DNA of 64,000 bases from Patescibacteria group bacterium (lineage in GTDB: Bacteria > Patescibacteriota > Minisyncoccia > Moranbacterales > UBA9337): NCBI GenBank assembly GCA_042569905.1, contig JBHPHA010000003.1, positions 2,471-66,470 on the forward strand, written 5' to 3'. This document shows, in pieces, positions 1-64,000 of this stretch. The notes under the pieces were generated by a model, which had not been told where the DNA came from, searched no databases, and saw only the letters and a list, made by a program, of their open reading frames with translations. Each line of letters opens with the position of its first letter. Position 1 is the first letter of the stretch. A program made the translations under genes and the position numbers.

Positions 1-2
1 AA

Positions 3-329
3 GTAGTTGATTCAGTTGTGGGGGATTTGCTATATCCACGAAACAAGCTGAAATTAATTCAATGTCTAAGAGAGTATTCTGGTTTGCAGGATGTTCGGAT
101 CAATGCTGTTCTCAATAATGTAGCAGTCAAAAATCTGCTCCTGGGGAACCTTATCGTACTTCATTATGCTAATGGGAAACGTATTCAAGAACTGAGAGAT
201 GCGTATGATAGAAGCTGGCAAGAAGAATCAGCGTATGCCGCCGAACCTTTTTTGGACGCTGAAAGAAAAGGGCTTATTTCACACAGTGACCTAAGTTTAA
301 TCAAACAAACGTTTTATACTGACTTATAA
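3..329 (+). CDS. hypothetical protein; 5' end probably beyond the window edge; paralog of 2004..2477
   Basis: The frame stays open back to position 3. The C-terminal half aligns by eye with the 2004..2477 product (NLLLGN vs KLLMGR, NGKRIQELR vs NGEWLRALR; both end TFY-x-D). Confidence 0.5.
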   Translation, partial: VVDSVVGDLLYPRNKLKLIQCLREYSGLQDVRINAVLNNVAVKNLLLGNLIVLHYANGKRIQELRDAYDRSWQEESAYAAEPFLDAERKGLISHSDLSLIKQTFYTDL

Positions 330-345
330 GTCAAGTGAATATATA

Positions 346-385
346 AACAGGGAAGAATCAAATAAGATTCACCCTGTTTTTTTGT
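346..385 (+). terminator. rho-independent terminator (type C hairpin, copy 1)
   Basis: CAGGG-AA-GAATC / GATTC-A-CCCTG stem followed by a T run. Nearly identical copy at 1404..1442. Confidence 0.7.
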
Positions 386-495
386 TGTAAAAATAAAGTA
401 AGTTGTCTTTTTTAGGTGGTTTTTTGTATATACTGATTGACTTTCTAGATAAAAAGCAGTAGTCTTTATTAAAGTTATCTTAACAATTTAATCTA

Positions 496-858
496 GTGTC
501 ACCTAACCTAAATCTATTAAGCAAGCAGGTTATTCAAATGACTAAGCAGAAAAAGGATTGTATTAATGGGCTGTGTCGAGATGGAAAAGTACATTGTGCT
601 ACATGTTTTTCAACAGGTAGGATATTGAAAAATCCTTGCAGTACTTGTCGAGGAACAGGAGTCGATTTAAAAAGTACTGAAAGGGATTGCCCCACCTGCA
701 AAAGTGCTCGGGTCAAAGGATTGAGCGTGGACGATTTTAACAAGCATAGAATGGATAAAACTTTCGTTAAAGAGTTTATTGTGGATTGTGGTGTGTGCAG
801 TGGAACAGGTCTCGTTCCGTGTCCGAAGTGTGTTAAAAAAATAGATACAGGAGAATGA
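496..858 (+). CDS. stand-alone DnaJ-type cysteine-rich zinc-finger protein (ZnF1)
   Basis: Repeated CxxCxGxG-like motifs (CSTCRGTG, CGVCSGTG, CPTC, CPKC). An ATG at 538 is an alternative start. Confidence 0.6.
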   Translation: MSPNLNLLSKQVIQMTKQKKDCINGLCRDGKVHCATCFSTGRILKNPCSTCRGTGVDLKSTERDCPTCKSARVKGLSVDDFNKHRMDKTFVKEFIVDCGVCSGTGLVPCPKCVKKIDTGE

Positions 859-861
859 GAA

Positions 862-1392
862 ATGTCTGATCATAAAGACTTAAAGGAGCAAATTGTAGGA
901 ACAGAAAAGTCTACTAAAATCCCATCTCTGGCAGCTAGACGAGTAGCTTTTTTAACCGAAAAAACCAAAACAACTCGAAAGATTCAGTTTGATACTGTGT
1001 TAAAGCTGGCATTATTGCAGATTAATCACAGTCATGTGGATGGACTTGTATATGCTTACCATGAGCCCAGACTAATTATCGAGCGACTCTTAAGTGCGGG
1101 TATTGAAATGGATATTGTGGGGCGCATAATGATTAAATACCATATGGGAGAAGAATTGACTGAAGCAGATGCTGTTATCATGCATCAGGTAGAGGGATGC
1201 TATATTAGGAATATTATACGCACAGAGTCTAAGGAGATTGCAGAATCAATATTAGATGAAGCAAAAATATTACTATATAAAACAATTCCTAATCTTCTGG
1301 CGGAATATGAAGTAGAAGTAGATGATAAGGATATGCAGTCTTTTCGGGATGATTTCTATTTCGATATTCTGGAATCAAATAGAAATAGCTAG
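862..1392 (+). CDS. hypothetical protein, probably co-transcribed with ZnF1
   Basis: 176-aa ORF beginning 3 nt after the ZnF1 stop. No motif recognised. Confidence 0.55.
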   Translation: MSDHKDLKEQIVGTEKSTKIPSLAARRVAFLTEKTKTTRKIQFDTVLKLALLQINHSHVDGLVYAYHEPRLIIERLLSAGIEMDIVGRIMIKYHMGEELTEADAVIMHQVEGCYIRNIIRTESKEIAESILDEAKILLYKTIPNLLAEYEVEVDDKDMQSFRDDFYFDILESNRNS

Positions 1393-1403
1393 GGACTTTA
1401 GTG

Positions 1404-1442
1404 AACAGGGAAGAATCAAATTAGATTCACCCTGTTTTTTTG
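1404..1442 (+). terminator. rho-independent terminator (type C hairpin, copy 2)
   Basis: Same hairpin as 346..385 with one loop difference, followed by a T run. Confidence 0.7.
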
Positions 1443-1466
1443 CTTCACCATTAATTAAATAAATTA

Positions 1467-1495
1467 TTGACAAATGCTGTGAATTGTAGTAAGAT
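1467..1495 (+). promoter_or_regulatory. sigma70-type promoter
   Basis: TTGACA, 17 nt, TAAGAT, upstream of 1562..2002. Confidence 0.5.
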
Positions 1496-1561
1496 TAATA
1501 ATTCAAGATAGTAATTTAAAAAATTAATAATACAATAACTTACTGTAAAGGGAGAATAGTA

Positions 1562-2002
1562 ATGAAAGAAATGAAAGATGCGATATTGAGGGACTTATGT
1601 AATGTTAAGATGTATGCAACAGGATTATGTCTTACGCTTGTAATAGATTTGTTTTTTTATGCTGTAGTATTTACCAGTATGACAGTAAATATAGAAAGTA
1701 GTCGCTTTGGTTTATTAGGACTACTCATTTTGTTTATCTGGACATTTGTATGGATTTGGGGATTGATTTTGTTACATTTACTGGAAAAACTTCTTTTTAT
1801 TTTAAACAATTTAGTAGCTTTTATTTTTATTTTCATATATGCCATTATCACAGAAGCTCAGACTTACTTATTAAGTATGTGCGGTGTCGATATTACGCAT
1901 GATAATATGTACTTCCTAACAATATTTGCATATTCGATATTACTTTGTTTGTACATATTTAAAATGTCAGGAAAAGCATCCCTAGAAGAAGAGGTTGATT
2001 AG
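1562..2002 (+). CDS. small multi-pass membrane protein
   Basis: 146 aa with several long hydrophobic segments. AGGGAG Shine-Dalgarno sequence before the ATG. Confidence 0.6.
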   Translation: MKEMKDAILRDLCNVKMYATGLCLTLVIDLFFYAVVFTSMTVNIESSRFGLLGLLILFIWTFVWIWGLILLHLLEKLLFILNNLVAFIFIFIYAIITEAQTYLLSMCGVDITHDNMYFLTIFAYSILLCLYIFKMSGKASLEEEVD

Positions 2003-2003
2003 A

Positions 2004-2477
2004 ATGAATGCGTCTAAGAAATTCAAAGAAAAAGCGCGGGTGATTAAAATAGATCATTTGAGTCGCGATGTTATGACTGCGTTGGATAAATTTCGCACCA
2101 TTCATGCCATGGAGTATTTGAGAACATTTCCGCCCAAGGCATTTCTTGAGAAACGCGTAACCAGGGTTGAGATAGTTGAGAAGCTCGAGTGGGCTAATTT
2201 GGACATTGAGTTTATCAAAGAGGTTGCGTATAAGTTGTTGATGGGTAGAGATTTGTTGGTTAAGGAAGTTGCCATCATTCATATTGTGAATGGGGAATGG
2301 CTCAGAGCCTTAAGAGAAAAGGATCAAAAAGAATGGGTCACTGAAAAAGAGCGATACATTCAAAGACTACTGCTCTCTATAACAACATCTCGACTAAGTG
2401 CAGCTAATAAGTCAGGAGAAGGTGCTCTCACGTTGGAGGAGGCAACTTTACTAGAAGAAACATTTTACTATGACTAA
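2004..2477 (+). CDS. hypothetical protein; paralog of 3..329
   Basis: The ATG at 2004 directly follows the 1562..2002 stop (the ORF track starts at TTG 1995). C-terminal similarity to the first ORF. Confidence 0.55.
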   Translation: MNASKKFKEKARVIKIDHLSRDVMTALDKFRTIHAMEYLRTFPPKAFLEKRVTRVEIVEKLEWANLDIEFIKEVAYKLLMGRDLLVKEVAIIHIVNGEWLRALREKDQKEWVTEKERYIQRLLLSITTSRLSAANKSGEGALTLEEATLLEETFYYD

Positions 2478-2541
2478 GAATATTAGTAAATATAATTTAA
2501 AAAGCACTATTTGTAGATAGTGTTCTCATTAAAATCTGAAT

Positions 2542-2766
2542 GTGCCACCCACTGAGTTTACTGGGGTTGTTAAAAAGTTGGTCATGGATTCTCATGGCAA
2601 CACAAAGTACCTCATAGTTGAAACTAGCTATGACGCAATGCTTCTTCAAATGCGATTTAGAACCACTGATGGACAAGAAGCAATGTCTGATGTGATTCCA
2701 CTTTTCAATAAAGGTTGCTTATCTTTCGGATGTGGCACAAAGGTTGTGAGAGTGAAAAATGGCTAA
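2542..2766 (+). CDS. small hypothetical protein
   Basis: 74-aa ORF with a GTG start, followed by a strong terminator. Confidence 0.35.
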   Translation: MPPTEFTGVVKKLVMDSHGNTKYLIVETSYDAMLLQMRFRTTDGQEAMSDVIPLFNKGCLSFGCGTKVVRVKNG

Positions 2767-2780
2767 TCAGAAAAACGTTC

Positions 2781-2815
2781 AGCCCTAGCTTGAAATTTCA
2801 AGATAGGGCTTTTTT
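2781..2815 (+). terminator. rho-independent terminator
   Basis: AGCCCTAGCTTGAAA / TTTCAAGATAGGGCT stem followed by TTTTT. Confidence 0.7.
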
Positions 2816-2872
2816 GTATGCGAATTATGAATTTACAAAAATACGACTTAACTGAAAATGTAATTTTTAAAT

Positions 2873-2910
2873 AAAAAAGGTGTCGACAGCATTACGCTAT
2901 CAACACCTTA
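2873..2910 (-). terminator. rho-independent terminator of ZnF2
   Basis: AGGTGTTGATAGC / GCTGTCGACACCT stem followed by a T run, read on the minus strand. Confidence 0.6.
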
Positions 2911-2943
2911 ACAGTAGTTTTTAGTTCATCTCTGAAGCTGGTA

Positions 2944-3195
2944 TTAACTTAAAGGCTCCAATCCTGATCCGTTACAGCGCTCACAGTTGACTTCAACCGC
3001 AAATCCCATATTAGCAATTACGGTACCGCTTCCCTTACATTCTTTACAGGCATTAGGACTATTAATCAGTCCTGTTCCTGCACAATCGGGACAGCTCACC
3101 TGAGCAGAAAAACCTCCACAGTCAGCGATTATAGTCCCGCTTCCGTTGCAGCTTGGGCAACGATCTCCAGTCAATTCTTGATTCGATTTACTCAT
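2944..3195 (-). CDS. stand-alone DnaJ-type cysteine-rich zinc-finger protein (ZnF2)
   Basis: Four CxxCxGSG/GTG motifs (CPSCNGSG, CPDCAGTG, CKECKGSG, CERCNGSG). The start is moved to the ATG at 3195, which has AAGGAG 8 nt upstream. Confidence 0.7.
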   Translation of the reverse strand: MSKSNQELTGDRCPSCNGSGTIIADCGGFSAQVSCPDCAGTGLINSPNACKECKGSGTVIANMGFAVEVNCERCNGSGLEPLS

Positions 3196-3265
3196 AACAG
3201 CACTCCTTTTCCGAATTAGTGAAAAATTACCTTGCAACAACATTGTTAAAAATTCAGGATATTAA

Positions 3266-3294
3266 AGTATATCATATATAAATAATTTTGTCAA
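3266..3294 (-). promoter_or_regulatory. sigma70-type promoter of ZnF2
   Basis: TTGACA, 17 nt, TATACT on the minus strand. Confidence 0.55.
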
Positions 3295-3338
3295 GACCAA
3301 AAGCGAAAGATTAATTAAAAAAATAAAATAAAACCAAA

Positions 3339-3512
3339 ATGGGGAAAATACAAAAGCTTAAAAAAATGAGAAAGTATTCAAAGAAAGAAGGTGATAGAAT
3401 TGCAAGGGAATTTGAGGAAAACTTTAAAATAGAAGACTGTATTCGATCTTGTCCAAGATTCGTTCCTAATTTAGCATGGAAGCTTTTGGTTAACTTTATG
3501 ATCAAAAGATAG
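3339..3512 (+). CDS. small hypothetical protein (57 aa); below the ORF-track cutoff
   Basis: ATG-started ORF MGKIQKLKKMRKYSKKEGDRIAREFEENF... It lies antisense to the low-complexity track ORF 3311..3505. Confidence 0.3.
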   Translation: MGKIQKLKKMRKYSKKEGDRIAREFEENFKIEDCIRSCPRFVPNLAWKLLVNFMIKR

Positions 3513-3518
3513 AGACCT

Positions 3519-3686
3519 ATGACACAAGATCAAATCGAACAAAAACAAAAAGATCAAATACTTCAGGAAATCCATAATGAGCTGGAAATGCAAGATTGGG
3601 GAGGAAATTATGACAAGGTTATTTTGAGAGTTGCTTTTAAGGGAAAACTTAATATTCTACCAATAGAATTAAACTTAAGAAAATAG
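3519..3686 (+). CDS. small hypothetical protein (55 aa); below the ORF-track cutoff
   Basis: ORF MTQDQIEQKQKDQILQEIHNELEMQDWGGNYDKV... beginning 7 nt after the previous stop. Confidence 0.3.
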   Translation: MTQDQIEQKQKDQILQEIHNELEMQDWGGNYDKVILRVAFKGKLNILPIELNLRK

Positions 3687-3759
3687 ATTAGTTGTGTTTG
3701 GTTTTCAGCCTACTTTATGCTATGTTTTTAGTATATATAAGTAGATTTTACTGCAAATT

Positions 3760-5412
3760 ATGAATGAAATATATTGTTTTGGATTAAACTTTTTTGCTAA
3801 ATGTCCAGAAACACATCTTAATGATCACTTTTTATTTAACCTTGAAACAGCCGTATCGAGCTTGGCAATAGTAGTTGCTATATATGCATTATTATTAGAA
3901 AAACGTTTTAGAGTAAGAATTCAAATAAAGAGATCACAGCTGAAAAAAATAATTTATCTTACTTTGTCGGTTCTATTTTTTACCTTTATTGGGGCCACGC
4001 TTCCTTATGTTTCTGGGGAGCCTCGTCCGATAATTGGATATCCAATTTTTTGGGAAATTCTTGCGTTTTTTATATTGCTTTATTGCATTTTCCAAGCGTT
4101 TGATTTAATGAGGTCAATTAAAAAACTTACAAAAAAACAAGTTAAGGAATTAATTATATGCGCACCTTATGACACATTAATTTATCATGGATTAATTGAT
4201 TTAATGGTGAAAGAAGCTGATTATTTTTGGGAGGATTTCCTCAAGAAAACCATAGTCAATGATGCATTAAGAGAAGTTTTGAAACATGATTTTTCTGGAG
4301 AAGATTTCTTAAAAGTGGCAGTGAAATCTAGATATATCTTACTGCAAACCGTATCAATTATCAAAAAGGCTAAGCCTGAGACAAATATACATCACATAGA
4401 AGAATATTTAAGAAAGCTATTTATACTTGGAGTATTTATAGATGATTCAATAATATCGCATGACTTAAAATCCAGCTATAAAGACATGACGAAATATATA
4501 ATGCGTGAAAATAAGATGGCAAATATTATCTTCGGTAATTATCGAGATTTATTTTTAACGAGCATGGACTTCAAAGATCAGAATCGCTTAGGCGTCCTTA
4601 AGCGATTCTTAAAGATATTTGAGTTATATCTAGGTAGAAAATATCATTACACTGAAGATGATAAGAAATTCACTAATCTCATTGAGATCAATACATTAGA
4701 GAATTTTCTTAGTTTTTTTAAAGATAGTCTAATGTATCTTAACTCAGAAGAAAAAACAGAATTCATGAGACAGCTCTCTTTTCTAACGGTGCAAATTAAA
4801 AACCTTCCTGAAGGTGAAAGCAGAGTATTATCCAAAGGAATTTATTCTATATTAGAAACTTATGCGCAAGGAAAGAACTGGTCAAAAGATCTTGGGGTCG
4901 ATAGACTATACTGTATTGAACTAGAATTAAGTTTTGTTGATCAAAATAAATATACAAGAGAATCATTCCAACAATTATTATTGGAAAAGATTGCAGGATC
5001 CAAGGATCCTAAAAAACGTACAAAGATAATGTATAACTTGGCAGGGTACTACCCAATGATGACTCCTGTTTACTTTTTTATTTATGGACATGCGCTATTT
5101 TCCAATCAAGTGCCTGCAAAAGATTTTAAATTTAATATGGCGATATTAAGAAAAATGCAAAAAAATCTTCCAAAAATTGCAGATGGCGAAATTATTAATA
5201 ATAAAGATAATAATTCTCAAGGGGATGAAAGAATTCTAAATGCTATGAATCAAAGAATTGAAAATTGTTTGAATGCAATGTTTCCAGATAATGTAATTTA
5301 TAATAAAGATGAGAATTCTTTGACTCATTATTTTTCAGGAAATCAATCCTCATCCACTTTGCTACTAAATGAAACTGTTCAAAAAAATGAGTTTGTTTTT
5401 AAGAAGAAATAG
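3760..5412 (+). CDS. membrane-anchored hypothetical protein (550 aa)
   Basis: Three or four N-terminal hydrophobic helices, then about 420 aa of soluble sequence with no recognised motif. Confidence 0.6.
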   Translation: MNEIYCFGLNFFAKCPETHLNDHFLFNLETAVSSLAIVVAIYALLLEKRFRVRIQIKRSQLKKIIYLTLSVLFFTFIGATLPYVSGEPRPIIGYPIFWEILAFFILLYCIFQAFDLMRSIKKLTKKQVKELIICAPYDTLIYHGLIDLMVKEADYFWEDFLKKTIVNDALREVLKHDFSGEDFLKVAVKSRYILLQTVSIIKKAKPETNIHHIEEYLRKLFILGVFIDDSIISHDLKSSYKDMTKYIMRENKMANIIFGNYRDLFLTSMDFKDQNRLGVLKRFLKIFELYLGRKYHYTEDDKKFTNLIEINTLENFLSFFKDSLMYLNSEEKTEFMRQLSFLTVQIKNLPEGESRVLSKGIYSILETYAQGKNWSKDLGVDRLYCIELELSFVDQNKYTRESFQQLLLEKIAGSKDPKKRTKIMYNLAGYYPMMTPVYFFIYGHALFSNQVPAKDFKFNMAILRKMQKNLPKIADGEIINNKDNNSQGDERILNAMNQRIENCLNAMFPDNVIYNKDENSLTHYFSGNQSSSTLLLNETVQKNEFVFKKK

Positions 5413-5428
5413 AAGTTAAATTTGAAAT

Positions 5429-5456
5429 TTGACAAAAACAAATAATCTGTTATAAT
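5429..5456 (+). promoter_or_regulatory. near-consensus sigma70 promoter with extended -10
   Basis: TTGACA, 16 nt, TGT-TATAAT. No ORF follows it. Confidence 0.6.
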
Positions 5457-5462
5457 GCAGTT

Positions 5463-5558
5463 ACAATTCGGTTGAAATAAACCAGCGCTCAATGCAGTAA
5501 GCAAGAAGAGCTAAGAAAGCATCCATTTTATTGTGGCTAATTTCTTAGCTCTTTTTTA
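5463..5558 (+). ncRNA. candidate small RNA (about 95 nt) between an orphan promoter and a terminator
   Basis: Promoter at 5429..5456. Terminator stem AAGAGCTAAGAAA (5506..5518) pairs with TTTCTTAGCTCTT (5541..5553), followed by a T run. No plausible ORF. Confidence 0.35.
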
Positions 5559-5675
5559 TTTGCTATGGGGTAATCTATTAATTCGGCTACTGTCCTGTTT
5601 TTTGATTGAAAAAGGAGAGTAGGCTAATATCAAGTAAAAGTTTAAGTCGGTGGATACTTATTTAAAGCCCTTTAT

Positions 5676-5766
5676 TTAAGCCAAAAAACGACCTTTAAAA
5701 CTGCGTTCTGAGGGGTTTTGATGTGCGAGGTGGTGTGTGTATACTCTGGGATATGGCTTAACTGAG
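5676..5766 (+). repeat. 91-nt inverted repeat, left copy (IR-L)
   Basis: 76 of 91 positions match the reverse complement of 7927..8017. Each copy is closed by TTAAGCCA ... TGGCTTAA. Confidence 0.8.
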
Positions 5767-5786
5767 GGAAATATGCTGAAAAACCT

Positions 5787-5815
5787 TTGACTTTTTAATA
5801 CTTCCAAGTTATATT
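5787..5815 (+). promoter_or_regulatory. promoter of ZnF3
   Basis: TTGACT, 17 nt, TATATT. Same architecture as 6492..6520. Confidence 0.55.
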
Positions 5816-5880
5816 TTGTATTCAGATTAGAATTAGTAACTTAACAAAAAAACTTCAACTACAAATAGGGGAGGATCATA

Positions 5881-6381
5881 ATGAATTTAGAGAAACGAAA
5901 ACGTCCGTGTTCGAATCCGAAGTGTAACGAATTGGGAGTAGAAGTTTGCCCAGACTGCAATGTGCACGGAGAGGTTCCTAGGCTTCCATGTTCATTTTGC
6001 GATGGAACAGGAAAAATTCCCTGGCTGTCAGAGGAGATCAAGCGAGCAACGGGCTCATCTCATGGAACTTGTTGGGCATGTGAAGGAACAGGGTCTGAGA
6101 GATTGAGAAGTATCGTTAGGTGTCAAAAAGTAATCAGAGAGTTTTTGGACAGAAGAATTCTGAAAGCTCTTGCTGTTTCCATCTATGCAGGTGAGTCCAA
6201 AAGAGCAACCTGCTCAGAATGGTTACGTGCAAACCTTTGCTTGTTTCCGAGTGATGATTTGATTAGAAAGCTATTTTTTAAAAAATGTCCCAAGTGCGAA
6301 GGGGATGAATATAAATCGTGTCCAGTGTGTGGCGATGAATGGGACAAATTTAACGTAGAGCCCAGTGATGATCATGATTGA
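5881..6381 (+). CDS. DnaJ-type cysteine-rich zinc-finger protein (ZnF3)
   Basis: CPDC, CSFCDGTG, CWACEGTG, CPKCEG and CPVCG motifs. GGGGAGG Shine-Dalgarno sequence. Confidence 0.65.
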   Translation: MNLEKRKRPCSNPKCNELGVEVCPDCNVHGEVPRLPCSFCDGTGKIPWLSEEIKRATGSSHGTCWACEGTGSERLRSIVRCQKVIREFLDRRILKALAVSIYAGESKRATCSEWLRANLCLFPSDDLIRKLFFKKCPKCEGDEYKSCPVCGDEWDKFNVEPSDDHD

Positions 6382-6400
6382 GAAGTAGTTTTGCAATTTA

Positions 6401-6430
6401 ACAGGATAGAAAAATCTATCCTGTTTTTTA
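6401..6430 (+). terminator. rho-independent terminator (type D, copy 1)
   Basis: ACAGGATAG / CTATCCTGT 9-bp stem followed by a T run. Confidence 0.75.
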
Positions 6431-6491
6431 ATTGGGAATAATATAATCAGTTTAATTAGAGGTCGAAGCAAGTCTTACTGAGTAGAAGTCT

Positions 6492-6520
6492 TTGACTTTT
6501 TGATTAGAATGGACTATATT
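6492..6520 (+). promoter_or_regulatory. promoter of ZnF4
   Basis: TTGACT, 17 nt, TATATT. Confidence 0.55.
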
Positions 6521-6581
6521 TCAATCAAGCAAAATTAGTATTTTAAAAAAATAAATCAACTCAAAAATAGGGGAGAAGGAA

Positions 6582-7094
6582 ATGAGTTATGAAAAACTAC
6601 TGTATCGTCCATGTCCACATCCAGCCTGCAATGGATCTGGGGATATAATTTGCCTTGCTTGTGATCAAAGAGGGCTTGCGCCAAAAAAACCTTGCCCAGA
6701 TTGTCAGGGCAAAGGATTTCGAATAGGTCCTATCAAAGGCATGTCGATGGGAGTAACGGTTTCAACTTGCGTCACCTGTAATGGAACAGGTATTCAAGGA
6801 CTCAGTAAATTCAAGACTTATTTGATTGAAAATTTTAACTTTCTTAAGGAGTTTCATTTTAAAAAATGCCCAAAATGCAACGGCAAAAAACTAACAACCT
6901 GTCCAACCTGTGAAGGAGCGGGGGAGATTGTTAATGATAACCCGTGCAAAAAATGCAAAGGCGCAGGTTGTCAGTTTGGGTCAGTAGGCAACGGAGGGAC
7001 TGGTATAGTGGTAGCTACTTGCTCAAGATGTCATGGAACTTGCACAGAGGAGAACGAAAGTCACAGTGAGAGAGCGCGACCTGATTTATTTTAA
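6582..7094 (+). CDS. DnaJ-type cysteine-rich zinc-finger protein (ZnF4)
   Basis: CPDCQGKG, CVTCNGTG, CPKCNGKK, CPTCEGAG, CKKCKGAG and CSRCHGTC motifs. Confidence 0.65.
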   Translation: MSYEKLLYRPCPHPACNGSGDIICLACDQRGLAPKKPCPDCQGKGFRIGPIKGMSMGVTVSTCVTCNGTGIQGLSKFKTYLIENFNFLKEFHFKKCPKCNGKKLTTCPTCEGAGEIVNDNPCKKCKGAGCQFGSVGNGGTGIVVATCSRCHGTCTEENESHSERARPDLF

Positions 7095-7123
7095 TCAAAT
7101 AATGCTTTTACAGTGGAGTACTA

Positions 7124-7152
7124 ACGGGGTAGAAAAATCTATCCCGTTTTTT
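7124..7152 (+). terminator. rho-independent terminator (type D, copy 2)
   Basis: ACGGGGTAG / CTATCCCGT stem. Relative to copy 1 it carries one compensatory A-T to G-C change and one G-T wobble. Confidence 0.75.
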
Positions 7153-7926
7153 AATAGGAAATAATACTGTATATGAGTTAGAAAAAAGAGGGATTCTAGA
7201 AAGAGCTTAAAGTGACATATTATAAAGAAAAGGGCTTATTCAAGCTATATTATCCGTGTCGCCAAATGTATCTTTTACGACATAGAGCTAAATAAAACCT
7301 TTATTTAAAGCATTATTCAATATTACATATTTATTACTTTTAGTGCACTGTATATGAGTAATTATATTAATAGATTAAGTATACTAATGCATTGCTATGG
7401 GTCTATTAAGACGACGCTCAAAATTGAGCTGTAAGAAATGTAATATAATTTTTGGTATCAATATATCACTTAAATAAAAATATTACTTAGAATTGATTTA
7501 TTTTTTCTAAATTATTTAAAATATATTCTCTCAACTGTATGCTTATAATTCTTGATATCAATATACCTGACTATATCTCAAATTGCATTAGAGATCATTT
7601 ATTTAACTCTATTTTATATTTTCTAAAAAAAGTTTAGATTTAATTTAAACTGAGTGTAATAAAAAAATAATTTATTAACTAGAATAAAAAAATACTTTTC
7701 ATCAGTTATTATCTCATTACTAGAATTGTATAATTATAATTCGTCTACACGACACAGTATGTTTATTTGTAATTACTCAAATACTTCAAATACAGAAAGT
7801 AAAGAATACCCCCTCTTTACGGATAATAAAAAAGAGTCTTTTTTTCCGAACAACACCCCTACTCCTTAGTCCTGTCTCGCTTATTTTAGAAATTAGGTAG
7901 CTTTTAGCAAAAACCCTGTTTTTTGG

Positions 7927-8017
7927 CTCTGTTAAGCCATATTCTATGGTATACTCATACCACCTTACATTACAAAACCCCTTAGAGCGCAGTTTTAGAG
8001 GTCGTTTTTTGGCTTAA
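7927..8017 (-). repeat. 91-nt inverted repeat, right copy (IR-R)
   Basis: Its reverse complement matches 5676..5766 at 76 of 91 positions. Confidence 0.8.
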
Positions 8018-8162
8018 CCACGGGGTTTTTCGGGAGTGTTATTTTTATCCATTCTATCTTTAAATTTCTAAATTTGTATGAGATATTTATAATTCGTATA
8101 TTAAAAAACTCCCCAGGATCTTTATAGATCTCTCGGGGAGTATGATTATTCTCTGACATTTG

Positions 8163-9593
8163 TTAGCCAAAGTTTTTAAGTGCTTTGGTTAATCTCCTGG
8201 CGAATGTGGACCGCAAGTTTTCTTGCAGCGTAATATGTCCAGTTTCAGCAGCTATGTCACTATCACGATACAACCATTCGATAAACAGAGCCAGGCCATT
8301 GGAGTACGATGAAAGATAGGGATTGTCAATTTGATTAAGATCACCAGTAAAAATCATCTTAGACCCTTCCCCAATTCTTGTAGCAATTGTCTTCATTTCA
8401 TGAGACGTCAGATTTTGAGCCTCGTCAATCAAGATTATGCTCCTTCGAATTGTTCTTCCACGAATGTACTGCAGGGGCTCAAAAACGAGAATGCCTTTTT
8501 TGATTAAATCGTTGACTGAATAGGGGAATAAATCATTATCATCAGCTGCTTTTTTGTTGAATTCTGCAATCAGAAATTCAAGGTTGTCGATAATCGGTTG
8601 CATCCAATGACTCATTTTTTCATCCTTATTCCCAGGCAAAAAACCAAAGTCTTTCCCCATTGGAATCAAAGGGCGAGAGACATAAATTTTTTCAAATATG
8701 GGATCTTCACGCCCCTCAATTACTCTCGCAGAAGCATTGAAAATGGATTCCAAAGCATAAGCCATAGCCAAAAGAGTTTTACCAGTACCCGCCTCGCCCG
8801 TCAGTGTAATTAAACTAATATCAGGATCTAACAATAAATTTGCGGCCATCAATTGTTGAACGTTACGCGGTCTGATGCTAAAGATATCTTTAACAATATC
8901 AGGCACCACAGCTGCATAGTCACCACCATCAACAATTCCAATTCCAGAATGCTTTGAATTGCCTTCATCCTTCAGTATTACAAATTGATTTTTACGAAGC
9001 CTCAATTCTGAAGACAAAACAATTCCGGAATCCTTATAGAAGTCGTCGATCTCTTGAGCGGAAACCTCAATCTCTTTAAATCCAGTATATGAACTCTCCT
9101 TTCTTAGTTCTGGTTTTCTCCCAAGGTCATCAAAATCATCGTCCTTAATCCCTAAAGACCAAGCTTTCAGTCCAGCATTGACATCTTGGGTGATGAAAAT
9201 AACTTCTCGTTCACTGTGCTTACCTTGAAGATATTTAGCAACTGCTAAAATCCAGTTATCATTAACACTCGTCTCCAGATTGCAGTCCTTCATCACTTTT
9301 AAAATATCCTCGTGATGATTAATCAAAATAAAGAGATTTCCTCCTCCGCTCAAAGGAATTGGATCTCCAAAGTTTACACCTTTTCTTTTTTTGTTTATAA
9401 ACCGTGAGACTTCCCGAGCAGTTCTTTTGAGATCTTCTCTGTCTTTGTATTTTTTAACCTTATCGAGTTCTTCAATGACAGTCATTGGAAGATAGACATC
9501 GTTGTCTCCAAAAGCATCAATAGCTCCTGGACTATGCAGCAAAACATTCGTATCAAGTACAAATATTTTTCTTTCTTTAGGAAGTGTCGTCAT
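8163..9593 (-). CDS. PIN-domain / PhoH-like ATPase fusion (PhoH2-type)
   Basis: N-terminal PIN-like FVLDTNVLLH. Walker A GEAGTGKT and Walker B ILIDEAQN in the PhoH-like C-terminal half. Confidence 0.8.
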   Translation of the reverse strand: MTTLPKERKIFVLDTNVLLHSPGAIDAFGDNDVYLPMTVIEELDKVKKYKDREDLKRTAREVSRFINKKRKGVNFGDPIPLSGGGNLFILINHHEDILKVMKDCNLETSVNDNWILAVAKYLQGKHSEREVIFITQDVNAGLKAWSLGIKDDDFDDLGRKPELRKESSYTGFKEIEVSAQEIDDFYKDSGIVLSSELRLRKNQFVILKDEGNSKHSGIGIVDGGDYAAVVPDIVKDIFSIRPRNVQQLMAANLLLDPDISLITLTGEAGTGKTLLAMAYALESIFNASARVIEGREDPIFEKIYVSRPLIPMGKDFGFLPGNKDEKMSHWMQPIIDNLEFLIAEFNKKAADDNDLFPYSVNDLIKKGILVFEPLQYIRGRTIRRSIILIDEAQNLTSHEMKTIATRIGEGSKMIFTGDLNQIDNPYLSSYSNGLALFIEWLYRDSDIAAETGHITLQENLRSTFARRLTKALKNFG

Positions 9594-9800
9594 TTCTGAC
9601 TCCTTGTGTTGAATTTAAGGTTACTATTCTCCTTCTTGTATTTAATTCAAGAAGGAAGTATCCTGGTATAAAAAATAAAAACCTCCATGGTTGAGTTGGT
9701 AAACTTTTTTTATTGTAAACGTGCTAAATAATATATGAATGGAGTATACTTCAAAACAGACATTAAATCAATCCCCCGCCCCCATTTTCTTTGTAAAATA

Positions 9801-9832
9801 AAAAGGAGTCCGCATTTGCGAATCTCCTTTTG
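9801..9832 (-). terminator. terminator hairpin flanked by A and T runs
   Basis: AAAAGGAG...CTCCTTTT with an inner CCGCA/TGCG stem, downstream of 9851..10495. Confidence 0.6.
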
Positions 9833-9850
9833 AGTTTCCTGTTGTATTAC

Positions 9851-10495
9851 TTATTTAATTTTAGCAATTAAAAACTCTGCATCGCCGAAAAAGATATTGT
9901 TATTCGATTCTTCAAGGCTAAGATAGTAGCGCTCAGACCTTCTCTCGAAAACTATTTTGTAATATCCTCTACGACAACCAAATACCGCGCAGTGAATCTT
10001 GTTTTCAGGAAGATCCTTTTCTCTACCTGCAAGCGATACAACAAACGCAAGCATTTCATTTAACTCAAAAACATCGAAGTTATGATGTTTTTTTAATTGA
10101 AGAAAGTGCTCAACTTCAATTTCTTCAGGACACAGTTCCTGCAATGGAATTAATGCCACATTGAGATTGAACCTATTAGTTTCTGATTCTTGGCCTAAGT
10201 ACTCGTCATTCAATAATTCGAATAATTTTGAGAGTCCTAAATTACGTATTCCTCCGAAATGTATATGTTCTGTATCATGCAGAATAAGATGCTTTATGAC
10301 TCTCAGCGAACACTCTTCTTGCATATTCATTGCCTTAAGCTCTAGCGGCGGCAAAACTTGGATCATCCGTTTTTTAAATCCGTCCATACCTCGACACTGC
10401 CTTAGAAGATCAATGTCTTTTTCAGAAATGAAAGGAGCCACGTTTTTTGTAAAAAATGCAATTAACTCCATAACGTACTTCAGTCTCTTTCTCAT
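9851..10495 (-). CDS. hypothetical protein (214 aa)
   Basis: Long ORF with GGGAG upstream. No motif recognised. Confidence 0.55.
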   Translation of the reverse strand: MRKRLKYVMELIAFFTKNVAPFISEKDIDLLRQCRGMDGFKKRMIQVLPPLELKAMNMQEECSLRVIKHLILHDTEHIHFGGIRNLGLSKLFELLNDEYLGQESETNRFNLNVALIPLQELCPEEIEVEHFLQLKKHHNFDVFELNEMLAFVVSLAGREKDLPENKIHCAVFGCRRGYYKIVFERRSERYYLSLEESNNNIFFGDAEFLIAKIK

Positions 10496-10549
10496 GATAA
10501 TTCTCCCGTTGTGTTGTTGCAGTGTTTTTTGAATTGCTGTTTTAAAGGA

Positions 10550-10588
10550 CTAATATACAATATTAGCATAATATTGATGTTTTGTCAA
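10550..10588 (-). promoter_or_regulatory. promoter with a palindrome overlapping the -10
   Basis: TTGACA (10583..10588), 17 nt, TAATAT (10560..10565). Perfect palindrome CTAATAT-TGT-ATATTAG at 10550..10566. Paralogous to 11183..11221. Confidence 0.55.
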
Positions 10589-10617
10589 TCAAAAATTGCG
10601 AATCTCCTTATCGAAAA

Positions 10618-11124
10618 TTATACAGGATATGGAAAATATCTACCGATGGTCCTTTTTATCCATCTTTTTACCCTGCTTTCCGAGGGTGGCCTTGGAGTGC
10701 AAGCTATGAAATAACACACCGCAACAAGTAATCCTTTTGCTATGACTATAAATATGCCTCCCTTTGCAATGACTACAGCATCTGCTGCAAACATAGCTAT
10801 CGCACCATACCTCGATTGATAGAAAGTAGCCAGCTCATTTGCTACGTGTTTATAATTTTCCTCAAAAGAACCCTCGGCTTTTAAGCTGCCGAGGAATAGA
10901 AGAATACAGAGGATCAAATGTAATCCTGCTAAACTACTGAGAGCAACAGTTGCTGGAGTTCCCTCAACATGACCTACGTCGATGTAGAATTGTAGGCAAA
11001 TGAGGTAAAACATTATTACATTAATCAATTTTGCCCAGAAGAAATTATTAACCCCCACTAAGTCATCTGTCCAGTGAGAAAACTTCTGAAACCCATTTAA
11101 TGCCCAAGTATCAAAACCTCTCAT
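10618..11124 (-). CDS. membrane protein (168 aa)
   Basis: About four hydrophobic helices. GGGGAGG Shine-Dalgarno sequence. Confidence 0.6.
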   Translation of the reverse strand: MRGFDTWALNGFQKFSHWTDDLVGVNNFFWAKLINVIMFYLICLQFYIDVGHVEGTPATVALSSLAGLHLILCILLFLGSLKAEGSFEENYKHVANELATFYQSRYGAIAMFAADAVVIAKGGIFIVIAKGLLVAVCYFIACTPRPPSESRVKRWIKRTIGRYFPYPV

Positions 11125-11182
11125 AATAACTACCTCCCCTTTGCATAATTTACTTGATTATGAATTTTTCTTTTAAAAAGAA

Positions 11183-11221
11183 CTAATACACAATATTATC
11201 ATATTTTCGATACGTTGTCAA
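11183..11221 (-). promoter_or_regulatory. promoter paralogous to 10550..10588
   Basis: TTGACA, 17 nt, TAATAT, followed by TGTGTATTAGTTC (an imperfect version of the palindrome). Confidence 0.55.
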
Positions 11222-11223
11222 GC

Positions 11224-11250
11224 AAAAACCCCGTTTTTTAGGCGGGGTTT
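11224..11250 (-). terminator. rho-independent terminator
   Basis: AACCCCG / CGGGGTT stem followed by TTTTT on the minus strand. Confidence 0.6.
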
Positions 11251-11297
11251 AGTGATGTTGACTAATTATTTCTTATCGTTACTATACTGTATTAAAT

Positions 11298-11420
11298 TTA
11301 GTACACCAATAATGCCACAGAATGAATAATAATACCAACAAACATGGACACCGCCAAAATAACCTCGTCGATATTTGAATCAGCAAATACAGGAGGAAGT
11401 CCAACTGAAAAAGATATCAT
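11298..11420 (-). CDS. possible 40-aa hydrophobic peptide whose start overlaps the alaS stop
   Basis: The ATG (11418..11420) shares one nucleotide with the alaS TAA (TAATG). Product MISFSVGLPPVFADSNIDEVILAVSMFVGIIIHSVALLVY. Confidence 0.25.
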   Translation of the reverse strand: MISFSVGLPPVFADSNIDEVILAVSMFVGIIIHSVALLVY

Positions 11421-13339
11421 TACGTTAGGATTGCTTTAATTCTTCGAACTCCTGCTCCAGAGGATTGTTCTTTTTTGATTTTGAATATTCCAAGCTCGCT
11501 TGTGTTTTTGATGTGTGGTCCTCCACAAATTTCACATGAGAAGGTTTCTTTTTCATCTCCAACTGTGTAGACTTTTACTTTTTCACCATATTTTGAATCA
11601 AATACTCCAACTGCTCCTTTTGCCTTTGCTTCATCAATAGGCATTTCCTCAACCATGACTGGGAATTTCTTTTTGATGATTTCATTAACCAGCTCTTCAA
11701 CTTCTTGCTTCTGTCCATCAGTCATCTTCTCATCATGAGAAAAGTCAAAACGAAGCCTCTCAGCAGTAATATTTGATCCTCGTTGCTCGACATGAGTTCC
11801 AAGTACAACTCTAAGCGCCGCAAGCATCAAATGGGCCACTGTATGAAGCTTTTTGGTCTCTTCTCCACTATCTGCTAATCCACCCTTAAACTTCCCCGCT
11901 GAGGCTGTTTTTGAGAGTTCTTGATGCTTTTTAAGTCTTCTTTTGAATTCCTCCTCATAAGCTCTTAGATTTCTCTTACCTAGCTCCTCTTGTATCATCT
12001 CAAAAGGAAATCCGTATGTTTGATATAGATCAAAAACTTTCTCAGGATCAACATCCTTGCCTACTACTGGATGATACTCATCAGATTCTAATACTTTTGA
12101 CCCTATTGGATACAATTTATTTAAAATTCTTAAGCCTTTCTCAAGTGTCCGCCCAAACTTAATTTCTTCTTTCTTTAGTTCGTCTAAAATAAACTCTGAA
12201 TTCTTTTCCAATTCAGGATAAGCCTCCTTATATTCATCAATCACAATCTGAGCTAAGTGATTTGCCCAAGTTTCTTTTTCAATTTCAAGAGTTTTTCCAT
12301 GGCGAATTGCTCTTCGAATTAGTCTTCGAACAACATATCCTTGATCTTTGTTTGATGGAGCAATTCCCTTGTCATCTCCCATAATGAAAGTTGCGGCTTT
12401 GATGTGATCAGCAATTACTCTCATTGATTTCTTCACGTCATCAGAATCACCATACTTCTTCTTCGAAAGCCATTCAATTTTTTCGATAATTGCATATAAG
12501 GAATCTATTTTAAACATATCAGGATCACCGTTTTTTGCTGCTGTAATTCTTTCTAGTCCTCCACCAAAGTCAATATTTCCTTTTGGTAAAGCTTCAAAAC
12601 CTTTTTCAGTCTTGATATATTGCATGAAAACATTATTTCCAATTTCCAAGAATCGTCCACAATCACAATTAACATGACACGGTTCATCTTTGAATTCAGA
12701 TTTTTCATGAAGACCAAGATCCTCACCAAAGTCCCAAAACATCTCACTATCTGGTCCTCCAGGTTCACCTACTGGCATGTTACCAGTAACACCTGCACGA
12801 GACCACCAGTTTTTCCCTTCGTCATAGTAGAAAATCTTTCCACCTTGCATTCCCTTTTCCTCTGAGAAATCAACATCCTTAGCTTCGATTCCAGCTTCAG
12901 AAAATTCTTTTTTCCAAAAATCAACGGCCTCAGTGTCACGAGAGATACCTATTTCATCATTACCACGAAAAACGGTTATATAAAGATTTTTTGGATCTAG
13001 TCCAATTTCTTTTATTAAGAATTCAAATATCCAAGATATCTGATCCTTTTTAGAATAGTCTCCAAGGCTCCAATTACCCAACATTTCAAATAATGTTGTA
13101 TGCCGATTGTCTCCAACTTCCTCAATGTCCTGTGCTCTAAAGCATTTTTGTGAATCAGTAATCCGTGTTCCCAATGGATGTTTTTCTCCCAATAGATATG
13201 GAACCATCGGTTGCATCCCTGATCCAGTAAACAATGTTGTCGGGTCATTTTGCGGCATTAAAGAATCCGAAGGGATTATGACATGTCCCTTCGATTCAAA
13301 AAACTTTAAATATTTCTCTCTAATTTCACTTGCTTTCAT
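11420..13339 (-). CDS. alaS: alanine--tRNA ligase, short form (639 aa)
   Basis: N-terminus MKASEIREKYLKFFESKGH..PS.SL...DPT.LF..SGM. Editing-domain HTVAHLM and CGGPH motifs. Confidence 0.9.
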   Translation of the reverse strand: MKASEIREKYLKFFESKGHVIIPSDSLMPQNDPTTLFTGSGMQPMVPYLLGEKHPLGTRITDSQKCFRAQDIEEVGDNRHTTLFEMLGNWSLGDYSKKDQISWIFEFLIKEIGLDPKNLYITVFRGNDEIGISRDTEAVDFWKKEFSEAGIEAKDVDFSEEKGMQGGKIFYYDEGKNWWSRAGVTGNMPVGEPGGPDSEMFWDFGEDLGLHEKSEFKDEPCHVNCDCGRFLEIGNNVFMQYIKTEKGFEALPKGNIDFGGGLERITAAKNGDPDMFKIDSLYAIIEKIEWLSKKKYGDSDDVKKSMRVIADHIKAATFIMGDDKGIAPSNKDQGYVVRRLIRRAIRHGKTLEIEKETWANHLAQIVIDEYKEAYPELEKNSEFILDELKKEEIKFGRTLEKGLRILNKLYPIGSKVLESDEYHPVVGKDVDPEKVFDLYQTYGFPFEMIQEELGKRNLRAYEEEFKRRLKKHQELSKTASAGKFKGGLADSGEETKKLHTVAHLMLAALRVVLGTHVEQRGSNITAERLRFDFSHDEKMTDGQKQEVEELVNEIIKKKFPVMVEEMPIDEAKAKGAVGVFDSKYGEKVKVYTVGDEKETFSCEICGGPHIKNTSELGIFKIKKEQSSGAGVRRIKAILT

Positions 13340-13364
13340 ATGTAAACAATAAATTCAAAAATAA

Positions 13365-13601
13365 TTATTCCCTTGTCATAGCAGTTAACGCATCCTTAAC
13401 ATTGCGATCACTAACATAAAGACCATTGGTTCTTAATTCTACTCCTAGCAGTCTAATTGCTTCTTCAGCTTCCATTTCACCCCTGCCTAATTTACGTTCT
13501 ATATCTCGAATCCTTCCTTCTTGTCCACTATTTAAGCCTCCCTTGTCCTTATCATCTACAAATTTTTTTACATCATTTAATACTGGCAAATTTACGATCA
13601 T
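13365..13601 (-). CDS. small hypothetical protein (78 aa)
   Basis: ORF only. Confidence 0.4.
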   Translation of the reverse strand: MIVNLPVLNDVKKFVDDKDKGGLNSGQEGRIRDIERKLGRGEMEAEEAIRLLGVELRTNGLYVSDRNVKDALTAMTRE

Positions 13602-13636
13602 TTAATAAACTCATATTTTTATTTTATTTAAAAAAA

Positions 13637-13975
13637 TTATCTTCTAGATCTCATTATTCTAAGTTCTTTTTCCAGAGCTCTTTTCTCATCAACAAGTTCA
13701 TCAAGCTTTTTTGTAAAACTTTTGAATTCTTGCTCTTCGATTCTTAGCTCATCAGTTTCTTTCTTTTGCTCTTTCTCCATGGCTTCGATTTCAACGCGTA
13801 ATCGCTCCTGTTCTTTTTTTATTTTCTTAAGATCCTCCTCTTCCATTTTTTTCTCAGTATCCATTCTTCGGAGCTTGCTTTTTATCTCAAAAAGACTTTT
13901 TTCTTTCTGAAGAATCTCTCTTCTATTTTTCTCTCTTGCATCATCTCCTGCACCATCTTGTGAGCCGTAAGCCAT
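13637..13975 (-). CDS. coiled-coil, Lys/Glu-rich hypothetical protein
   Basis: Charged heptad-like sequence. The start is moved to the ATG at 13975 to avoid overlapping mnmA. Confidence 0.45.
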   Translation of the reverse strand: MAYGSQDGAGDDAREKNRREILQKEKSLFEIKSKLRRMDTEKKMEEEDLKKIKKEQERLRVEIEAMEKEQKKETDELRIEEQEFKSFTKKLDELVDEKRALEKELRIMRSRR

Positions 13976-14000
13976 ATTTTTATTTTTAATTATATTATTT

Positions 14001-15050
14001 TTAATTGATGATTCCTCCTCCAATAACCTCTTCGTTTTTTCCATAAAATACTGCTGACTGACCAGGTGTTACTGCTTTTTGCGGATTACTAAACTCTACT
14101 TTGAAAAAATGCTTAGAGTTTTCTTCCGGGGTTATAGTAGCTTTTATGGGTGAAGTTCGGTATCTAATTTTAACATAAGCTTCTAGTGGAAACCTCACAT
14201 CATCAGAAATCCAATTAACATTGCTAACAATCATATCACTTCTGTGTAGTGCTTCACTATCCGAATCATTTGTAACAATAATTCTATTTGTTTCAGAATC
14301 TTTTCCTGCTACGTAATAAGGTCCTCTTCCACCTAAGTTTATTCCTCTTCTTTGTCCTATTGTATAGAAAGGTAGACCTGCATGTCTCCCTAATATGCTT
14401 CCATCATCGCCTACAATATCACCGTCTTCTATTTCCAGATGATCTTCAAGAAATCTTCTAAAGTTACCATTTTGAATAAAGCAAATATCTTGTGATTCTG
14501 GCTTTTGAGCAACAGGCAAGTTTTCTTCATAAGCAATTTCTCTAATTTCATCTTTTGTGTATTCGCCTAAGGGGAAAATTATCTTTTTCAATTGACCCTT
14601 TGTTAGTCCGTATAGAAAATAGCTCTGATCTTTATTCTTATCGACTGCTTGATAAAGTTTTCCATCCTTAATCTGAGAATAATGACCAGTAGCAACAACG
14701 TCACAATTAAACATCTCTAATGCTCCCAGAAGAATCTTAAACTTCATTGATGGATTACAAATCACACAAGGATTAGGGGTTCTTCCCTCTTGAAACTCCC
14801 TTAAGAAATTATTCACAACTTCTCTCTTGAATTCAGATCTGGCGTCTATCTTGTGCAGTTCTATCCCAAGAATTTTTGCTACTTTTTTAGCATCTTCATA
14901 GCCATTGTTTTTGTCAGATTCGTTTTTCCAAAAATCTAAATACACCCCGATTACTTCGTAGCCTTTCTTTTGAAGCAATCTGGCTGTGACAGAAGAATCA
15001 ACTCCTCCTGACATTCCTACAATAACTTTTATTTTTGAATGTTTTTCCAT
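14001..15050 (-). CDS. mnmA: tRNA-specific 2-thiouridylase
   Basis: PP-loop VGMSGGVDSSV. Conserved NPCxxCN and SQDICF-like motifs. Confidence 0.9.
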   Translation of the reverse strand: MEKHSKIKVIVGMSGGVDSSVTARLLQKKGYEVIGVYLDFWKNESDKNNGYEDAKKVAKILGIELHKIDARSEFKREVVNNFLREFQEGRTPNPCVICNPSMKFKILLGALEMFNCDVVATGHYSQIKDGKLYQAVDKNKDQSYFLYGLTKGQLKKIIFPLGEYTKDEIREIAYEENLPVAQKPESQDICFIQNGNFRRFLEDHLEIEDGDIVGDDGSILGRHAGLPFYTIGQRRGINLGGRGPYYVAGKDSETNRIIVTNDSDSEALHRSDMIVSNVNWISDDVRFPLEAYVKIRYRTSPIKATITPEENSKHFFKVEFSNPQKAVTPGQSAVFYGKNEEVIGGGIIN

Positions 15051-15184
15051 ATCTTTACTTTAGCAAAAATACCAAAAATATCAATGGTCTTATTTTTATT
15101 CAGCATTCTTTTGCGTTGATTTTTATCCTTTTTTAAGATAAAATAAAGATAATTATAAATAGTTTAAAACTATCTGATTTTTTT

Positions 15185-15415
15185 ATGTTTAAATTAGTAA
15201 AAAATATTATCCTACTCATCGGACTATTTGTAGTAGCTACATTCGTTCTAGGCTATATGGGATATGAAGTAAACACTCATTACTTCAATGAACGAAAAGA
15301 TGCATGTCATCAGAAATTGAAAGAGTGTCAGAAAAATTTAATTAAAGAAGGACTCAATAACGTTAAGTGTGATTTTAAATGTGTTGACCCTAAGTTAATA
15401 ATAAGAGAGAAATAA
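15185..15415 (+). CDS. small single-pass membrane protein
   Basis: 76 aa with an N-terminal hydrophobic helix. Confidence 0.45.
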   Translation: MFKLVKNIILLIGLFVVATFVLGYMGYEVNTHYFNERKDACHQKLKECQKNLIKEGLNNVKCDFKCVDPKLIIREK

Positions 15416-15440
15416 CTCAAGTAATTATAAACTAAAATAT

Positions 15441-16394
15441 ATGAGATTAATCGTAAATTTGCCAGCATTAAATGAAGAAGAAAAAATTGGGCAAACAATA
15501 AAAAGAATACCACGAAGTATCGCGGGTGTAGATGAAGTTTTAGTACAAGTAATCGATGATGGGTCTACTGATAAAACTGCTTCAATAAGCAAAGAAGCTG
15601 GAGCTGATTTTGTCGTTTCGCACGGAATCAATAGAGGGATTGGAGTAACATTTCGAACAGCTGTGGAAAACGCACTAGAGAATGGAGCAGATATTATGGT
15701 AAACATTGATGCAGATGGTCAGTTTGATCCGAATGATATTGAAGAGATGATTACCCCTGTTGTTAATAATGAGAAGGATATGGTAATTGCGGATAGATTT
15801 GGAAAGTACAAAGCAAAAGATATTCCTTGGGTAAAAGAGTTCTTGAATAAATTTGCAGCTAAACTTGTAGGGTTATTTATGCAGGTTGATATTAAGGATC
15901 TGACTTGTGGGTTCCGTGCTCTTAATAAGGAAACAATGATGCGCTTAAATCTTCCAGGAGGATTTACTTATACTCAAGAAACAATTATTGATGCACTTGG
16001 TAAGAATCTAAAGCTACAATGGCTTCCAGTGAAAGTAACTTATTACGCTGATAGAAAATCAAGAGTGGTTAAGAGTATATTTGGATTCGTTAATAATAGT
16101 TTTAAAATCATCTTAAAAGCTATTAGAGATGTTCGCCCAATGAAATTTTTTGGAATCCCTGGAATTGCATTAATGCTTGTAGCATTTGCTATTTTTATAG
16201 TATTTTTATTTTTCTACTTCCAAGAGTTTAAAATCTCCCCATACAGAAACTATCTACTAGTCTCAATAACCTTCTTGTTAGTAGGACTTCAATTTATCAT
16301 ATTCTCTCTTGTGGCAGATATGATTAAAAACAACAGGAAGCTTACTGAGGATCAAATGTACCTAATGAAAAAAGAGAGATATTCTAAAAAATAA
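15441..16394 (+). CDS. family 2 glycosyltransferase with C-terminal transmembrane helices
   Basis: IDDGSTDKT and DADGQ motifs. Two C-terminal hydrophobic helices. Confidence 0.8.
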   Translation: MRLIVNLPALNEEEKIGQTIKRIPRSIAGVDEVLVQVIDDGSTDKTASISKEAGADFVVSHGINRGIGVTFRTAVENALENGADIMVNIDADGQFDPNDIEEMITPVVNNEKDMVIADRFGKYKAKDIPWVKEFLNKFAAKLVGLFMQVDIKDLTCGFRALNKETMMRLNLPGGFTYTQETIIDALGKNLKLQWLPVKVTYYADRKSRVVKSIFGFVNNSFKIILKAIRDVRPMKFFGIPGIALMLVAFAIFIVFLFFYFQEFKISPYRNYLLVSITFLLVGLQFIIFSLVADMIKNNRKLTEDQMYLMKKERYSKK

Positions 16395-16427
16395 TATTGA
16401 TTTAAAATAAAAATTACAGACAAATCT

Positions 16428-17516
16428 ATGGACAATGATAAAAAAATGAAAATCCTGTTTATTTCCAGAGCCTACCCTCCTGTTATTGGAGGTATTGAAA
16501 ATCAGAACTACGAATTATCTCAGTGGCTTCCTAAGTATGCTGAAGTGAAAACTATTATTAATACTAGAGGAAAGAAATTTCTTCCCGTGTTTTTCCCTTA
16601 TGCTACTGTCAAAGCAATTGCTGATGCCCGAGATTGCGATGCAATCCTACTTGGAGATGGTGTGCTTGCTTCTATCGGATGGTTATTGAAGATTATTACA
16701 AAAAAACCAGTTATTTCAGTTGTACATGGACTTGATCTTACCTATGATTTAGCATTATATCAAAAATTATGGGTAAATTTTTTCATTCCTAGAATGGATA
16801 AGCTTATTGCAGTTGGCAATACAACTATTGAAGAAGGTGTTAAAAGAAATATTCCGGAAGAAAAGTTTGTTTTTATCCCTAATGGAGTTGATCCTGAATC
16901 ACTTATCGGCAATTACTCTCGTAAGGATTTAGAGAAAATTACTAAACTAGACCTTCAAGGTAGGAAAATAATCCTCACATTAGGAAGGCTCGCAAAAAGA
17001 AAAGGAGTTGCGTGGTTTGTTGAAAATGTAGTACCAAAATTAGATGCAAATGTGATGTATTTAATTGCGGGAGACGGAGTAGATAAGGATAATATCAAAA
17101 AGGCTATCGTGGAGAATAAATTAGAGAAAAGAGTAAAGTTATTTACCAATATCAGTAATGGAGAGAAGAAGGTCCTATATAACACTGCAGACTTATTTGT
17201 GCAGCCTAATATAAAGATTGAGGGTGATATGGAAGGATTTGGCTTAGTTGTATTGGAAGCCGCTTCGTGTGAAAGAGTCGTTCTTGTTTCTCAGCTAGAG
17301 GGACTTAAGGATGCTATTATTCCTGGAAAGAATGGTTTTTTGGCTGAATCTGGAAATGCAGAGCAGTATTTAAAAAAGATTAATGCTCTTCTTTCAGAGG
17401 ATGAGCTTAGATTGAACTTTGGAAAACAAGCTCGAAAATATGTGAAAGAAAATTACAGTTGGAAAAATATTGCAAAGGAATACATGGATGAGATTAAAAA
17501 AAATATTAGTAACTAA
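16428..17516 (+). CDS. GT-B (family 4-like) glycosyltransferase
   Basis: EGFGLVVLEAASCERVVL motif. N-terminal KILFISRAYPP.IGG. Confidence 0.8.
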   Translation: MDNDKKMKILFISRAYPPVIGGIENQNYELSQWLPKYAEVKTIINTRGKKFLPVFFPYATVKAIADARDCDAILLGDGVLASIGWLLKIITKKPVISVVHGLDLTYDLALYQKLWVNFFIPRMDKLIAVGNTTIEEGVKRNIPEEKFVFIPNGVDPESLIGNYSRKDLEKITKLDLQGRKIILTLGRLAKRKGVAWFVENVVPKLDANVMYLIAGDGVDKDNIKKAIVENKLEKRVKLFTNISNGEKKVLYNTADLFVQPNIKIEGDMEGFGLVVLEAASCERVVLVSQLEGLKDAIIPGKNGFLAESGNAEQYLKKINALLSEDELRLNFGKQARKYVKENYSWKNIAKEYMDEIKKNISN

Positions 17517-17534
17517 TTATTATTTAATAAGTAT

Positions 17535-17888
17535 ATGGAAAAACATTGCCCCCTCTTTGTTGACTTCACAAGAGAATGTATCAAAAAAATTGAGGACTAT
17601 CCAGCAAAGGTATCCTTTAAGATGCTACAATTTTGTCAGTCAGAAGAGCATGTAGACTGTCCTTTTTATAAAATACTGGAAACAGATGAAAATGTTTGTG
17701 AGAAGATCACAAAGTGTCCAGCTTTTAAGAAATTCAAGAATGGTGAGTTTGATAAATTTGTTGATGTTTCAAATAGATTCTGCACCTCTGAAAAACATAC
17801 AGAATGTGCTAGGTTTAAAACCTCTAGAAAAGGAGCTGTACCAGAGAGTCTCCATCCGGATGGGCACACAGTTGAAGAGTGGAAATAA
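17535..17888 (+). CDS. Cys/His-rich protein with an internal duplication
   Basis: Two halves each carry CP(L/A)F ... FC(Q/T)SE(E/K)H..C...K. Confidence 0.5.
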   Translation: MEKHCPLFVDFTRECIKKIEDYPAKVSFKMLQFCQSEEHVDCPFYKILETDENVCEKITKCPAFKKFKNGEFDKFVDVSNRFCTSEKHTECARFKTSRKGAVPESLHPDGHTVEEWK

Positions 17889-17896
17889 TGTAGAAA

Positions 17897-17937
17897 CAAA
17901 AAATACCTAATTCATATTTGAACTAGGTATTTTTTTA
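17897..17937. terminator. bidirectional terminator between convergent genes
   Basis: A run, ATACCTAATTC...GAACTAGGTAT stem, T run. Confidence 0.65.
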
Positions 17938-17947
17938 TTTCCTAAAA

Positions 17948-20170
17948 CTATTTCTTAGGAAGAAGTTTTCTTAGTAGCGCTGTTTTAGCTTTTGGATTAT
18001 TAGCTATCCAAATAGACATCAGAGCTACTATCGTAGCAATTAGAATTGCCCATGCCCCACTTCCTGTTACTGGTAACACTTTTCCAGCATAGCCGAAATC
18101 AGCTTTTGAGTGACTATCCTTATTTCCATCTAATTCAACCTTGGTTTTGTTGTCCTCATCCCCGTCTGGGTCATAAGTTTGCTTAAGATTATCAACATCC
18201 TCATCTTTTACATATACTTTATAGTCTCCCTCGCAAAGGTTTTCGAAGTAGTAATGTCCATTATGATTAGTATCTGTTCTGTATACCTCATCATCAGAGT
18301 TTCCGAACTTATTATCTTCTCCAGCCCACTTTAGTTTCATTCTAATGTTCTCTATTCCCTTTTCGCTACCATCTTGAATCCCGTCTCTATCAATGTCATT
18401 CCAAATATAATTACCTATTACTCCATTACACTTAGATTTCTTTTTTGGCTTAGGATCTGGTTTTGGGTCTGGAGTTGGAGTTTCAATAGTACAAGCAGAG
18501 CTACAACCATCTCCATTAGCAGTATTCCCATCATCACATTGTTCTCCATGCTTAACAATTCCGTCACCACAGAAAGGAGTTGGAGTTTCAATGGTACAAG
18601 TAGAACTGCAACCATCTCCATTTATATTATTTCCGTCATCACATTGCTCAGTTAATTCCTTCTTGCCATCTCCACAGAAAGGAAGTGGGTCATCATTTTT
18701 TACATTAACAGATGAAGTATCTGAGTCGGTAACAGTAGACGCCTCATCAATTGAAACAGCGCTTACAGTAGCTTTATTTAAGTATGAATTGGTAATATTC
18801 TTGTCTGTGCATACATAGGAAAAACTTTGACCAGACAATAGTATTCCACCTTTGAGTTTGTCGCAACCAGGTGCAAGAGCATCTTTAATGGCGATATTTT
18901 TTAAAGCAATCTGTCCCATATTAGTCACTTTAATTTTGAAGTTGGCTTCACCTCCAGACAACACAGTCTGCTTATCATCCTTGTTGTCGTTATCATTCTT
19001 ATCTATCTTTATTGAAGCTTTTTCAATAGTACAAGCAGAGCTACAACCATCTCCATTTGTATTGTTTCCATCATCACACTGCTCACCAGCATCCTTTACT
19101 TCATCTCCACAGCGTGGTGCTATTATATTCACTTTCGAAGTATCTGTGTCTTTTACTAAAATACCAGAACTAACAGTGAGCGCAGAAACTGTTGCAGTGT
19201 TTAAATATGCGTTGCTTACATTACTATGAGTACATGTATATTGTATACTTCCTCCTGGTGCTAATGTTGTTGTAAATAATCGATTACAAGCAGACACCTT
19301 TGGGTCAACAATTGAAACATTTCTCAGAAGAACAGCTCCATTATTTGTCACCTTGATTTTAAATGTAGCATTGTTTCCTTTCTGTACAGTCTGCTTATCA
19401 TCCTTGTTGTCGTTATCATTCTTATCTATCTTTATTAAAGCTTTTTCAATAGTACAAGCAGAGCTACAACCATCTCCATTTGTATTGTTTCCATCATCAC
19501 ACTGCTCATTTAATTCCTTCTTATTATCTCCACATCTTGGTTTTCTCGCACTACAAGAGTCATTTTTTCCCCCATATTTTCCAGAACAAGTCCAGTTCCA
19601 AGTTCCAGCAATAGGTGACGCAACTCCTACACTACATAACCCAGTTGTTGGCTTTTGATATAACACTTTCCCATTTGAAGAACCACATTTTCCATCAATT
19701 GGATCTGACTTGCTGAAAAGTAAAGAAACCGAAACACTCTCTGCCTCCCCAGTGTTTCCATAATCTTTTCTGGAATGAGCATGACTCATCTTAATATTGT
19801 TATTTCCAGCTTTCAACCAAACATAGCCATAACCTTCCTTTGTATAAACATTCTTACTTCCCGGTTCGCAGTTATTTTTATCATAACTAGTCACTGCATA
19901 GGAACCATTAATATAAAGCTTAAAATCTTCGTGTGCCTGACAAGTATCATTACTATGAGTTCCTCTTCCCACATAACCTCTCATAGAATACTTTCCCGCA
20001 GTAGGTGCATACACTGTTGTGTAATCATTCACCATACAATTTGATTGCTTATCATAACTACAAACCGCCATTTCCGACGATTGTACTGTTTCAGCATAAG
20101 CACTGTTGCCAGTAAATAGAAACAACACACCTAGGCTTAAAACCCCTACTAATATTTTTGTGATTTTCAT
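17948..20170 (-). CDS. LPXTG-anchored cell-surface protein with cysteine-rich repeats
   Basis: Signal peptide. Four CGD...EQCDDGNNTNGDGCSS.CTIE repeats, DUF11-like segments and an SdrD-B/Cna-B-like segment. C-terminal LPVTG, a hydrophobic helix and a basic tail. Confidence 0.8.
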   Translation of the reverse strand: MKITKILVGVLSLGVLFLFTGNSAYAETVQSSEMAVCSYDKQSNCMVNDYTTVYAPTAGKYSMRGYVGRGTHSNDTCQAHEDFKLYINGSYAVTSYDKNNCEPGSKNVYTKEGYGYVWLKAGNNNIKMSHAHSRKDYGNTGEAESVSVSLLFSKSDPIDGKCGSSNGKVLYQKPTTGLCSVGVASPIAGTWNWTCSGKYGGKNDSCSARKPRCGDNKKELNEQCDDGNNTNGDGCSSACTIEKALIKIDKNDNDNKDDKQTVQKGNNATFKIKVTNNGAVLLRNVSIVDPKVSACNRLFTTTLAPGGSIQYTCTHSNVSNAYLNTATVSALTVSSGILVKDTDTSKVNIIAPRCGDEVKDAGEQCDDGNNTNGDGCSSACTIEKASIKIDKNDNDNKDDKQTVLSGGEANFKIKVTNMGQIALKNIAIKDALAPGCDKLKGGILLSGQSFSYVCTDKNITNSYLNKATVSAVSIDEASTVTDSDTSSVNVKNDDPLPFCGDGKKELTEQCDDGNNINGDGCSSTCTIETPTPFCGDGIVKHGEQCDDGNTANGDGCSSACTIETPTPDPKPDPKPKKKSKCNGVIGNYIWNDIDRDGIQDGSEKGIENIRMKLKWAGEDNKFGNSDDEVYRTDTNHNGHYYFENLCEGDYKVYVKDEDVDNLKQTYDPDGDEDNKTKVELDGNKDSHSKADFGYAGKVLPVTGSGAWAILIATIVALMSIWIANNPKAKTALLRKLLPKK
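18964..19085 (-). repeat. intragenic 122-nt repeat, copy 1
   Basis: Differs at 1 of 122 nt from 19387..19508 (spacing 423 nt), while flanking repeat sequence is clearly diverged. Confidence 0.85.
19387..19508 (-). repeat. intragenic 122-nt repeat, copy 2
   Basis: See 18964..19085. Confidence 0.85.
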
Positions 20171-20227
20171 ATATTTAAAGTTATCAGTTAACTATCTATG
20201 GTATAACATATAATTAAAAAAAATAAA

Positions 20228-20250
20228 ATACCCCGCGTTAACGGGGCATC
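20228..20250 (-). terminator. rho-independent terminator
   Basis: CCCCG / CGGGG stem followed by a T-rich tail on the minus strand. Confidence 0.55.
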
Positions 20251-20255
20251 TTACT

Positions 20256-20813
20256 CTATTGAACAAATTCAGCTGTAAGATTTCTTCTTCCGAAACCAAA
20301 AGCCTCACTCTTTGTCTCTACATAAATATCAAACTTGTTTCCTTTAATAGCTCCACCTCTATCCTCACAAGTATATGTTCCATATCCTTCGATATTCAAC
20401 TTAGCACCAAATGGGTATTCTGGAGGACAAGCTAATGTTCTTTTCTCTTGAACCTTGATTCCACTAGCAGTGATTCCATTACTGTTTCCACATTCATCAG
20501 CAGAAGCAGTATAAGCAGAAGCATTGATTGTAAATTTACCCTTAGGTAAGTTTGACCACTTTTCTCCTTGCTTAGACTTCCATCTATCTAAAACTTTTTC
20601 TCTTTGAGTTTTGTTTACTTTTACCAATTCATTCTCGATTGGCTCATAACCTTCATAATTATAGGGAATTTTCTCAGCATCTAATTCACCTACCTCTGTT
20701 CTTTGAAATTCTATGGTTGTATTAGTATCATTACTGCTACTTGCTAAAGCTACCTGTGGAAATAATATCGTAATAAGCATTATTGAGTTTACTATAATAC
20801 TAAAATTACCCAT
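20256..20813 (-). CDS. secreted 3D-domain protein (putative cell-wall-active)
   Basis: C-terminus SAYT...CG...TASG...R..A......FG..L.I.GYG.Y..EDRGG.I.G..FD.Y is 3D-domain-like. The start at 20813 gives a signal peptide; the track ORF extends to 20864. Confidence 0.6.
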   Translation of the reverse strand: MGNFSIIVNSIMLITILFPQVALASSSNDTNTTIEFQRTEVGELDAEKIPYNYEGYEPIENELVKVNKTQREKVLDRWKSKQGEKWSNLPKGKFTINASAYTASADECGNSNGITASGIKVQEKRTLACPPEYPFGAKLNIEGYGTYTCEDRGGAIKGNKFDIYVETKSEAFGFGRRNLTAEFVQ

Positions 20814-20919
20814 TTTAAACTTTATAATAGTTAGCACCCAAAAACTAATTTTGGATCGCCACATTCATCAGTAACAGGGGGTGGACTTCATATCTATTAA
20901 CAGCTTAATTTAATAGTTA

Positions 20920-20948
20920 ATATTACCATATTTTCACAGAAAAGTCAA
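20920..20948 (-). promoter_or_regulatory. promoter of the 3D-domain gene
   Basis: TTGACT, 17 nt, TAATAT on the minus strand. Confidence 0.5.
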
Positions 20949-21061
20949 GGGTAAACACCTCCTAAATGCCTTTTTTTCCTTTATTTAAGCCAAATTTCAT
21001 CTTTTTAAATAACAAAAAAACCGCAAAAAATGCAGTTTTTCCTTTAGACTAGGAGTTTTTT

Positions 21062-23251
21062 CTATTTTTTACTAAATATTACCCCGAAGAACTTGTCTGT
21101 ATTAAGGTTTCCTGAGAATTCAAGGCCATCCTCCTGCAATGTCATTTCTTCTGACGTTTTCCATTCAACAATCCAGTCTTTTGGATATCTTACGTTAGAA
21201 ATAAATTTACTCCCGATACTTCCTGACTGTTTTTGAGCTAGAATAGAGTAGGTATTTACAGAGCTAGAATCAATCTTAAACGGCAATAAGTATCGATATC
21301 TCACCTTTACCTCTTCTTGCGGACTTACGTAAACCCAGGAAGCAAAAACTGTTTTTTCAGCATCATCGTAAACCCTTGTTGTGGTTTTCTCATCAATAGA
21401 CATACTTTCCTCTTCACTTACTACATCTAGGTCTCTTTGAAAACCAAGCGCGTCGTAGTCCACTGGAGAATCATTTAGTTCCTTTGTTTGACCTTCAACA
21501 GAAAGGAGCTGAGATCCCTGAGGAACATACACTCGCATATAATCAGAATTTACCTTATTCCACCATTCGTAATTAGTATCACCTCCATTATGTCTCCTCT
21601 CAATAACAATAGTATTGATCACAGACCCATCTTCTCTGATTTCAGACGTATGTTCAATTTTTTCATCAACTACACCGTCAGTTTTGTATCCATTGATGTT
21701 TGTGTTTATAACATTTAGATAATCCAGAGAGTTGTCTAATATTTCTCCAGACCAGCCTAGCTCCGAAACTATTCCCTGCAAGTTGTTATTAGAAGAATAT
21801 ACTAATATATGCTTTTCTTTTACTAAACTATTGAAAACCTCTAGAGTTTTTATTATTGTAGGTAAGTCATTTGAGTTAATTAACTTCTCTAATACAACAG
21901 GTGCTAAGTCAGCCAGTATTTTCTTTGGTTCGTTTTCCTCTTTATCATAGTCAATTTCTACTTCATATTGAATTTTCTCAATAAAGTTCTTACTATCAAT
22001 CGTCACTCCGTATTCTTCCATGTAAATAGGGCCCGTAACTTCCAGCATTCTTTGCATAACAACTGGCGTAAATGTAATTACCCCATCCACAGTAGGACCT
22101 CCTGTTTTTTCATAGAAAGCCATCGCTTTTCTGGCGCTAAGCGGAAAATCAGGAAACCAGTTACTATCATGCAAGCTCCAGGCAGCGCTAATCTTTTGAA
22201 TTGGCTTTGGAGGAACAATTCTATCAATCATTTGCCCATCTGGATTAAAAATACCATCGATGAAAAATTTCCTAATCTGCCCCCTATTAACATCTACTAA
22301 CCCATAACTACCAATAAAACCACCAGTAGCTCTCATCTCGTTATTATTCTGAAACAAAAATAGATACTTTCTTGGACCATTACCGCCAAACAAATCCACC
22401 AAGATATCACTATTATCTAATAGGTTATCCAACACAATACTCATAGTGCCAATCTTACTCTTAGCATCCAAAACTGCTGCCCTTTTCTCCTCAGGAACAT
22501 CATCTATCTTAATTTCATTTAAATTTTGCTCCGCTGCTTTTATATATTCCCTAGATGAATACAAATCTTTCTGAACATCTTCAAACAAAAGTAAAATTGA
22601 GTTGTCGTATTTATCAACCCCTTCTTCTTTGATTTGATATATCTTTTCCGCAATAGTACTCAAATGCTTCCCCGCTGAAGAAATATTTTTTCCAGCTTCA
22701 AGCAAATTTTTACCAGAAGACAGCTGTGATAGGTACGGGAAATATTGACTTACTTCTGTCAGAAAAACGCCCAGACCATCAACTTCTTGAGATGCATCTG
22801 AAAAGCCACTATAAGCCTCCTCGAACTTTCTGGATGATATTGTGAAGTCTTGAGACTTAATCCCCTCCACAGCCTCATCTAGACTAGAGTAAGCTCCAGT
22901 AGAAATACCCAACACCCGCTCCTTAATCCTAAATCCTTTTTGAACAAAGAAAATAGAAGAAAACAATACAACTGCCAAAAGCATAGACAATCCGAAATTC
23001 AGTACCCCTCTGTTTAAATCAAGTCCCGAGAAAAAACCTCTTTTTGTAGCTGTGGATTGTTTCTTATATTTTTTCTGCTGACTCAAATTTCTATTATGCT
23101 TGACTGATTTATTTTGATAATTTGAGCGTGCATAAAACGGAACGTCTTGAGCATCAAAACGTTTGCCTAATTGATAAACCTGTGGATTATTAGTAGCTTC
23201 TTTTTTAGGGTGTTTATCTGTATTTTTTTTCTTTTTTTTAATTATATCCAT
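21062..23251 (-). CDS. DUF4012-like membrane-anchored protein (729 aa)
   Basis: N-terminal transmembrane helix. NNNEMRATGGFIGSYG motif as remembered for DUF4012. Confidence 0.6.
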   Translation of the reverse strand: MDIIKKKKKNTDKHPKKEATNNPQVYQLGKRFDAQDVPFYARSNYQNKSVKHNRNLSQQKKYKKQSTATKRGFFSGLDLNRGVLNFGLSMLLAVVLFSSIFFVQKGFRIKERVLGISTGAYSSLDEAVEGIKSQDFTISSRKFEEAYSGFSDASQEVDGLGVFLTEVSQYFPYLSQLSSGKNLLEAGKNISSAGKHLSTIAEKIYQIKEEGVDKYDNSILLLFEDVQKDLYSSREYIKAAEQNLNEIKIDDVPEEKRAAVLDAKSKIGTMSIVLDNLLDNSDILVDLFGGNGPRKYLFLFQNNNEMRATGGFIGSYGLVDVNRGQIRKFFIDGIFNPDGQMIDRIVPPKPIQKISAAWSLHDSNWFPDFPLSARKAMAFYEKTGGPTVDGVITFTPVVMQRMLEVTGPIYMEEYGVTIDSKNFIEKIQYEVEIDYDKEENEPKKILADLAPVVLEKLINSNDLPTIIKTLEVFNSLVKEKHILVYSSNNNLQGIVSELGWSGEILDNSLDYLNVINTNINGYKTDGVVDEKIEHTSEIREDGSVINTIVIERRHNGGDTNYEWWNKVNSDYMRVYVPQGSQLLSVEGQTKELNDSPVDYDALGFQRDLDVVSEEESMSIDEKTTTRVYDDAEKTVFASWVYVSPQEEVKVRYRYLLPFKIDSSSVNTYSILAQKQSGSIGSKFISNVRYPKDWIVEWKTSEEMTLQEDGLEFSGNLNTDKFFGVIFSKK

Positions 23252-23283
23252 TTTTATTCAAATTGGTCCCAATAACGCCAAAT

Positions 23284-24429
23284 TTAAAATGATTCATATA
23301 CTCCTAATGTTTCTTTAGCCATTTTTTTCCAGCTATACAATTTCACTTGCTTTGCACCTTTATATATTAAGTCATTTCTAAGATCACTATTGCTATTTAA
23401 CTTTGAAATAGCGCTTGCGATACTACCTTCATCTTCCCCATTAAAATAATAAGCACCATCTCCCAAAATTTCTTTCATACATGCATGATCAGAACAAGTT
23501 ACGGGAACGTTTCTACTCATCGCTTCAAGCGGAGGCAAACCAAATCCCTCATATAAAGAAGGAAAAACATATATCTTTGAGTTTCTATACACAATATCCA
23601 AATCATCATCACTCACAAAATCAGTAAAAATAATATTCTTAGAACCTAATTCCTTTACTGATCCTTTTAATTTTTTATAAAAAAAATCCTCCCTACCAAC
23701 AAGAACTAATTTGAGACTATTTTCTTTTTTTTCAAGAGCACTAAAAGCCTGTATCAATCTATCTAGATTTTTATGAGGATATGCATTCCCAACATACAAC
23801 GCATACGGCTTTATTATACCATATTTTTTCATTATTAAAAAATCTTTCTCACCATCCTCTGCATCTTCCCCACTCACATCACAAGCCTCCAATGTAACCT
23901 CAATTTTATTATCAATCCCACTGTAATGCTCGCACAAATCCATTTTTGTGAACTCAGAAACTGTGATAATCTTTTTAGACCTCTTCACTCCCATCCCAAT
24001 CACTAGCCTATACGCCCAAAACTTCAGCCAATAAAATATAGGACTCAATGTTGTGCCACGCACTGTTGGAAAATTGAGTAAAATCAAGTCATGAATAGTT
24101 ATTACGAAAGGCCTGAAGTAAAAAATTGGAACATTAAAATGAGGAAAATGCACAAGATCCAAGTTATATTTATTCAACAGTCTTGGCATATTAAGCTGCT
24201 CTGAAAAAGTATACCAGCGATAGTCAGCTAGTACCTTATGAAAGTTATCATTCTTTGGCTGATACTCATCAAAATTAGCTTTTCTAAGAAAAATAAAATA
24301 TTCCCTTTCACTTTGAGGGTTTTCGTTTTCGATTATTTCGAGTTTCTCAATTAATTTTTGAGTGTATCTACCCAATCCTTTTCCAAGAGATCCATAAAAT
24401 CGAGCATCAATTCCAATTCTTTTTTTCAT
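23284..24429 (-). CDS. GT-B (family 4-like) glycosyltransferase
   Basis: EGFGLPPLEAMSRNVPV motif. Confidence 0.8.
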   Translation of the reverse strand: MKKRIGIDARFYGSLGKGLGRYTQKLIEKLEIIENENPQSEREYFIFLRKANFDEYQPKNDNFHKVLADYRWYTFSEQLNMPRLLNKYNLDLVHFPHFNVPIFYFRPFVITIHDLILLNFPTVRGTTLSPIFYWLKFWAYRLVIGMGVKRSKKIITVSEFTKMDLCEHYSGIDNKIEVTLEACDVSGEDAEDGEKDFLIMKKYGIIKPYALYVGNAYPHKNLDRLIQAFSALEKKENSLKLVLVGREDFFYKKLKGSVKELGSKNIIFTDFVSDDDLDIVYRNSKIYVFPSLYEGFGLPPLEAMSRNVPVTCSDHACMKEILGDGAYYFNGEDEGSIASAISKLNSNSDLRNDLIYKGAKQVKLYSWKKMAKETLGVYESF

Positions 24430-24483
24430 ACAACAATTATACCATAGTGGGAATTGAAATGTGAACTAGATATTAGGGAATAC

Positions 24484-24517
24484 AAAAAAGCAGCTTCTTA
24501 TTTTAAAGAAACTGCTT
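24484..24517 (-). terminator. rho-independent terminator
   Basis: AAGCAGTTTCT / AGAAGCTGCTT stem followed by a T run on the minus strand. Confidence 0.65.
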
Positions 24518-24540
24518 GTATAAACAAACATCTTAATAAT

Positions 24541-25119
24541 CTAGATAAATTCTACCTTTTGAATTTCTTCAAGAATTTTAAAACTATCATCAGTAAAGAA
24601 TTCTTGAATCTCTTCCTCCGTAGCGGGTCGAATAGCTTTTTTCTTGATTCCAGTTGGCCATTCAAATGTCACAATGTACCCAGCATCATCCTTCTCGCCA
24701 AAGAAAAAGTTACTATGGCCATCAGAATTCTCAATCAGCAGGATTGATTTATCTACATAATGAGAATCATGCCAAATTTTTGAATCATCTTCACGCTGTA
24801 CAAATAAAACATTAGTCGTGATTCGTATCTCAGACTCTTCAATTAGAGCCTTCTCACATTCCCCATTAGCCCTAAATAGCATATCGGCAATTACCACTAA
24901 ACCTTTCTTTAGATCTGTAACACCTTGATCCTCTCTTAATCGAACTCCGCCTAACGCTTTTGCGATTTTATGCACACCATGAAAGCGTGAAACAGTACTC
25001 GCATCAGAGTACCCGTTCTTATTTGCCCAGCACGTGGTTGCGGCTATTACTTTTGCAATGAAATCCGCTTTTTTCACTTGACGTCTCTTTTTCTTCTTTT
25101 CTATTAGACTAGCCCACAT
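24541..25119 (-). CDS. hypothetical protein (192 aa)
   Basis: ORF with GGAG upstream. No motif recognised. Confidence 0.5.
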   Translation of the reverse strand: MWASLIEKKKKRRQVKKADFIAKVIAATTCWANKNGYSDASTVSRFHGVHKIAKALGGVRLREDQGVTDLKKGLVVIADMLFRANGECEKALIEESEIRITTNVLFVQREDDSKIWHDSHYVDKSILLIENSDGHSNFFFGEKDDAGYIVTFEWPTGIKKKAIRPATEEEIQEFFTDDSFKILEEIQKVEFI

Positions 25120-25189
25120 AACAACACTCCTCTATGGTATTGAATTCAGTCTACCCCTAAGTTGGTAGCCTTTTGTTTCATGTTCAGTA

Positions 25190-25714
25190 TTAATGCTGCA
25201 AACTCTTTCTAAGCTTAATTAGCGTATTTAAGGAATTTTCACACTGACTTAGCATTTCCGCCAATCCACCTTCTACTATTACACTTGTAGTGATGTTATG
25301 ATCAGCAATTGCATTAATCTCAGCAATTTCCTTACTGAGCGTTGCGATATAGGCTCTCACAGCGGCTACTTGTTCTTGATGATCCTCTTCTATGCAAAGA
25401 AGACCACTTACACTAGTTAAAGTGCCTACTCCAAAGTCACTTCTATCGACATAGTTCTTTTCGAGAAAATCTTTAACGGTGCGAAGTTCTTGAATTTCAG
25501 CTACCTCATTAGTATCCCAACTAATAATCTTATCCAGAACTTTTCGAACATAATAGGTCCGAATTTCTTTCAGTCTTTTACAAATCCCCTGGACCGACAT
25601 CAAGCCTTTTACGGAACTATTTAACAAAATATACGCACAGTACTCTGCGTTCATAATGTCAATTCCTTCCGAAAAAAGCTCCTGTTGTATAGCTAAGATT
25701 TCTTCCCTATTCAC
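25190..25714 (-). CDS. hypothetical protein (174 aa)
   Basis: Its start overlaps the stop of 25711..26085 by 4 nt, which suggests an operon. Confidence 0.5.
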   Translation of the reverse strand: MNREEILAIQQELFSEGIDIMNAEYCAYILLNSSVKGLMSVQGICKRLKEIRTYYVRKVLDKIISWDTNEVAEIQELRTVKDFLEKNYVDRSDFGVGTLTSVSGLLCIEEDHQEQVAAVRAYIATLSKEIAEINAIADHNITTSVIVEGGLAEMLSQCENSLNTLIKLRKSLQH

Positions 25715-26085
25715 AACAACACCCCCTTGCTTATGATTTCCATAGTAATCGTAGAAAAAACTCCGCTTCCAAAATAGATGGCGAAACCCACCATGGTTGA
25801 CCGAAAAAATCTCTTCTCTAGATTTATTTTTACAATAAAAAATATAAAGCTAATAAAAATCGTAACGAATACTGCGTAATTTAAATATAAGAACCAACTT
25901 TCTAATTCCACCTTCCAATATCCATAAATGAACATATTGGAGACAGAGATAGCCATTGCTACACCCGAATAGTAGCAAAGCTTCTTTACAAAGCTTGTGT
26001 CATTTTTTTTAAATTTATACCGCGTTATCATCAAGACACCTACTATAATTACCATAAAAGTTAGCGCTTCCAATAATCCAGCCAT
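25711..26085 (-). CDS. small membrane protein (4 predicted helices)
   Basis: Hydrophobic 124-aa ORF with AAGGAG upstream. Confidence 0.55.
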   Translation of the reverse strand: MAGLLEALTFMVIIVGVLMITRYKFKKNDTSFVKKLCYYSGVAMAISVSNMFIYGYWKVELESWFLYLNYAVFVTIFISFIFFIVKINLEKRFFRSTMVGFAIYFGSGVFSTITMEIISKGVLL

Positions 26086-26142
26086 AACACACTCCTTTTG
26101 ATTGTTAAAGTTCTATTTTTTCACTTCTTTAAGTGACTATGA

Positions 26143-26171
26143 ATTATACTCCAAAATGTAAAATATGTCAA
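26143..26171 (-). promoter_or_regulatory. consensus promoter of the 26085..25190 operon
   Basis: TTGACA, 17 nt, TATAAT on the minus strand. Confidence 0.6.
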
Positions 26172-26278
26172 CTCCCATTGACTTTCTACTACTTTATTGC
26201 TAAGTTTAAATGTTAGTGAAAAATTAAGACTCTTCAAATTCAGTATACTCTAGAAAAAAGTAAAAAAGGAGTGTTTTG

Positions 26279-26458
26279 ATGGTTAAAGAATATTTAAGAG
26301 AGGACGCAAGAAGTGTTACCCTCTTTGTCAATATTTGCACGCAATGCAAGGAAGGATCTATGGTAATATACTATTGGGATAATAATTTATCCCGGGGATA
26401 TTATCGAGGGTGTACCAATGAGAATTGTTGTCTTGATACACTACTTTCAAAAAAATAA
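26279..26458 (+). CDS. small Cys-rich (zinc-ribbon-like) protein (59 aa)
   Basis: AAGGAG lies 8 nt before the ATG at 26279. CTQC and CTNENCC motifs. Confidence 0.45.
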   Translation: MVKEYLREDARSVTLFVNICTQCKEGSMVIYYWDNNLSRGYYRGCTNENCCLDTLLSKK

Positions 26459-26474
26459 CTATTTTCCCAAATTT

Positions 26475-26510
26475 AAAAGCCCTAGAGAAATTATTCTCTG
26501 GGCTTTATTT
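26475..26510. terminator. bidirectional terminator
   Basis: AGCCCTAGAGAA / TTCTCTGGGCT stem flanked by A and T runs, between convergent genes. Confidence 0.65.
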
Positions 26511-26521
26511 ATTTTCTATAC

Positions 26522-28615
26522 TTACTTACGACCTTTCTTGTTGATTTTCTTTAAAAGAGTATCAATACCTTTCTCTCTTCTCAGGTCCTGCATCGCTCCA
26601 TCATTAATCCCCGCATGGAGTACATGATGTTTATCAGCATAAATACAATCTGCACTTAAATTATCCCTAGCATATTCAGCCAAAGACATTATTTGAGTGC
26701 TGAATAAAACACTGACACCAGCATTGCTAAGAGCTGTTAGAAGATCGACTCCGAGTTTAAATCCGGAGGACTCTTGAGTCCCAAGTCCGATTTCATCAAT
26801 AACAAAGACTATATTTTTGCCTTCGTATTTTTGAGCCACCTCCAAGATGTTCTTCATCTTATCAAGGATTAATTGACTCGTTGACCCAGCGCCTCTCTCA
26901 ACAAATACCATTCCTAACGCCTTTTTAATATTAAGCCGAAAGGTTGTTCCAAAAACAGGCAATCCACTTTGAGCTAAAAAGACATTATCAGTAACAGAAA
27001 GACTACTTACCGTCTTCCCTCCTCCATGCCTACCAGTCAGGCATAGCATCTGACCATTTAAATCAGGGAGTCCTTTTATTGCTTTCACCTCTTCAATGTC
27101 ATCACGACCCAGCAAGTGAACTGGGTAAATCTCTCCAAAGCTGACCACGTGATGATGATCTCCATCAAGAATTTCTGGAAAGCAGAGATTGATTCCCAAT
27201 TCTTCCGACTTGCGCTTAATGCACAGTGCTAGAGTTGCAACTTCACGCAACTTATCCATGTGACTGGAAAAAAAATCTCTATGAAACTTAATTGCCTCAT
27301 GTGTTGGACTCAGCTCTTGACTTGCATAAAAATTTTCAAGAGAAAACCATTTATGCTCTTCATCAGTATATGGAGATGGGAATTTGTGTGAACTTAAGAA
27401 AAAATCAGGAAAATTCTCACTGATTTGATGCTCAACATTAGAAATCTGCATCCTCCTTCTGTGTTCAGAAAACTCACTTTGCAATACTCCGCGAGCTGCA
27501 CGAATGCTTTTCAGCATCTCAAGGCTGTATCCCGCATGTTCCTCAAAATAGAACTTGTCACCTTTGTCTACTGTTGACTTTACGCTAGGGTCAAATCCAA
27601 GAATTTTGAGAATAAGACCCTTATCTGAATATGAAAAATATACCCGCAATGACCCTCCAGAAAAGTAATTTGAGTCAAGCTTCAGTTTGTTAATCAATTT
27701 CACTAGAGAGCTAGCTATATCACGCTTCAAGCCATCAGTCATATTATTAATAACCATGTCCCGATAGGCTTTTTGCCGCTCTTTCTCATTTAAGTCATCG
27801 ATTGATTTCTTCTTATAGATACCAAATCCTACCCAATTCAGGATGTTCCATTTATTGTACACCCATGGCGGATATGGATGACGCCTAGCATCAGATAATG
27901 CAAATGAATGCATTTTATGTCCGTGGACATGAGTAGAAAGCTTACTTCGATTAGATTCCATTTCCACCGCTTCGACCCGATACTGATACTGATACTCTTC
28001 TACATCTGCGCAATCTGCATCTTCAGACTTAGTATCAACTTTCTCGTCCTTAGGATTATGAACCGCCACAGGATTAAGAAAAACATCCGCCGAAACCACT
28101 CCTTCTATTACCGCGATAGTCTCAACTCTTTCAGAGATAATGGCGGCCATCTCTTTTTCTTTCTCCTCCAAGGGTAAACTTGACTTTAGAATACTTACCA
28201 AATCGTTTAATCGCTGAGATTTACTTCCGGCACATGCCGAAATAAAATCACGCACGGTTTTCCAATAGGGATTATGATCTTGTATTGGGTCAAAAAAATT
28301 GAGAAACTTATTTTTTTCATCAGGAATTTGACTTGCAACACTCTTATAGATAACGTGCTGCATTGCCTCGGGATTTTCAATAAAAAAACGAACTAGGTCC
28401 TGACGACCCTTTATTTCGTCTTTGTCACAAATCCCAAATGTATCTCTAAGATTATGACTAGCAACACCAAGTCCGCTCAAGATGTCCTCTTCAGTGAAAT
28501 CACCCTTATTGATTATTTCCAACTTTTCGGATTCCTTAAGATCTTTATTCCACAATAAAACATCTGGATAATCCACACCAAAAAAACTGTTTTTTTTCAA
28601 AACTTTTTTCTTCAT
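26522..28615 (-). CDS. MutS-family ATPase-domain protein without a mismatch-binding or Smr domain
   Basis: C-terminal LTGRHGGGKT (Walker A), FVIDEIGLGTQESSG (Walker B/DEIGRGT-like) and FSTQ (ATH-like). The roughly 480-aa N-terminal region is unrecognised. Confidence 0.6.
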   Translation of the reverse strand: MKKKVLKKNSFFGVDYPDVLLWNKDLKESEKLEIINKGDFTEEDILSGLGVASHNLRDTFGICDKDEIKGRQDLVRFFIENPEAMQHVIYKSVASQIPDEKNKFLNFFDPIQDHNPYWKTVRDFISACAGSKSQRLNDLVSILKSSLPLEEKEKEMAAIISERVETIAVIEGVVSADVFLNPVAVHNPKDEKVDTKSEDADCADVEEYQYQYRVEAVEMESNRSKLSTHVHGHKMHSFALSDARRHPYPPWVYNKWNILNWVGFGIYKKKSIDDLNEKERQKAYRDMVINNMTDGLKRDIASSLVKLINKLKLDSNYFSGGSLRVYFSYSDKGLILKILGFDPSVKSTVDKGDKFYFEEHAGYSLEMLKSIRAARGVLQSEFSEHRRRMQISNVEHQISENFPDFFLSSHKFPSPYTDEEHKWFSLENFYASQELSPTHEAIKFHRDFFSSHMDKLREVATLALCIKRKSEELGINLCFPEILDGDHHHVVSFGEIYPVHLLGRDDIEEVKAIKGLPDLNGQMLCLTGRHGGGKTVSSLSVTDNVFLAQSGLPVFGTTFRLNIKKALGMVFVERGAGSTSQLILDKMKNILEVAQKYEGKNIVFVIDEIGLGTQESSGFKLGVDLLTALSNAGVSVLFSTQIMSLAEYARDNLSADCIYADKHHVLHAGINDGAMQDLRREKGIDTLLKKINKKGRK

Positions 28616-28717
28616 TACAGCAGTCTCCTTTTAACTATTTTGATTGTTAAAAAACTCCTTGATACACTTTAGTATCATATTAACCTACCTCTTTGTGGAT
28701 ATTTTGTCAATAGGAAT

Positions 28718-28750
28718 TAAAAAAAGAGTGCAGATTTTTATCTACACTCT
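28718..28750 (-). terminator. rho-independent terminator
   Basis: AGAGTGTAGA / TCTGCACTCT stem followed by a T run on the minus strand. Confidence 0.65.
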
Positions 28751-28781
28751 TACAAATAGCCAATATAGTTATACTGGTTAC

Positions 28782-29849
28782 TTAAAAATATTTATTATAT
28801 AAGCTCTCCTTGATTTCAGGATTTTTCACAATAATGCGATTAACTTTTTCCCGCAATTCGCTACCTTCGGGAAAGGCAAATGCATAGTTGTGCTTGTGAA
28901 ATACTTTATTAGAAACAACTAATCCAGAATCTGGATTATCCTTAATATAGCTCAGAAGTCCCGGTAAGTCATATATTACAACATCAATATCATCATCCTT
29001 GAGGCTTTTATATGCTGCTTCGATAGTTGGGAATACTTTTGGCCTAATTCCTGCTTCCACCAAGGTGTCACTAGAAAAACCTACTTTTGTGCCGACCCTC
29101 AGCTCTTTGAGATCAGAATAGCTAGAAATATTGAATTTGACATTATCTGCAGAGAGATCTGAAGATATTTGCCCAATTGACAGGCCACAAAGACTTAATC
29201 CAATAGGAATTATAAAGATAGCTGTAAATTGTCTCCCTAAAAATGTCTTTGGAATAACCCCTCCATATCCAACAGTAGATCCAGTAACTTCAATGAACCA
29301 GATTGAATCAAACATAGCCAACCAGATGCCGAGTCCGTGCAAAACACCACCTCTTCTTCTTTCAAGAAAAAATATAACGCTCGCTGAAAAAAGAAGAAAT
29401 ATCAAAAATGTTTTAAATGTTTTTATTGTCCTCTTACTGAAACTAGGGAGGATGTTATCATTCTCGCCCATCATACTTCCCAATCCTGCCTCAAATGTCG
29501 GATGACTAAAATCAACTCGCTCCTCGCGATCACCAGCAACTGAAATTCCGCCTATCGCCACATCGCATTCTTTGCGCTCAAGACAAGTAATTTTCTCCTC
29601 AACACTGCTTAGTATCTTATATGAGACATTAGAAATTCCCATCTTCTCAGCTGCCTCATTCCAATACTCAACTGAATAACCTCCAGCTACAAAAGCTACT
29701 TCTCCATCCTTGACATAAATCTTGACAAACGGATAGTAGTGACTAACACCCACAACAATAGCTTCATCGTTATTATCTTGCTGAGCAAGCGCTATCATCG
29801 GACTAGCTAAGAATAAAATTATCAGTAGAACTTTAACATAAAATTTCAT
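28782..29849 (-). CDS. GluR0-type ligand-gated K+ channel (solute-binding domain interrupted by a pore module)
   Basis: Signal peptide. SBP type-3 lobe (DVAIGGISVAGDREERVDFSHP), M1 helix, selectivity filter TGSTVGYGG, M2 helix, then the second SBP lobe. Confidence 0.7.
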   Translation of the reverse strand: MKFYVKVLLIILFLASPMIALAQQDNNDEAIVVGVSHYYPFVKIYVKDGEVAFVAGGYSVEYWNEAAEKMGISNVSYKILSSVEEKITCLERKECDVAIGGISVAGDREERVDFSHPTFEAGLGSMMGENDNILPSFSKRTIKTFKTFLIFLLFSASVIFFLERRRGGVLHGLGIWLAMFDSIWFIEVTGSTVGYGGVIPKTFLGRQFTAIFIIPIGLSLCGLSIGQISSDLSADNVKFNISSYSDLKELRVGTKVGFSSDTLVEAGIRPKVFPTIEAAYKSLKDDDIDVVIYDLPGLLSYIKDNPDSGLVVSNKVFHKHNYAFAFPEGSELREKVNRIIVKNPEIKESLYNKYF

Positions 29850-29883
29850 TTTCTGCTCTCCTCTTTTCTTGATTTTTTATTAT

Positions 29884-30264
29884 TTACTCAACATGAAACC
29901 TTATTGTTTTGCTTCCAGCCGTCGCTTCTGTTCGAATGGTTCTTTGTAACGAAGGCTCGAACGTTTTTTCTAGCGTATTTCCATAAGCAAGTATCTTAGT
30001 AGCATAGATAACGCTAGCCAACCTATCAGCCTCTCTTTGCCCAAATGCATTTACTGAAAAAAATAATAAATCGCTGCTGCACGGACAATACTTATAGAAA
30101 TAAAAGAATTCCTCGCGCGGTTTTTTATCTGCATTACGCACCTCAGGGTCCGAAATAAACGCCAACGCGTCACTCATCATCCCGCAATGCTTAAGCTCGC
30201 AAAAACCCCAACCCATAGCAAACATGCCTACAATCATTACAAGCCTAGTCATTAAATCTTCCAT
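29884..30264 (-). CDS. hypothetical protein (126 aa)
   Basis: ORF with AAGGAG upstream. Confidence 0.5.
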   Translation of the reverse strand: MEDLMTRLVMIVGMFAMGWGFCELKHCGMMSDALAFISDPEVRNADKKPREEFFYFYKYCPCSSDLLFFSVNAFGQREADRLASVIYATKILAYGNTLEKTFEPSLQRTIRTEATAGSKTIRFHVE

Positions 30265-30586
30265 CGATTTTCTCCTTTTTGATTATATTTTTGTTAAGTT
30301 ACTATCTTGTCTAATTTGACTCTCAATGTTACTACATTTTCATAAAAATGTCAAGGCAAAAACCAGTAATCACTGCCCGACCCCTCACATTTTTAGATTT
30401 CCCGCTTAAACCAAATAAGGAAAATGCAAACTTGAGCATAAACAAAAAAAGCACGAGGAAATCACCCCTTGCTTTTTTTATTTTATTATATATCAGCACC
30501 ACCAATCAACTACTCAGATCCTCCTTTAGTATAGAAATATCCTTCCATTTTGCCTTCTGGTTTCATGATTTTTTATTAAAATTAAA

Positions 30587-31675
30587 CTATTCAATAAATA
30601 ATCCAGTGTCTGAATCCCAATCCTTATCACAGTCTAGTCCAGTAGCCTCTAGGATTGTATCCCAACCGACAATGGCAACAGACTTGTCATCATCAACTGC
30701 AGCAAATAAACCTTCTGAGTACCCCCTAAGACTGTCTTGGATTGAAGCAATTCCATCCGTATTTCCAACACCCTCTATTCTTAGAGTTCCCAGGTGCCTC
30801 CACTTTATTCTGTCAAAAAATTCAAAATCAGTTTCACTTCCTCTCTGGTCGGCCACAATAATAAATCCTCTTCCCTTATCTTTATCATTGCTATCTAAGC
30901 ACTTATACATCGTAATCCCTTCTTCATCTCTATCAAAAACATCTTTTCTCCCAAAATAGTTCTTTCCTTTATATTTATATTTTCTGCCATCTGGTTTATA
31001 AGCATACACTCCGGGCTTTTTTGCATCTCCTCCATCCTCCTCAGGAATATAAACAGCTTTATGGTAACTATCCACCATAATTGTTTCCATACTCCTATTT
31101 GATGGATCGATTGTTTCTTCTAAGTCACCAGTTTCAGCGTCAAAAGCATATACATATTCATTATCCGTTACATAAACCCACACTTGATCCCGTCCTCTTC
31201 TCTTCCAATGATAGATATCAAGACTATTTTCTCCCTCTCCAATTATTCCACTTCCGAATCTTCTCAATTCTTCTTTTTCAGGTAATGAATATACGATAAC
31301 TTCTCTATTTATTGAATCAGTTACAAAAAGTTCATCATTTTTCTGATCAACAGCCACACCATTTGGGCGACCATCAATTCTGATTGAACTCCTCTCATTT
31401 CCTTTAAAAGGATACCTCCAAACTTCTACTCTTTCATTCCCCTTAGCAGTCACAAACATCAAGGTCTTGTCGCGATTCTTATTCTCCCAAAAAGCAACTG
31501 AATCAATATTCCTACCCCTTCCGTCAAGCTTAAAATCCGGTGCTACTGTAACCATATCAAACTCCTTGAATCGCTTAGCTTCTGAGAAATATACTCCAAA
31601 AAATTGATATCCAAACAAGCTCAAAAAGACTCCAGAAATTAAAGTAATTAGAATCGCTTTTTTATATTTTTTCAT
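30587..31675 (-). CDS. secreted beta-propeller protein, phytase-like (BPP-type)
   Basis: Signal/anchor helix. DSVAFWEN..., NGVAVD, LFVTD, YIPEEDGG and TDGIAS segments resemble beta-propeller phytase blocks. Confidence 0.45.
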   Translation of the reverse strand: MKKYKKAILITLISGVFLSLFGYQFFGVYFSEAKRFKEFDMVTVAPDFKLDGRGRNIDSVAFWENKNRDKTLMFVTAKGNERVEVWRYPFKGNERSSIRIDGRPNGVAVDQKNDELFVTDSINREVIVYSLPEKEELRRFGSGIIGEGENSLDIYHWKRRGRDQVWVYVTDNEYVYAFDAETGDLEETIDPSNRSMETIMVDSYHKAVYIPEEDGGDAKKPGVYAYKPDGRKYKYKGKNYFGRKDVFDRDEEGITMYKCLDSNDKDKGRGFIIVADQRGSETDFEFFDRIKWRHLGTLRIEGVGNTDGIASIQDSLRGYSEGLFAAVDDDKSVAIVGWDTILEATGLDCDKDWDSDTGLFIE

Positions 31676-31888
31676 ATTTATTTTTTCATTTCATTTATTA
31701 CAAGTTTATAAATAAAAACCCAAAAACTATTCGCTAGTTTTATGGGCATACAAAAGATATTCAATTATTCAGGATAGTAACGATCTCTAAGATTCCAACC
31801 AAATTTACCTCTAACATTACTATACCATAAAAATACGTTTACTCAAAAACGCGCCTTATCAGTATCAGTAGGCTTATCCTAAAAAATT

Positions 31889-31921
31889 AAAAATGACCTG
31901 CTGCTATTAGCAACAGGCCGC
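31889..31921 (-). terminator. rho-independent terminator ending the cassette array
   Basis: GGCCTGTTGC / GCAGCAGGTC stem followed by a T run on the minus strand. Confidence 0.6.
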
Positions 31922-31939
31922 ACTTCATCTCGAATAGCC

Positions 31940-32335
31940 CTATGGATCAACTACTTCAAGTATCTCGGTTATTTTAACCCTATCTGATTCATTTGGAAGA
32001 TTATCGATCAAGAATATTTGTTCTTTCCCCACATCATTCCTAAAGATTATATACCGATAAAATGAAATACTTTTTGGCAAGTATTTTTTCACTTGATAAG
32101 CCCTACTATCTGAACATCTGTCCAGGTATTCAGATCTCTTATCAATGCAAAATACAGCTTCCACGGGGATTTCAAACTCCCTCCAATTTCTAGGATTATT
32201 CATGTCTTGCATTGTTTTCATCACTTCATCCATGTTGCCGACTTCATCAATGTACATAAGCTTTTCCATCTTCTGAGCACAGCCCCAGAAACAGCAACAA
32301 AAAACAATCAACAAGAAAACTCCTACCTTTTTCAT
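31940..32335 (-). CDS. putative lipoprotein (131 aa); distal cassette
   Basis: N-terminus MKKVGVFLLIVFCCCFWGC looks like a signal peptide with a lipobox. Confidence 0.55.
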   Translation of the reverse strand: MKKVGVFLLIVFCCCFWGCAQKMEKLMYIDEVGNMDEVMKTMQDMNNPRNWREFEIPVEAVFCIDKRSEYLDRCSDSRAYQVKKYLPKSISFYRYIIFRNDVGKEQIFLIDNLPNESDRVKITEILEVVDP

Positions 32336-32418
32336 AAACCCTCCTCTTTTTAGTCTTCAATAAAATTGATAAACAAGTTCTAAATTCACAACAAACTGCG
32401 TCAAATTAATGACCATGT

Positions 32419-32636
32419 ATCCTACCACATCTCCACACTAAGTCAACTCTCAGCTAGAATTCTCCCCGCCCTTACTAAAAAATAATCCATAGTAACTATT
32501 TTTCTTTCGAAATTAAATATGTATTTAAATACCTATTTAATTCTAAAAATTCACAAAACAAAAAAGCACGTATCATTAGCACACCTCTTTGATATCTTGC
32601 ACGGACTTGTAGAGGAAGTCAGAACTGTTTTTGAAA
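32419..32636 (-). repeat. tRNA-Trp-associated repeat, copy A1 (distal and most degenerate, with an internal insertion)
   Basis: TTGCACGGACTTGTAGAGGAAGTCAGAACTGTTTTTGAA (32597..32636) matches copies A2-A4. The promoter part GTCAACTCTCAGCTAGAATTCTCC matches A4. TTGACT, 16 nt, TAGGAT promoter. Confidence 0.7.
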
Positions 32637-32666
32637 ATAATCTAAATTTAAATAACTATTAGTCCT

Positions 32667-33311
32667 TTACTTTAAGTTTGTTATTTTATTAAATATCTCC
32701 TCTGCTATAATCCTGTGAGATTCTGGATCCAAGTGAACCCCATCTTTCAAGCTTGGCTCAACTAGCTCTTGCAAATTAACAAATTCAGCACCATATTTCC
32801 CGGCTACCAATTGAAGTTCTTTTGGTAGCTGCTTGATTTTTTTAGTTGAATTACCCAATCTCCATTCTATTGCACATTCAATTGTGTCGTTTACTTCTGA
32901 AGGGCAAATCAAAATTATTTTAGGTACCCCATCCTCACCATTATAAGCATTTTCTTGAACAATTTTCACCAATTCCTCGCATCTACTCGCTACATCTTTA
33001 GCGGTTAACGATTTATCCTTAAAATCGTTAGTTCCTAAGTTAATAATTACAATATCAAAAGGACTATGAGATTTTATACAAGGAGCTAAATATGTTTTAC
33101 CGTTTTTTTCGAGATTATTTAAATCATTAAGCATAGCAAATCTGCCGCCTAGTCCTTCCTCGATTATCTCATAATTATTTCCTAGCAAGTTCTGCAATAA
33201 ACCTGTCCATCTTACATTAACAGGATAACGCTTAAATGTTTCTGGATTCACTCCATAAGTATTAGAATCTCCATAACATAAAACTCTGATTGCATTTGGA
33301 TTTGTATTCAT
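32667..33311 (-). CDS. SGNH/GDSL-family hydrolase
   Basis: Block I VLCYGDSNTYG, block III GTND and block V DGVHL. Confidence 0.8.
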   Translation of the reverse strand: MNTNPNAIRVLCYGDSNTYGVNPETFKRYPVNVRWTGLLQNLLGNNYEIIEEGLGGRFAMLNDLNNLEKNGKTYLAPCIKSHSPFDIVIINLGTNDFKDKSLTAKDVASRCEELVKIVQENAYNGEDGVPKIILICPSEVNDTIECAIEWRLGNSTKKIKQLPKELQLVAGKYGAEFVNLQELVEPSLKDGVHLDPESHRIIAEEIFNKITNLK

Positions 33312-33344
33312 AATTCTATAAATTTAAATTTGTTTTATGTCTTA

Positions 33345-33455
33345 ATCTTATCACAAAAAGCCCTAATTACACGAGCCCCTATACAAAAACAAGGCTTTAT
33401 AAAGCCTTGTTTTTAACTTGGCACGGGCTCGTAGAGGAAGTTAGAACTATTTTTG
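33345..33455 (-). repeat. tRNA-Trp-associated repeat, copy A2
   Basis: Perfect 30-nt palindromic terminator at 33385..33414. AACTTGGCACGGGCTCGTAGAGGAAGTTAGAACT. Extended -10 TGATAAGAT. Confidence 0.8.
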
Positions 33456-33507
33456 TGGAAAATAAAAAATGAGAGGATGATTTTCCTCTCATTTAAATTT
33501 TTTATAT

Positions 33508-34293
33508 TCATACACTAATTGCAGGATTTTTCAAAGCTTCTCTTAAATACCCTGCGTATTCCACATCCTCTGATCCATAGCAGGCGCTCACTTCAACCTC
33601 ATCTGCGGATAAATCTGCACCCCCACGCCAATCAGTAATATATGACCAAGAATCTTGAGTTATAATCCTTATAAGATTTCTAGTCTTCTTCTTTGGATCA
33701 TTTACTAATTGATCTGAAGTAGGATCAACTAAAATAATACCTTTTTGAGCACCCATTCTCAATACAAAAGGAATTAGCACATATGCATGATCATACGTAC
33801 TAGTACACGCCTTGACTGCAGAAGCTACCCCCGCCTCCCAAAATGCGATTAACAAATTTCTTGCGGAAATACCACAACAACCATTAGGAAAGCTACCTCT
33901 CATAGCGTTATATTTCCCAAGTATATAATGACAATAGGATATTTGATACATCTCTGAAATACTCATTGCCATATCCTCTATGTCATCATACAGACTTGCT
34001 GTTGGTTTTGTTATTTCTCCAAAAAACTCACTGCTAACACCCTTAGCATTTCCTATTGAGCCAATATTTGAATACCTTCTTAATAAATTATTACAAGCGG
34101 CAAGAAACTCCTCACCCTCTCCTAAGTCAATTTCCGATAATTTTGTTCCAAAAAAGTTATCCATTGCAAGTTCAAGAGATCTAACATCAATACGCAAGGG
34201 ATTTTTTTTAAAAAAAGAATCAGGATTATTAGACACAGGGAAAGCGGGGAAATTATTTCTACGGTGAATAACTTTGAATTGCGACATCCTCAC
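33508..34293 (-). CDS. hypothetical protein with a possible Cys-His-Asp (papain/transglutaminase-like) triad
   Basis: NGCCGISARNL ... YDHAYVLIP ... LVDPTSD, in the order expected for such folds. This is a weak call. Confidence 0.5.
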   Translation of the reverse strand: MRMSQFKVIHRRNNFPAFPVSNNPDSFFKKNPLRIDVRSLELAMDNFFGTKLSEIDLGEGEEFLAACNNLLRRYSNIGSIGNAKGVSSEFFGEITKPTASLYDDIEDMAMSISEMYQISYCHYILGKYNAMRGSFPNGCCGISARNLLIAFWEAGVASAVKACTSTYDHAYVLIPFVLRMGAQKGIILVDPTSDQLVNDPKKKTRNLIRIITQDSWSYITDWRGGADLSADEVEVSACYGSEDVEYAGYLREALKNPAISV

Positions 34294-34361
34294 ACCTCTC
34301 TATAATTGTTGATTGTTATGTACCATTATAAATGTTAAATTAACTACCATATTGAGAGTTA

Positions 34362-34485
34362 ATCCTACCCCATCCCGCCCGAAAAATCAACCTCTCAATC
34401 CGAATTGTCCCCTCTCCTATACAAAAAAGGCTCTATAAAGCCTTGTTTTTAATTTGCACGGGCTCGTAGAGGAAGTTAGAACTAT
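34362..34485 (-). repeat. tRNA-Trp-associated repeat, copy A3
   Basis: AATTTGCACGGG exact at 34451..34462. Terminator hairpin at 34421..34450. TTGATT, 17 nt, TAGGAT promoter. Confidence 0.8.
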
Positions 34486-34609
34486 TTTAATGAAACAACA
34501 AATAAGAAATTTGTAATAAAAAAAGCAAGTAATAAAAAAGTCTATTACTTGCTCAGTATTGATATGTACATTCTACACGGTATTTTTATCTCTTTGTAGC
34601 TATTTCTAT

Positions 34610-35359
34610 CTAACTACCCCCCCCCATAGCAATATTCTCCCAAATTTTTTGACACTCAACAATCTTGCGATACTTTCCCGTTGAAAACAATAAGAGCAGC
34701 TGGGAATCAAATTCTTTTTCACCCATATTTTTACACAGGCCTTTTGAAAAACTACTTTCTTCATAACCCCAATCCCAAACAGACTGACAATTACGCAAAT
34801 AGGCTGATCTTTCAAGATCCCAAATTAATTCACAAGCTTTTTGAGAAAGCTCCTTTCCTTGACCCCTCATAGCCCGAAATGACTCTTTCTGAGTAGCAAT
34901 TGCCCATTTCTTATAATGATCATACTCGTGATCAATCACAAGGAAAAAATCAAGTATCTGCTTCTCCGTCTCAATACACAATAATCGATGTGCATTAAGA
35001 ATCATCACAGGGTATACCTCGCTATCATCAAGAAAACGTCCTTCAATAGGCTTAACTTTTTTAGCTGGCCACTCTTCAAAAGCACCACCACTCAGCCGAT
35101 CAAATACAAGGATTATTTCTCCTTTATCAAACAATCCATTGAGATTATCTCGTATCTTTCTATTTGGATGATAACTTATTATACTCCTCAACACCTCCCT
35201 AGCTCTCAATTCAATGTCATCATCCGAAGCAGAACATTGCAGACCAATCTCCTTCACAATCAAATCGATATCAGGTCTACCAGACACTTGAGAAAGCGCT
35301 ACGGCACACCAACTCATACAAAAAACACTAACCACTAAGAAAGCTATTGCTCTTCCCAT
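34610..35359 (-). CDS. secreted protein with an HExxH motif (possible zinc metallopeptidase)
   Basis: Signal peptide MGRAIAFLVVSVFCMSWCAVALS. HEYDH motif. Own promoter (TTGACG, 17 nt, TAGTAT) and GAGGAGG Shine-Dalgarno sequence. Confidence 0.5.
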   Translation of the reverse strand: MGRAIAFLVVSVFCMSWCAVALSQVSGRPDIDLIVKEIGLQCSASDDDIELRAREVLRSIISYHPNRKIRDNLNGLFDKGEIILVFDRLSGGAFEEWPAKKVKPIEGRFLDDSEVYPVMILNAHRLLCIETEKQILDFFLVIDHEYDHYKKWAIATQKESFRAMRGQGKELSQKACELIWDLERSAYLRNCQSVWDWGYEESSFSKGLCKNMGEKEFDSQLLLLFSTGKYRKIVECQKIWENIAMGGGS

Positions 35360-35503
35360 AAAACTTCCTCCTCACTCTTTGCTTTTAATGGACAATAAAA
35401 CCCCTGTCTAACTCAAAGAACAACAACCAATACTACTACCTTTTCTGATTTTCGTCAACTTGTCAAATCAAAAAAATACAATTACCCACCCATTTTTACA
35501 TTC

Positions 35504-35537
35504 AAAAAAAACGGCTCAGCATTTGCTTCACCGTTTT
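35504..35537 (-). terminator. rho-independent terminator
   Basis: AACGGTGAAGCA / TGCTGAGCCGTT stem followed by a T run on the minus strand. Confidence 0.6.
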
Positions 35538-35544
35538 AAAACAA

Positions 35545-35877
35545 TCATCCAGCAAAAAGATTATCAAGATGACTCTCGCAATTTGCAACCCTTCGCACAA
35601 AAACACGAACTCCTGGTCTATATACAAACAGTCGATTCGCTTCCATCGCTTTTTTTAGCAATTTCTCTGGATTGTTCATTAAAACATTTCCCTCGATGTC
35701 CTCTGTTGCAATAATTCTTCTACCCTCCCTCTTAACAGTGAACTTCGGGCCCAAACACAACTCATTCTCCTTGCAAGGGATAACCTCAAAATAGACCTCC
35801 TCTTCAACAATCTCTCGCATTTGAACAATACAACACCTTCGAACCTCTGCCATAGCACTATCAAATGAATCCGTCAT
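35545..35877 (-). CDS. hypothetical protein (110 aa)
   Basis: The start is moved to the ATG at 35877, preceded by GAGGGAG. The track ORF extends to 35955. Confidence 0.5.
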   Translation of the reverse strand: MTDSFDSAMAEVRRCCIVQMREIVEEEVYFEVIPCKENELCLGPKFTVKREGRRIIATEDIEGNVLMNNPEKLLKKAMEANRLFVYRPGVRVFVRRVANCESHLDNLFAG

Positions 35878-35945
35878 TTTTTCACTCCCTCTATTTAATC
35901 GGTTTAATGATAGCCATCCACTTCTTGTTAAGAATACTTTCCAAA

Positions 35946-36078
35946 ATTCTATCACAATTTACCAAAAGAGTCAACCTCTCAGATCTAATTCTCTCCATTC
36001 CTATACAAAAACAAGGCCCTGCAAGGCCTTGTTTTTAATTTGCACGGGATCGTAGATGAAGTTAAAACTGTTTTTGAA
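35946..36078 (-). repeat. tRNA-Trp-associated repeat, copy A4
   Basis: AATTTGCACGGG exact at 36037..36048. Perfect hairpin at 36007..36036. TTGACT (35969..35974), 17 nt, TAGAAT (35946..35951). Confidence 0.8.
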
Positions 36079-36121
36079 GGAAATAGTGACATTTAAAAAT
36101 CAAACTAAAACTATTCAATTC

Positions 36122-37057
36122 TTATTCGAATGCATCCTTTAGCCTATTAGATAACTCTTCTGGCCATTCCTGATCATTGGAAGATGCATCAAGTATTTTT
36201 CTTACAAATTCTTCTCTTAATTTTATTTTTTCACTTTGAATTCTACTCTTTAATTCCTGTGGCAACGATTCTCCATTTATAAAATTTTTATCCCGTTCTC
36301 CAATTGAAACATATTTATTTATTTCTTCTTCAGACATTGCCTGATATGCCGATAAAAAACCTAGATAAGTCTTATCAAAACCAATACCGATTGTTTCATC
36401 TATATAATGAGGCCAGACTGAATTCTCTTCTGATTCGCTATTTAACCACTTAACATTTCTTTCAGAAAGCATCTGATCAAAAATAAAAAAATTTAAACCT
36501 TCGTGATAATCTTTTAATTTCTCAGAACGAACTTTAATTATTTTACTCAAATTCCACTCCTCATCTTTCCCTTCCAAAGAAAGTAATTTATACAAAGCTC
36601 TAGCTGTTCTCCCATTTCCATCCTTGAATGGGTGAAGATAAATAATGGCATTAAAAATTAATCTTGAAACAATCTTCTTTTTATTCTCGTCATCACCTAG
36701 AGATATCTCCTTAGCCCTATTAAATGCTTCTTCCATAATAATCACTCTCATTTCTTTTCTTGGAGGAACAATCTCAGCTGAGCCCTCTGTCATCATAAAA
36801 CTACTTACAATTTTTGACTCACTATCAAAAGAATCCCTATTTGCAATTGGGATTTGCTTGATGATTCCATTAATTCTCTCTAAATGAGCCATAAACTGTG
36901 AATAGTCTACCTGACCCAATATATCCATAAAAAAATCAGGATTTTCGAGATCCTTAACGTCAATAATTTTCTCCAAAAACTTCTCCAGCTTCTCAGACCC
37001 TACTACTCTCTCTCGTTCCTCCTCTTTTTGCTGCTTTATATTATCTTCAAAATTCAT
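36122..37057 (-). CDS. Fic-domain protein (putative AMPylase or related nucleotidyl/phosphoryl transferase)
   Basis: Canonical Fic motif HPFKDGNGRTAR. Confidence 0.8.
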   Translation of the reverse strand: MNFEDNIKQQKEEERERVVGSEKLEKFLEKIIDVKDLENPDFFMDILGQVDYSQFMAHLERINGIIKQIPIANRDSFDSESKIVSSFMMTEGSAEIVPPRKEMRVIIMEEAFNRAKEISLGDDENKKKIVSRLIFNAIIYLHPFKDGNGRTARALYKLLSLEGKDEEWNLSKIIKVRSEKLKDYHEGLNFFIFDQMLSERNVKWLNSESEENSVWPHYIDETIGIGFDKTYLGFLSAYQAMSEEEINKYVSIGERDKNFINGESLPQELKSRIQSEKIKLREEFVRKILDASSNDQEWPEELSNRLKDAFE

Positions 37058-37117
37058 AATTAATTTAAATATCGCATTATCCTTATCTGTATAATATCAC
37101 AATAAAATGTTAGAACC

Positions 37118-37156
37118 AAAAAAAGGCTTTAGTTAATTCATAACTAAGCCTCTTTA
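37118..37156 (-). terminator. terminator directly after tRNA-Trp
   Basis: AGGCTTAGTTA / TAACTAAAGCCT stem followed by a T run on the minus strand, then an extended -10 TGATATTAT promoter for the Fic gene. Confidence 0.6.
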
Positions 37157-37175
37157 TTGGTTCGATTACAATTTG

Positions 37176-37246
37176 CACGGGTGGAGAGAATCGAACTCCC
37201 GCCAGAAGTTTTGGAGACTCCTATACTACCACTATACGACACCCGC
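37176..37246 (-). tRNA. tRNA-Trp (anticodon CCA)
   Basis: Cloverleaf folded by hand. Acceptor GCGGGTG/CACCCGT, anticodon stem GGAGT/ACTTC, loop CTCCAAA, T arm GGGAG-TTCGATT-CTCTC. No encoded CCA. Confidence 0.85.
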
Positions 37247-37354
37247 AAATATTCTATTTTCAATTCACAATAGTTACATTATATCAAACTTTTTACTATT
37301 TTAAAATAGACCTCCTTAACTTTAAAAAATTAATGGAGGCCTGTTTTACAAGTT

Positions 37355-37519
37355 CTATTTCTTCATTTCCTTATGCAAAGTATGCTTTCTACATTTTTTG
37401 CAAAATTTATTCAATTCTAGCTTTTCTTTAATCTTCTTCTTGTTTCTACTAGACCAGTAGTTAATATTGTTACAGTCAACACATTTTAACTTTACTAGGT
37501 TTTCTTTTCTTGACGCCAT
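37355..37519 (-). CDS. rpmG: 50S ribosomal protein L33 (54 aa); below the ORF-track cutoff
   Basis: MASRKENLVKLKCVDCNNINYWSSRNKKKIKEKLELNKFCKKCRKHTLHKEMKK carries the CxxC...CxxC L33 pattern. Confidence 0.85.
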   Translation of the reverse strand: MASRKENLVKLKCVDCNNINYWSSRNKKKIKEKLELNKFCKKCRKHTLHKEMKK

Positions 37520-37567
37520 ATTGTTATAAAAAAATTATTCTGTATATTACTTAAAATTAAAAAAATG

Positions 37568-37640
37568 AGCCGTTGCGCGGAATTGAACCGCGGACCTCAT
37601 CCTTACCATGGATGCGCTCTACCAACTGAGCTACAACGGC
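37568..37640 (-). tRNA. tRNA-Thr (anticodon GGT)
   Basis: GCCGTTG acceptor, anticodon stem CATCC/GGATG, loop ATGGTAA, T arm CGCGG-TTCAATT-CCGCG. Confidence 0.85.
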
Positions 37641-37683
37641 AATCCACGATTTTCCGACACGTCACATAATAAATCACTGTATG

Positions 37684-37766
37684 TGGGCAGGGACGGATTT
37701 GAACCGTCGAAGTCCGAAGACGTCTGATTTACAGTCAGATGCATTTGACCACTCTGCCACCTACCC
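37684..37766 (-). tRNA. tRNA-Tyr (anticodon GTA), long variable arm
   Basis: GGGTAGG acceptor, anticodon stem TCTGA/TCAGA, loop CTGTAAA, variable arm GTC-TTCG-GAC, T arm GACGG-TTCAAAT-CCGTC. Confidence 0.85.
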
Positions 37767-37797
37767 ATGCTACTATTAAGTTTTCTGAAAAAACTTG

Positions 37798-37870
37798 AGC
37801 CGCTTAGCGGACTTGAACCGTTAACCTACTGTTTACAAAACAGTTGCTCTACCAATTGAGCTAAAGCGGC
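37798..37870 (-). tRNA. tRNA-Thr (anticodon TGT)
   Basis: GCCGCTT acceptor, anticodon stem ACTGT/ACAGT, loop TTTGTAA, T loop TTCAAGT. Confidence 0.8.
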
Positions 37871-37907
37871 GTATGATTGTGACTAACTTCACAATCATAA
37901 TTATATA

Positions 37908-38747
37908 CTATCTCTTATTTTTAATCAACCCCTCTATACTATCAACACTACTCTTCGCTTTTTCATTTAAAGGATTGAGTTTTAGGACATACTTATAGCA
38001 AGAAAGCGCATCAATATCATTCCCCTGCTGTCTGTAATAATCCCCTAATCTTTCATAGGCTTCCACATCTCGAGGGTCTTGAGCGATTCTTTCTACCAAA
38101 ATTTCTTCGAGTTGCTCCTTTTTAATCTCTTCTTTTTTTTGCATTTGAAGCTCTCTTCTTCTTGCCTCAGGATAAACAACTGAGTTACTTATCATCGGAG
38201 ATTTCCTCTTTTCATCTTTTAATAACACACCCTTCTTTACTGCCTCTTTTGATCCAGAAGAAGCCCTAGGCCTTAGATTAGTACTCTTTGCACCTCTCTT
38301 GAAATCTAAACCTTTCCATCTTCTTTTTGCTACGCTAGTATCATTAACTTCAGCCTTCAAGTTCTCGACAGGTTTGACTTCATCCTCTGCTTCCTCCAAT
38401 TCAGGTTTCACCGCAATTTCACTTTCATCACTAAAATCAAAACTACTTTCCAATACATGGTCTTTCTTATCTTGAGATTGCCGCTTGTATTTTCTAATAG
38501 ACTTTATCCAGCTGTCCAGTAAATTATTAAATTTTGATAATACTGCCTTAAAACGATGAACTCCTTTCTCAACTAAAGGTAGTAGCTTGTTTTTTAACTT
38601 AATACGCTCGCCAATATCCTCAGAATGTTCTTTTCGAACAACTGTAGAACTTCCTAATTCAAATGATTTACGTGACAATACAAATAATATTGATGCCACA
38701 CTGACAATCATTATTATTGGCGGTAGGATAAAATACAAATATGGCAT
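37908..38747 (-). CDS. membrane-anchored TPR-repeat protein
   Basis: N-terminal transmembrane helix. C-terminal TPR-like AYERLGDYYRQQGNDIDALSCYKYVLKLNP. Confidence 0.55.
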   Translation of the reverse strand: MPYLYFILPPIIMIVSVASILFVLSRKSFELGSSTVVRKEHSEDIGERIKLKNKLLPLVEKGVHRFKAVLSKFNNLLDSWIKSIRKYKRQSQDKKDHVLESSFDFSDESEIAVKPELEEAEDEVKPVENLKAEVNDTSVAKRRWKGLDFKRGAKSTNLRPRASSGSKEAVKKGVLLKDEKRKSPMISNSVVYPEARRRELQMQKKEEIKKEQLEEILVERIAQDPRDVEAYERLGDYYRQQGNDIDALSCYKYVLKLNPLNEKAKSSVDSIEGLIKNKR

Positions 38748-38751
38748 TTTT

Positions 38752-39522
38752 TTATTTTAATTCGCTTTTTTTAATGCTTACAATCTTATTGTCTTTTGTT
38801 CTTACTCTGATTTCCTGTTTTATAGCGTTTACCTCAATAACATCTCCCTCAATATCACCCACCTTAATCTTGCTATACAGCTCAGGCATTCCTTTTAGTA
38901 ACTCCCGATATTGATCAGCCTCATAAGAAAGACAGCACATCAATCTTCCACACAACCCTGAAATCCTTTCAGAGCCCCTGTGAGACACTTGTTGAAGCTT
39001 GGCCATCTCAGTAGAGATACTTGGGATACTACCTGGAAACTTAGCACAGCACAGCTCTCTTCCGCAAATTCCACACCCTCCGAGCTTCCTTGCTTCATCT
39101 CTAGATCCTATTTGCCTCATTCTCACAGAACATTGAAACATTTTCGACAAATTCTTAACCAATTGACGAAAATCTATTCTTCCATCTGCTGTAAAAGCAA
39201 TTATAATATTTCGATCAAGAGACGCGTGGATATCAACAAGCTTCATCTCTAAGCCCATTCGCTTAATTTCCTTATGTGTAATATCCAATACGCTCTCCTT
39301 TTTCCTGTTTTGTTCTTCAAACCTATCAATATCCCGTGGTGTAGCTAACCTTAAGATACTACTTTGAGGATCATCTTTTCCTTTATAAATAGATTCAACA
39401 GAACCTAGGTCATTTCCTATCTCACTAATGACAATAACCTTATCACCCTCTTTGAATTCATCCTTACTAAAGTAGGGCTTAGACTCATCCCAACTGTTTA
39501 CAGATACTAAATATTTGAACAT
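38752..39522 (-). CDS. PSP1-domain protein (YaaT/RicT-like)
   Basis: GGCGICGRELCC and LCGRLMCCL cysteine motifs, typical of the PSP1 C-terminal domain. Confidence 0.7.
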   Translation of the reverse strand: MFKYLVSVNSWDESKPYFSKDEFKEGDKVIVISEIGNDLGSVESIYKGKDDPQSSILRLATPRDIDRFEEQNRKKESVLDITHKEIKRMGLEMKLVDIHASLDRNIIIAFTADGRIDFRQLVKNLSKMFQCSVRMRQIGSRDEARKLGGCGICGRELCCAKFPGSIPSISTEMAKLQQVSHRGSERISGLCGRLMCCLSYEADQYRELLKGMPELYSKIKVGDIEGDVIEVNAIKQEIRVRTKDNKIVSIKKSELK

Positions 39523-39566
39523 ACAATATTAATTAGAATAAGTTTTTAATTAATTAGGATAAATTT

Positions 39567-40148
39567 CTATATTTCAAAACGTGAAAATTCTCCAATTTGT
39601 ATATTTTCTCCCATCTTACCAATCTTTTCATTAATCAGCTCTTGAATAGTCAGGTCAGGATTTTTAACAAAACTTTGAGTTAAAAGGGAACTTTCTTCCC
39701 TAAATTTCTTTTCCTTACCCTCCATAATCTTATCCATTATTTCTTGAGGTTTTTTCTCTTCTTTCATTTGTTCTGCCCAAATTTCTCTTTCCTTAGCAAC
39801 AAGATCTTCAGAAACAGCCTCTGGACTCAAGAACTTCGGAGACATTGCGCTTATGTGCATTGCGATATCGTTAGCTAGCTCTTGGAATTCGTCATTTCTA
39901 GCAACAAAATCAGTTTCACAATAAAGCTTTATCATTGAAGCGATTTTTTGATTAGAGTGAACGTAACAGGCAACAATACCTTCTCTAGCTTCTCTATCAG
40001 CTTTTTTCAAAGCCTTACCTTGTCCACTTTTTCTCAAAATATCAATAGCCTTCTCCTCATCTCCACCCGCCTCATCAATAGCTTTTTTCACATCAACCAT
40101 CCCTGCTCCTGTTATTTCTCTAACTTTTTTTATTAATTCTAATCCCAT
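39567..40148 (-). CDS. tsf: translation elongation factor Ts (short, 193 aa)
   Basis: N-terminus LIKKVREITGAGMVDVKKAI..AGGD.EKAI..LRK. Confidence 0.85.
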   Translation of the reverse strand: MGLELIKKVREITGAGMVDVKKAIDEAGGDEEKAIDILRKSGQGKALKKADREAREGIVACYVHSNQKIASMIKLYCETDFVARNDEFQELANDIAMHISAMSPKFLSPEAVSEDLVAKEREIWAEQMKEEKKPQEIMDKIMEGKEKKFREESSLLTQSFVKNPDLTIQELINEKIGKMGENIQIGEFSRFEI

Positions 40149-40184
40149 ATTTTTATAAGTTTATCTTTTGAATTATCAGTATTC

Positions 40185-40910
40185 TTATTTTGTCAAAGTT
40201 TTAGCAACAGCTCCTAGTATCATTCTGATTGAAGAAACAGCATCATCATTAGCTGGAATTATGTAATCAATATTTTCTGGATCATTATTAGTATCAGCTA
40301 CTGCAATTACTGGAACATTTACTTTAAGAGCTTCTTCAATAGCTAGAGAATCTTCTTTAGCACCAACTACAAAAATAGCTGCTGGCAATTCGCTCATATT
40401 CTTGATTCCACCCATCTTTCTCTCTAGTCTTTCAATTTCCTCAACTTTCTTCAATTTTTCAAGTTTGGTATATTTTTCAAAAGCTCCGCTCTCCATTTGC
40501 TCTTGTGAATCTTTTAAATATTTTGTCCTACCTCTGATAACTCTAAAGTTAGTAAAAGTACCACCAAGCCAACGTTCTACAACGAAAGGCATCTCAGATG
40601 CTTCAGCAACCTTCCTCATCAAACCTTTAGCTTGTTTCTTAGTACCTACGAAAAGGATCTTCTTTCCTTCTTTTTTGATTCCTTCCATAAAGCTCAATGC
40701 TTCGTTAAGCTTTACTAAACTCTTCTCTAAGTCAATAATATTAACTCCGTTTCTTAATCCGAAAATGTATTCATTCATCTTAGGATTTCTTCTTGACTTA
40801 AGATGTCCAAAATGAACACCACTTTTAAGCATAGATTCTAAGCTAATTTCTGTGCTCGCGTAATCCCATTCAGCAGTTACTTTTTCTTTTTTCTCAACTT
40901 TTTTACTCAT
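40185..40910 (-). CDS. rpsB: 30S ribosomal protein S2
   Basis: LLKSGVHFGH....NPKM..YIFG.RNG..IIDL and VVD motifs. Confidence 0.9.
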   Translation of the reverse strand: MSKKVEKKEKVTAEWDYASTEISLESMLKSGVHFGHLKSRRNPKMNEYIFGLRNGVNIIDLEKSLVKLNEALSFMEGIKKEGKKILFVGTKKQAKGLMRKVAEASEMPFVVERWLGGTFTNFRVIRGRTKYLKDSQEQMESGAFEKYTKLEKLKKVEEIERLERKMGGIKNMSELPAAIFVVGAKEDSLAIEEALKVNVPVIAVADTNNDPENIDYIIPANDDAVSSIRMILGAVAKTLTK

Positions 40911-41090
40911 AATTTTTTCCTTTTCTTTAATTTAAAGATAATTAAACTTCTGCTCTTTTTCTAATTAAATAGAAACTCATGCACCAAAAAAATGGCAGGA
41001 ACGAGTTTCAAAAAAGAACATGATTATTTGTATTTTTAATAAAAAACACATAAAAAACAATCACATATTAGTATAACAAATATAAAACAC

Positions 41091-41119
41091 TTGTCAATTG
41101 TTAATTGCTATGATACAAT
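41091..41119 (+). promoter_or_regulatory. promoter of rpmE
   Basis: TTGTCA, 17 nt, TACAAT, with an extended -10 TGA. Confidence 0.5.
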
Positions 41120-41256
41120 TACTTTTGTTGAAATTGAATGCTAGTTATTAGAAACTAACATCTTGTGTTTGTTTTTCGTTTTAGTTATACTATTTAAAAG
41201 AAGCGTCTATCAATTTAACAGTTAAAATTTATTTATTTGATTTTTATTAAAATATT

Positions 41257-41595
41257 ATGAAAAAAGATATACACCCAGAATACCATGAAAAAGCTGTAAT
41301 CTCATGTGGTTGCGGAGCAAAACTAGAAACAGGATCAACTCAAGAAAATATTGAAATTGAAATCTGTTCTCAGTGTCACCCATTTTTCACTGGTAAGAAA
41401 AAAACTATCGATACAGCTGGTAGAATTGAAAGATTCAAGAAGCTTACTAGTAAAGTTGACGAAAAGAAAGCTGAAGCTGAAAAGAATAAAGCTGCTAAGG
41501 CTAAAAAAGCTACTAAAGCTACTGACAAGAAAAAGAAAGAAGTTAAGAAAGCTACTAAAGCTACAGACAAGAAAAAGAAAACAGCTAAGAAATAG
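41257..41595 (+). CDS. rpmE: 50S ribosomal protein L31 with a Lys-rich C-terminal extension
   Basis: MKKDIHPEY...CGCG...[11 protein letters not shown] core, then about 45 aa of K/A/T-rich tail with a duplicated [12 protein letters not shown]. Confidence 0.85.
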
Positions 41596-41610
41596 TCACC
41601 TACTTATTAT

Positions 41611-41636
41611 AAAAACCCCTCTAAAAAGGGGTTTTT
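41611..41636 (+). terminator. rho-independent terminator of rpmE
   Basis: AAAAACCCCT / AGGGGTTTTT. Confidence 0.7.
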
Positions 41637-41650
41637 CTTTTGCCAAAATT

Positions 41651-41686
41651 AAAAACCACTTACCGTTGTTAGTAAGTGGTTTTTTT
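41651..41686. terminator. bidirectional terminator
   Basis: AAAAACCACTTAC / GTAAGTGGTTTTTTT, directly after the trxB stop. Confidence 0.7.
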
Positions 41687-41687
41687 A

Positions 41688-42599
41688 TTATCTCTGTAGG
41701 TATGCCTGGATACCACTTGCAGCAATTGCTCCCTCAGAAGCTGCTGTTATAATTTGCTTGAATTTATTTGAGCCACTTGTAATGTCTCCAGCTGCCCAGA
41801 CTCCCGAGATATTGGTTCTTCCGTCAGTCTCTACCTTTATATATCCCTCTTCATCTAAATCAATTCCCATATCCTTAATGATATCCGTACTTGGAACGAG
41901 TCCAATCTCAATAAATATCCCGTCTATTTTTAATTTATCTGAATCATTATAAGAAGAGTCTAATAATATTTCAGTCAATTTATCATCTCCAATTACCTCC
42001 TTTACATTCGTATTATAAATAACTTCTATTTTTGAATTATTTTCAATACTCCTTTTCCAAAAACTTTCTGCGCGTAAATCATCTCCCCTGTAGATGACAT
42101 AAACCTTCCTTGCAACGTTTGAAAGATGTACTGCAGAACTGGCGGCACTATCGCTTCCACCCACAACAGCCACAATTTTATCTTTATAAAAAAATCCGTC
42201 ACAGGTAGCGCAATATGACACTCCCTTACCAGCAAGCTCCTTTTCTCCTGGAATACCTAGGTGTCTATGCTTTGTCCCCATCGACAAAAGTATTGCTTTT
42301 GACCTTACTGTTCCCCCATCACTTAACAGTAATTCAAAATCCTCTCCTTTTTTACTCACCTGATCAACTGAGATATTTTTTATTTCTGCTCCCAAGCTCT
42401 TCACATGATTTGCCGCGTTGGTTGCAAATTCAAAACCAGTTATCTTTTCTGTCCCAAGCCAATTACCAATCTCATGCGTCTCAGTAGTCAATCCTCCAGA
42501 AATCTCACCAATAACTATATTATTAACCTCATACCTTGAAGAATAAACAGACGCACAGAGACCAGCTGGACCGGAACCAATTATCGCTAAATCGTACAT
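41688..42599 (-). CDS. trxB: thioredoxin-disulfide reductase
   Basis: GSGPAG FAD motif and redox-active CATCDG. Confidence 0.9.
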   Translation of the reverse strand: MYDLAIIGSGPAGLCASVYSSRYEVNNIVIGEISGGLTTETHEIGNWLGTEKITGFEFATNAANHVKSLGAEIKNISVDQVSKKGEDFELLLSDGGTVRSKAILLSMGTKHRHLGIPGEKELAGKGVSYCATCDGFFYKDKIVAVVGGSDSAASSAVHLSNVARKVYVIYRGDDLRAESFWKRSIENNSKIEVIYNTNVKEVIGDDKLTEILLDSSYNDSDKLKIDGIFIEIGLVPSTDIIKDMGIDLDEEGYIKVETDGRTNISGVWAAGDITSGSNKFKQIITAASEGAIAASGIQAYLQR

Positions 42600-42627
42600 A
42601 ATTCAATTTTTACTCACTATTAACAAA

Positions 42628-44028
42628 TTATTTTATTTTATTCACTGCTTCTTTAAATTTATCCCCCCTATCAAATTCATTTGAAAAGAGTCCAAAACTA
42701 GTCGCACCAGGAGAAAGCAACACAACATCTCCTTTTTCAGCAAACCTACAAGCTTTTTCCAAGGCCTTTTCCATAGAATCCACAATTTCAACCTTTCCTT
42801 CCAATCCCTCCCCTGAAAGACTATTTTTTATCTGTATCGACAATTTCTCCGTAGCGTCACCCTTCAATAAGATTAGTCCTTTAACCTTATCAATGATAAC
42901 CTCTGAAAGCTCTGTAAAGTCCAAGTTCTTATCAGACCCTCCCGCAATTAAAATAATATCTTGATCAAAAGAATTGATAGCTGAGATAGCAGCCTGAGGA
43001 ATTGTTGCAGCAGTATCGTTATAATACTTAACACCATTAACCTCCTTCACAAGCTCTAATCTATGCTCAACACCTTTCAGTGAGGTTATTTTCTTTTTTA
43101 TACTATCTAAATCAACCCCATAAGCATAAACGGCTCCAACAGCTGCCATAACATTAGAGATATTATGCTTTCCAACAATTTTCAAGTCCTTAGTAGCAAC
43201 AATCTTTTTATTATCGATTCCATTATTAAGATACATGTCATCTCCGTCAACAAACACTGACACACCTTCTCTTATTGGTTTATTAGAGAAACCAATGACT
43301 TGAGAAGAAGCCTCCTTGGATAAATCCACAACTGTCTCATCATCAAAATTAGCTATGAGCCAGTTCTTTGGAGTCTGAAATTTGAATATATTACTTTTAT
43401 CCTTAATATATTCCTCCATATTATTGTAATAATTCAGGTGATCTGGAAGAATATTTTTTAAAACTGCTATATGAGGACTTTTTTTGGTATATTTAAGTGC
43501 GGATAATCTCCAGCTTGATAACTCAAAAACAACAACTGAATCCTTTTTTAGCTCCTCTAATTTGTCCAATACTGAAACAGTACTAATCCCAACTTTTATA
43601 GGATTTTTCTTAGTAAGTTTTAGTAAATCATAGATCATGGTTGAAATCGTAGTCTTTCCTTTCGTCCCAGTCACCCCTATAATTGGTCTCTTGCAAAGTT
43701 TAAAAAACAAACTAGAATCCATTTCTACTGGAATATTTTTCTCAAGAGCTAACTTGATCTGCTTATTAGTCCAAGGAATTAGAGGGTTTTTTACAACCAT
43801 ATCAACATTGGTAAAGTCCTCTATTCTGTGTTGCCCTAAAATGTATTCAACACCTTTGAGACCTTTTAGCTTTTCTATAGAAGGACCAAGCTGTTCCTTA
43901 GTTTTAATATCTGTTACAACGACACTGGCTCCATGTTTAACTAAAAATTTAACAGTTCCAACTCCTCCACCAAGAAGTCCTAGTCCAAAAACTGTTATTT
44001 TCATCCCTTCAAGATCTTTTATATTCAT
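42628..44028 (-). CDS. murD: UDP-N-acetylmuramoylalanine--D-glutamate ligase
   Basis: GLG..G N-terminus, VTGTKGKTT P-loop, Mur ligase layout. Confidence 0.85.
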   Translation of the reverse strand: MNIKDLEGMKITVFGLGLLGGGVGTVKFLVKHGASVVVTDIKTKEQLGPSIEKLKGLKGVEYILGQHRIEDFTNVDMVVKNPLIPWTNKQIKLALEKNIPVEMDSSLFFKLCKRPIIGVTGTKGKTTISTMIYDLLKLTKKNPIKVGISTVSVLDKLEELKKDSVVVFELSSWRLSALKYTKKSPHIAVLKNILPDHLNYYNNMEEYIKDKSNIFKFQTPKNWLIANFDDETVVDLSKEASSQVIGFSNKPIREGVSVFVDGDDMYLNNGIDNKKIVATKDLKIVGKHNISNVMAAVGAVYAYGVDLDSIKKKITSLKGVEHRLELVKEVNGVKYYNDTAATIPQAAISAINSFDQDIILIAGGSDKNLDFTELSEVIIDKVKGLILLKGDATEKLSIQIKNSLSGEGLEGKVEIVDSMEKALEKACRFAEKGDVVLLSPGATSFGLFSNEFDRGDKFKEAVNKIK

Positions 44029-44066
44029 ATATCGCGAAATTGATTAAACAATTTAAATTAAATTTA

Positions 44067-45635
44067 TTAACTCACAATTATACCGCTTCTTCTATTTGTG
44101 TATTTACCATCACAAATAACACTTTCTCCGTTTATGAGCATATTGTCAATACCCTTTGAATAGTGGTACGGATCTTCAATAGTAGAAAGGTCTTCAATCC
44201 TCTCGGGATCTATCACTAAAATATCTGCAAAATTCCCCTCTTTCAAGACACCTCTATTTTTGATATTAAACTTTTTTGCAGGCATCCCACTCATCTTATA
44301 AATAGCTGTCTCCCATGTTAATATTCTTTTCTTAGTGACGTACTCTGAAAGCACTCTTGGAAAAGATCCGAAATTTCTTGGATGAACCAACTCCTCACTG
44401 TTTTTATGCTCTAAATTATATCCAGCACCATTAGATGAAATCATAGAAAGAGGATGTTTCATAAGCTCCTCAAGATTCTTTTCATTTATCACATCCATTG
44501 TAACAATAACCCTACCAGAAGATGCAACTAACACATCTAAAACGGTTTCTTCCACTGACTTACCTTGAAGCTTTGCAATATCAGCAATCTTTCTACTAGA
44601 CAAGGTTTTGTTAATTGCAGAAATAGCTATTACAAGTTTTTCGAAATCAATTGAGCTTTTTTTCATCTCATCAATCACCTTCTTTTTTGTTTGAGAATCT
44701 TTCAATTTACTAAGCATCATATTCTTACCCCCATTCGAAACCCAATCAGGTAAGAGTGTGTATAGAACAGTTCCGGTTGAAGTGTATGGGTAGACGTCAA
44801 AATTAATATTCACCCCTTCCTCTCTAGCAATTTCAATTATCTGAATCACTTCATCTACGAGGTGCCAATTTTTTTCTCCAACTATCTTTAAATGTGACAA
44901 TTGCAAACTTACTCCAGTTTTCTTAGCAACATTAACAGCTTCAATTATCGATTTCACGATATCATTGGCCTCATCTCTTAAGTGAGTAGCATAGACCAAT
45001 TTGTTTTTTGAAGCCAACTCAGCCAAGTTTTCTATCTCCTCGGGAGGAGCAATTCTAGCGTGAGCGTAGATAAGACCAGAAGATAACCCAAGCACTCCTG
45101 CTTTAATAGACTCTTTAAACATCTTTTTCATTACATCCATTTCCTCCTCATTTACACCCCTAAGCTCATCATGCAATAATCCTCTCCTTAATGTACCGTG
45201 ACCCACCAGTGTGGCAAAATTAACTGATAGTGAATCTCTTTCCAACTTAGTCCACAAATCCTCAATGGTCAGCCAGTCAAGATTAATACCTCTTATATCA
45301 GCCCACTTCTGAACTGAAAGAATTATATTCCTATCCGTTAATGGGGCCAATGAGGAACCACAGTTCCCACCCACAATAGTGGTGATACCCTGATAAATCA
45401 AACTTTCCAAGTCAGGGTTTAAAAATATTCGCCAATAAGAATCAGAGTGATTAGTTACATCAACAAAACCAGGCGTTACGTAGTTATCACTTGCGTCGAT
45501 AATCACATCCGCAATATCTTCAGACATATCTCCAATTTTTTGTATCTTACCTTCAATAATCCCAATATCAGCCCTTCTCATTGCAGCACCTGTTCCGTCA
45601 ATAATTGTCCCATTTTTAATTATAGTATCAAACAC
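44067..45635 (-). CDS. metal-dependent amidohydrolase, D-aminoacylase-like
   Basis: N-terminus IIKNGTIIDGTG...DIGI..GKI..IG, PGFVDVTNHSD, C-terminal ADILV.DP. Confidence 0.7.
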   Translation of the reverse strand: MFDTIIKNGTIIDGTGAAMRRADIGIIEGKIQKIGDMSEDIADVIIDASDNYVTPGFVDVTNHSDSYWRIFLNPDLESLIYQGITTIVGGNCGSSLAPLTDRNIILSVQKWADIRGINLDWLTIEDLWTKLERDSLSVNFATLVGHGTLRRGLLHDELRGVNEEEMDVMKKMFKESIKAGVLGLSSGLIYAHARIAPPEEIENLAELASKNKLVYATHLRDEANDIVKSIIEAVNVAKKTGVSLQLSHLKIVGEKNWHLVDEVIQIIEIAREEGVNINFDVYPYTSTGTVLYTLLPDWVSNGGKNMMLSKLKDSQTKKKVIDEMKKSSIDFEKLVIAISAINKTLSSRKIADIAKLQGKSVEETVLDVLVASSGRVIVTMDVINEKNLEELMKHPLSMISSNGAGYNLEHKNSEELVHPRNFGSFPRVLSEYVTKKRILTWETAIYKMSGMPAKKFNIKNRGVLKEGNFADILVIDPERIEDLSTIEDPYHYSKGIDNMLINGESVICDGKYTNRRSGIIVS

Positions 45636-45694
45636 AGAAAAAAATATTAGACATTGAAAATTAAACTGTAATCTTCAACATTCTTCTTAAAAAA

Positions 45695-46693
45695 TTATTT
45701 TCTCGCAACAAATTGAGACATCTCGACTAATCTTTCAGAATAACCTCTTTCATTATCATACCAACCAACAACTTTAGCTAAATTTCCTCCGACTACTTTA
45801 GTTAAGTCTGCCTGAACAATACAAGAGCAAGGATCTCCGATTATGTCATGTGACACCAATGGGTCATCTGTTACTCTCAAAATACCTTTCAACGCACCCT
45901 CGGAAGCTTCCCTAAGAGCTCCTACAATATCCTCCACAGTAACATCTTCTCTCAAAACAACAGTCAAATCACTAACAGACCCCACCAAGATAGGAACCCT
46001 AAATGCCATACCGTCGAAATTACCCTCTAGATGTGGGATTGTTTTTGTTGTTGCAATTGCAGCTCCTGTTGAAGAAGGAATGATATTCTGAGCAGCAGCC
46101 CTTCCTTTTCTTGGGTCTTTTTTATTTATTCCATCTACAATTGATTGAGTGGAAGTGTAACTATGAATTGTTGACATTAAAGATTTCTCCACTCCAAATT
46201 TATCATCCAAAACTTTCATCATTGGAGCCAAACAGTTTGTTGTACAAGAAGCATTAGAAACAATATGATCATCAGCAGTGATTTCACCTTCATTCACTCC
46301 CATAACAACTGTCTTAATAGAGTCATCTTTTGCAGGAGCAGAAATAACAACCTCTTTTGCGCCAGCTTCTATGTGAGCACTCGCCTTTTCTCTGTTTGTA
46401 AAAAATCCAGTACATTCCAAAACAACATCAACGTCTAACTCACCCCAAGGAAGGTTCTTTGGATCTGGATCTGAAAAAACCATAATCTCTTTTCCGTCGA
46501 TGATTATCTTTCCGTCTCCCACTTCAACTTTCTTATCATACACACCATAAACTGTGTCATATCTTAAAAGATACGCTAAATTTTCCAAATCACTCAAATC
46601 ATTAATAGCCACAACTTCAATATCATCTTTCTCTAAAGCTACTTTCAAAGAATTTCGCCCTATTCTACCAAAACCATTAATCGCTAACCTCAT
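45695..46693 (-). CDS. gap: glyceraldehyde-3-phosphate dehydrogenase
   Basis: INGFGRIGR and SNASCTTNCLAP. The start is set at the ATG at 46693 (MRLAINGFG); the track ORF extends to 46708. Confidence 0.9.
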   Translation of the reverse strand: MRLAINGFGRIGRNSLKVALEKDDIEVVAINDLSDLENLAYLLRYDTVYGVYDKKVEVGDGKIIIDGKEIMVFSDPDPKNLPWGELDVDVVLECTGFFTNREKASAHIEAGAKEVVISAPAKDDSIKTVVMGVNEGEITADDHIVSNASCTTNCLAPMMKVLDDKFGVEKSLMSTIHSYTSTQSIVDGINKKDPRKGRAAAQNIIPSSTGAAIATTKTIPHLEGNFDGMAFRVPILVGSVSDLTVVLREDVTVEDIVGALREASEGALKGILRVTDDPLVSHDIIGDPCSCIVQADLTKVVGGNLAKVVGWYDNERGYSERLVEMSQFVARK

Positions 46694-46812
46694 ACACTTA
46701 ACAAACAATACCCAGCAAAAAACTTTTTACTAAATATCACTATCTTAAAGAATTACAATAGATTTCCTTGAAAACCTCTTTTGCAGGTTTTTTGAAGAAA
46801 TCTAACATATTA

Positions 46813-47088
46813 TTATTTTACAACAATGTTGGCTATTTTCCAATTATGCCCTTCGACTTTTTTTATATTAAATTTTACTCCATCCAGCACTGTATCTTTA
46901 GAAACACCCTCTAATCCAAACATTAGACTATCAACACTGACATCTTCAGTGTGCTCAGGAAGTCCATCGTGAGAAAGAGTAATCATTCCTATTTCCAAAT
47001 CAACCGCTGTAATATCCTCTATTTTCTTTTCTTCTACTATCTTTAATAAATCGCTTACTATATCTTTTGCAATTAAAAAATCATGCAT
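46813..47088 (-). CDS. HypA-like nickel metallochaperone lacking the zinc-finger module
   Basis: It begins MHD (compare the MHE nickel-binding N-terminus of HypA) and has a HypA-like hydrophobic pattern. It contains no Cys, so the CxxC...CxxC zinc site is absent. Confidence 0.5.
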   Translation of the reverse strand: MHDFLIAKDIVSDLLKIVEEKKIEDITAVDLEIGMITLSHDGLPEHTEDVSVDSLMFGLEGVSKDTVLDGVKFNIKKVEGHNWKIANIVVK

Positions 47089-47183
47089 AAATTCAATCCT
47101 TAACATTATTTAATCTACTTACCAATGCACTCCTCAGCTCGCTCTGAACACAACTTGCTCAATACCACACTATTCACTTACAC

Positions 47184-48446
47184 CTAGTGAACAGCACAGG
47201 AAATACAAGGATCATATGCTCTAATAAACCCCCTTAACTTTTGAGTTCTTTCTTTCTCTGACAAATCAATTACTTCTGCTAGATATTTCTTGATATCATC
47301 TTCCAAATGAGAAAGAGCTTGCGCTGTTGGTGTTATTATATTCACATTTCTCATATAACCTTTACTATCTATATCTACATAATAGTACAGAGTTCCACGA
47401 GGAGCCTCAATAGCCGCACATGCACTTCCTTCCTTCACTTCGTATTCCTTGGTCAAAGCTTTACTTAAGTCAGAATGAGCCAGTTGCCGAAGGATTTTTG
47501 TTGTTTCCTCAATAGCATGAATAATCTCTACCATCTGATAGCTAATATTATGAAAAGGGTTGAAATCTGGAAAAGTATAATTCAATGAATTTAAATATTT
47601 TTCTGCTTTTTTATGAAGCTTATCCTTATTATTATTCACCCTAGCAATAGCTCCTACCATATAGCTCGTCTTTCCGTCTGAATGAACTCTCTTTATTACC
47701 TCTCTTGGGCGCTGAAGTTCATGAAAGTTTTTTTCAAATAACTTAACAGGAATTTTCAAACCTTTATTTGAAGTAATATCACCATCATACAAAGGATATT
47801 CTCCATTTTTGTCCAAACAAATATATTCTGTTTCCCTCTCAAAATCAGGTATCTTAATTTTTGAAAAAAATTCTCCTAGCTCACCAGCTGTAACAATAAT
47901 TTCCTCACTCATCTTTATTAATTTTTGTATCTCCTCCTTTGTTGGAACTTTCTTAAAGCCACCGACTTCATTGGTAAGCGGATGAACAACTCTTCCTCCA
48001 ACAATCTTCACTATCTCCATTCCATATTCTCTAATTCTGATTGCCTTTTTTGTTTCCTCTGGGTATTTTTCAACTAACTTCAGATCATTTTCAATGTCCA
48101 ACAAATCAGCCATTGAAAGAAAAAACAAATGTAACGCGTGAGAATGAATAATCTGAGCCCACTCCAAAAGCCTTCTAAGCTCAATTACCTCCTTTGAAAC
48201 AGTCACATCAAAAGCATTTTCAATAGCCTTAATCGATGTCAGATTGTGAACCACCGGACAAATTCCACATATCCTCTGTGCCACAATGGGCATATCCTTG
48301 TAGTTCCTACCAACCAAAATTCCTTCAATCAACCTTATCCCCTCCTTAACTTCAAGTTTTGCTGATTTCACATCACCCTTAAGAACACTTGCCATGAAGC
48401 CAGTGTGTCCTTCCATTTTGTTGATGTGATTTATTTTTATATTCAT
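47184..48446 (-). CDS. [NiFe] hydrogenase large subunit (group 3-like)
   Basis: N-terminal MEGH and RICGICPVVH. C-terminal DPCISCAVH followed directly by the stop. The start is set at MNIKINH (48446). Confidence 0.85.
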   Translation of the reverse strand: MNIKINHINKMEGHTGFMASVLKGDVKSAKLEVKEGIRLIEGILVGRNYKDMPIVAQRICGICPVVHNLTSIKAIENAFDVTVSKEVIELRRLLEWAQIIHSHALHLFFLSMADLLDIENDLKLVEKYPEETKKAIRIREYGMEIVKIVGGRVVHPLTNEVGGFKKVPTKEEIQKLIKMSEEIIVTAGELGEFFSKIKIPDFERETEYICLDKNGEYPLYDGDITSNKGLKIPVKLFEKNFHELQRPREVIKRVHSDGKTSYMVGAIARVNNNKDKLHKKAEKYLNSLNYTFPDFNPFHNISYQMVEIIHAIEETTKILRQLAHSDLSKALTKEYEVKEGSACAAIEAPRGTLYYYVDIDSKGYMRNVNIITPTAQALSHLEDDIKKYLAEVIDLSEKERTQKLRGFIRAYDPCISCAVH

Positions 48447-48468
48447 AATTTTTATTTTGAAAATATAT

Positions 48469-49248
48469 TTACTTTTTTTCCTTTGCCTCCCTCTCTTCAA
48501 TGTCATCTCGAAGCCCATAGATTTCAGTAATATCTTCAAATTCATCATCAGTAATCATACTACTTAATGCTTTTTTCATAGCACCTACATTTCCTTTCGG
48601 ACGAAGCCCTCGACAACCTTGACAAGTCATTCTTGCAGTTGGACAAACAGCCTCACATCCTCCTTGAATCATTGGGCCAAAACAAGGTTTTTTATCCAAA
48701 AGCAAACAACGATTTCCCCTAGCTCGACATTCAACACAAACAGGTTGATCTGGAATCTCGGGTTTCTCACCTCTCAAAAGCATTGGGAAATATTTCAAAA
48801 ACTCTTCTCCTGTAATTGGGCACCCCGGGAAAGTAAAATCAACTTTCACAAAATTATCCACCTCTTTAATTTCAGGATTTTCAATTCCTTGAATATACTT
48901 ATACACATGTTTAATGGTTTCCTTCCCTTCCTGATAGTTCTTGATTTCAGGAATCCCACCCATTGCAGCACAATTTCCAAGAACCACTAAAATCTCACTT
49001 CTTTTTCTGAGTGCTTTTAGTGTCTTGATGTTTTCTTTAGTAACAGGACTTCCTTCAATAATACCTATGTAAAGGTCACCCCCTGGATCTTCTTCGTCCT
49101 CAAAAAGACGAAAATCAACCAAGTCTATTTTTCCCACTAAGTCTAGAAATTTCTCACCCAAATCCAGCAATGCAAATTGACACCCCTCACAGGAAGTCAG
49201 ACTCACAATCGCAACCTTTGGTTTTTTACTTGTTTTTTGTTTTGGCAT
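48469..49248 (-). CDS. [NiFe] hydrogenase small (FeS) subunit
   Basis: VAIVSLTSCEGCQ N-terminus and GNCA. C-terminal Cys clusters CVEC...C....C and C..C...C..C. The start is set at MPKQK (49248). Confidence 0.8.
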   Translation of the reverse strand: MPKQKTSKKPKVAIVSLTSCEGCQFALLDLGEKFLDLVGKIDLVDFRLFEDEEDPGGDLYIGIIEGSPVTKENIKTLKALRKRSEILVVLGNCAAMGGIPEIKNYQEGKETIKHVYKYIQGIENPEIKEVDNFVKVDFTFPGCPITGEEFLKYFPMLLRGEKPEIPDQPVCVECRARGNRCLLLDKKPCFGPMIQGGCEAVCPTARMTCQGCRGLRPKGNVGAMKKALSSMITDDEFEDITEIYGLRDDIEEREAKEKK

Positions 49249-49314
49249 AAAAATATATTTAATTTTTTTGATATCTAAATTATATTTTACCACATTTAAA
49301 GATAATTAAAAAAT

Positions 49315-49346
49315 AAAAAAAACCACTGGTTAATTTTAACCAGTGG
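49315..49346 (-). terminator. type B conserved terminator, copy 1
   Basis: CCACTGGTTAA-AATT-TTAACCAGTGG followed by T8 on the minus strand. Confidence 0.75.
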
Positions 49347-49383
49347 CTATATTTTATTTCAACTACAAATCTCTGAGGGACTG

Positions 49384-49722
49384 CTAGTGCTTAAGTTTTT
49401 CAAGCAACACTACGCAACGACTATAACTCCCATGATAAGAGCAAAGGTTATAGTCATCGCAACAGCTCTCCAGTGTCTCAATAGCAAACTCTCTTTGTTC
49501 ACTTGAAAGTAAGATTGCAGCTTTTTCCCGCACCTCTGTTGCTTTAGTGCTCTTGATGACTTGAATAAGATCCTCGTCAGTCAAAGAATCTTTCAACTCT
49601 TCCAAAATATTAATCTGCAACTCCTCTCTTCTTGCATTTTCTTCAGAAAATGCGTAAAAGATTTTTACCAACAAAAATTGCTTCATTTTTTCACAGCCTT
49701 CACATTTATCACTCTTATTCAC
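49384..49722 (-). CDS. small Cys-rich hypothetical protein (112 aa)
   Basis: GTG start with GGGGGGA upstream. N-terminal CEGC and C-terminal CC...C......C. Confidence 0.5.
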   Translation of the reverse strand: MNKSDKCEGCEKMKQFLLVKIFYAFSEENARREELQINILEELKDSLTDEDLIQVIKSTKATEVREKAAILLSSEQREFAIETLESCCDDYNLCSYHGSYSRCVVLLEKLKH

Positions 49723-49794
49723 AATACAATCCCCCCTTTAGAGACTATCGGCAATTCTATTCGTCATTACCCTTTAACTATCAAATAACACTAG

Positions 49795-49823
49795 ATATTA
49801 CCATTTTCTCATGACTATGTCAA
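49795..49823 (-). promoter_or_regulatory. promoter
   Basis: TTGACA, 17 nt, TAATAT on the minus strand. Confidence 0.55.
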
Positions 49824-49825
49824 AT

Positions 49826-49857
49826 AAAAAAAACCACCGGTTAATTTTAACTAGTGG
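49826..49857 (-). terminator. type B conserved terminator, copy 2
   Basis: CCACTAGTTAAAATTAACCGGTGG followed by T8 on the minus strand. Confidence 0.75.
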
Positions 49858-49886
49858 CTATATTCATCAAATAGCTTTTTTGTTAT

Positions 49887-50303
49887 TTACTCCCAAACAA
49901 CAGTCGCGTTCATACGGCACAACTCATCCAGTTTTTTCGCATAAATCTCTGCATTATGACTCATGTCCTGATCAAGAAAATGATCAATTGCTTGTTCCAA
50001 GATTTTTTTCTGTAGCGCGTAATACTGCGCCACGTCAAGAGGTATCACGACATCCGCACTTTCTATTGGATCAACATTTTTCAAGGCATTCTCAATTTCA
50101 TCTGGCGATACCTCATAGTTGAGACTGTGGGCATCCCCACAGAATTGAGCCATCTTACTCGGACTCGTGCAACAAAGAGCATTTCCAACTTCCTCCGGAG
50201 ACAATATTCTTCCGATTTTAACTGCACGTTCGTGAGCCTCATAAATTCTTCCCTCACACACATAGTGACTAATTAATTTTTCAGTTCCGGGATTCAAATT
50301 CAT
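49887..50303 (-). CDS. hypothetical protein (138 aa)
   Basis: AGGAGG Shine-Dalgarno sequence before the ATG. Confidence 0.55.
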   Translation of the reverse strand: MNLNPGTEKLISHYVCEGRIYEAHERAVKIGRILSPEEVGNALCCTSPSKMAQFCGDAHSLNYEVSPDEIENALKNVDPIESADVVIPLDVAQYYALQKKILEQAIDHFLDQDMSHNAEIYAKKLDELCRMNATVVWE

Positions 50304-50371
50304 CTTATTTCCTCCTGCCTAATAATTTTACTTGTTTTCTACACTATTAGCTATTTATTAAATAACACCTA

Positions 50372-50400
50372 ATTCTAGCACCTTTTTATTAATTTGTCAA
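50372..50400 (-). promoter_or_regulatory. promoter
   Basis: TTGACA, 17 nt, TAGAAT on the minus strand. Confidence 0.55.
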
Positions 50401-50411
50401 CCTTTGTAAAT

Positions 50412-50441
50412 AAAAAACCACCGGTTAATTTTAACCAGTGG
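50412..50441 (-). terminator. type B conserved terminator, copy 3
   Basis: CCACTGGTTAAAATTAACCGGTGG followed by T6 on the minus strand. Confidence 0.75.
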
Positions 50442-50510
50442 CTAGTATTTTCAGTAACAACCGCACGACAAGCTGTCTTATGACTAGATTAATAGTTCTT
50501 GCACTCTTCT

Positions 50511-51077
50511 TTAGTTATGATTCTCAAAAAAGTTCCTTATTGAACTCCATGCACCACTAGAACGTTTCTTCGAAAAACGCTCTTTCGCATCATCTTCAAG
50601 TCTTCTTAATTGCGCATCTCTTTGCTCAACACCAAGTTTCAGCTTTTGAATTTGCGTAACTTTAATTTTAGCTTCCTCATCACTATTCACCACCACCTTC
50701 TCTAATGCTGCAACAACTAGATTGATGCAGCTCTTCTCAGTAGCGTCTTTTGCTATTTCAAACAATTTCTCATTGTTATTTTTTTCACTTAACTCGCCTA
50801 TTGCTTCTCTGGATATATGCGGATTAAGCCACTTCAAGGAAGTTCTAGCTATTTCAAGCAATTCATCATCAGTGAGCGACCTGTTTACCTTACCTGCCAA
50901 TACTTTTGCTCTGAGTAGGTCCCCTGTCTTAATACACGTGTCCAACGCAAACATATCCTTAATTGACATCAGCACATTCTCAATTAAATCATCATCAGAT
51001 GCTGAACCAACAGTTCTCTTCAACTCCTCTAGACTTATTGAATCAATAACTTCCTCCAGCACACTCTTTTTTTCCAC
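50511..51077 (-). CDS. hypothetical protein (188 aa); start uncertain
   Basis: The GTG at 51077 has no Shine-Dalgarno sequence. A GTG with one at 51127 opens a different frame that meets this ORF at an A7 run (see findings). Confidence 0.5.
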   Translation of the reverse strand: MEKKSVLEEVIDSISLEELKRTVGSASDDDLIENVLMSIKDMFALDTCIKTGDLLRAKVLAGKVNRSLTDDELLEIARTSLKWLNPHISREAIGELSEKNNNEKLFEIAKDATEKSCINLVVAALEKVVVNSDEEAKIKVTQIQKLKLGVEQRDAQLRRLEDDAKERFSKKRSSGAWSSIRNFFENHN

Positions 51078-51213
51078 AATTCTTCTCTTTCATAATCCAG
51101 CTCTTCAATACTCTTTGAACTTGTCACAATTCAACCTCCCTTTCTTAGTATTAATATCAGACTCGATTACAGACTACTTCTTGTGTTATTATTAATTTAT
51201 TAAACAACGATTA

Positions 51214-51242
51214 ATTATAGTACTTTTTAATAATTTTGTCAA
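51214..51242 (-). promoter_or_regulatory. consensus promoter
   Basis: TTGACA, 17 nt, TATAAT on the minus strand. Confidence 0.6.
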
Positions 51243-51256
51243 AACATAAAATCAAA

Positions 51257-52378
51257 ATGAATCGATACTCAACTTATTTCAATAGAAAAGAAACGATACT
51301 TGCTCTTGGTGCAGAATCAGCGGGTAATTTTTCGATTTTCCATAACAACAACGTTTATCATTCTTCTGACTTTGGTGATTTGCAAATTGAAGAGAATTTT
51401 CAAAAATTCAAAGATTCGATCACGGAATTCATTCAAGAAAACAATATTCAACCTGAGATAATCTTAACTGATCTTCACCCGTCCTACGTAACGACGGAGC
51501 TAGGACAAGAACTTTCTCAAAAGTTTGATGCAGAGCATATTCAAATTCAACACCATCACGCCCATGCATTTGCTTCAATCGGAGACTTTCTTATTCACGA
51601 CAAAACATCCCAATTGCCAAAAAAAATTACCGTAGTCACAATGGACGGAACTGGATTCGGATTGGATGAGAAAATCTGGGGAGGAGAAATTTTCAACATA
51701 AGCACTGCGTCTAAAAATATCAAAAGAATTGGATATCTAGAAAATCAAATTCTTCTTGGAAGTGAACTGGCAATCAGAGAGCCCGCTCGAATACTCATCA
51801 GTATTCTTTCGAAATTCCTCCCTAAGGACAAAACCTTTGAGTTCATCAAGAATTACTACAATCAAAATCAATTTGAACTACTTCACAGCCAACTTCAGCA
51901 AAACTTTAATTGCCAAGAAACTTCCAGCACTGGAAGAATTTTAGATGCCGTTTCACTTCTACTCGGATTTTCTCAAAACTCTAGGGATTTCAAACATGCT
52001 CCCATTAAAAACTTAGAAACCAATTCAACTATTCCCTACTCAAACATTAAGCCAGAAATTATTCAAGAGAATGATCTTTTTATTCTAAAAACAACCCCGC
52101 TTTTTGAGTATCTCGTGAAAAATATAAACAAAGATCAGAAACGTCTCGCGGCCACTGCTCAGCAGTATCTAGCTGAAGGATTTTATGAAATAATCAACAA
52201 AACTGAATCACAAAACTCAACTCAAAAAACCCAACTCTTTATCAGTGGTGGAGTCGCTAATAGTAAAATAATCTCTGACTATTTTCATTCAAAAAAATCT
52301 TGGAAAAATAAAAAAGTCCCACGCGGTGACGCAGGACTGAGTCTTGGGCAAATTTTTTGCCATTTATTTAAGCACTGA
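51257..52378 (+). CDS. HypF-like protein comprising only the C-terminal Kae1/ASKHA-like domain
   Basis: LALGAESAGNF, DLHPSY, IQHHHAH, MDGTGFGLDEKIWGGE, SGGVANS and PRGDAGLSLGQ resemble the HypF C-terminal half. The acylphosphatase, zinc-finger and YrdC-like parts are absent. ATG at 51257 (track TTG at 51236). Confidence 0.6.
   Translation: MNRYSTYFNRKETILALGAESAGNFSIFHNNNVYHSSDFGDLQIEENFQKFKDSITEFIQENNIQPEIILTDLHPSYVTTELGQELSQKFDAEHIQIQHHHAHAFASIGDFLIHDKTSQLPKKITVVTMDGTGFGLDEKIWGGEIFNISTASKNIKRIGYLENQILLGSELAIREPARILISILSKFLPKDKTFEFIKNYYNQNQFELLHSQLQQNFNCQETSSTGRILDAVSLLLGFSQNSRDFKHAPIKNLETNSTIPYSNIKPEIIQENDLFILKTTPLFEYLVKNINKDQKRLAATAQQYLAEGFYEIINKTESQNSTQKTQLFISGGVANSKIISDYFHSKKSWKNKKVPRGDAGLSLGQIFCHLFKH
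52306..52365 (+). repeat. 60-nt perfect direct repeat, copy a (last 60 nt of the HypF-like CDS body)
   Basis: AAATAAAAAAGTCCCACGCGGTGACGCAGGACTGAGTCTTGGGCAAATTTTTTGCCATTT is identical at 53967..54026. Confidence 0.9.
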
Positions 52379-52410
52379 TTATCCGACTTAAAAAACTCGT
52401 AAAATATACA

Positions 52411-52445
52411 AAAAAACTCACTACACATTTATTGTGTAGTGAGTA
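52411..52445 (-). terminator. rho-independent terminator of the inserted operon
   Basis: CTCACTACACA / TGTGTAGTGAG stem followed by T7 on the minus strand. Confidence 0.7.
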
Positions 52446-52460
52446 AACTTAAGAATACTT

Positions 52461-53228
52461 TTACCAAGAAGTAATTATTTCCTTCATCTTTGCGACGTCA
52501 AACCTGAAATCAATACTGCCCAAACTAATCAAGTTAGCTGCACAGGTCTCAAACGGTAACATGTAAATCATGCACTCGTGCGGCCAATTACTAAGGGAAT
52601 TGTACCATCCCCCTTCCTGGCTCATAATGTCTTTCACACCGCAGTGACGATCAGCCACAAGAAGCAATTCCGGATCGCTAGCATATGGCAATGCTTCGTC
52701 AAGTGTTCCTACGACTTGAATCCGAGCCTCAGGAAAAAGATCTTGCAAATGATTCGATACCCAAATAGATCGCTCCTCTGTAGGAATTCTTCGGCAGTTA
52801 TCAGATCCAGCATAATGATGATCAGAAATACACTCCTGAACCACAATCACCTTTTTCAGATTCCGCCCATTAACAACTTGTAGAGCAAACCAGACAAGAT
52901 TATCTACCGAGGTAGAATTACAGAACCCCTCTTCAATCTGTCTAGAAAAAATATAGTCTAACCCGCAAAATGAACGCTTGAAGCGATCTTTCCATTTGTC
53001 AGATAGAGTCGGCTTATAAGCAATACCGCGACATGTTTCGTCACTAACCAGCAAATACGCCCCTTTAGACTTTGCATCTTCAGCCGCCTCAATAGCCTCT
53101 TCAGCTATTGATTCATACGAAACACCAGCAGGAACAACAAATGTCCCCACCACATCAAAATCCTCCATTATTCTCGGGATATATTCTTGAAATAGTTCAT
53201 TGTTACGATAGATCAGAAAAATTTTCAT
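52461..53228 (-). CDS. hypothetical protein (255 aa); cassette gene 2
   Basis: The start is set at MKIFLIY (53228). No motif recognised. Confidence 0.5.
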   Translation of the reverse strand: MKIFLIYRNNELFQEYIPRIMEDFDVVGTFVVPAGVSYESIAEEAIEAAEDAKSKGAYLLVSDETCRGIAYKPTLSDKWKDRFKRSFCGLDYIFSRQIEEGFCNSTSVDNLVWFALQVVNGRNLKKVIVVQECISDHHYAGSDNCRRIPTEERSIWVSNHLQDLFPEARIQVVGTLDEALPYASDPELLLVADRHCGVKDIMSQEGGWYNSLSNWPHECMIYMLPFETCAANLISLGSIDFRFDVAKMKEIITSW

Positions 53229-53257
53229 GTCAATTCCTTTTAGTTTTTGGTTTATTT

Positions 53258-53833
53258 CTAATTGCAATTTCGTGATGCTCGTCCGAGTTCAAATGCCTCC
53301 GCAGCAACGGCGCATACAGTATCGCGTATTGGATCAAGATACATCATCTGTCGTAAGGTCGCCAACCCGGCAACCGCATCCTCGTCTGCAAATGCACCAC
53401 CATGCTGAATAATCAGCTCTGGAGTAATCCTTACAAGACCGACGACAACTTCTTCTCCACCCAATTCCACAATCCACTGTTGTGCTTCAGATACGGATTC
53501 ACACTCGGTGTGTACAACTGTAGTCACTTTTCCATCAACAAAAGCAAGTGCTAGTGCGTCAGGAATGCGCTCCACAATTGTCTTTCTATCGGGAAAAGTT
53601 TTCCCAATAGAAACATCGATGGCTCTCAAAACCTGTTCCTGTTCAGTCCCGAAAGACCGAACCCTAAAAGTTACATCGACACCAGGTCTGGTCAACATTG
53701 TTCCAGGATGCAATGAAGCAACTAAGAATTTTTGACCATTGTGTTGACTGTCTTGATCTTTAACCTTAACAGTCCATAACAACTCATTTGCTACCTTGTC
53801 GTAACCCACGACAAACCCTTGGATTCGCTTCAT
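53258..53833 (-). CDS. hypothetical protein (191 aa); cassette gene 1
   Basis: ACGGAGG Shine-Dalgarno sequence before the ATG. No motif recognised. Confidence 0.55.
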   Translation of the reverse strand: MKRIQGFVVGYDKVANELLWTVKVKDQDSQHNGQKFLVASLHPGTMLTRPGVDVTFRVRSFGTEQEQVLRAIDVSIGKTFPDRKTIVERIPDALALAFVDGKVTTVVHTECESVSEAQQWIVELGGEEVVVGLVRITPELIIQHGGAFADEDAVAGLATLRQMMYLDPIRDTVCAVAAEAFELGRASRNCN

Positions 53834-53966
53834 AACCGAACCTCCGTATTTATGACCACAGCCTGTGATCTTTTGTAAAATAACCTATATTCTATTTCAC
53901 TTTTTTAAAAAACTAACTAACATTAAATTTTAGTACAAAGATAGTCTTTTGTCAATAGATCTAAGG

Positions 53967-54026
53967 AAATAAAAAAGTCCCACGCGGTGACGCAGGACTG
54001 AGTCTTGGGCAAATTTTTTGCCATTT
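53967..54026 (+). repeat. 60-nt perfect direct repeat, copy b
   Basis: Identical to 52306..52365. It would encode the same ...KKVPRGDAGLSLGQIFCHL tail and is followed by a different 2-codon ending. Confidence 0.9.
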
Positions 54027-54091
54027 GTTTTTCAATTAAAAAAACGTCGAGCAATTACTGCCTGACGTTTTGAACTCTTTTTAATAAAAAT

Positions 54092-54955
54092 CTATTTTTT
54101 AGATCTTTCTTCAACAACACCACTGGGAATACGTTCTTTCCTACTCAATCTTCTACGCTTCATATACTTTGTGAAATCGATACTCATCACTACTCCTAAA
54201 AAGGATGCCCAGTAAACCAATGAAGTGATTCCAATAAATGCGCTGTAATTATTAAACAAGTTCGTCTCACCAAAGAAACTTACTGGCAGAAACGCACTAG
54301 CTGCAAACATTGCAAATAATATCATCACTCCTTTGAAAAATTTCATATCACTTAATACACACGTACTGATAGCTAGACTCAAAAAAACTATAACAGAAAT
54401 AGCTGCTGGATAAAAACTCACATTCAGCACTTCCACGATGAGATTAACTAAAGGAAAAGAAACAAATAATGTCTGACATATCCCAGCATTGATAAGACTC
54501 TTTTTGGGAAAGACCAGATAGCCAAAACTCATTTCAGCAAGAAGTGCTATAAAGAATGCTATTGCCATAATCTGAATAATCAGAAATTCAACACCTATTT
54601 CACTTTCTTCAAATGACACTTCATTGCCCTGAATGTAAAAGTTTTTTTCTTCCTGAGAAAAGTGAACAGGAATCTTTGTCACTCTCAAATAACTCCTTGG
54701 GGCAATATCTAGAAAGTCGTGCCAAACCAATTCCCTGGTTTCAGAAATATAAGGATTTTCAGCTTCTCCCAACGTCATCTTCCTAGCAATCTCCGCCTCA
54801 GTAATTAAATGATTAGGATAATTCGCCCTCCACTGCAAATGCACACCATAAAAACTAACGGCACCCTCATCCACCTCAACAATGTACTCCTTAGCAGCAT
54901 TCGCAGGGCCAGAAAACAAATACAAAGCCAACATCAATACAAAAATAAATCGCAT
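54092..54955 (-). CDS. multi-pass membrane protein with a signal peptide (287 aa)
   Basis: N-terminal signal sequence, an extracytoplasmic domain of about 110 aa, then five or six hydrophobic helices. Confidence 0.55.
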   Translation of the reverse strand: MRFIFVLMLALYLFSGPANAAKEYIVEVDEGAVSFYGVHLQWRANYPNHLITEAEIARKMTLGEAENPYISETRELVWHDFLDIAPRSYLRVTKIPVHFSQEEKNFYIQGNEVSFEESEIGVEFLIIQIMAIAFFIALLAEMSFGYLVFPKKSLINAGICQTLFVSFPLVNLIVEVLNVSFYPAAISVIVFLSLAISTCVLSDMKFFKGVMILFAMFAASAFLPVSFFGETNLFNNYSAFIGITSLVYWASFLGVVMSIDFTKYMKRRRLSRKERIPSGVVEERSKK

Positions 54956-55103
54956 AACTATCCTCCTGTTTTGTGGTTTTTATTTTATTTTCAAACAACT
55001 TATGAACTGTTTAATATATCAAAAATAATATATACCGTCAATGCTAAAATAAAAAATGCCAGACAATTATTCTTGTCTGGCATTATAACCTACCTCAAAA
55101 CAC

Positions 55104-55652
55104 TTAAGCAACGCTTCTTTTCCCACCAGTGAGGTGCCTAATGCTCAACCCACGATATCTGTGCGAGTCATTAAATCGAGGTGACCGACGGCGTCTCAAA
55201 TCCATTGATAAATTTTCTTTCTGCTTTAAGTAGCTATGAAAGCTAACAGTTTCTCCTCTTAAATCACGTGACATGATATACATCCAAAACTGAACTTCAT
55301 CCTTGAATCGAGAAAAACCCGCAGTTAAACCGCGAATGACTCCCAGCGCATCAAATAGCGACAACCCCTTGAACACGTCTATAGCTAAAGCCATGACCTC
55401 ATATTCGAAAACTACTCGAGGTAGGGCATCCGCTCCCATGCTCATACTGTTCAAAGGGCTCTTCCTTGAATAGGAAAGAACATATCGACCTGATTTAAAA
55501 ACTTCGCAAATGATAGAAAAGTCCTTTGTCTCCCATTTTTCAGGCTTAACACTAATAGCAAAATATTTCTTTTTGCTATTAAGCTGAGATTTGGACCCAA
55601 CCACGTATCCTTTCAACTCATGTATTGCACTATCAATTTCTTTTTGTGACAT
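55104..55652 (-). CDS. hypothetical protein with an Arg-rich C-terminus
   Basis: The start is moved to the ATG at 55652, preceded by GGAGGAG. TTGACA, 17 nt, TAATAT promoter at 55707..55735. Confidence 0.5.
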   Translation of the reverse strand: MSQKEIDSAIHELKGYVVGSKSQLNSKKKYFAISVKPEKWETKDFSIICEVFKSGRYVLSYSRKSPLNSMSMGADALPRVVFEYEVMALAIDVFKGLSLFDALGVIRGLTAGFSRFKDEVQFWMYIMSRDLRGETVSFHSYLKQKENLSMDLRRRRSPRFNDSHRYRGLSIRHLTGGKRSVA

Positions 55653-55736
55653 ACTACTCTCCTCCAGTGATTTATGCTTTTCTAAAACAACTATCTCCAA
55701 CAGTCAATATTATCACATTTCTCATTTTTTGTCAAC

Positions 55737-55770
55737 TAAAAAACCGGCAAACCCATGGTAACCGGTTTTC
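55737..55770 (-). terminator. rho-independent terminator of hpf
   Basis: AACCGGTTAC / (G)TTTGCCGGTT stem followed by a T run on the minus strand. Confidence 0.65.
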
Positions 55771-55786
55771 TATTCAAAAATCTACT

Positions 55787-56179
55787 TTAAAATCTTGCAT
55801 CCTTATCAAGAGACATTTTCTTTCTAATTGATCTTGCACCGCGCATAACCTTTGTCCAAACCTTGTCCTTTTTTCTTCTGATTTGAGTTTTCAGTTCATC
55901 TACTGCAATATCAGCTGAACCTTCAATGCTCTCACTAACTTCTTGCGCACGAAACATATTTCGAGGAGTGTGAACCATTATCTCCACTCGGTAAAACCCT
56001 CTTCTATCTAAATTAATTTCAACATCAATCTTTGTTATTTTCTCAATCATCCTATCAATAACCTCTAACCTTTTCAAGATATAATCCTCCACGAAATCTC
56101 TTCTACTCTGATCCTCAATCTCCTGCCCCTTGTACATAAATCTTGTATTTTCCATAGCAACTTTTGGGTGATAAAACAT
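55787..56179 (-). CDS. hpf: ribosome hibernation-promoting factor / RaiA family
   Basis: S30AE-like pattern: I.I.G......D......I..KL..L.....I....V.L, ending with a basic tail. Confidence 0.7.
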   Translation of the reverse strand: MFYHPKVAMENTRFMYKGQEIEDQSRRDFVEDYILKRLEVIDRMIEKITKIDVEINLDRRGFYRVEIMVHTPRNMFRAQEVSESIEGSADIAVDELKTQIRRKKDKVWTKVMRGARSIRKKMSLDKDARF

Positions 56180-56293
56180 GTAAAATTACACATCAATCAC
56201 CTTTAGTAAATTAGAACCTTACAATACTATTATACCACTCAAAAGAACTTCTTCAAAGACTTTAAAAGCACTGCTAAAATTCATTATCACCAA

Positions 56294-56330
56294 TAAAAAA
56301 AGGGGGTAGCGATTTTTCGCTACACACCCT
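56294..56330 (-). terminator. rho-independent terminator
   Basis: GTAGCGAAAAATCGCTAC hairpin followed by a T run on the minus strand. Confidence 0.65.
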
Positions 56331-56342
56331 TATGTTTTTTAT

Positions 56343-57053
56343 TCATGCCCCGACTACATAGAATTTTTTTCTACACAAATCAGCACGCTCTTGATAATCC
56401 CAAAGTTCAACTACTTCTTGAAGGACTTTGAATAAATCCTTAACATCGGAAAATTTTCCTTGATGGAAGATTACCTCTGCCCCGTGAAGAGTTTGAATGA
56501 TCTTCAGTCTACATTCGTTACCCTGAATCCTGAAAGTTCTCATGTACCCCGAAGTACTTACTTCAATAGTGCACTCTCTGAGTTGTTTTTTCAAATATCC
56601 ATCCCTAAATTTCAAGAATGTGTCACTTACCACGACATACCTGAAAAAATCACTTCTCAGTTTTTCAATTGCACATTTAATCTCTGTTAAATCAGGATTC
56701 CTCCATCTCAAGCCTTCTCTGCACAACTTATTGTCGGTCCAGATTTCATCAAGGGGAAAGCTAGGCTCTGAAAGCTTCTTCAGACAAATCCTTGGTTGAA
56801 AAACCCATTTCCCAAGAAGAAAATGTATCATTTGGGTGTCTTTTTCGATTTCTCTAACATCACCAGTAGGCACCGCCCTCCTTATTCTAATGATTTCAGA
56901 TGAAATATAAGACACTTCTTCTTCGATATCATAAACTCTGGAAAGTTTTTTAAGCCAAATAAGATAATTCTCGCATTTATTCAAACTAACCAAAACCGAT
57001 TTTCTAAGTAATATCATCATGACCCACCTCCCGCCTCGAGTAAGGATTTTCAA
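56343..57053 (-). CDS. hypothetical protein (236 aa)
   Basis: ORF only. The start is uncertain. Confidence 0.45.
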   Translation of the reverse strand: MKILTRGGRWVMMILLRKSVLVSLNKCENYLIWLKKLSRVYDIEEEVSYISSEIIRIRRAVPTGDVREIEKDTQMIHFLLGKWVFQPRICLKKLSEPSFPLDEIWTDNKLCREGLRWRNPDLTEIKCAIEKLRSDFFRYVVVSDTFLKFRDGYLKKQLRECTIEVSTSGYMRTFRIQGNECRLKIIQTLHGAEVIFHQGKFSDVKDLFKVLQEVVELWDYQERADLCRKKFYVVGA

Positions 57054-57100
57054 TTGTTAACTTGCGAATTTTTATCTTATCACACATCTATTTATCTGTA

Positions 57101-57128
57101 AAAAAACCACCCCAATTAATTGGGGCAG
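57101..57128 (-). terminator. rho-independent terminator after murB
   Basis: CCCCAATTAATTGGGG palindrome followed by a T run on the minus strand. Confidence 0.7.
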
Positions 57129-57172
57129 ATTTATTGATTAACAAAAAACTCGAAAATCCTTCTTGATTTTTT

Positions 57173-58117
57173 TTAAAATCCGAAATACTGAATTTCCTCC
57201 TTAAGTTGTATGTGAAGCTTGTCCCTAACTTGCTGCTTAATATAAGCGATTAGCATTGCGATATGGTCAGAGGTAGCGCCTCCTGTATTCACAATAAAGT
57301 TTGCATGCTTTTCACTAACCTGAGCTCCGCCAATCTTTTTTCCCTTTAAATCAAGATAATCAATCAGAAATCCAGAAGCAACATTTCCCAATCTTGAAAT
57401 TTTGCCATTTCTTACCATATACTCAGCCAACTTTGGATTTTTCTCCTTAATTTCTTCAAAAGAAATACTATTTTGGAAAACACTTCCAGCATTTGGAAAT
57501 TTTGGATAATTTTTCCCTCTATGTGCCAATGTCTGTTTTACTAAATCTTTGACAATAACTTCTTTTTCTTTTTTTAAGCGAAAGATTACTTTCCAAATCA
57601 AAAGATTTTTCTTCTCCTTGAATATACTATCACGATAAGAAAAATTGCACATTGAGTTATCAAGATAATAGAATTCTTTTTTATCCAAATCGAAAACTTC
57701 AACATTCTCAACCAAATCACTCATAGAAACACCAAAAGCCTCCGCGTTACCGCGTAAAGACCCTCCTATTGTTGCCCTCGGAATTCCGATTGCCCATTCA
57801 AATCCGCTCAAGTTCTGTTTAGTTGAAAAAGTAAACACGCTCACTAAACTTGCCCCAGCACCACACATAATATTATCTTCATCAACCAATGAAATATCTT
57901 GATTATTTATTTTAATCACAAGGCCACGAACGCCCTCAGAATTTACCAAGACATTACTTCCTCCTCCTAGTATTGAAGCTTTTTTATTCTTCTGCTCAGC
58001 CCATTTTATTGCCTCTATCAAGTCATCCTTATTGTTAACTTCAGTAAAAAACTCAGCCGGTCCCCCAACCTTAAAGGTAGTAAATTGATCCAAACGAACA
58101 CCTTGTTTTATTTTCAT
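57173..58117 (-). CDS. murB: UDP-N-acetylenolpyruvoylglucosamine reductase
   Basis: FTTFKVGGPA, LGGGSN and GSVF.N motifs. Confidence 0.85.
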   Translation of the reverse strand: MKIKQGVRLDQFTTFKVGGPAEFFTEVNNKDDLIEAIKWAEQKNKKASILGGGSNVLVNSEGVRGLVIKINNQDISLVDEDNIMCGAGASLVSVFTFSTKQNLSGFEWAIGIPRATIGGSLRGNAEAFGVSMSDLVENVEVFDLDKKEFYYLDNSMCNFSYRDSIFKEKKNLLIWKVIFRLKKEKEVIVKDLVKQTLAHRGKNYPKFPNAGSVFQNSISFEEIKEKNPKLAEYMVRNGKISRLGNVASGFLIDYLDLKGKKIGGAQVSEKHANFIVNTGGATSDHIAMLIAYIKQQVRDKLHIQLKEEIQYFGF

Positions 58118-58128
58118 TGTAAAAACTT

Positions 58129-59499
58129 TTACTTTTTATCTATTAATCCATGAGTCACTCTCCAAACATCTCCCGCTCCCATTGAAATAACAACATCATT
58201 TTCATCAAGCTTATCTTTCAATTTCGCAATAACTTCTTCTACAGTAGCAATGTTTACTGCTTTATTCCTATCATATTTATTAACTAATCTAACTAAGTCC
58301 TCAGAGCTAACGCCTCCAGATTTCTCTCTGCTTCCATAAATATCCAACACTATTAATTGATTTGTATTTTCAAAGCTCTGAGAAAACTCGCTAAGTAGAG
58401 CTTCTGTCCTTGAAAAAGAATGTGGGTGAAAAACAGTAATTATGTTCTTGCCCTCATAAATCTCTCTAACGGTTTTCAGCGTTGTCACAATTGCCTCTGG
58501 ATGATGAGCATAATCATCAATCAATATTGCCCCATTTCTTGTTCCAATTCTTTCAAACCTTCGAGATGTACCCTCAAAACTAGACAAGAACTTACCTGCC
58601 AAAAAAGCCTCGAGTCCAATCTCATTGCAAAGTGCAATAGCCGCGGCAGCGTTTAACATATTATGCCTTCCTGGAGACTTAGTCTCAAAAATACCTAAAG
58701 CTTCCTCCTTGTAAATAATCTCAAAAATCTTCAACTTTTTACCTTTTTTAATGACAATTCTATAATCGCTATCATCAGTAAATCCATAACTAGCTTTTTT
58801 GCAATTTGCATTTTTTACAACTTCAATCACATCCCTACTATCATTACAATAAACCAAAAATCCAGCACTTGGTATTTTTTTCACAAAATCAACAAAGGCT
58901 TTCTTATAATCGTCGAAAGTTTTATAAAAGTCAGGGTGATCATAATCAACACTAGTCAATATCACTGCCCAAGGATTATAGTATTTTAATTTATTTTGAT
59001 ATTCATCTGCCTCTATTACAAAATAATCTCCCTTCCCGAAAATACTATTTTTATCCCATTCAATTACTTTACTCCCCACAATTGCACTAGGAGCCGCACC
59101 AATTTTTTTCATCATAGTAGCAAGCATCGCTGTGGTTGTGGTTTTCCCATGAGTACCTGAAACTGCAATCCCCTTTTTACTATTGAATAATTCCGCTAAA
59201 GCTTCTGGGTAACTCAACACCCTTAAATCACCTGCTCTTGCTTCGACTAATTCTAGGTTATCTTCTTGAATCGAAGTTGAATGCACGATTAAGTCAAAAT
59301 CCTCTGAAATATGCTCTTTTTCATATTTATCAAAAGTCTCAATATCATTAGAAATCAACATTTCTTTGTAGAAGTGGTCCCCCTCATCAGAGCCAAAAAC
59401 ATCCATTCCCATACTTCTATACATCAAAGCTAGTGCGGAAGTTCCACTCCCCTCAATTCCTATTATATATATCTTCTTGTAGTTCAATTTTTCAGTCAT
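58129..59499 (-). CDS. murC: UDP-N-acetylmuramate--L-alanine ligase
   Basis: IGIEGSG N-terminus, VSGTHGKTTT P-loop, DDYAHHP. Confidence 0.9.
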   Translation of the reverse strand: MTEKLNYKKIYIIGIEGSGTSALALMYRSMGMDVFGSDEGDHFYKEMLISNDIETFDKYEKEHISEDFDLIVHSTSIQEDNLELVEARAGDLRVLSYPEALAELFNSKKGIAVSGTHGKTTTTAMLATMMKKIGAAPSAIVGSKVIEWDKNSIFGKGDYFVIEADEYQNKLKYYNPWAVILTSVDYDHPDFYKTFDDYKKAFVDFVKKIPSAGFLVYCNDSRDVIEVVKNANCKKASYGFTDDSDYRIVIKKGKKLKIFEIIYKEEALGIFETKSPGRHNMLNAAAAIALCNEIGLEAFLAGKFLSSFEGTSRRFERIGTRNGAILIDDYAHHPEAIVTTLKTVREIYEGKNIITVFHPHSFSRTEALLSEFSQSFENTNQLIVLDIYGSREKSGGVSSEDLVRLVNKYDRNKAVNIATVEEVIAKLKDKLDENDVVISMGAGDVWRVTHGLIDKK

Positions 59500-59516
59500 A
59501 TTTAAACACTGTCTAC

Positions 59517-60623
59517 TTATTTTATTAGATCAACTATTCCATCCACAATCTGACTTGTTGCCTCTGGATTATAAAAAGGTTTAATATTCTCAGCTAAGTT
59601 CTCCCTAAAATCTTGCTCATCCAGAATCTTTTGTACTTTTTGCATCAATATGTGCTCTCCAAGATTTGACTCTTCTAGCACAATAGCTCCTCCAACTTCA
59701 GCCAATGCAAATGCATTCATACTCTGATGATTATTCGCAGCGCTAGCTAGGGGTATTAATATTGCTGGCTTACTATTAGCTGCAATTTCACTAATAGAGT
59801 TAGCACCTGCCCTACTGATTACCAAGGTAGCTACCGCTAGAGAATCACTCATATCTTCGGAGCTTAGGAAATCAATTGGATAGTATCCTCCTCTTCCAGC
59901 CTTCACACCCTCTACCGCAGCAGTCCTGATAACATTCTCATAATTAACTTCTCCAGTTTGATGAATGACTTGAGCATATTTCAATAATTCAGGTAAAATT
60001 TTAATAACAGCCTTATTGACGTTTTCAGAGCCCAAGCTTCCACCTAGCACTAAGATAACTGGCCTTGACTCAGCAAGTCCTAATTTCTGAATCACTCTTC
60101 CTGCATCACCTGAAACAATTTGCTTTCGAATTGGATTTCCTGACAAAAGAGTCTTACTTGAATCAAAATATCTTCTTGATCTTGGATAAGATATTGCCAC
60201 TCTATTTGAAAATTTACCAATAATCCTATTTGCCAAACCTGGAATAGAATCAGATTCATGAGTAAGAATTGGAATTCTGTAAACCCAAGCAGCAAAGACT
60301 ACTGGAAAAGAAGCGTACCCTCCCTTAGAAAATACTACATCAGGCATATAAACCAATAAGAGAACTAACGACTGAATAATTCCAATTGGAACTTTGAAAA
60401 AATCCGTAAAATTACCTGGAGAAAAATATCTTCTCATTTTCCCTGCCAAAATCTTTTTTGACTTTATACTCTCTTCATCCATCGCTCTTTTTTCCATTTC
60501 TCCATTAGGTCCGATGAACAAAAATTCCACATCACTTCCGTATCTATTCTTTATCTCCCTAGATACTGCAACCAATGGATAGATGTGTCCACCAGTTCCA
60601 CCACCCGTTAAAACAATTCGCAT
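59517..60623 (-). CDS. murG: undecaprenyldiphospho-muramoylpentapeptide beta-N-acetylglucosaminyltransferase
   Basis: GGTGGHIYP N-terminus. C-terminal SRAGANSISE. Confidence 0.9.
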   Translation of the reverse strand: MRIVLTGGGTGGHIYPLVAVSREIKNRYGSDVEFLFIGPNGEMEKRAMDEESIKSKKILAGKMRRYFSPGNFTDFFKVPIGIIQSLVLLLVYMPDVVFSKGGYASFPVVFAAWVYRIPILTHESDSIPGLANRIIGKFSNRVAISYPRSRRYFDSSKTLLSGNPIRKQIVSGDAGRVIQKLGLAESRPVILVLGGSLGSENVNKAVIKILPELLKYAQVIHQTGEVNYENVIRTAAVEGVKAGRGGYYPIDFLSSEDMSDSLAVATLVISRAGANSISEIAANSKPAILIPLASAANNHQSMNAFALAEVGGAIVLEESNLGEHILMQKVQKILDEQDFRENLAENIKPFYNPEATSQIVDGIVDLIK

Positions 60624-60698
60624 ATTTTTAATTTTTATTTATTTTTTATTACCTTATCTATATTATTCTATTTTTTTGACAAATAATCAAGAAAAAAC

Positions 60699-61805
60699 TT
60701 AATTCATCTTACTTCTCTTGGAGATATTTAATAAAATACCTACCGCCATCATCAGGAAAACAAGCGAAGTACCTCCATAGCTAATAAACGGCAAAGGTAT
60801 TCCGGTTAACGGTATCAAAGATGTTATTGCGGTTATATTTATAAACGCTTGAAAAACTATCCAAGAAACTATCCCAACGGCCACCAATCTCCCAAATTCA
60901 TCACTCGCGTTTTTGGCAATCTTTAACCCTCTTGCTGCAAAAAATATGAAAGCGCAAAGAATTATCAAAGCTCCAATCAATCCCAGCTCCTCACATACCA
61001 CCGCAAATATTGAATCCCCCATTGGTTCTGGAAGATAGTTAAGCTTCTGTCTACTGTGACCAAAGCCTAGGCCAAAAAAACCACCAGAACCAATCGCAAG
61101 TAATGCCTGATTAACTTGATAGCCAATTCCCTGCGGATCTAGCTCGGGATTCAAGAAAACCTTAAACCTATTCATACGATAAGGAGCCATTTTAATCAGC
61201 ACAGCCAATCCAGCTATTCCACTCAAAAAGATTGCAAATATGTGTGAAATCTTAGCACCAGAAGTGAAATAGATTGCAATAGCAATGAATATAATTGCAC
61301 CTAACGTTCCCGTATCTGGCTGCTTTAATATTAAAAAACCCATGATACCCAAAATAGCTAGAAAAGGAACCAGCCCTTCGTAAATATCCTTAATTTTCTT
61401 CTTCCCCTTACTTTCCAACCACGCTGCTAAATAAAGAATTATGGATAGCTTTGCCATTTCAGATGGTTGAAAAGAAATAAACCCCAAATCAATCCATCTA
61501 CTAGCACCATAAACGCTCGAACCAATACCTGGAACAAAAACTAACATCAAAAAAACCAAAGTAATAAAGAAAAAAATCACTGAAACTTTTTTCCAAAAAT
61601 GATAATCGATTTTCTGAAAAATATACAGAAATAAAAGTCCCGGCAAAAAACCAGAAAATATCTGCTTTTTAACCAAAAAATACGGGTCATTAAAGTGAGT
61701 CTTTGCATATAAAACACTTGCGCTTCCAATCATAATAACGCCAAAAAGAGCCAGTCCAAAGGCTGTAAAAAATAATGGCTTATCAAAATATTTTTCCTTT
61801 TTCAT
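60699..61805 (-). CDS. ftsW: SEDS-family peptidoglycan polymerase (FtsW/RodA)
   Basis: Ten-helix pattern with QPSE..K, PDTGT and LPFISYGGTS motifs. Sits between murG and trmD. Confidence 0.8.
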   Translation of the reverse strand: MKKEKYFDKPLFFTAFGLALFGVIMIGSASVLYAKTHFNDPYFLVKKQIFSGFLPGLLFLYIFQKIDYHFWKKVSVIFFFITLVFLMLVFVPGIGSSVYGASRWIDLGFISFQPSEMAKLSIILYLAAWLESKGKKKIKDIYEGLVPFLAILGIMGFLILKQPDTGTLGAIIFIAIAIYFTSGAKISHIFAIFLSGIAGLAVLIKMAPYRMNRFKVFLNPELDPQGIGYQVNQALLAIGSGGFFGLGFGHSRQKLNYLPEPMGDSIFAVVCEELGLIGALIILCAFIFFAARGLKIAKNASDEFGRLVAVGIVSWIVFQAFINITAITSLIPLTGIPLPFISYGGTSLVFLMMAVGILLNISKRSKMN

Positions 61806-61813
61806 ATTCTATT

Positions 61814-62461
61814 CTATTTTGTATTTTCTTTCCTCCACTTTTCAATTTCTTGATGGTTTCCAGAAAGAAGCACTCCTGGAACTTTCCAGTCATTGAATTT
61901 CTCTGGTTTAGTATACTGAGGATACTCTAATCCAATCTCACTATGACTCTCCTCACTCAACGACTCAGGATTCCCCAATACTCCAGGGATATGCCTTGAA
62001 ATTGAATCAACCAAAATCATCGCTGGAAGCTCCCCTCCAGTTAGGACATAATTCCCGATTGAAATCTCTTCATCAGCAATATTTTCGATTACTCTTTCAT
62101 CTATTCCCTCATAGCGACCACAAATAAAAATAATATCGTCATATTCAGTAAACTTCTTAGAATCACTTTGTGTGTATGTTTGCCCCTTAGCCGCAAATAA
62201 TATGACTCTAATTTTTTTATCTTTACCAATCTTTTTCTTAATATCTTCCACAGCCCTATATAATGGCTCAACTTTCATCACCATTCCTGCTCCACCGCCA
62301 TATGGAGTATCATCAACTGTCCTATGCTTATCTTCTGTGTAATCTCTCAAATTATACACATTGACATTAATTAACCCTTTTTCTTTAGCTTTTCCAATAA
62401 TCGACTCAGAAAAATATGAATCGAATATATCTGGAAATATTGAAATTATATGAAAATTCAT
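61814..62461 (-). CDS. trmD: tRNA (guanine37-N1)-methyltransferase
   Basis: IISIFPDIF, DDTPYGGGAGMVM, CGRYEGIDERV and SIGNYVLTGGE. Confidence 0.9.
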   Translation of the reverse strand: MNFHIISIFPDIFDSYFSESIIGKAKEKGLINVNVYNLRDYTEDKHRTVDDTPYGGGAGMVMKVEPLYRAVEDIKKKIGKDKKIRVILFAAKGQTYTQSDSKKFTEYDDIIFICGRYEGIDERVIENIADEEISIGNYVLTGGELPAMILVDSISRHIPGVLGNPESLSEESHSEIGLEYPQYTKPEKFNDWKVPGVLLSGNHQEIEKWRKENTK

Positions 62462-62574
62462 TTTTTTAAAACTTATTCATTATATAAATAATATTAACAT
62501 TTTTATGAAAAATAATAAACAAAAAAACCAATGACTTCATTTGAAATCATTGGTTTTTAGAAGTAATCTTTCTT

Positions 62575-63291
62575 CTATCTTGACGACCCTGTTCGAATAT
62601 TCTCCATTAAATTTAATATATTAGCCATAATCCATATCATCAGAGTGTCCCCAGTAAGGAACGTGTAGTAATTTGAATGTCCCTCGTCTCCATGATAGTC
62701 ACAAGAAACGAAACTTATGAACAATAAAAAAACTACAGAACATATGCCTACGAAACCACCTACTTCCATTTCTTCCTCATAACAAATCACGTAACCAACA
62801 AAAGCAGAGCATGTACTGAATATTAGTATGGTCCAAAGAAAACCGCCCGGAGTTGCCATCAAAGAACCAGAAAAATAGACAAGTAACGCACCTGTTAGCA
62901 GAGCAATTGCTATCCTAAAGTTAGGACTAAGTTCAATTGATCTTTTAGATAGTTCATTAGTAAGTTTCGATATCACTTTATTCACCACTGTCAATTTAAA
63001 CTCTGAAGTAGGCGCAGTTGCTAAAATAATAAAAAAGATAATTCCGATAATCAATGGTATCACATATCTAAACATAAACGCTCTGATAGCCATGTCGAAA
63101 TCCTGGTACCCATTAACTCTTTCTATTATCATTTGCTCTTGTCCGGGATAGAACTTCTTTCTCTCCTTGTCATAATAAACAGGAATCACTTTTTTAATAT
63201 CAATTCTTGTAATATTACTACCCAGATAATCCATTCTAGATTCACTAGACGCAACAACGTCTATAGGACTCGTGAGGTCTCCCATCACCAT
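62575..63291 (-). CDS. membrane protein. The frame stays open upstream to an in-frame TAG, and beyond it to an ATG with a Shine-Dalgarno sequence at 63465.
   Basis: Five hydrophobic helices in the C-terminal half. See the finding on the interrupted gene. Confidence 0.55.
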   Translation of the reverse strand: MVMGDLTSPIDVVASSESRMDYLGSNITRIDIKKVIPVYYDKERKKFYPGQEQMIIERVNGYQDFDMAIRAFMFRYVIPLIIGIIFFIILATAPTSEFKLTVVNKVISKLTNELSKRSIELSPNFRIAIALLTGALLVYFSGSLMATPGGFLWTILIFSTCSAFVGYVICYEEEMEVGGFVGICSVVFLLFISFVSCDYHGDEGHSNYYTFLTGDTLMIWIMANILNLMENIRTGSSR

Positions 63292-63582
63292 CTTTATGGC
63301 TGTTTCACCACTAACTAATCCAGTAGGAAACTCGACTCTGTCGATTAGCTCCTTTTTATAAGATACGATTTCCTTCCCTTGCTACTCTACTAGAATCTCT
63401 GCAACACTATTGCCACAAAAAATAAAGAAAAGCATCATAGCCAAAGCCCAAGATAACGTTTTCATACTAATCCTCCTCTTGTTTGGGATTTAAAAAAATA
63501 TTTTTAAAATAACGAAAGTATTTTTAATACTTTAAAGAATATTAGCACAAACTACAGATAAAGTCAAACTCTATTTGAATCC

Positions 63583-63822
63583 TTATTCCTTTGGAACTGG
63601 GTCATATCCCCCATCGTTCCAAGGGTGACATCTTACAATCCTTTTCAGTCCAATCCAGCTTCCTTTCAAAACCCCAAACTTCTCAATGGACTGATACGTA
63701 TACTCGGAACAAGTTGGGTGAAATCTACAAAAACGCTCAGAAAAAAGGAAGCTAAATATCCCTTGATCCAAAGAAAAAACTCTTTGATAGATTCTTATTA
63801 AAAATAATATTATTTTTTTCAT
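63583..63822 (-). CDS. yidD: membrane protein insertion efficiency factor
   Basis: LIRIYQ........CRF.PTCSEY....I...G...G.....RI.RCHP. Confidence 0.85.
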
Positions 63823-63865
63823 TTCAATAATCTCAAAATTTACTTCTTCTCTTTACATTAGCAAT

Positions 63866-63900
63866 AAAAAAACCGCCTTGCAATCATGCAAAGCAGTTTC
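63866..63900 (-). terminator. rho-independent terminator
   Basis: CTTTGCA / TGCAAGG stem followed by a T run on the minus strand. Confidence 0.55.
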
Positions 63901-63905
63901 TATTT

Positions 63906-64000
63906 CTACAAACTCCCCGCTTTTTCCAAAATCCTCACCACTCCGTTATCCGCATCCACCTCAACCAAGTCTCCATCATTCAAAACCTGAGTGGCAATTT
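63906..64000 (-). CDS. 3' end of a gene continuing beyond the window (PEP-utilising-enzyme mobile-domain-like C-terminus)
   Basis: Frame reads ...IATQVLNDGDLVEVDADNGVVRILEKAGSL*. The DGD.V.VD...G.V pattern is typical of that domain. Confidence 0.35.
   Translation of the reverse strand, partial: IATQVLNDGDLVEVDADNGVVRILEKAGSL

Follow-up and report, generated by a model that had tools for sequence, protein, structure and literature searches.

Chromosomal integrons, such as the arrays of Vibrio cholerae with its VCRs, are built from IntI, attI and attC. The attC site stands at each cassette end and carries R''/L''-L'/R' boxes (RYYYAAC...GTTRRRY) and extrahelical bases. The locus described here belongs to an uncultured Patescibacteria (CPR) bacterium with a Moranbacteria-like genome and lies within the window, that is, the whole stretch of 64 kb that was analyzed. 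On the minus strand, the tRNA-Trp gene is followed by miniature cassettes, four or perhaps five in number, each 0.8-1.6 kb long. As in chromosomal integron arrays, the cassettes are about 1 kb long, mostly hold a single gene, lie in one orientation, have no recombinase of their own and carry the same family of junction repeat, and there is one fixed platform site, to which the newest cassette would be the closest. The cargo is likewise a miscellany of accessory genes and genes of unknown function, and unrelated ORFs have standardised flanks. In contrast to integrons, the 3' end of tRNA-Trp serves as the platform in place of attI, and IntI, which adjoins an integron array and is usually divergent, is absent throughout the 64 kb. 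The junction is also different: each cassette's end carries a non-palindromic arm and core of together about 32 nt, whereas attC is an imperfect palindrome of 57-141 nt, and the hairpin here is a perfect terminator between an A-tract and a T-tract. Moreover, a promoter-like leader and terminators accompany every cassette and may take the place of Pc, from which the generally promoterless integron cassettes are expressed.

A CIME is bounded by attL and attR, lacks genes for integration and transfer, originates from the decay of an ICE or IME, and is mobilised by the integrase of a related element. Serial integration at tRNA genes, in which partial-tRNA direct repeats are formed and older elements are pushed inward, has been described for the tycheposon islands of Prochlorococcus (10.1101/2020.12.28.424599) and for CIME accretion (PMC5704250). 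The present locus resembles both in that the site is a tRNA 3' end, the tRNA is kept intact, direct repeats of an att-like core lie between the units, and newcomers would push older units inward. It shares with CIMEs units without an integrase that lie between att-like sites, and with tycheposon islands a streamlined genome poor in classical mobile elements. However, its units hold only one or two genes in 0.8-1.6 kb, with no integrase or replication module or remnant of these, and each unit comes with a conserved arm of non-tRNA sequence and with standardised modules for promoter and terminator. The direct repeat of the tRNA 3' end expected of a tRNA-targeting element is present but very short, the last 5-6 nt and the trailer being repeated four times, as compared to the roughly 40 nt of tRNA repeated in these two kinds of element, and an element-encoded integrase was found neither in the cassettes nor in the window. 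The att-like boundaries and the absence of an integrase are as in CIMEs, but the regular layout of about 1 kb does not support an origin by decay.

A dif-like site comprises 28 nt, with two inverted half-sites of about 11 nt and a spacer of 6-8 nt, and lies at the chromosomal dif or terminus. IMEXs and dif modules (XerC/D) use a host-encoded tyrosine recombinase and stack in tandem with site repeats of about 28-34 nt (PMC5357621, PMC6744903). Our cassettes are likewise small and recombinase-less, occupy one chromosomal site, and form tandem units split by repeats of a site in this size range. In contrast, their site is the end of tRNA-Trp and not dif; by inspection, the arm and core show neither a recognisable XerC/XerD half-site dyad around a 6-8-bp spacer nor the obvious dyad symmetry usual for simple tyrosine-recombinase core sites; and the locus has a long, uniform negative GC skew with no skew switch of the kind found at a terminus. 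REP and MITE repeats occur in many copies over unrelated intergenic regions and have terminal inverted repeats or palindromic units, a dispersion not seen within the 64-kb window. Taken comprehensively, the array may best be read as working in an integron-like manner or by accretion of the CIME/tycheposon type, and it would belong neither to the integrons, as it has no adjacent IntI and no attC sites, nor to the Xer-dependent elements.

Anatomy of the cassettes and their junctions

The features are listed below from the tRNA outward. L042 is an 84% relative.

37176..37246 (lower boundary 37175/6), minus: tRNA-Trp (cca); ARAGORN, Rfam tRNA 56.9 bits
37171-37181, minus: first core copy, proposed attachment site; last 6 nt of the tRNA, CCCGTG (37176-37181), and trailer CAAAT (37171-37175)
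36049..37170, minus: cassette A, nearest the tRNA; absent from L042
37113-37163, minus: long terminator hairpin of A (inverted-repeat search)
37091-37101, minus: extended -10-like TGTGATATTAT of A (consensus)
36122-37057, minus: Fic/Doc-family ORF of A (Pfam Fic, 4.6e-07)
36049-36076, minus: arm of A, CAAAAACAGTTTTAACTTCATCTACGAT
36038..36048, minus: core copy R1 (CCCGTGCAAAT), junction of A and B
34463..36037, minus: cassette B, two ORFs; absent from L042
36007-36036, minus: hairpin of B
35969-35996, minus: GTATAGG and type II leader of B; TTGACT-17-TAGAAT with TG at 35974-35946
35545-35877, minus: 110-aa ORF of B, followed by a terminator at 35504-35537
35430-35458, minus: second promoter-like site of B (consensus)
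34610-35359, minus: secreted 249-aa ORF of B, followed by a terminator at 34518-34554
34463-34490, minus: arm of B
34452..34462, minus: core copy R2 (CCCGTGCAAAT), junction of B and C
33428..34451, minus: cassette C; absent from L042
34423-34450, minus: hairpin of C, with type II leader at 34385-34412
33508-34287, minus: 259-aa ORF of C (ATG start, in agreement with the NCBI protein)
33464-33494, minus: terminator of C
33428-33455, minus: arm of C
33416..33427, minus: core copy R3 (CCCGTGCCAAGT), junction of C and D; matches the real tRNA-Trp end of L042
32606..33415, minus: cassette D, orthologue of the first cassette of L042
33385-33414, minus: hairpin of D, with type I leader GGGGCTCGTGTAATTAG at 33363-33379
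33345-33355, minus: extended -10-like TGTGATAAGAT of D (consensus)
32667-33311, minus: GDSL/SGNH hydrolase ORF of D (Pfam Lipase_GDSL_2, 1.5e-14)
32606-32633, minus: arm of D
32594..32605, minus: core copy R4 (TCCGTGCAAGAT), after D; the oldest junction
31889..32593, minus: distal unit, possible fifth cassette; no arm or core behind it
32560-32590, minus: terminator of the distal unit, followed by an AT-rich spacer
32419-32467, minus: type II leader/promoter of the distal unit
31940-32335, minus: lipoprotein ORF of the distal unit, followed by a terminator at 31889-31919
30587..31846, minus: membrane-anchored beta-propeller (phytase/NHL-like) protein with its own promoter; first conserved gene beyond the array

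The two ORFs of cassette B had no match in Pfam, NCBIfam or PDB, and family and PDB searches with the ORF of cassette C gave none. The GC3 of the cassettes agrees with that of the host, and no phage similarity was found.

Four copies of the junction follow the tRNA-Trp on the minus strand, at about 36.0, 34.4, 33.4 and 32.6 kb. Each begins with an arm of about 25 nt (AAAAyAGTTCTAACTTCCTCTACGAG), which is followed by the 7-nt core CCGTGCA, the terminator hairpin and the promoter-like leader. The core consists of the last 5 bases of tRNA-Trp and 2 bases of the trailer, and it was unchanged in six of six junctions and in every close-relative tRNA-Trp examined (window, L042, L043/L044, L146 and L067). 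The overlap region of tyrosine recombinases has a size of 7 bp. A preliminary description of this DNA had reported a 12-mer as an exact repeat, with two near-exact variants farther out; we recovered exact copies of the 11/12-mer CCCGTGCAAAT(T) at 37171-37181, 36038-36048 and 34452-34462, and the variants at 33416-33427 (CCCGTGCCAAGT) and 32594-32605 (TCCGTGCAAGAT). The repeats are far from random: in self-BLAST, R2 and R3 showed 93% identity over 76 nt (E 7e-22), R1 and R2 87% (E 2e-12), and R1 and R3 86% (E 1e-10), and R4 was 89% identical to the other repeats over 35 nt. The 32-nt pattern of arm and core gave 3 matches, compared to 0 expected from shuffles. All repeat copies fall within one 3.6-kb stretch, and none was found in the 64-kb window outside 32.5-36.1 kb, which speaks for the proposed link to tRNA-Trp as against a generic scattered element.

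The segment of about 30 nt upstream of the core had been taken for a diverged T arm. This is not supported: its alignment to tRNA-Trp 3' halves was no better than that of shuffles (p 0.11-0.95), and Rfam gave no tRNA-like match in the arm even at E<=1. The copied tRNA sequence is limited to 6 nt plus the trailer. The outermost copy had been described as the most decayed; more aptly, R4 retains arm and core and differs from the other copies in its right flank. By alignment, this right flank is orthologous to the junction flanks of L042 and of another genome, L151; the R4 core variant and a flank starting with GATAwC also occur in L151, and a related version occurs in L042.

The junction hairpin is a perfect stem of 13-15 bp with a loop of 0-4 nt between an A-run and a T-run. 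The terminators claimed at 33385-33414 and 36007-36036 proved to be 100% and 93% complementary, respectively, and terminator-like sites are enriched in number (10 found, 3.1 expected). By alignment, the hairpin is not kept at the junctions of R4, L042 and L151. As for the homologous promoters that had been described, the homology of the leaders was confirmed (35969-35996, 34385-34412 and 32441-32467), but their identity as promoters was not, resting on the consensus, for which 27 sites were found as compared to 28.5 expected. A promoter-like site with a strong consensus, preceded by a terminator, is present in each cassette, although such sites are not enriched over shuffles. We regard each cassette as a predicted self-contained expression unit, in which a terminator that would insulate it from the preceding unit is followed by the promoter-like leader and by one or two ORFs, mostly with a further terminator behind them.

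Cassette variation among related genomes

The suggestion that cassette content varies between a fixed tRNA-Trp and a fixed distal flank was examined by alignment to relatives. In these, the order L31-S2-EF-Ts-PSP1-TPR-tRNAs-L33-tRNA-Trp on one side and GT4-DUF4012 on the other is conserved, and the interval between them differs. The propeller gene is common to the window, L042 and L151 and forms the distal fixed flank of the array. Instead of an invariant gene order, presence, absence and replacement of cassettes were found among these three genomes.

In L042, the GDSL cassette lies directly at the tRNA-Trp. By blastn, window 38198..37174 corresponds to L042 11382..12444, and window 33427..32585 to L042 12437..13279. 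Thus, the two genomes differ by 3.75 kb, that is, by three additional cassettes in the window, and the difference is bounded by breakpoints inside the core with an 8-nt overlap, CCCGTGCA. Either an insertion in the window lineage or a deletion in L042 fits this comparison of two genomes. Behind its GDSL gene, L042 has arm and core as the sole copy in 20.8 kb. In L151, which comes from an independent sample, an HSP70/YegD-like gene is followed by GGTTCTAACTTCCTCTACGAG and TCCGTGCAAGATA, directly adjoining, and then by the conserved propeller gene. By alignment, the hairpin and leader of cassette D, behind R3, equal the sequence that natively follows the 3' end of tRNA-Trp in L042 and L043, as would be expected for a displaced attB flank. 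The arm is carried by only three genomes (window, L042 and L151), and scans of JGI metagenomes and of IMG/VR for it gave no match, so that the arm family seems to be rare or restricted to a lineage. The contig of L146 ends 12 nt past tRNA-Trp and that of L151 begins inside a cassette leader, breaks that fit population heterogeneity at this locus.

Cassette D and its counterpart in L042 are 86.7-88% identical in nucleotide sequence. The third-position identity of the GDSL gene between the window and L042 was 0.835, compared to 0.623 for the pooled flanking genes S2, EF-Ts, PSP1, propeller and GT4 (Fisher p=1.9e-9), which indicates that the sharing of this cassette is more recent than the split of the genomes. 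However, the synonymous identity of L33, which adjoins tRNA-Trp, is also high (0.82, n=50), so that a local tract of homologous recombination could account for some of the GDSL signal. At the place of the distal unit, the window has the lipoprotein, L042 an M50 peptidase and L151 nothing. There is no arm or core on the distal side of this lipoprotein/M50 replacement, and another process therefore acts at the locus too.

Proposed mechanism and rival explanations

The tRNA-Trp locus is best read as a small island of accessory genes anchored on the 3' end of the tRNA. We give slightly better than even chances to the view that cassettes without an integrase accumulated there by site-specific recombination, with the recombinase encoded elsewhere. 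From the sequences, we infer that recombination at the array would be site-specific rather than homologous. A circular cassette, arranged as arm, core and hairpin-leader, would recombine with the tRNA end through the 7-bp core present on both. The tRNA would stay intact because the insertion changes the trailer alone; the hairpin and leader of the incoming cassette would come to adjoin the tRNA, and the former trailer and all behind it would be shifted one step, to a place after the newcomer's arm and core. Serial insertion would then give an array with the newest cassette closest to the tRNA, and recombination from core to core could also remove cassettes by deletion or excision. These reactions would require a site-specific recombinase, most likely of the tyrosine type, whose gene would lie at another place in the genome or be carried by a helper element. 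As had been noted before, the 64 kb hold no integrase or transposase: no ORF of at least 110 aa matched Phage_integrase or another recombinase or transposase in Pfam, tblastn with a Patescibacteria tyrosine recombinase as the query gave nothing at E<=10, and viral and metagenome scans were negative for a helper element. The cassette array of the preliminary description is upheld by the fixed flanks, the variable content, the core breakpoints and the third genome with the same arm and core; serial insertion at the tRNA end is retained as a probable mechanism, and membership of the integron family is given up, as IntI and an attC-type site are lacking.

An array that changes without a dedicated recombinase, through common homologous recombination or unequal crossing-over of terminator-promoter repeats of about 80-130 nt and through uptake of DNA from related strains, appears rather unlikely to us. 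Arm and core would then be merely part of a shared terminator-promoter module. The repeats, at 76-78 nt and 86-93% identity, are enough for RecA-type or short-homology recombination, and several unrelated ORFs share leaders and terminators: the 249-aa gene and the M50 gene of L042 have common 5' leaders and 3' terminators, the type I leader precedes the GDSL gene and also a 208-aa gene in L043, and the type II leader stands before four unrelated genes. Thus, ORFs have been exchanged within conserved non-coding frames, and the lipoprotein/M50 replacement without a distal core points the same way. However, such recombination leaves unexplained how the same arm and core came to stand behind unrelated genes in the first place, why the invariant 7 nt are the tRNA end while neighbouring trailer bases vary, and why otherwise unalignable cassettes agree in arm and core at 94-97% over 27-33 nt when core genes are only about 77-85% identical. 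Besides, the breakpoint between the window and L042 shares only 8 nt between the tRNA junction and R3, a length that does not suffice for homologous recombination at the tRNA side. Decay of larger integrase-bearing elements (prophage, IME/ICE or tycheposon-like) serially integrated into tRNA-Trp, as in CIME formation or accretion, is quite improbable, although integration of this kind is well documented, as cited above, a more distant relative (L147) has a displaced tRNA-Trp 3' half beside its tRNA-Trp, and the closest non-orthologous GDSL homologue (67%) adjoins a tyrosine recombinase in L148. Five independent cassettes in three genomes all measure 0.8-1.6 kb with the same order of hairpin, promoter, ORF, terminator and arm, and the cassettes contain no integrase fragment (tblastn E<=10, Pfam), a regularity that random decay would not be expected to yield. 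The 6 nt of copied tRNA, the host-like GC3 and the absence of phage similarity also speak against it.

A generic intergenic repeat, either REP/MITE-like or a standard module of terminator and insulator, that is spread over the genome and unlinked to tRNA-Trp seems very improbable to us. The 64 kb examined belong to a genome of roughly 1 Mb, and a terminator hairpin is a feature that the repeat has in common with many REP-type elements. Nevertheless, the window copies are confined to the array, L042 and L151 each have a single copy in the syntenic position, the core is identical to the end of the tRNA, and hairpin plus leader are the native tRNA trailer of relatives; genes and repeats are also present or absent jointly between genomes, unlike the insertion of a MITE between pre-existing genes. 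An assembly artefact, in which a metagenome assembler chained single cassettes of coexisting strains in tandem through the shared repeat, is suggested by the origin of the sequence as a MAG contig and by the breaks of relatives' contigs at this locus, and it is extremely improbable. Exact matches reach at most 33 nt among the repeat regions and at most 12 nt between these and the tRNA junction, lengths below typical final assembly k-mers. Each junction joins a unique left arm variant to a unique right hairpin variant, which needs real reads spanning it, and arm and core are contig-internal in L042 and L151 independently.

We therefore return to site-specific accumulation at the tRNA end as the favored reading. 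Because the cassettes vary among related genomes and no integrase is encoded nearby, the array looks like a small, possibly new route by which these bacteria with their tiny genomes swap accessory genes.

The tRNA-Trp repeat and its cassettes

The window genome has a GC content of about 35%; the best-named homologues of its PSP1/RicT protein belong to Moranbacteria, and the MAG is close to that group. From 18 to 64 kb of the window nearly every gene is on the minus strand and the GC skew is uniformly negative. On this strand the genes of S2, EF-Ts, PSP1, a TPR protein, tRNA-Thr, tRNA-Tyr, tRNA-Thr, L33 and tRNA-Trp (37176-37246) stand upstream of the array, and a GT4 glycosyltransferase gene and then a DUF4012 protein gene lie beyond the array region.

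A repeat downstream of tRNA-Trp had been claimed in the preliminary description. Self-BLAST and exact copies of an 11-mer indicate that this repeat is real and far beyond chance. The 11-mer CCCGTGCAAAT, which is the last 6 nt of tRNA-Trp plus 5 nt of trailer, occurs exactly at 37171-37181, 36038-36048 and 34452-34462, with variants at 33416-33427 and 32594-32605. The junction copies R1, R2 and R3 (at about 36.0, 34.4 and 33.4 kb) were mutually 86-93% identical over 76-78 nt (E 1e-10 to 7e-22), and R4 (at about 32.6 kb) matched the other copies at 89% over 35 nt. A conserved segment of about 25 nt, the arm ((C/T)AAAA(A/T)yAGTTCTAACTTCCTCTACGAG), precedes the core in all four downstream copies, giving the arm-core sequence GTTCTAACTTCCTCTACGAGYCCGTGCA; no copy of the arm was found outside the array in the 64-kb window. 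Seven nucleotides, CCGTGCA, were strictly invariant in all the junctions compared (six, from three genomes) and in tRNA-Trp of the close relatives examined. Seven base pairs is the size of the overlap region of tyrosine recombinases. In R1 to R3 the core is followed by the hairpin A5-CAAGGC...GCCTTG-T5 and GTATAGG. The units are as follows.

Cassettes and adjoining units of the array
36049-37170, minus strand: cassette A; long hairpin terminator, TGTGATATTAT, Fic/Doc-family ORF, arm
34463-36037, minus strand: cassette B; hairpin, type II leader (GAGAATTAGATCTGAGAGGTTGACT-17-TAGAAT), 110-aa ORF with terminator, second promoter-like site, secreted 249-aa ORF with terminator, arm
33428-34451, minus strand: cassette C; hairpin, type II leader, 259-aa ORF with terminator, arm
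32606-33415, minus strand: cassette D; hairpin, type I leader (GGGGCTCGTGTAATTAG...TGTGATAAGAT), GDSL/SGNH hydrolase, arm
31889-32593, minus strand: unit after core R4; different terminator, AT-rich spacer, type II promoter, 131-aa lipoprotein, terminator, with neither arm nor core behind
Next beyond the 131-aa lipoprotein unit: gene of a membrane-anchored beta-propeller (phytase/NHL-like)

In NCBI the cassette proteins have the entries MFC1644594-99 (locus tags ACFL08_010xx), and most cargo proteins gave no match to any family or in PDB. Each cassette had been credited with its own terminator and promoter. Terminator-like sites were enriched in the window (10 vs 3.1 expected). Promoter-like sites were not (27 vs 28.5 expected), and the cassette promoters are therefore consensus-level predictions only. 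The arm had also been taken for a diverged T arm, and this could not be upheld: aligned with the 3' halves of three tRNA-Trp genes, the arm scored like shuffled arms (p 0.11-0.95), and Rfam, even at E<=1, gave only the four genuine tRNAs of the window.

No dif-like or loxP-like dyad was seen within arm and core. As a repeated protein-binding motif, GTTCTAAC was not significant (3 copies in the window vs 1.9 expected). An attC-like role of the hairpin was ruled out by its perfect stem, its A/T tracts and the lack of conservation at the oldest junction. At the junction of the tRNA and cassette A (37163-37199), the T-loop sequence GTTCGATT and its perfect inverted copy in the trailer, AATCGAAC, flank the core with 21-nt spacing, and R3 has a weaker analogue of the pair, GTTCTAAC ... 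GTTAAAAAC. The pair around the core may be a half-site arrangement, or it may be due to chance.

The locus in related genomes

Contigs of relatives were found via PSP1 homologues, except that L151 (Logan SRR19019140, 73% identity) was found via the propeller protein. PSP1 identity to the window was 84% for L042 (GCA_042569265.1) and 71% for L043/L044. Both flanks were syntenic in these loci, and the interval from tRNA-Trp to the GT4 gene differed in content and in length (window 12.7 kb, L042 7.3 kb, L043 3.7 kb). The content thus varies between fixed flanks, in support of the earlier idea that small cassettes were added at the tRNA-Trp 3' end.

BLASTN aligned window 38198..37174 with L042 11382..12444, and window 33427..32585 with L042 12437..13279; the two alignments overlap in CCCGTGCA alone. 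In L042, therefore, the genuine tRNA-Trp is directly adjoined by the GDSL cassette, and the window has three more cassettes (3.75 kb). A phage origin of these three was rejected, as blastn gave no match among 50,697 phage records; compositional foreignness was likewise rejected, the GC and GC3 of the cassettes being inside the host range, and a defence island was rejected because PADLOC gave only weak Fic and HSP70 matches. In L042 arm and core are also present behind the GDSL gene (AAAATAGTTCTAACTTTCTCTATGAA joined to CCCCGTGCAG). By alignment, R3 of the window has on its right a hairpin and type I leader that form the native trailer of tRNA-Trp in L042 and L043, and as judged from sequence this right flank is what would be expected of a displaced attB flank. 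In L151 an HSP70/YegD-like gene is followed by GGTTCTAACTTCCTCTACGAG joined to TCCGTGCAAGATA, a terminator and the propeller gene; the arm therefore recurs on a different cassette, where it is joined to the old core variant seen in R4.

Arm and core were 94-97% identical over 27-33 nt between cassettes otherwise without similarity, and the core genes of the array-bearing genomes shared only about 77-85% nucleotide identity. Between the window and L042, third-position identity at identical amino acids was 0.835 (n=194) for the GDSL cassette and 0.623 pooled over S2, EF-Ts, PSP1, propeller and GT4 (Fisher p=1.9e-9). The cassette thus looks, by this measure, to have been shared more recently than the genomes diverged. 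The value for L33 was also high (0.82, n=50), so that a local recombination tract may account for part of the GDSL signal.

The contig of L146, a 73% relative, stops 12 nt past tRNA-Trp (L146 7019-7102), and that of L151 starts within a cassette leader (L151 1-150). These breaks suggest repeats or strain heterogeneity at the tRNA-Trp locus in other samples. Contigs of the close relatives L146, L152 and L066/L067 stop before or at tRNA-Trp. In L147 (12401-12534), a 60% relative, tRNA-Trp is intact and differs in its acceptor stem; about 20 nt past this gene, a window-type tRNA-Trp is represented by a displaced 3' half (…GGGGGTCCGATTCCCTCCACCCGTGCA), and fragments of a D-Ala-D-Ala ligase gene come next. 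This displaced half points to a probable past recombination at tRNA-Trp, and together with the contig breaks it hints that the locus is a recombination hotspot.

Two further genes in the variable interval of the window are missing from the L042/L043 locus: that of a 697-aa protein with a weak MutS domain V match (26522-28615) and that of a solute-binding domain fused to a potassium-channel pore (GluR0-like; 28782-29849). Upstream of the L31-S2 block, L042 1-4514 carries Bro-N, OLD-family TOPRIM/AAA nuclease and DUF6602 genes, defence- or phage-derived in appearance; the window has none of them at the corresponding place, which makes this a second variable spot.

Non-coding sequence was also shared around unrelated ORFs. 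In cassette B, the gene of the secreted 249-aa protein shares homology with an M50 peptidase gene of L042 in its 5' leader (window 35360-35458, L042 13300-13414; TTGAC..., with TGTTGTTCTTTGA exact) and in its 3' terminator (window 34518-34554, L042 14462-14520; 18 nt exact, E 0.001). The two proteins are unrelated (BLASTP E 2.3), and thus unrelated ORFs occupy one non-coding frame. One hairpin and type I leader, whose homology reaches the start codon, stands before GDSL in the window (33345-33415) and L042 (12444-12550) and before an unrelated 208-aa membrane protein in L043 (12548-12650). Behind the 208-aa gene, L043 13280-13420 is a GC-richer, possibly structured non-coding stretch with no Rfam match at gathering thresholds. 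Four unrelated genes have the type II leader (GAGAATT.GATCTGAGAGGTTGAC) in front of them (window 35969-35996, 34385-34412 and 32441-32467; L151 25-70).

Origin of the array

The reported absence of integrase and transposase from the 64 kb held: Pfam on all window ORFs of at least 110 aa gave no integrase, resolvase or transposase, and tblastn agreed. Among non-orthologous homologues of the cassette GDSL hydrolase, the closest (67%) is on a 2-kb contig (L148 330-1946), where a 303-aa Xer-like tyrosine recombinase lies 66 nt upstream of it. Arm and core were not present on that contig, and tblastn (E<=10) with this Patescibacteria recombinase gave no match in the window or related loci. The arm is known from three genomes only. 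Scanning GTDB-representative genomes with CTTCMTCTACRAKYCCGTGC gave 41 single chance matches in high-GC genomes, none relevant, the pattern being too short. IMG/VR gave 20 chance matches to the arm, none followed by the core, and JGI metagenomes gave none to arm plus core. A metagenome scan from the PSP1 alignment returned mostly Firmicutes, with two short contigs as the only Patescibacteria. When the tRNA-Trp 3' end was sought in IMG/VR as a phage attP, the 59 matches were tRNA-Trp genes of phages or hosts and a tRNA-like 3' end of a gut phage at 52% GC, none linked to the clade of the array.

On balance we favour site-specific recombination, acting repeatedly and catalysed in trans, as the process that built the array. 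Cassettes in circular form (arm, core, hairpin, leader and ORF in this order) would recombine with the core at the end of tRNA-Trp, and the recombinase would act from elsewhere. Such recombination would explain why the breakpoints are exact and the tRNA is intact, why the native trailer is displaced at R3, why unrelated cassettes bear a conserved arm, why the 7-bp core is invariant and of tyrosine-recombinase overlap size, why integrases are lacking, and why genes and repeats co-vary between genomes. The chemistry and the enzyme are inferred, as are the circular form and the polarity (gain or loss).

Homologous recombination alone among repeated modules, which we consider unlikely, is favoured by the swapping of ORFs in shared frames, but it explains neither the origin and conservation of arm and core nor the 8-nt breakpoint at the tRNA. 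The regular layout of about 1 kb and the lack of any integrase remnant make it improbable that larger integrase-bearing elements decayed to this state. A repeat dispersed throughout the genome is very improbable, as it was not seen in about 90 kb examined across the three array-bearing genomes. Chaining of cassettes by the assembler is hardly credible, because no exact stretch longer than 33 nt is shared and internal copies of arm and core occur in three independent assemblies.

Relation to known systems

Functionally, the array resembles an integron in its single-gene cassettes, its one platform site with the newest cassette presumably nearest to it, its cassettes without recombinase, and its standardised flanks, as in VCRs. 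It differs in what defines an integron, having neither IntI nor attC. Units accumulate at a tRNA as in integrase-less CIME accretion (PMC5704250) and in tycheposon islands (10.1101/2020.12.28.424599). Those units, however, carry or once carried integrases, and their repeats are partial tRNAs of about 40 nt (PMC5704250, 10.1101/2020.12.28.424599); the array differs in both respects. As in IMEX/dif modules (PMC5357621), a recombinase would be used in trans, but the array lies at a tRNA and not at dif, without a dif-like dyad or skew switch. Our literature search for integron-like or tRNA-anchored cassette systems in Patescibacteria gave nothing relevant.

Tentatively, and with considerable doubt, we consider that the locus may be a previously undescribed integron-like gene-capture platform of CPR/Patescibacteria, in which the tRNA-Trp 3' end would be the fixed attachment site and accessory genes would circulate in self-expressing cassettes of about 1 kb, each with a conserved terminal recombination site of about 32 nt. 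An enzyme unrelated to IntI would insert and excise them in trans. If so, the leaders, terminators and arms common to unrelated ORFs would reflect a dedicated process of cassette building or ORF swapping. Such homologous promoter and terminator frames hint at a way in which cassettes arise, a question still open even in integrons. The 32-nt site with its 7-bp core offers a concrete target for finding the partner recombinase.

Patescibacteria have genomes of about 1 Mb and an episymbiotic lifestyle, and few mobile elements have been recognised in them. The cargo of the array comprises a Fic-family protein, a secreted protein, a lipoprotein and an SGNH hydrolase; the relatives add an HSP70-like protein and an M50 protease. 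The array would be a functional parallel of integrons made from different parts. How Patescibacteria gain and exchange accessory genes is poorly understood, and a tRNA-anchored, integrase-less array of mini-cassettes would give them a compact route.
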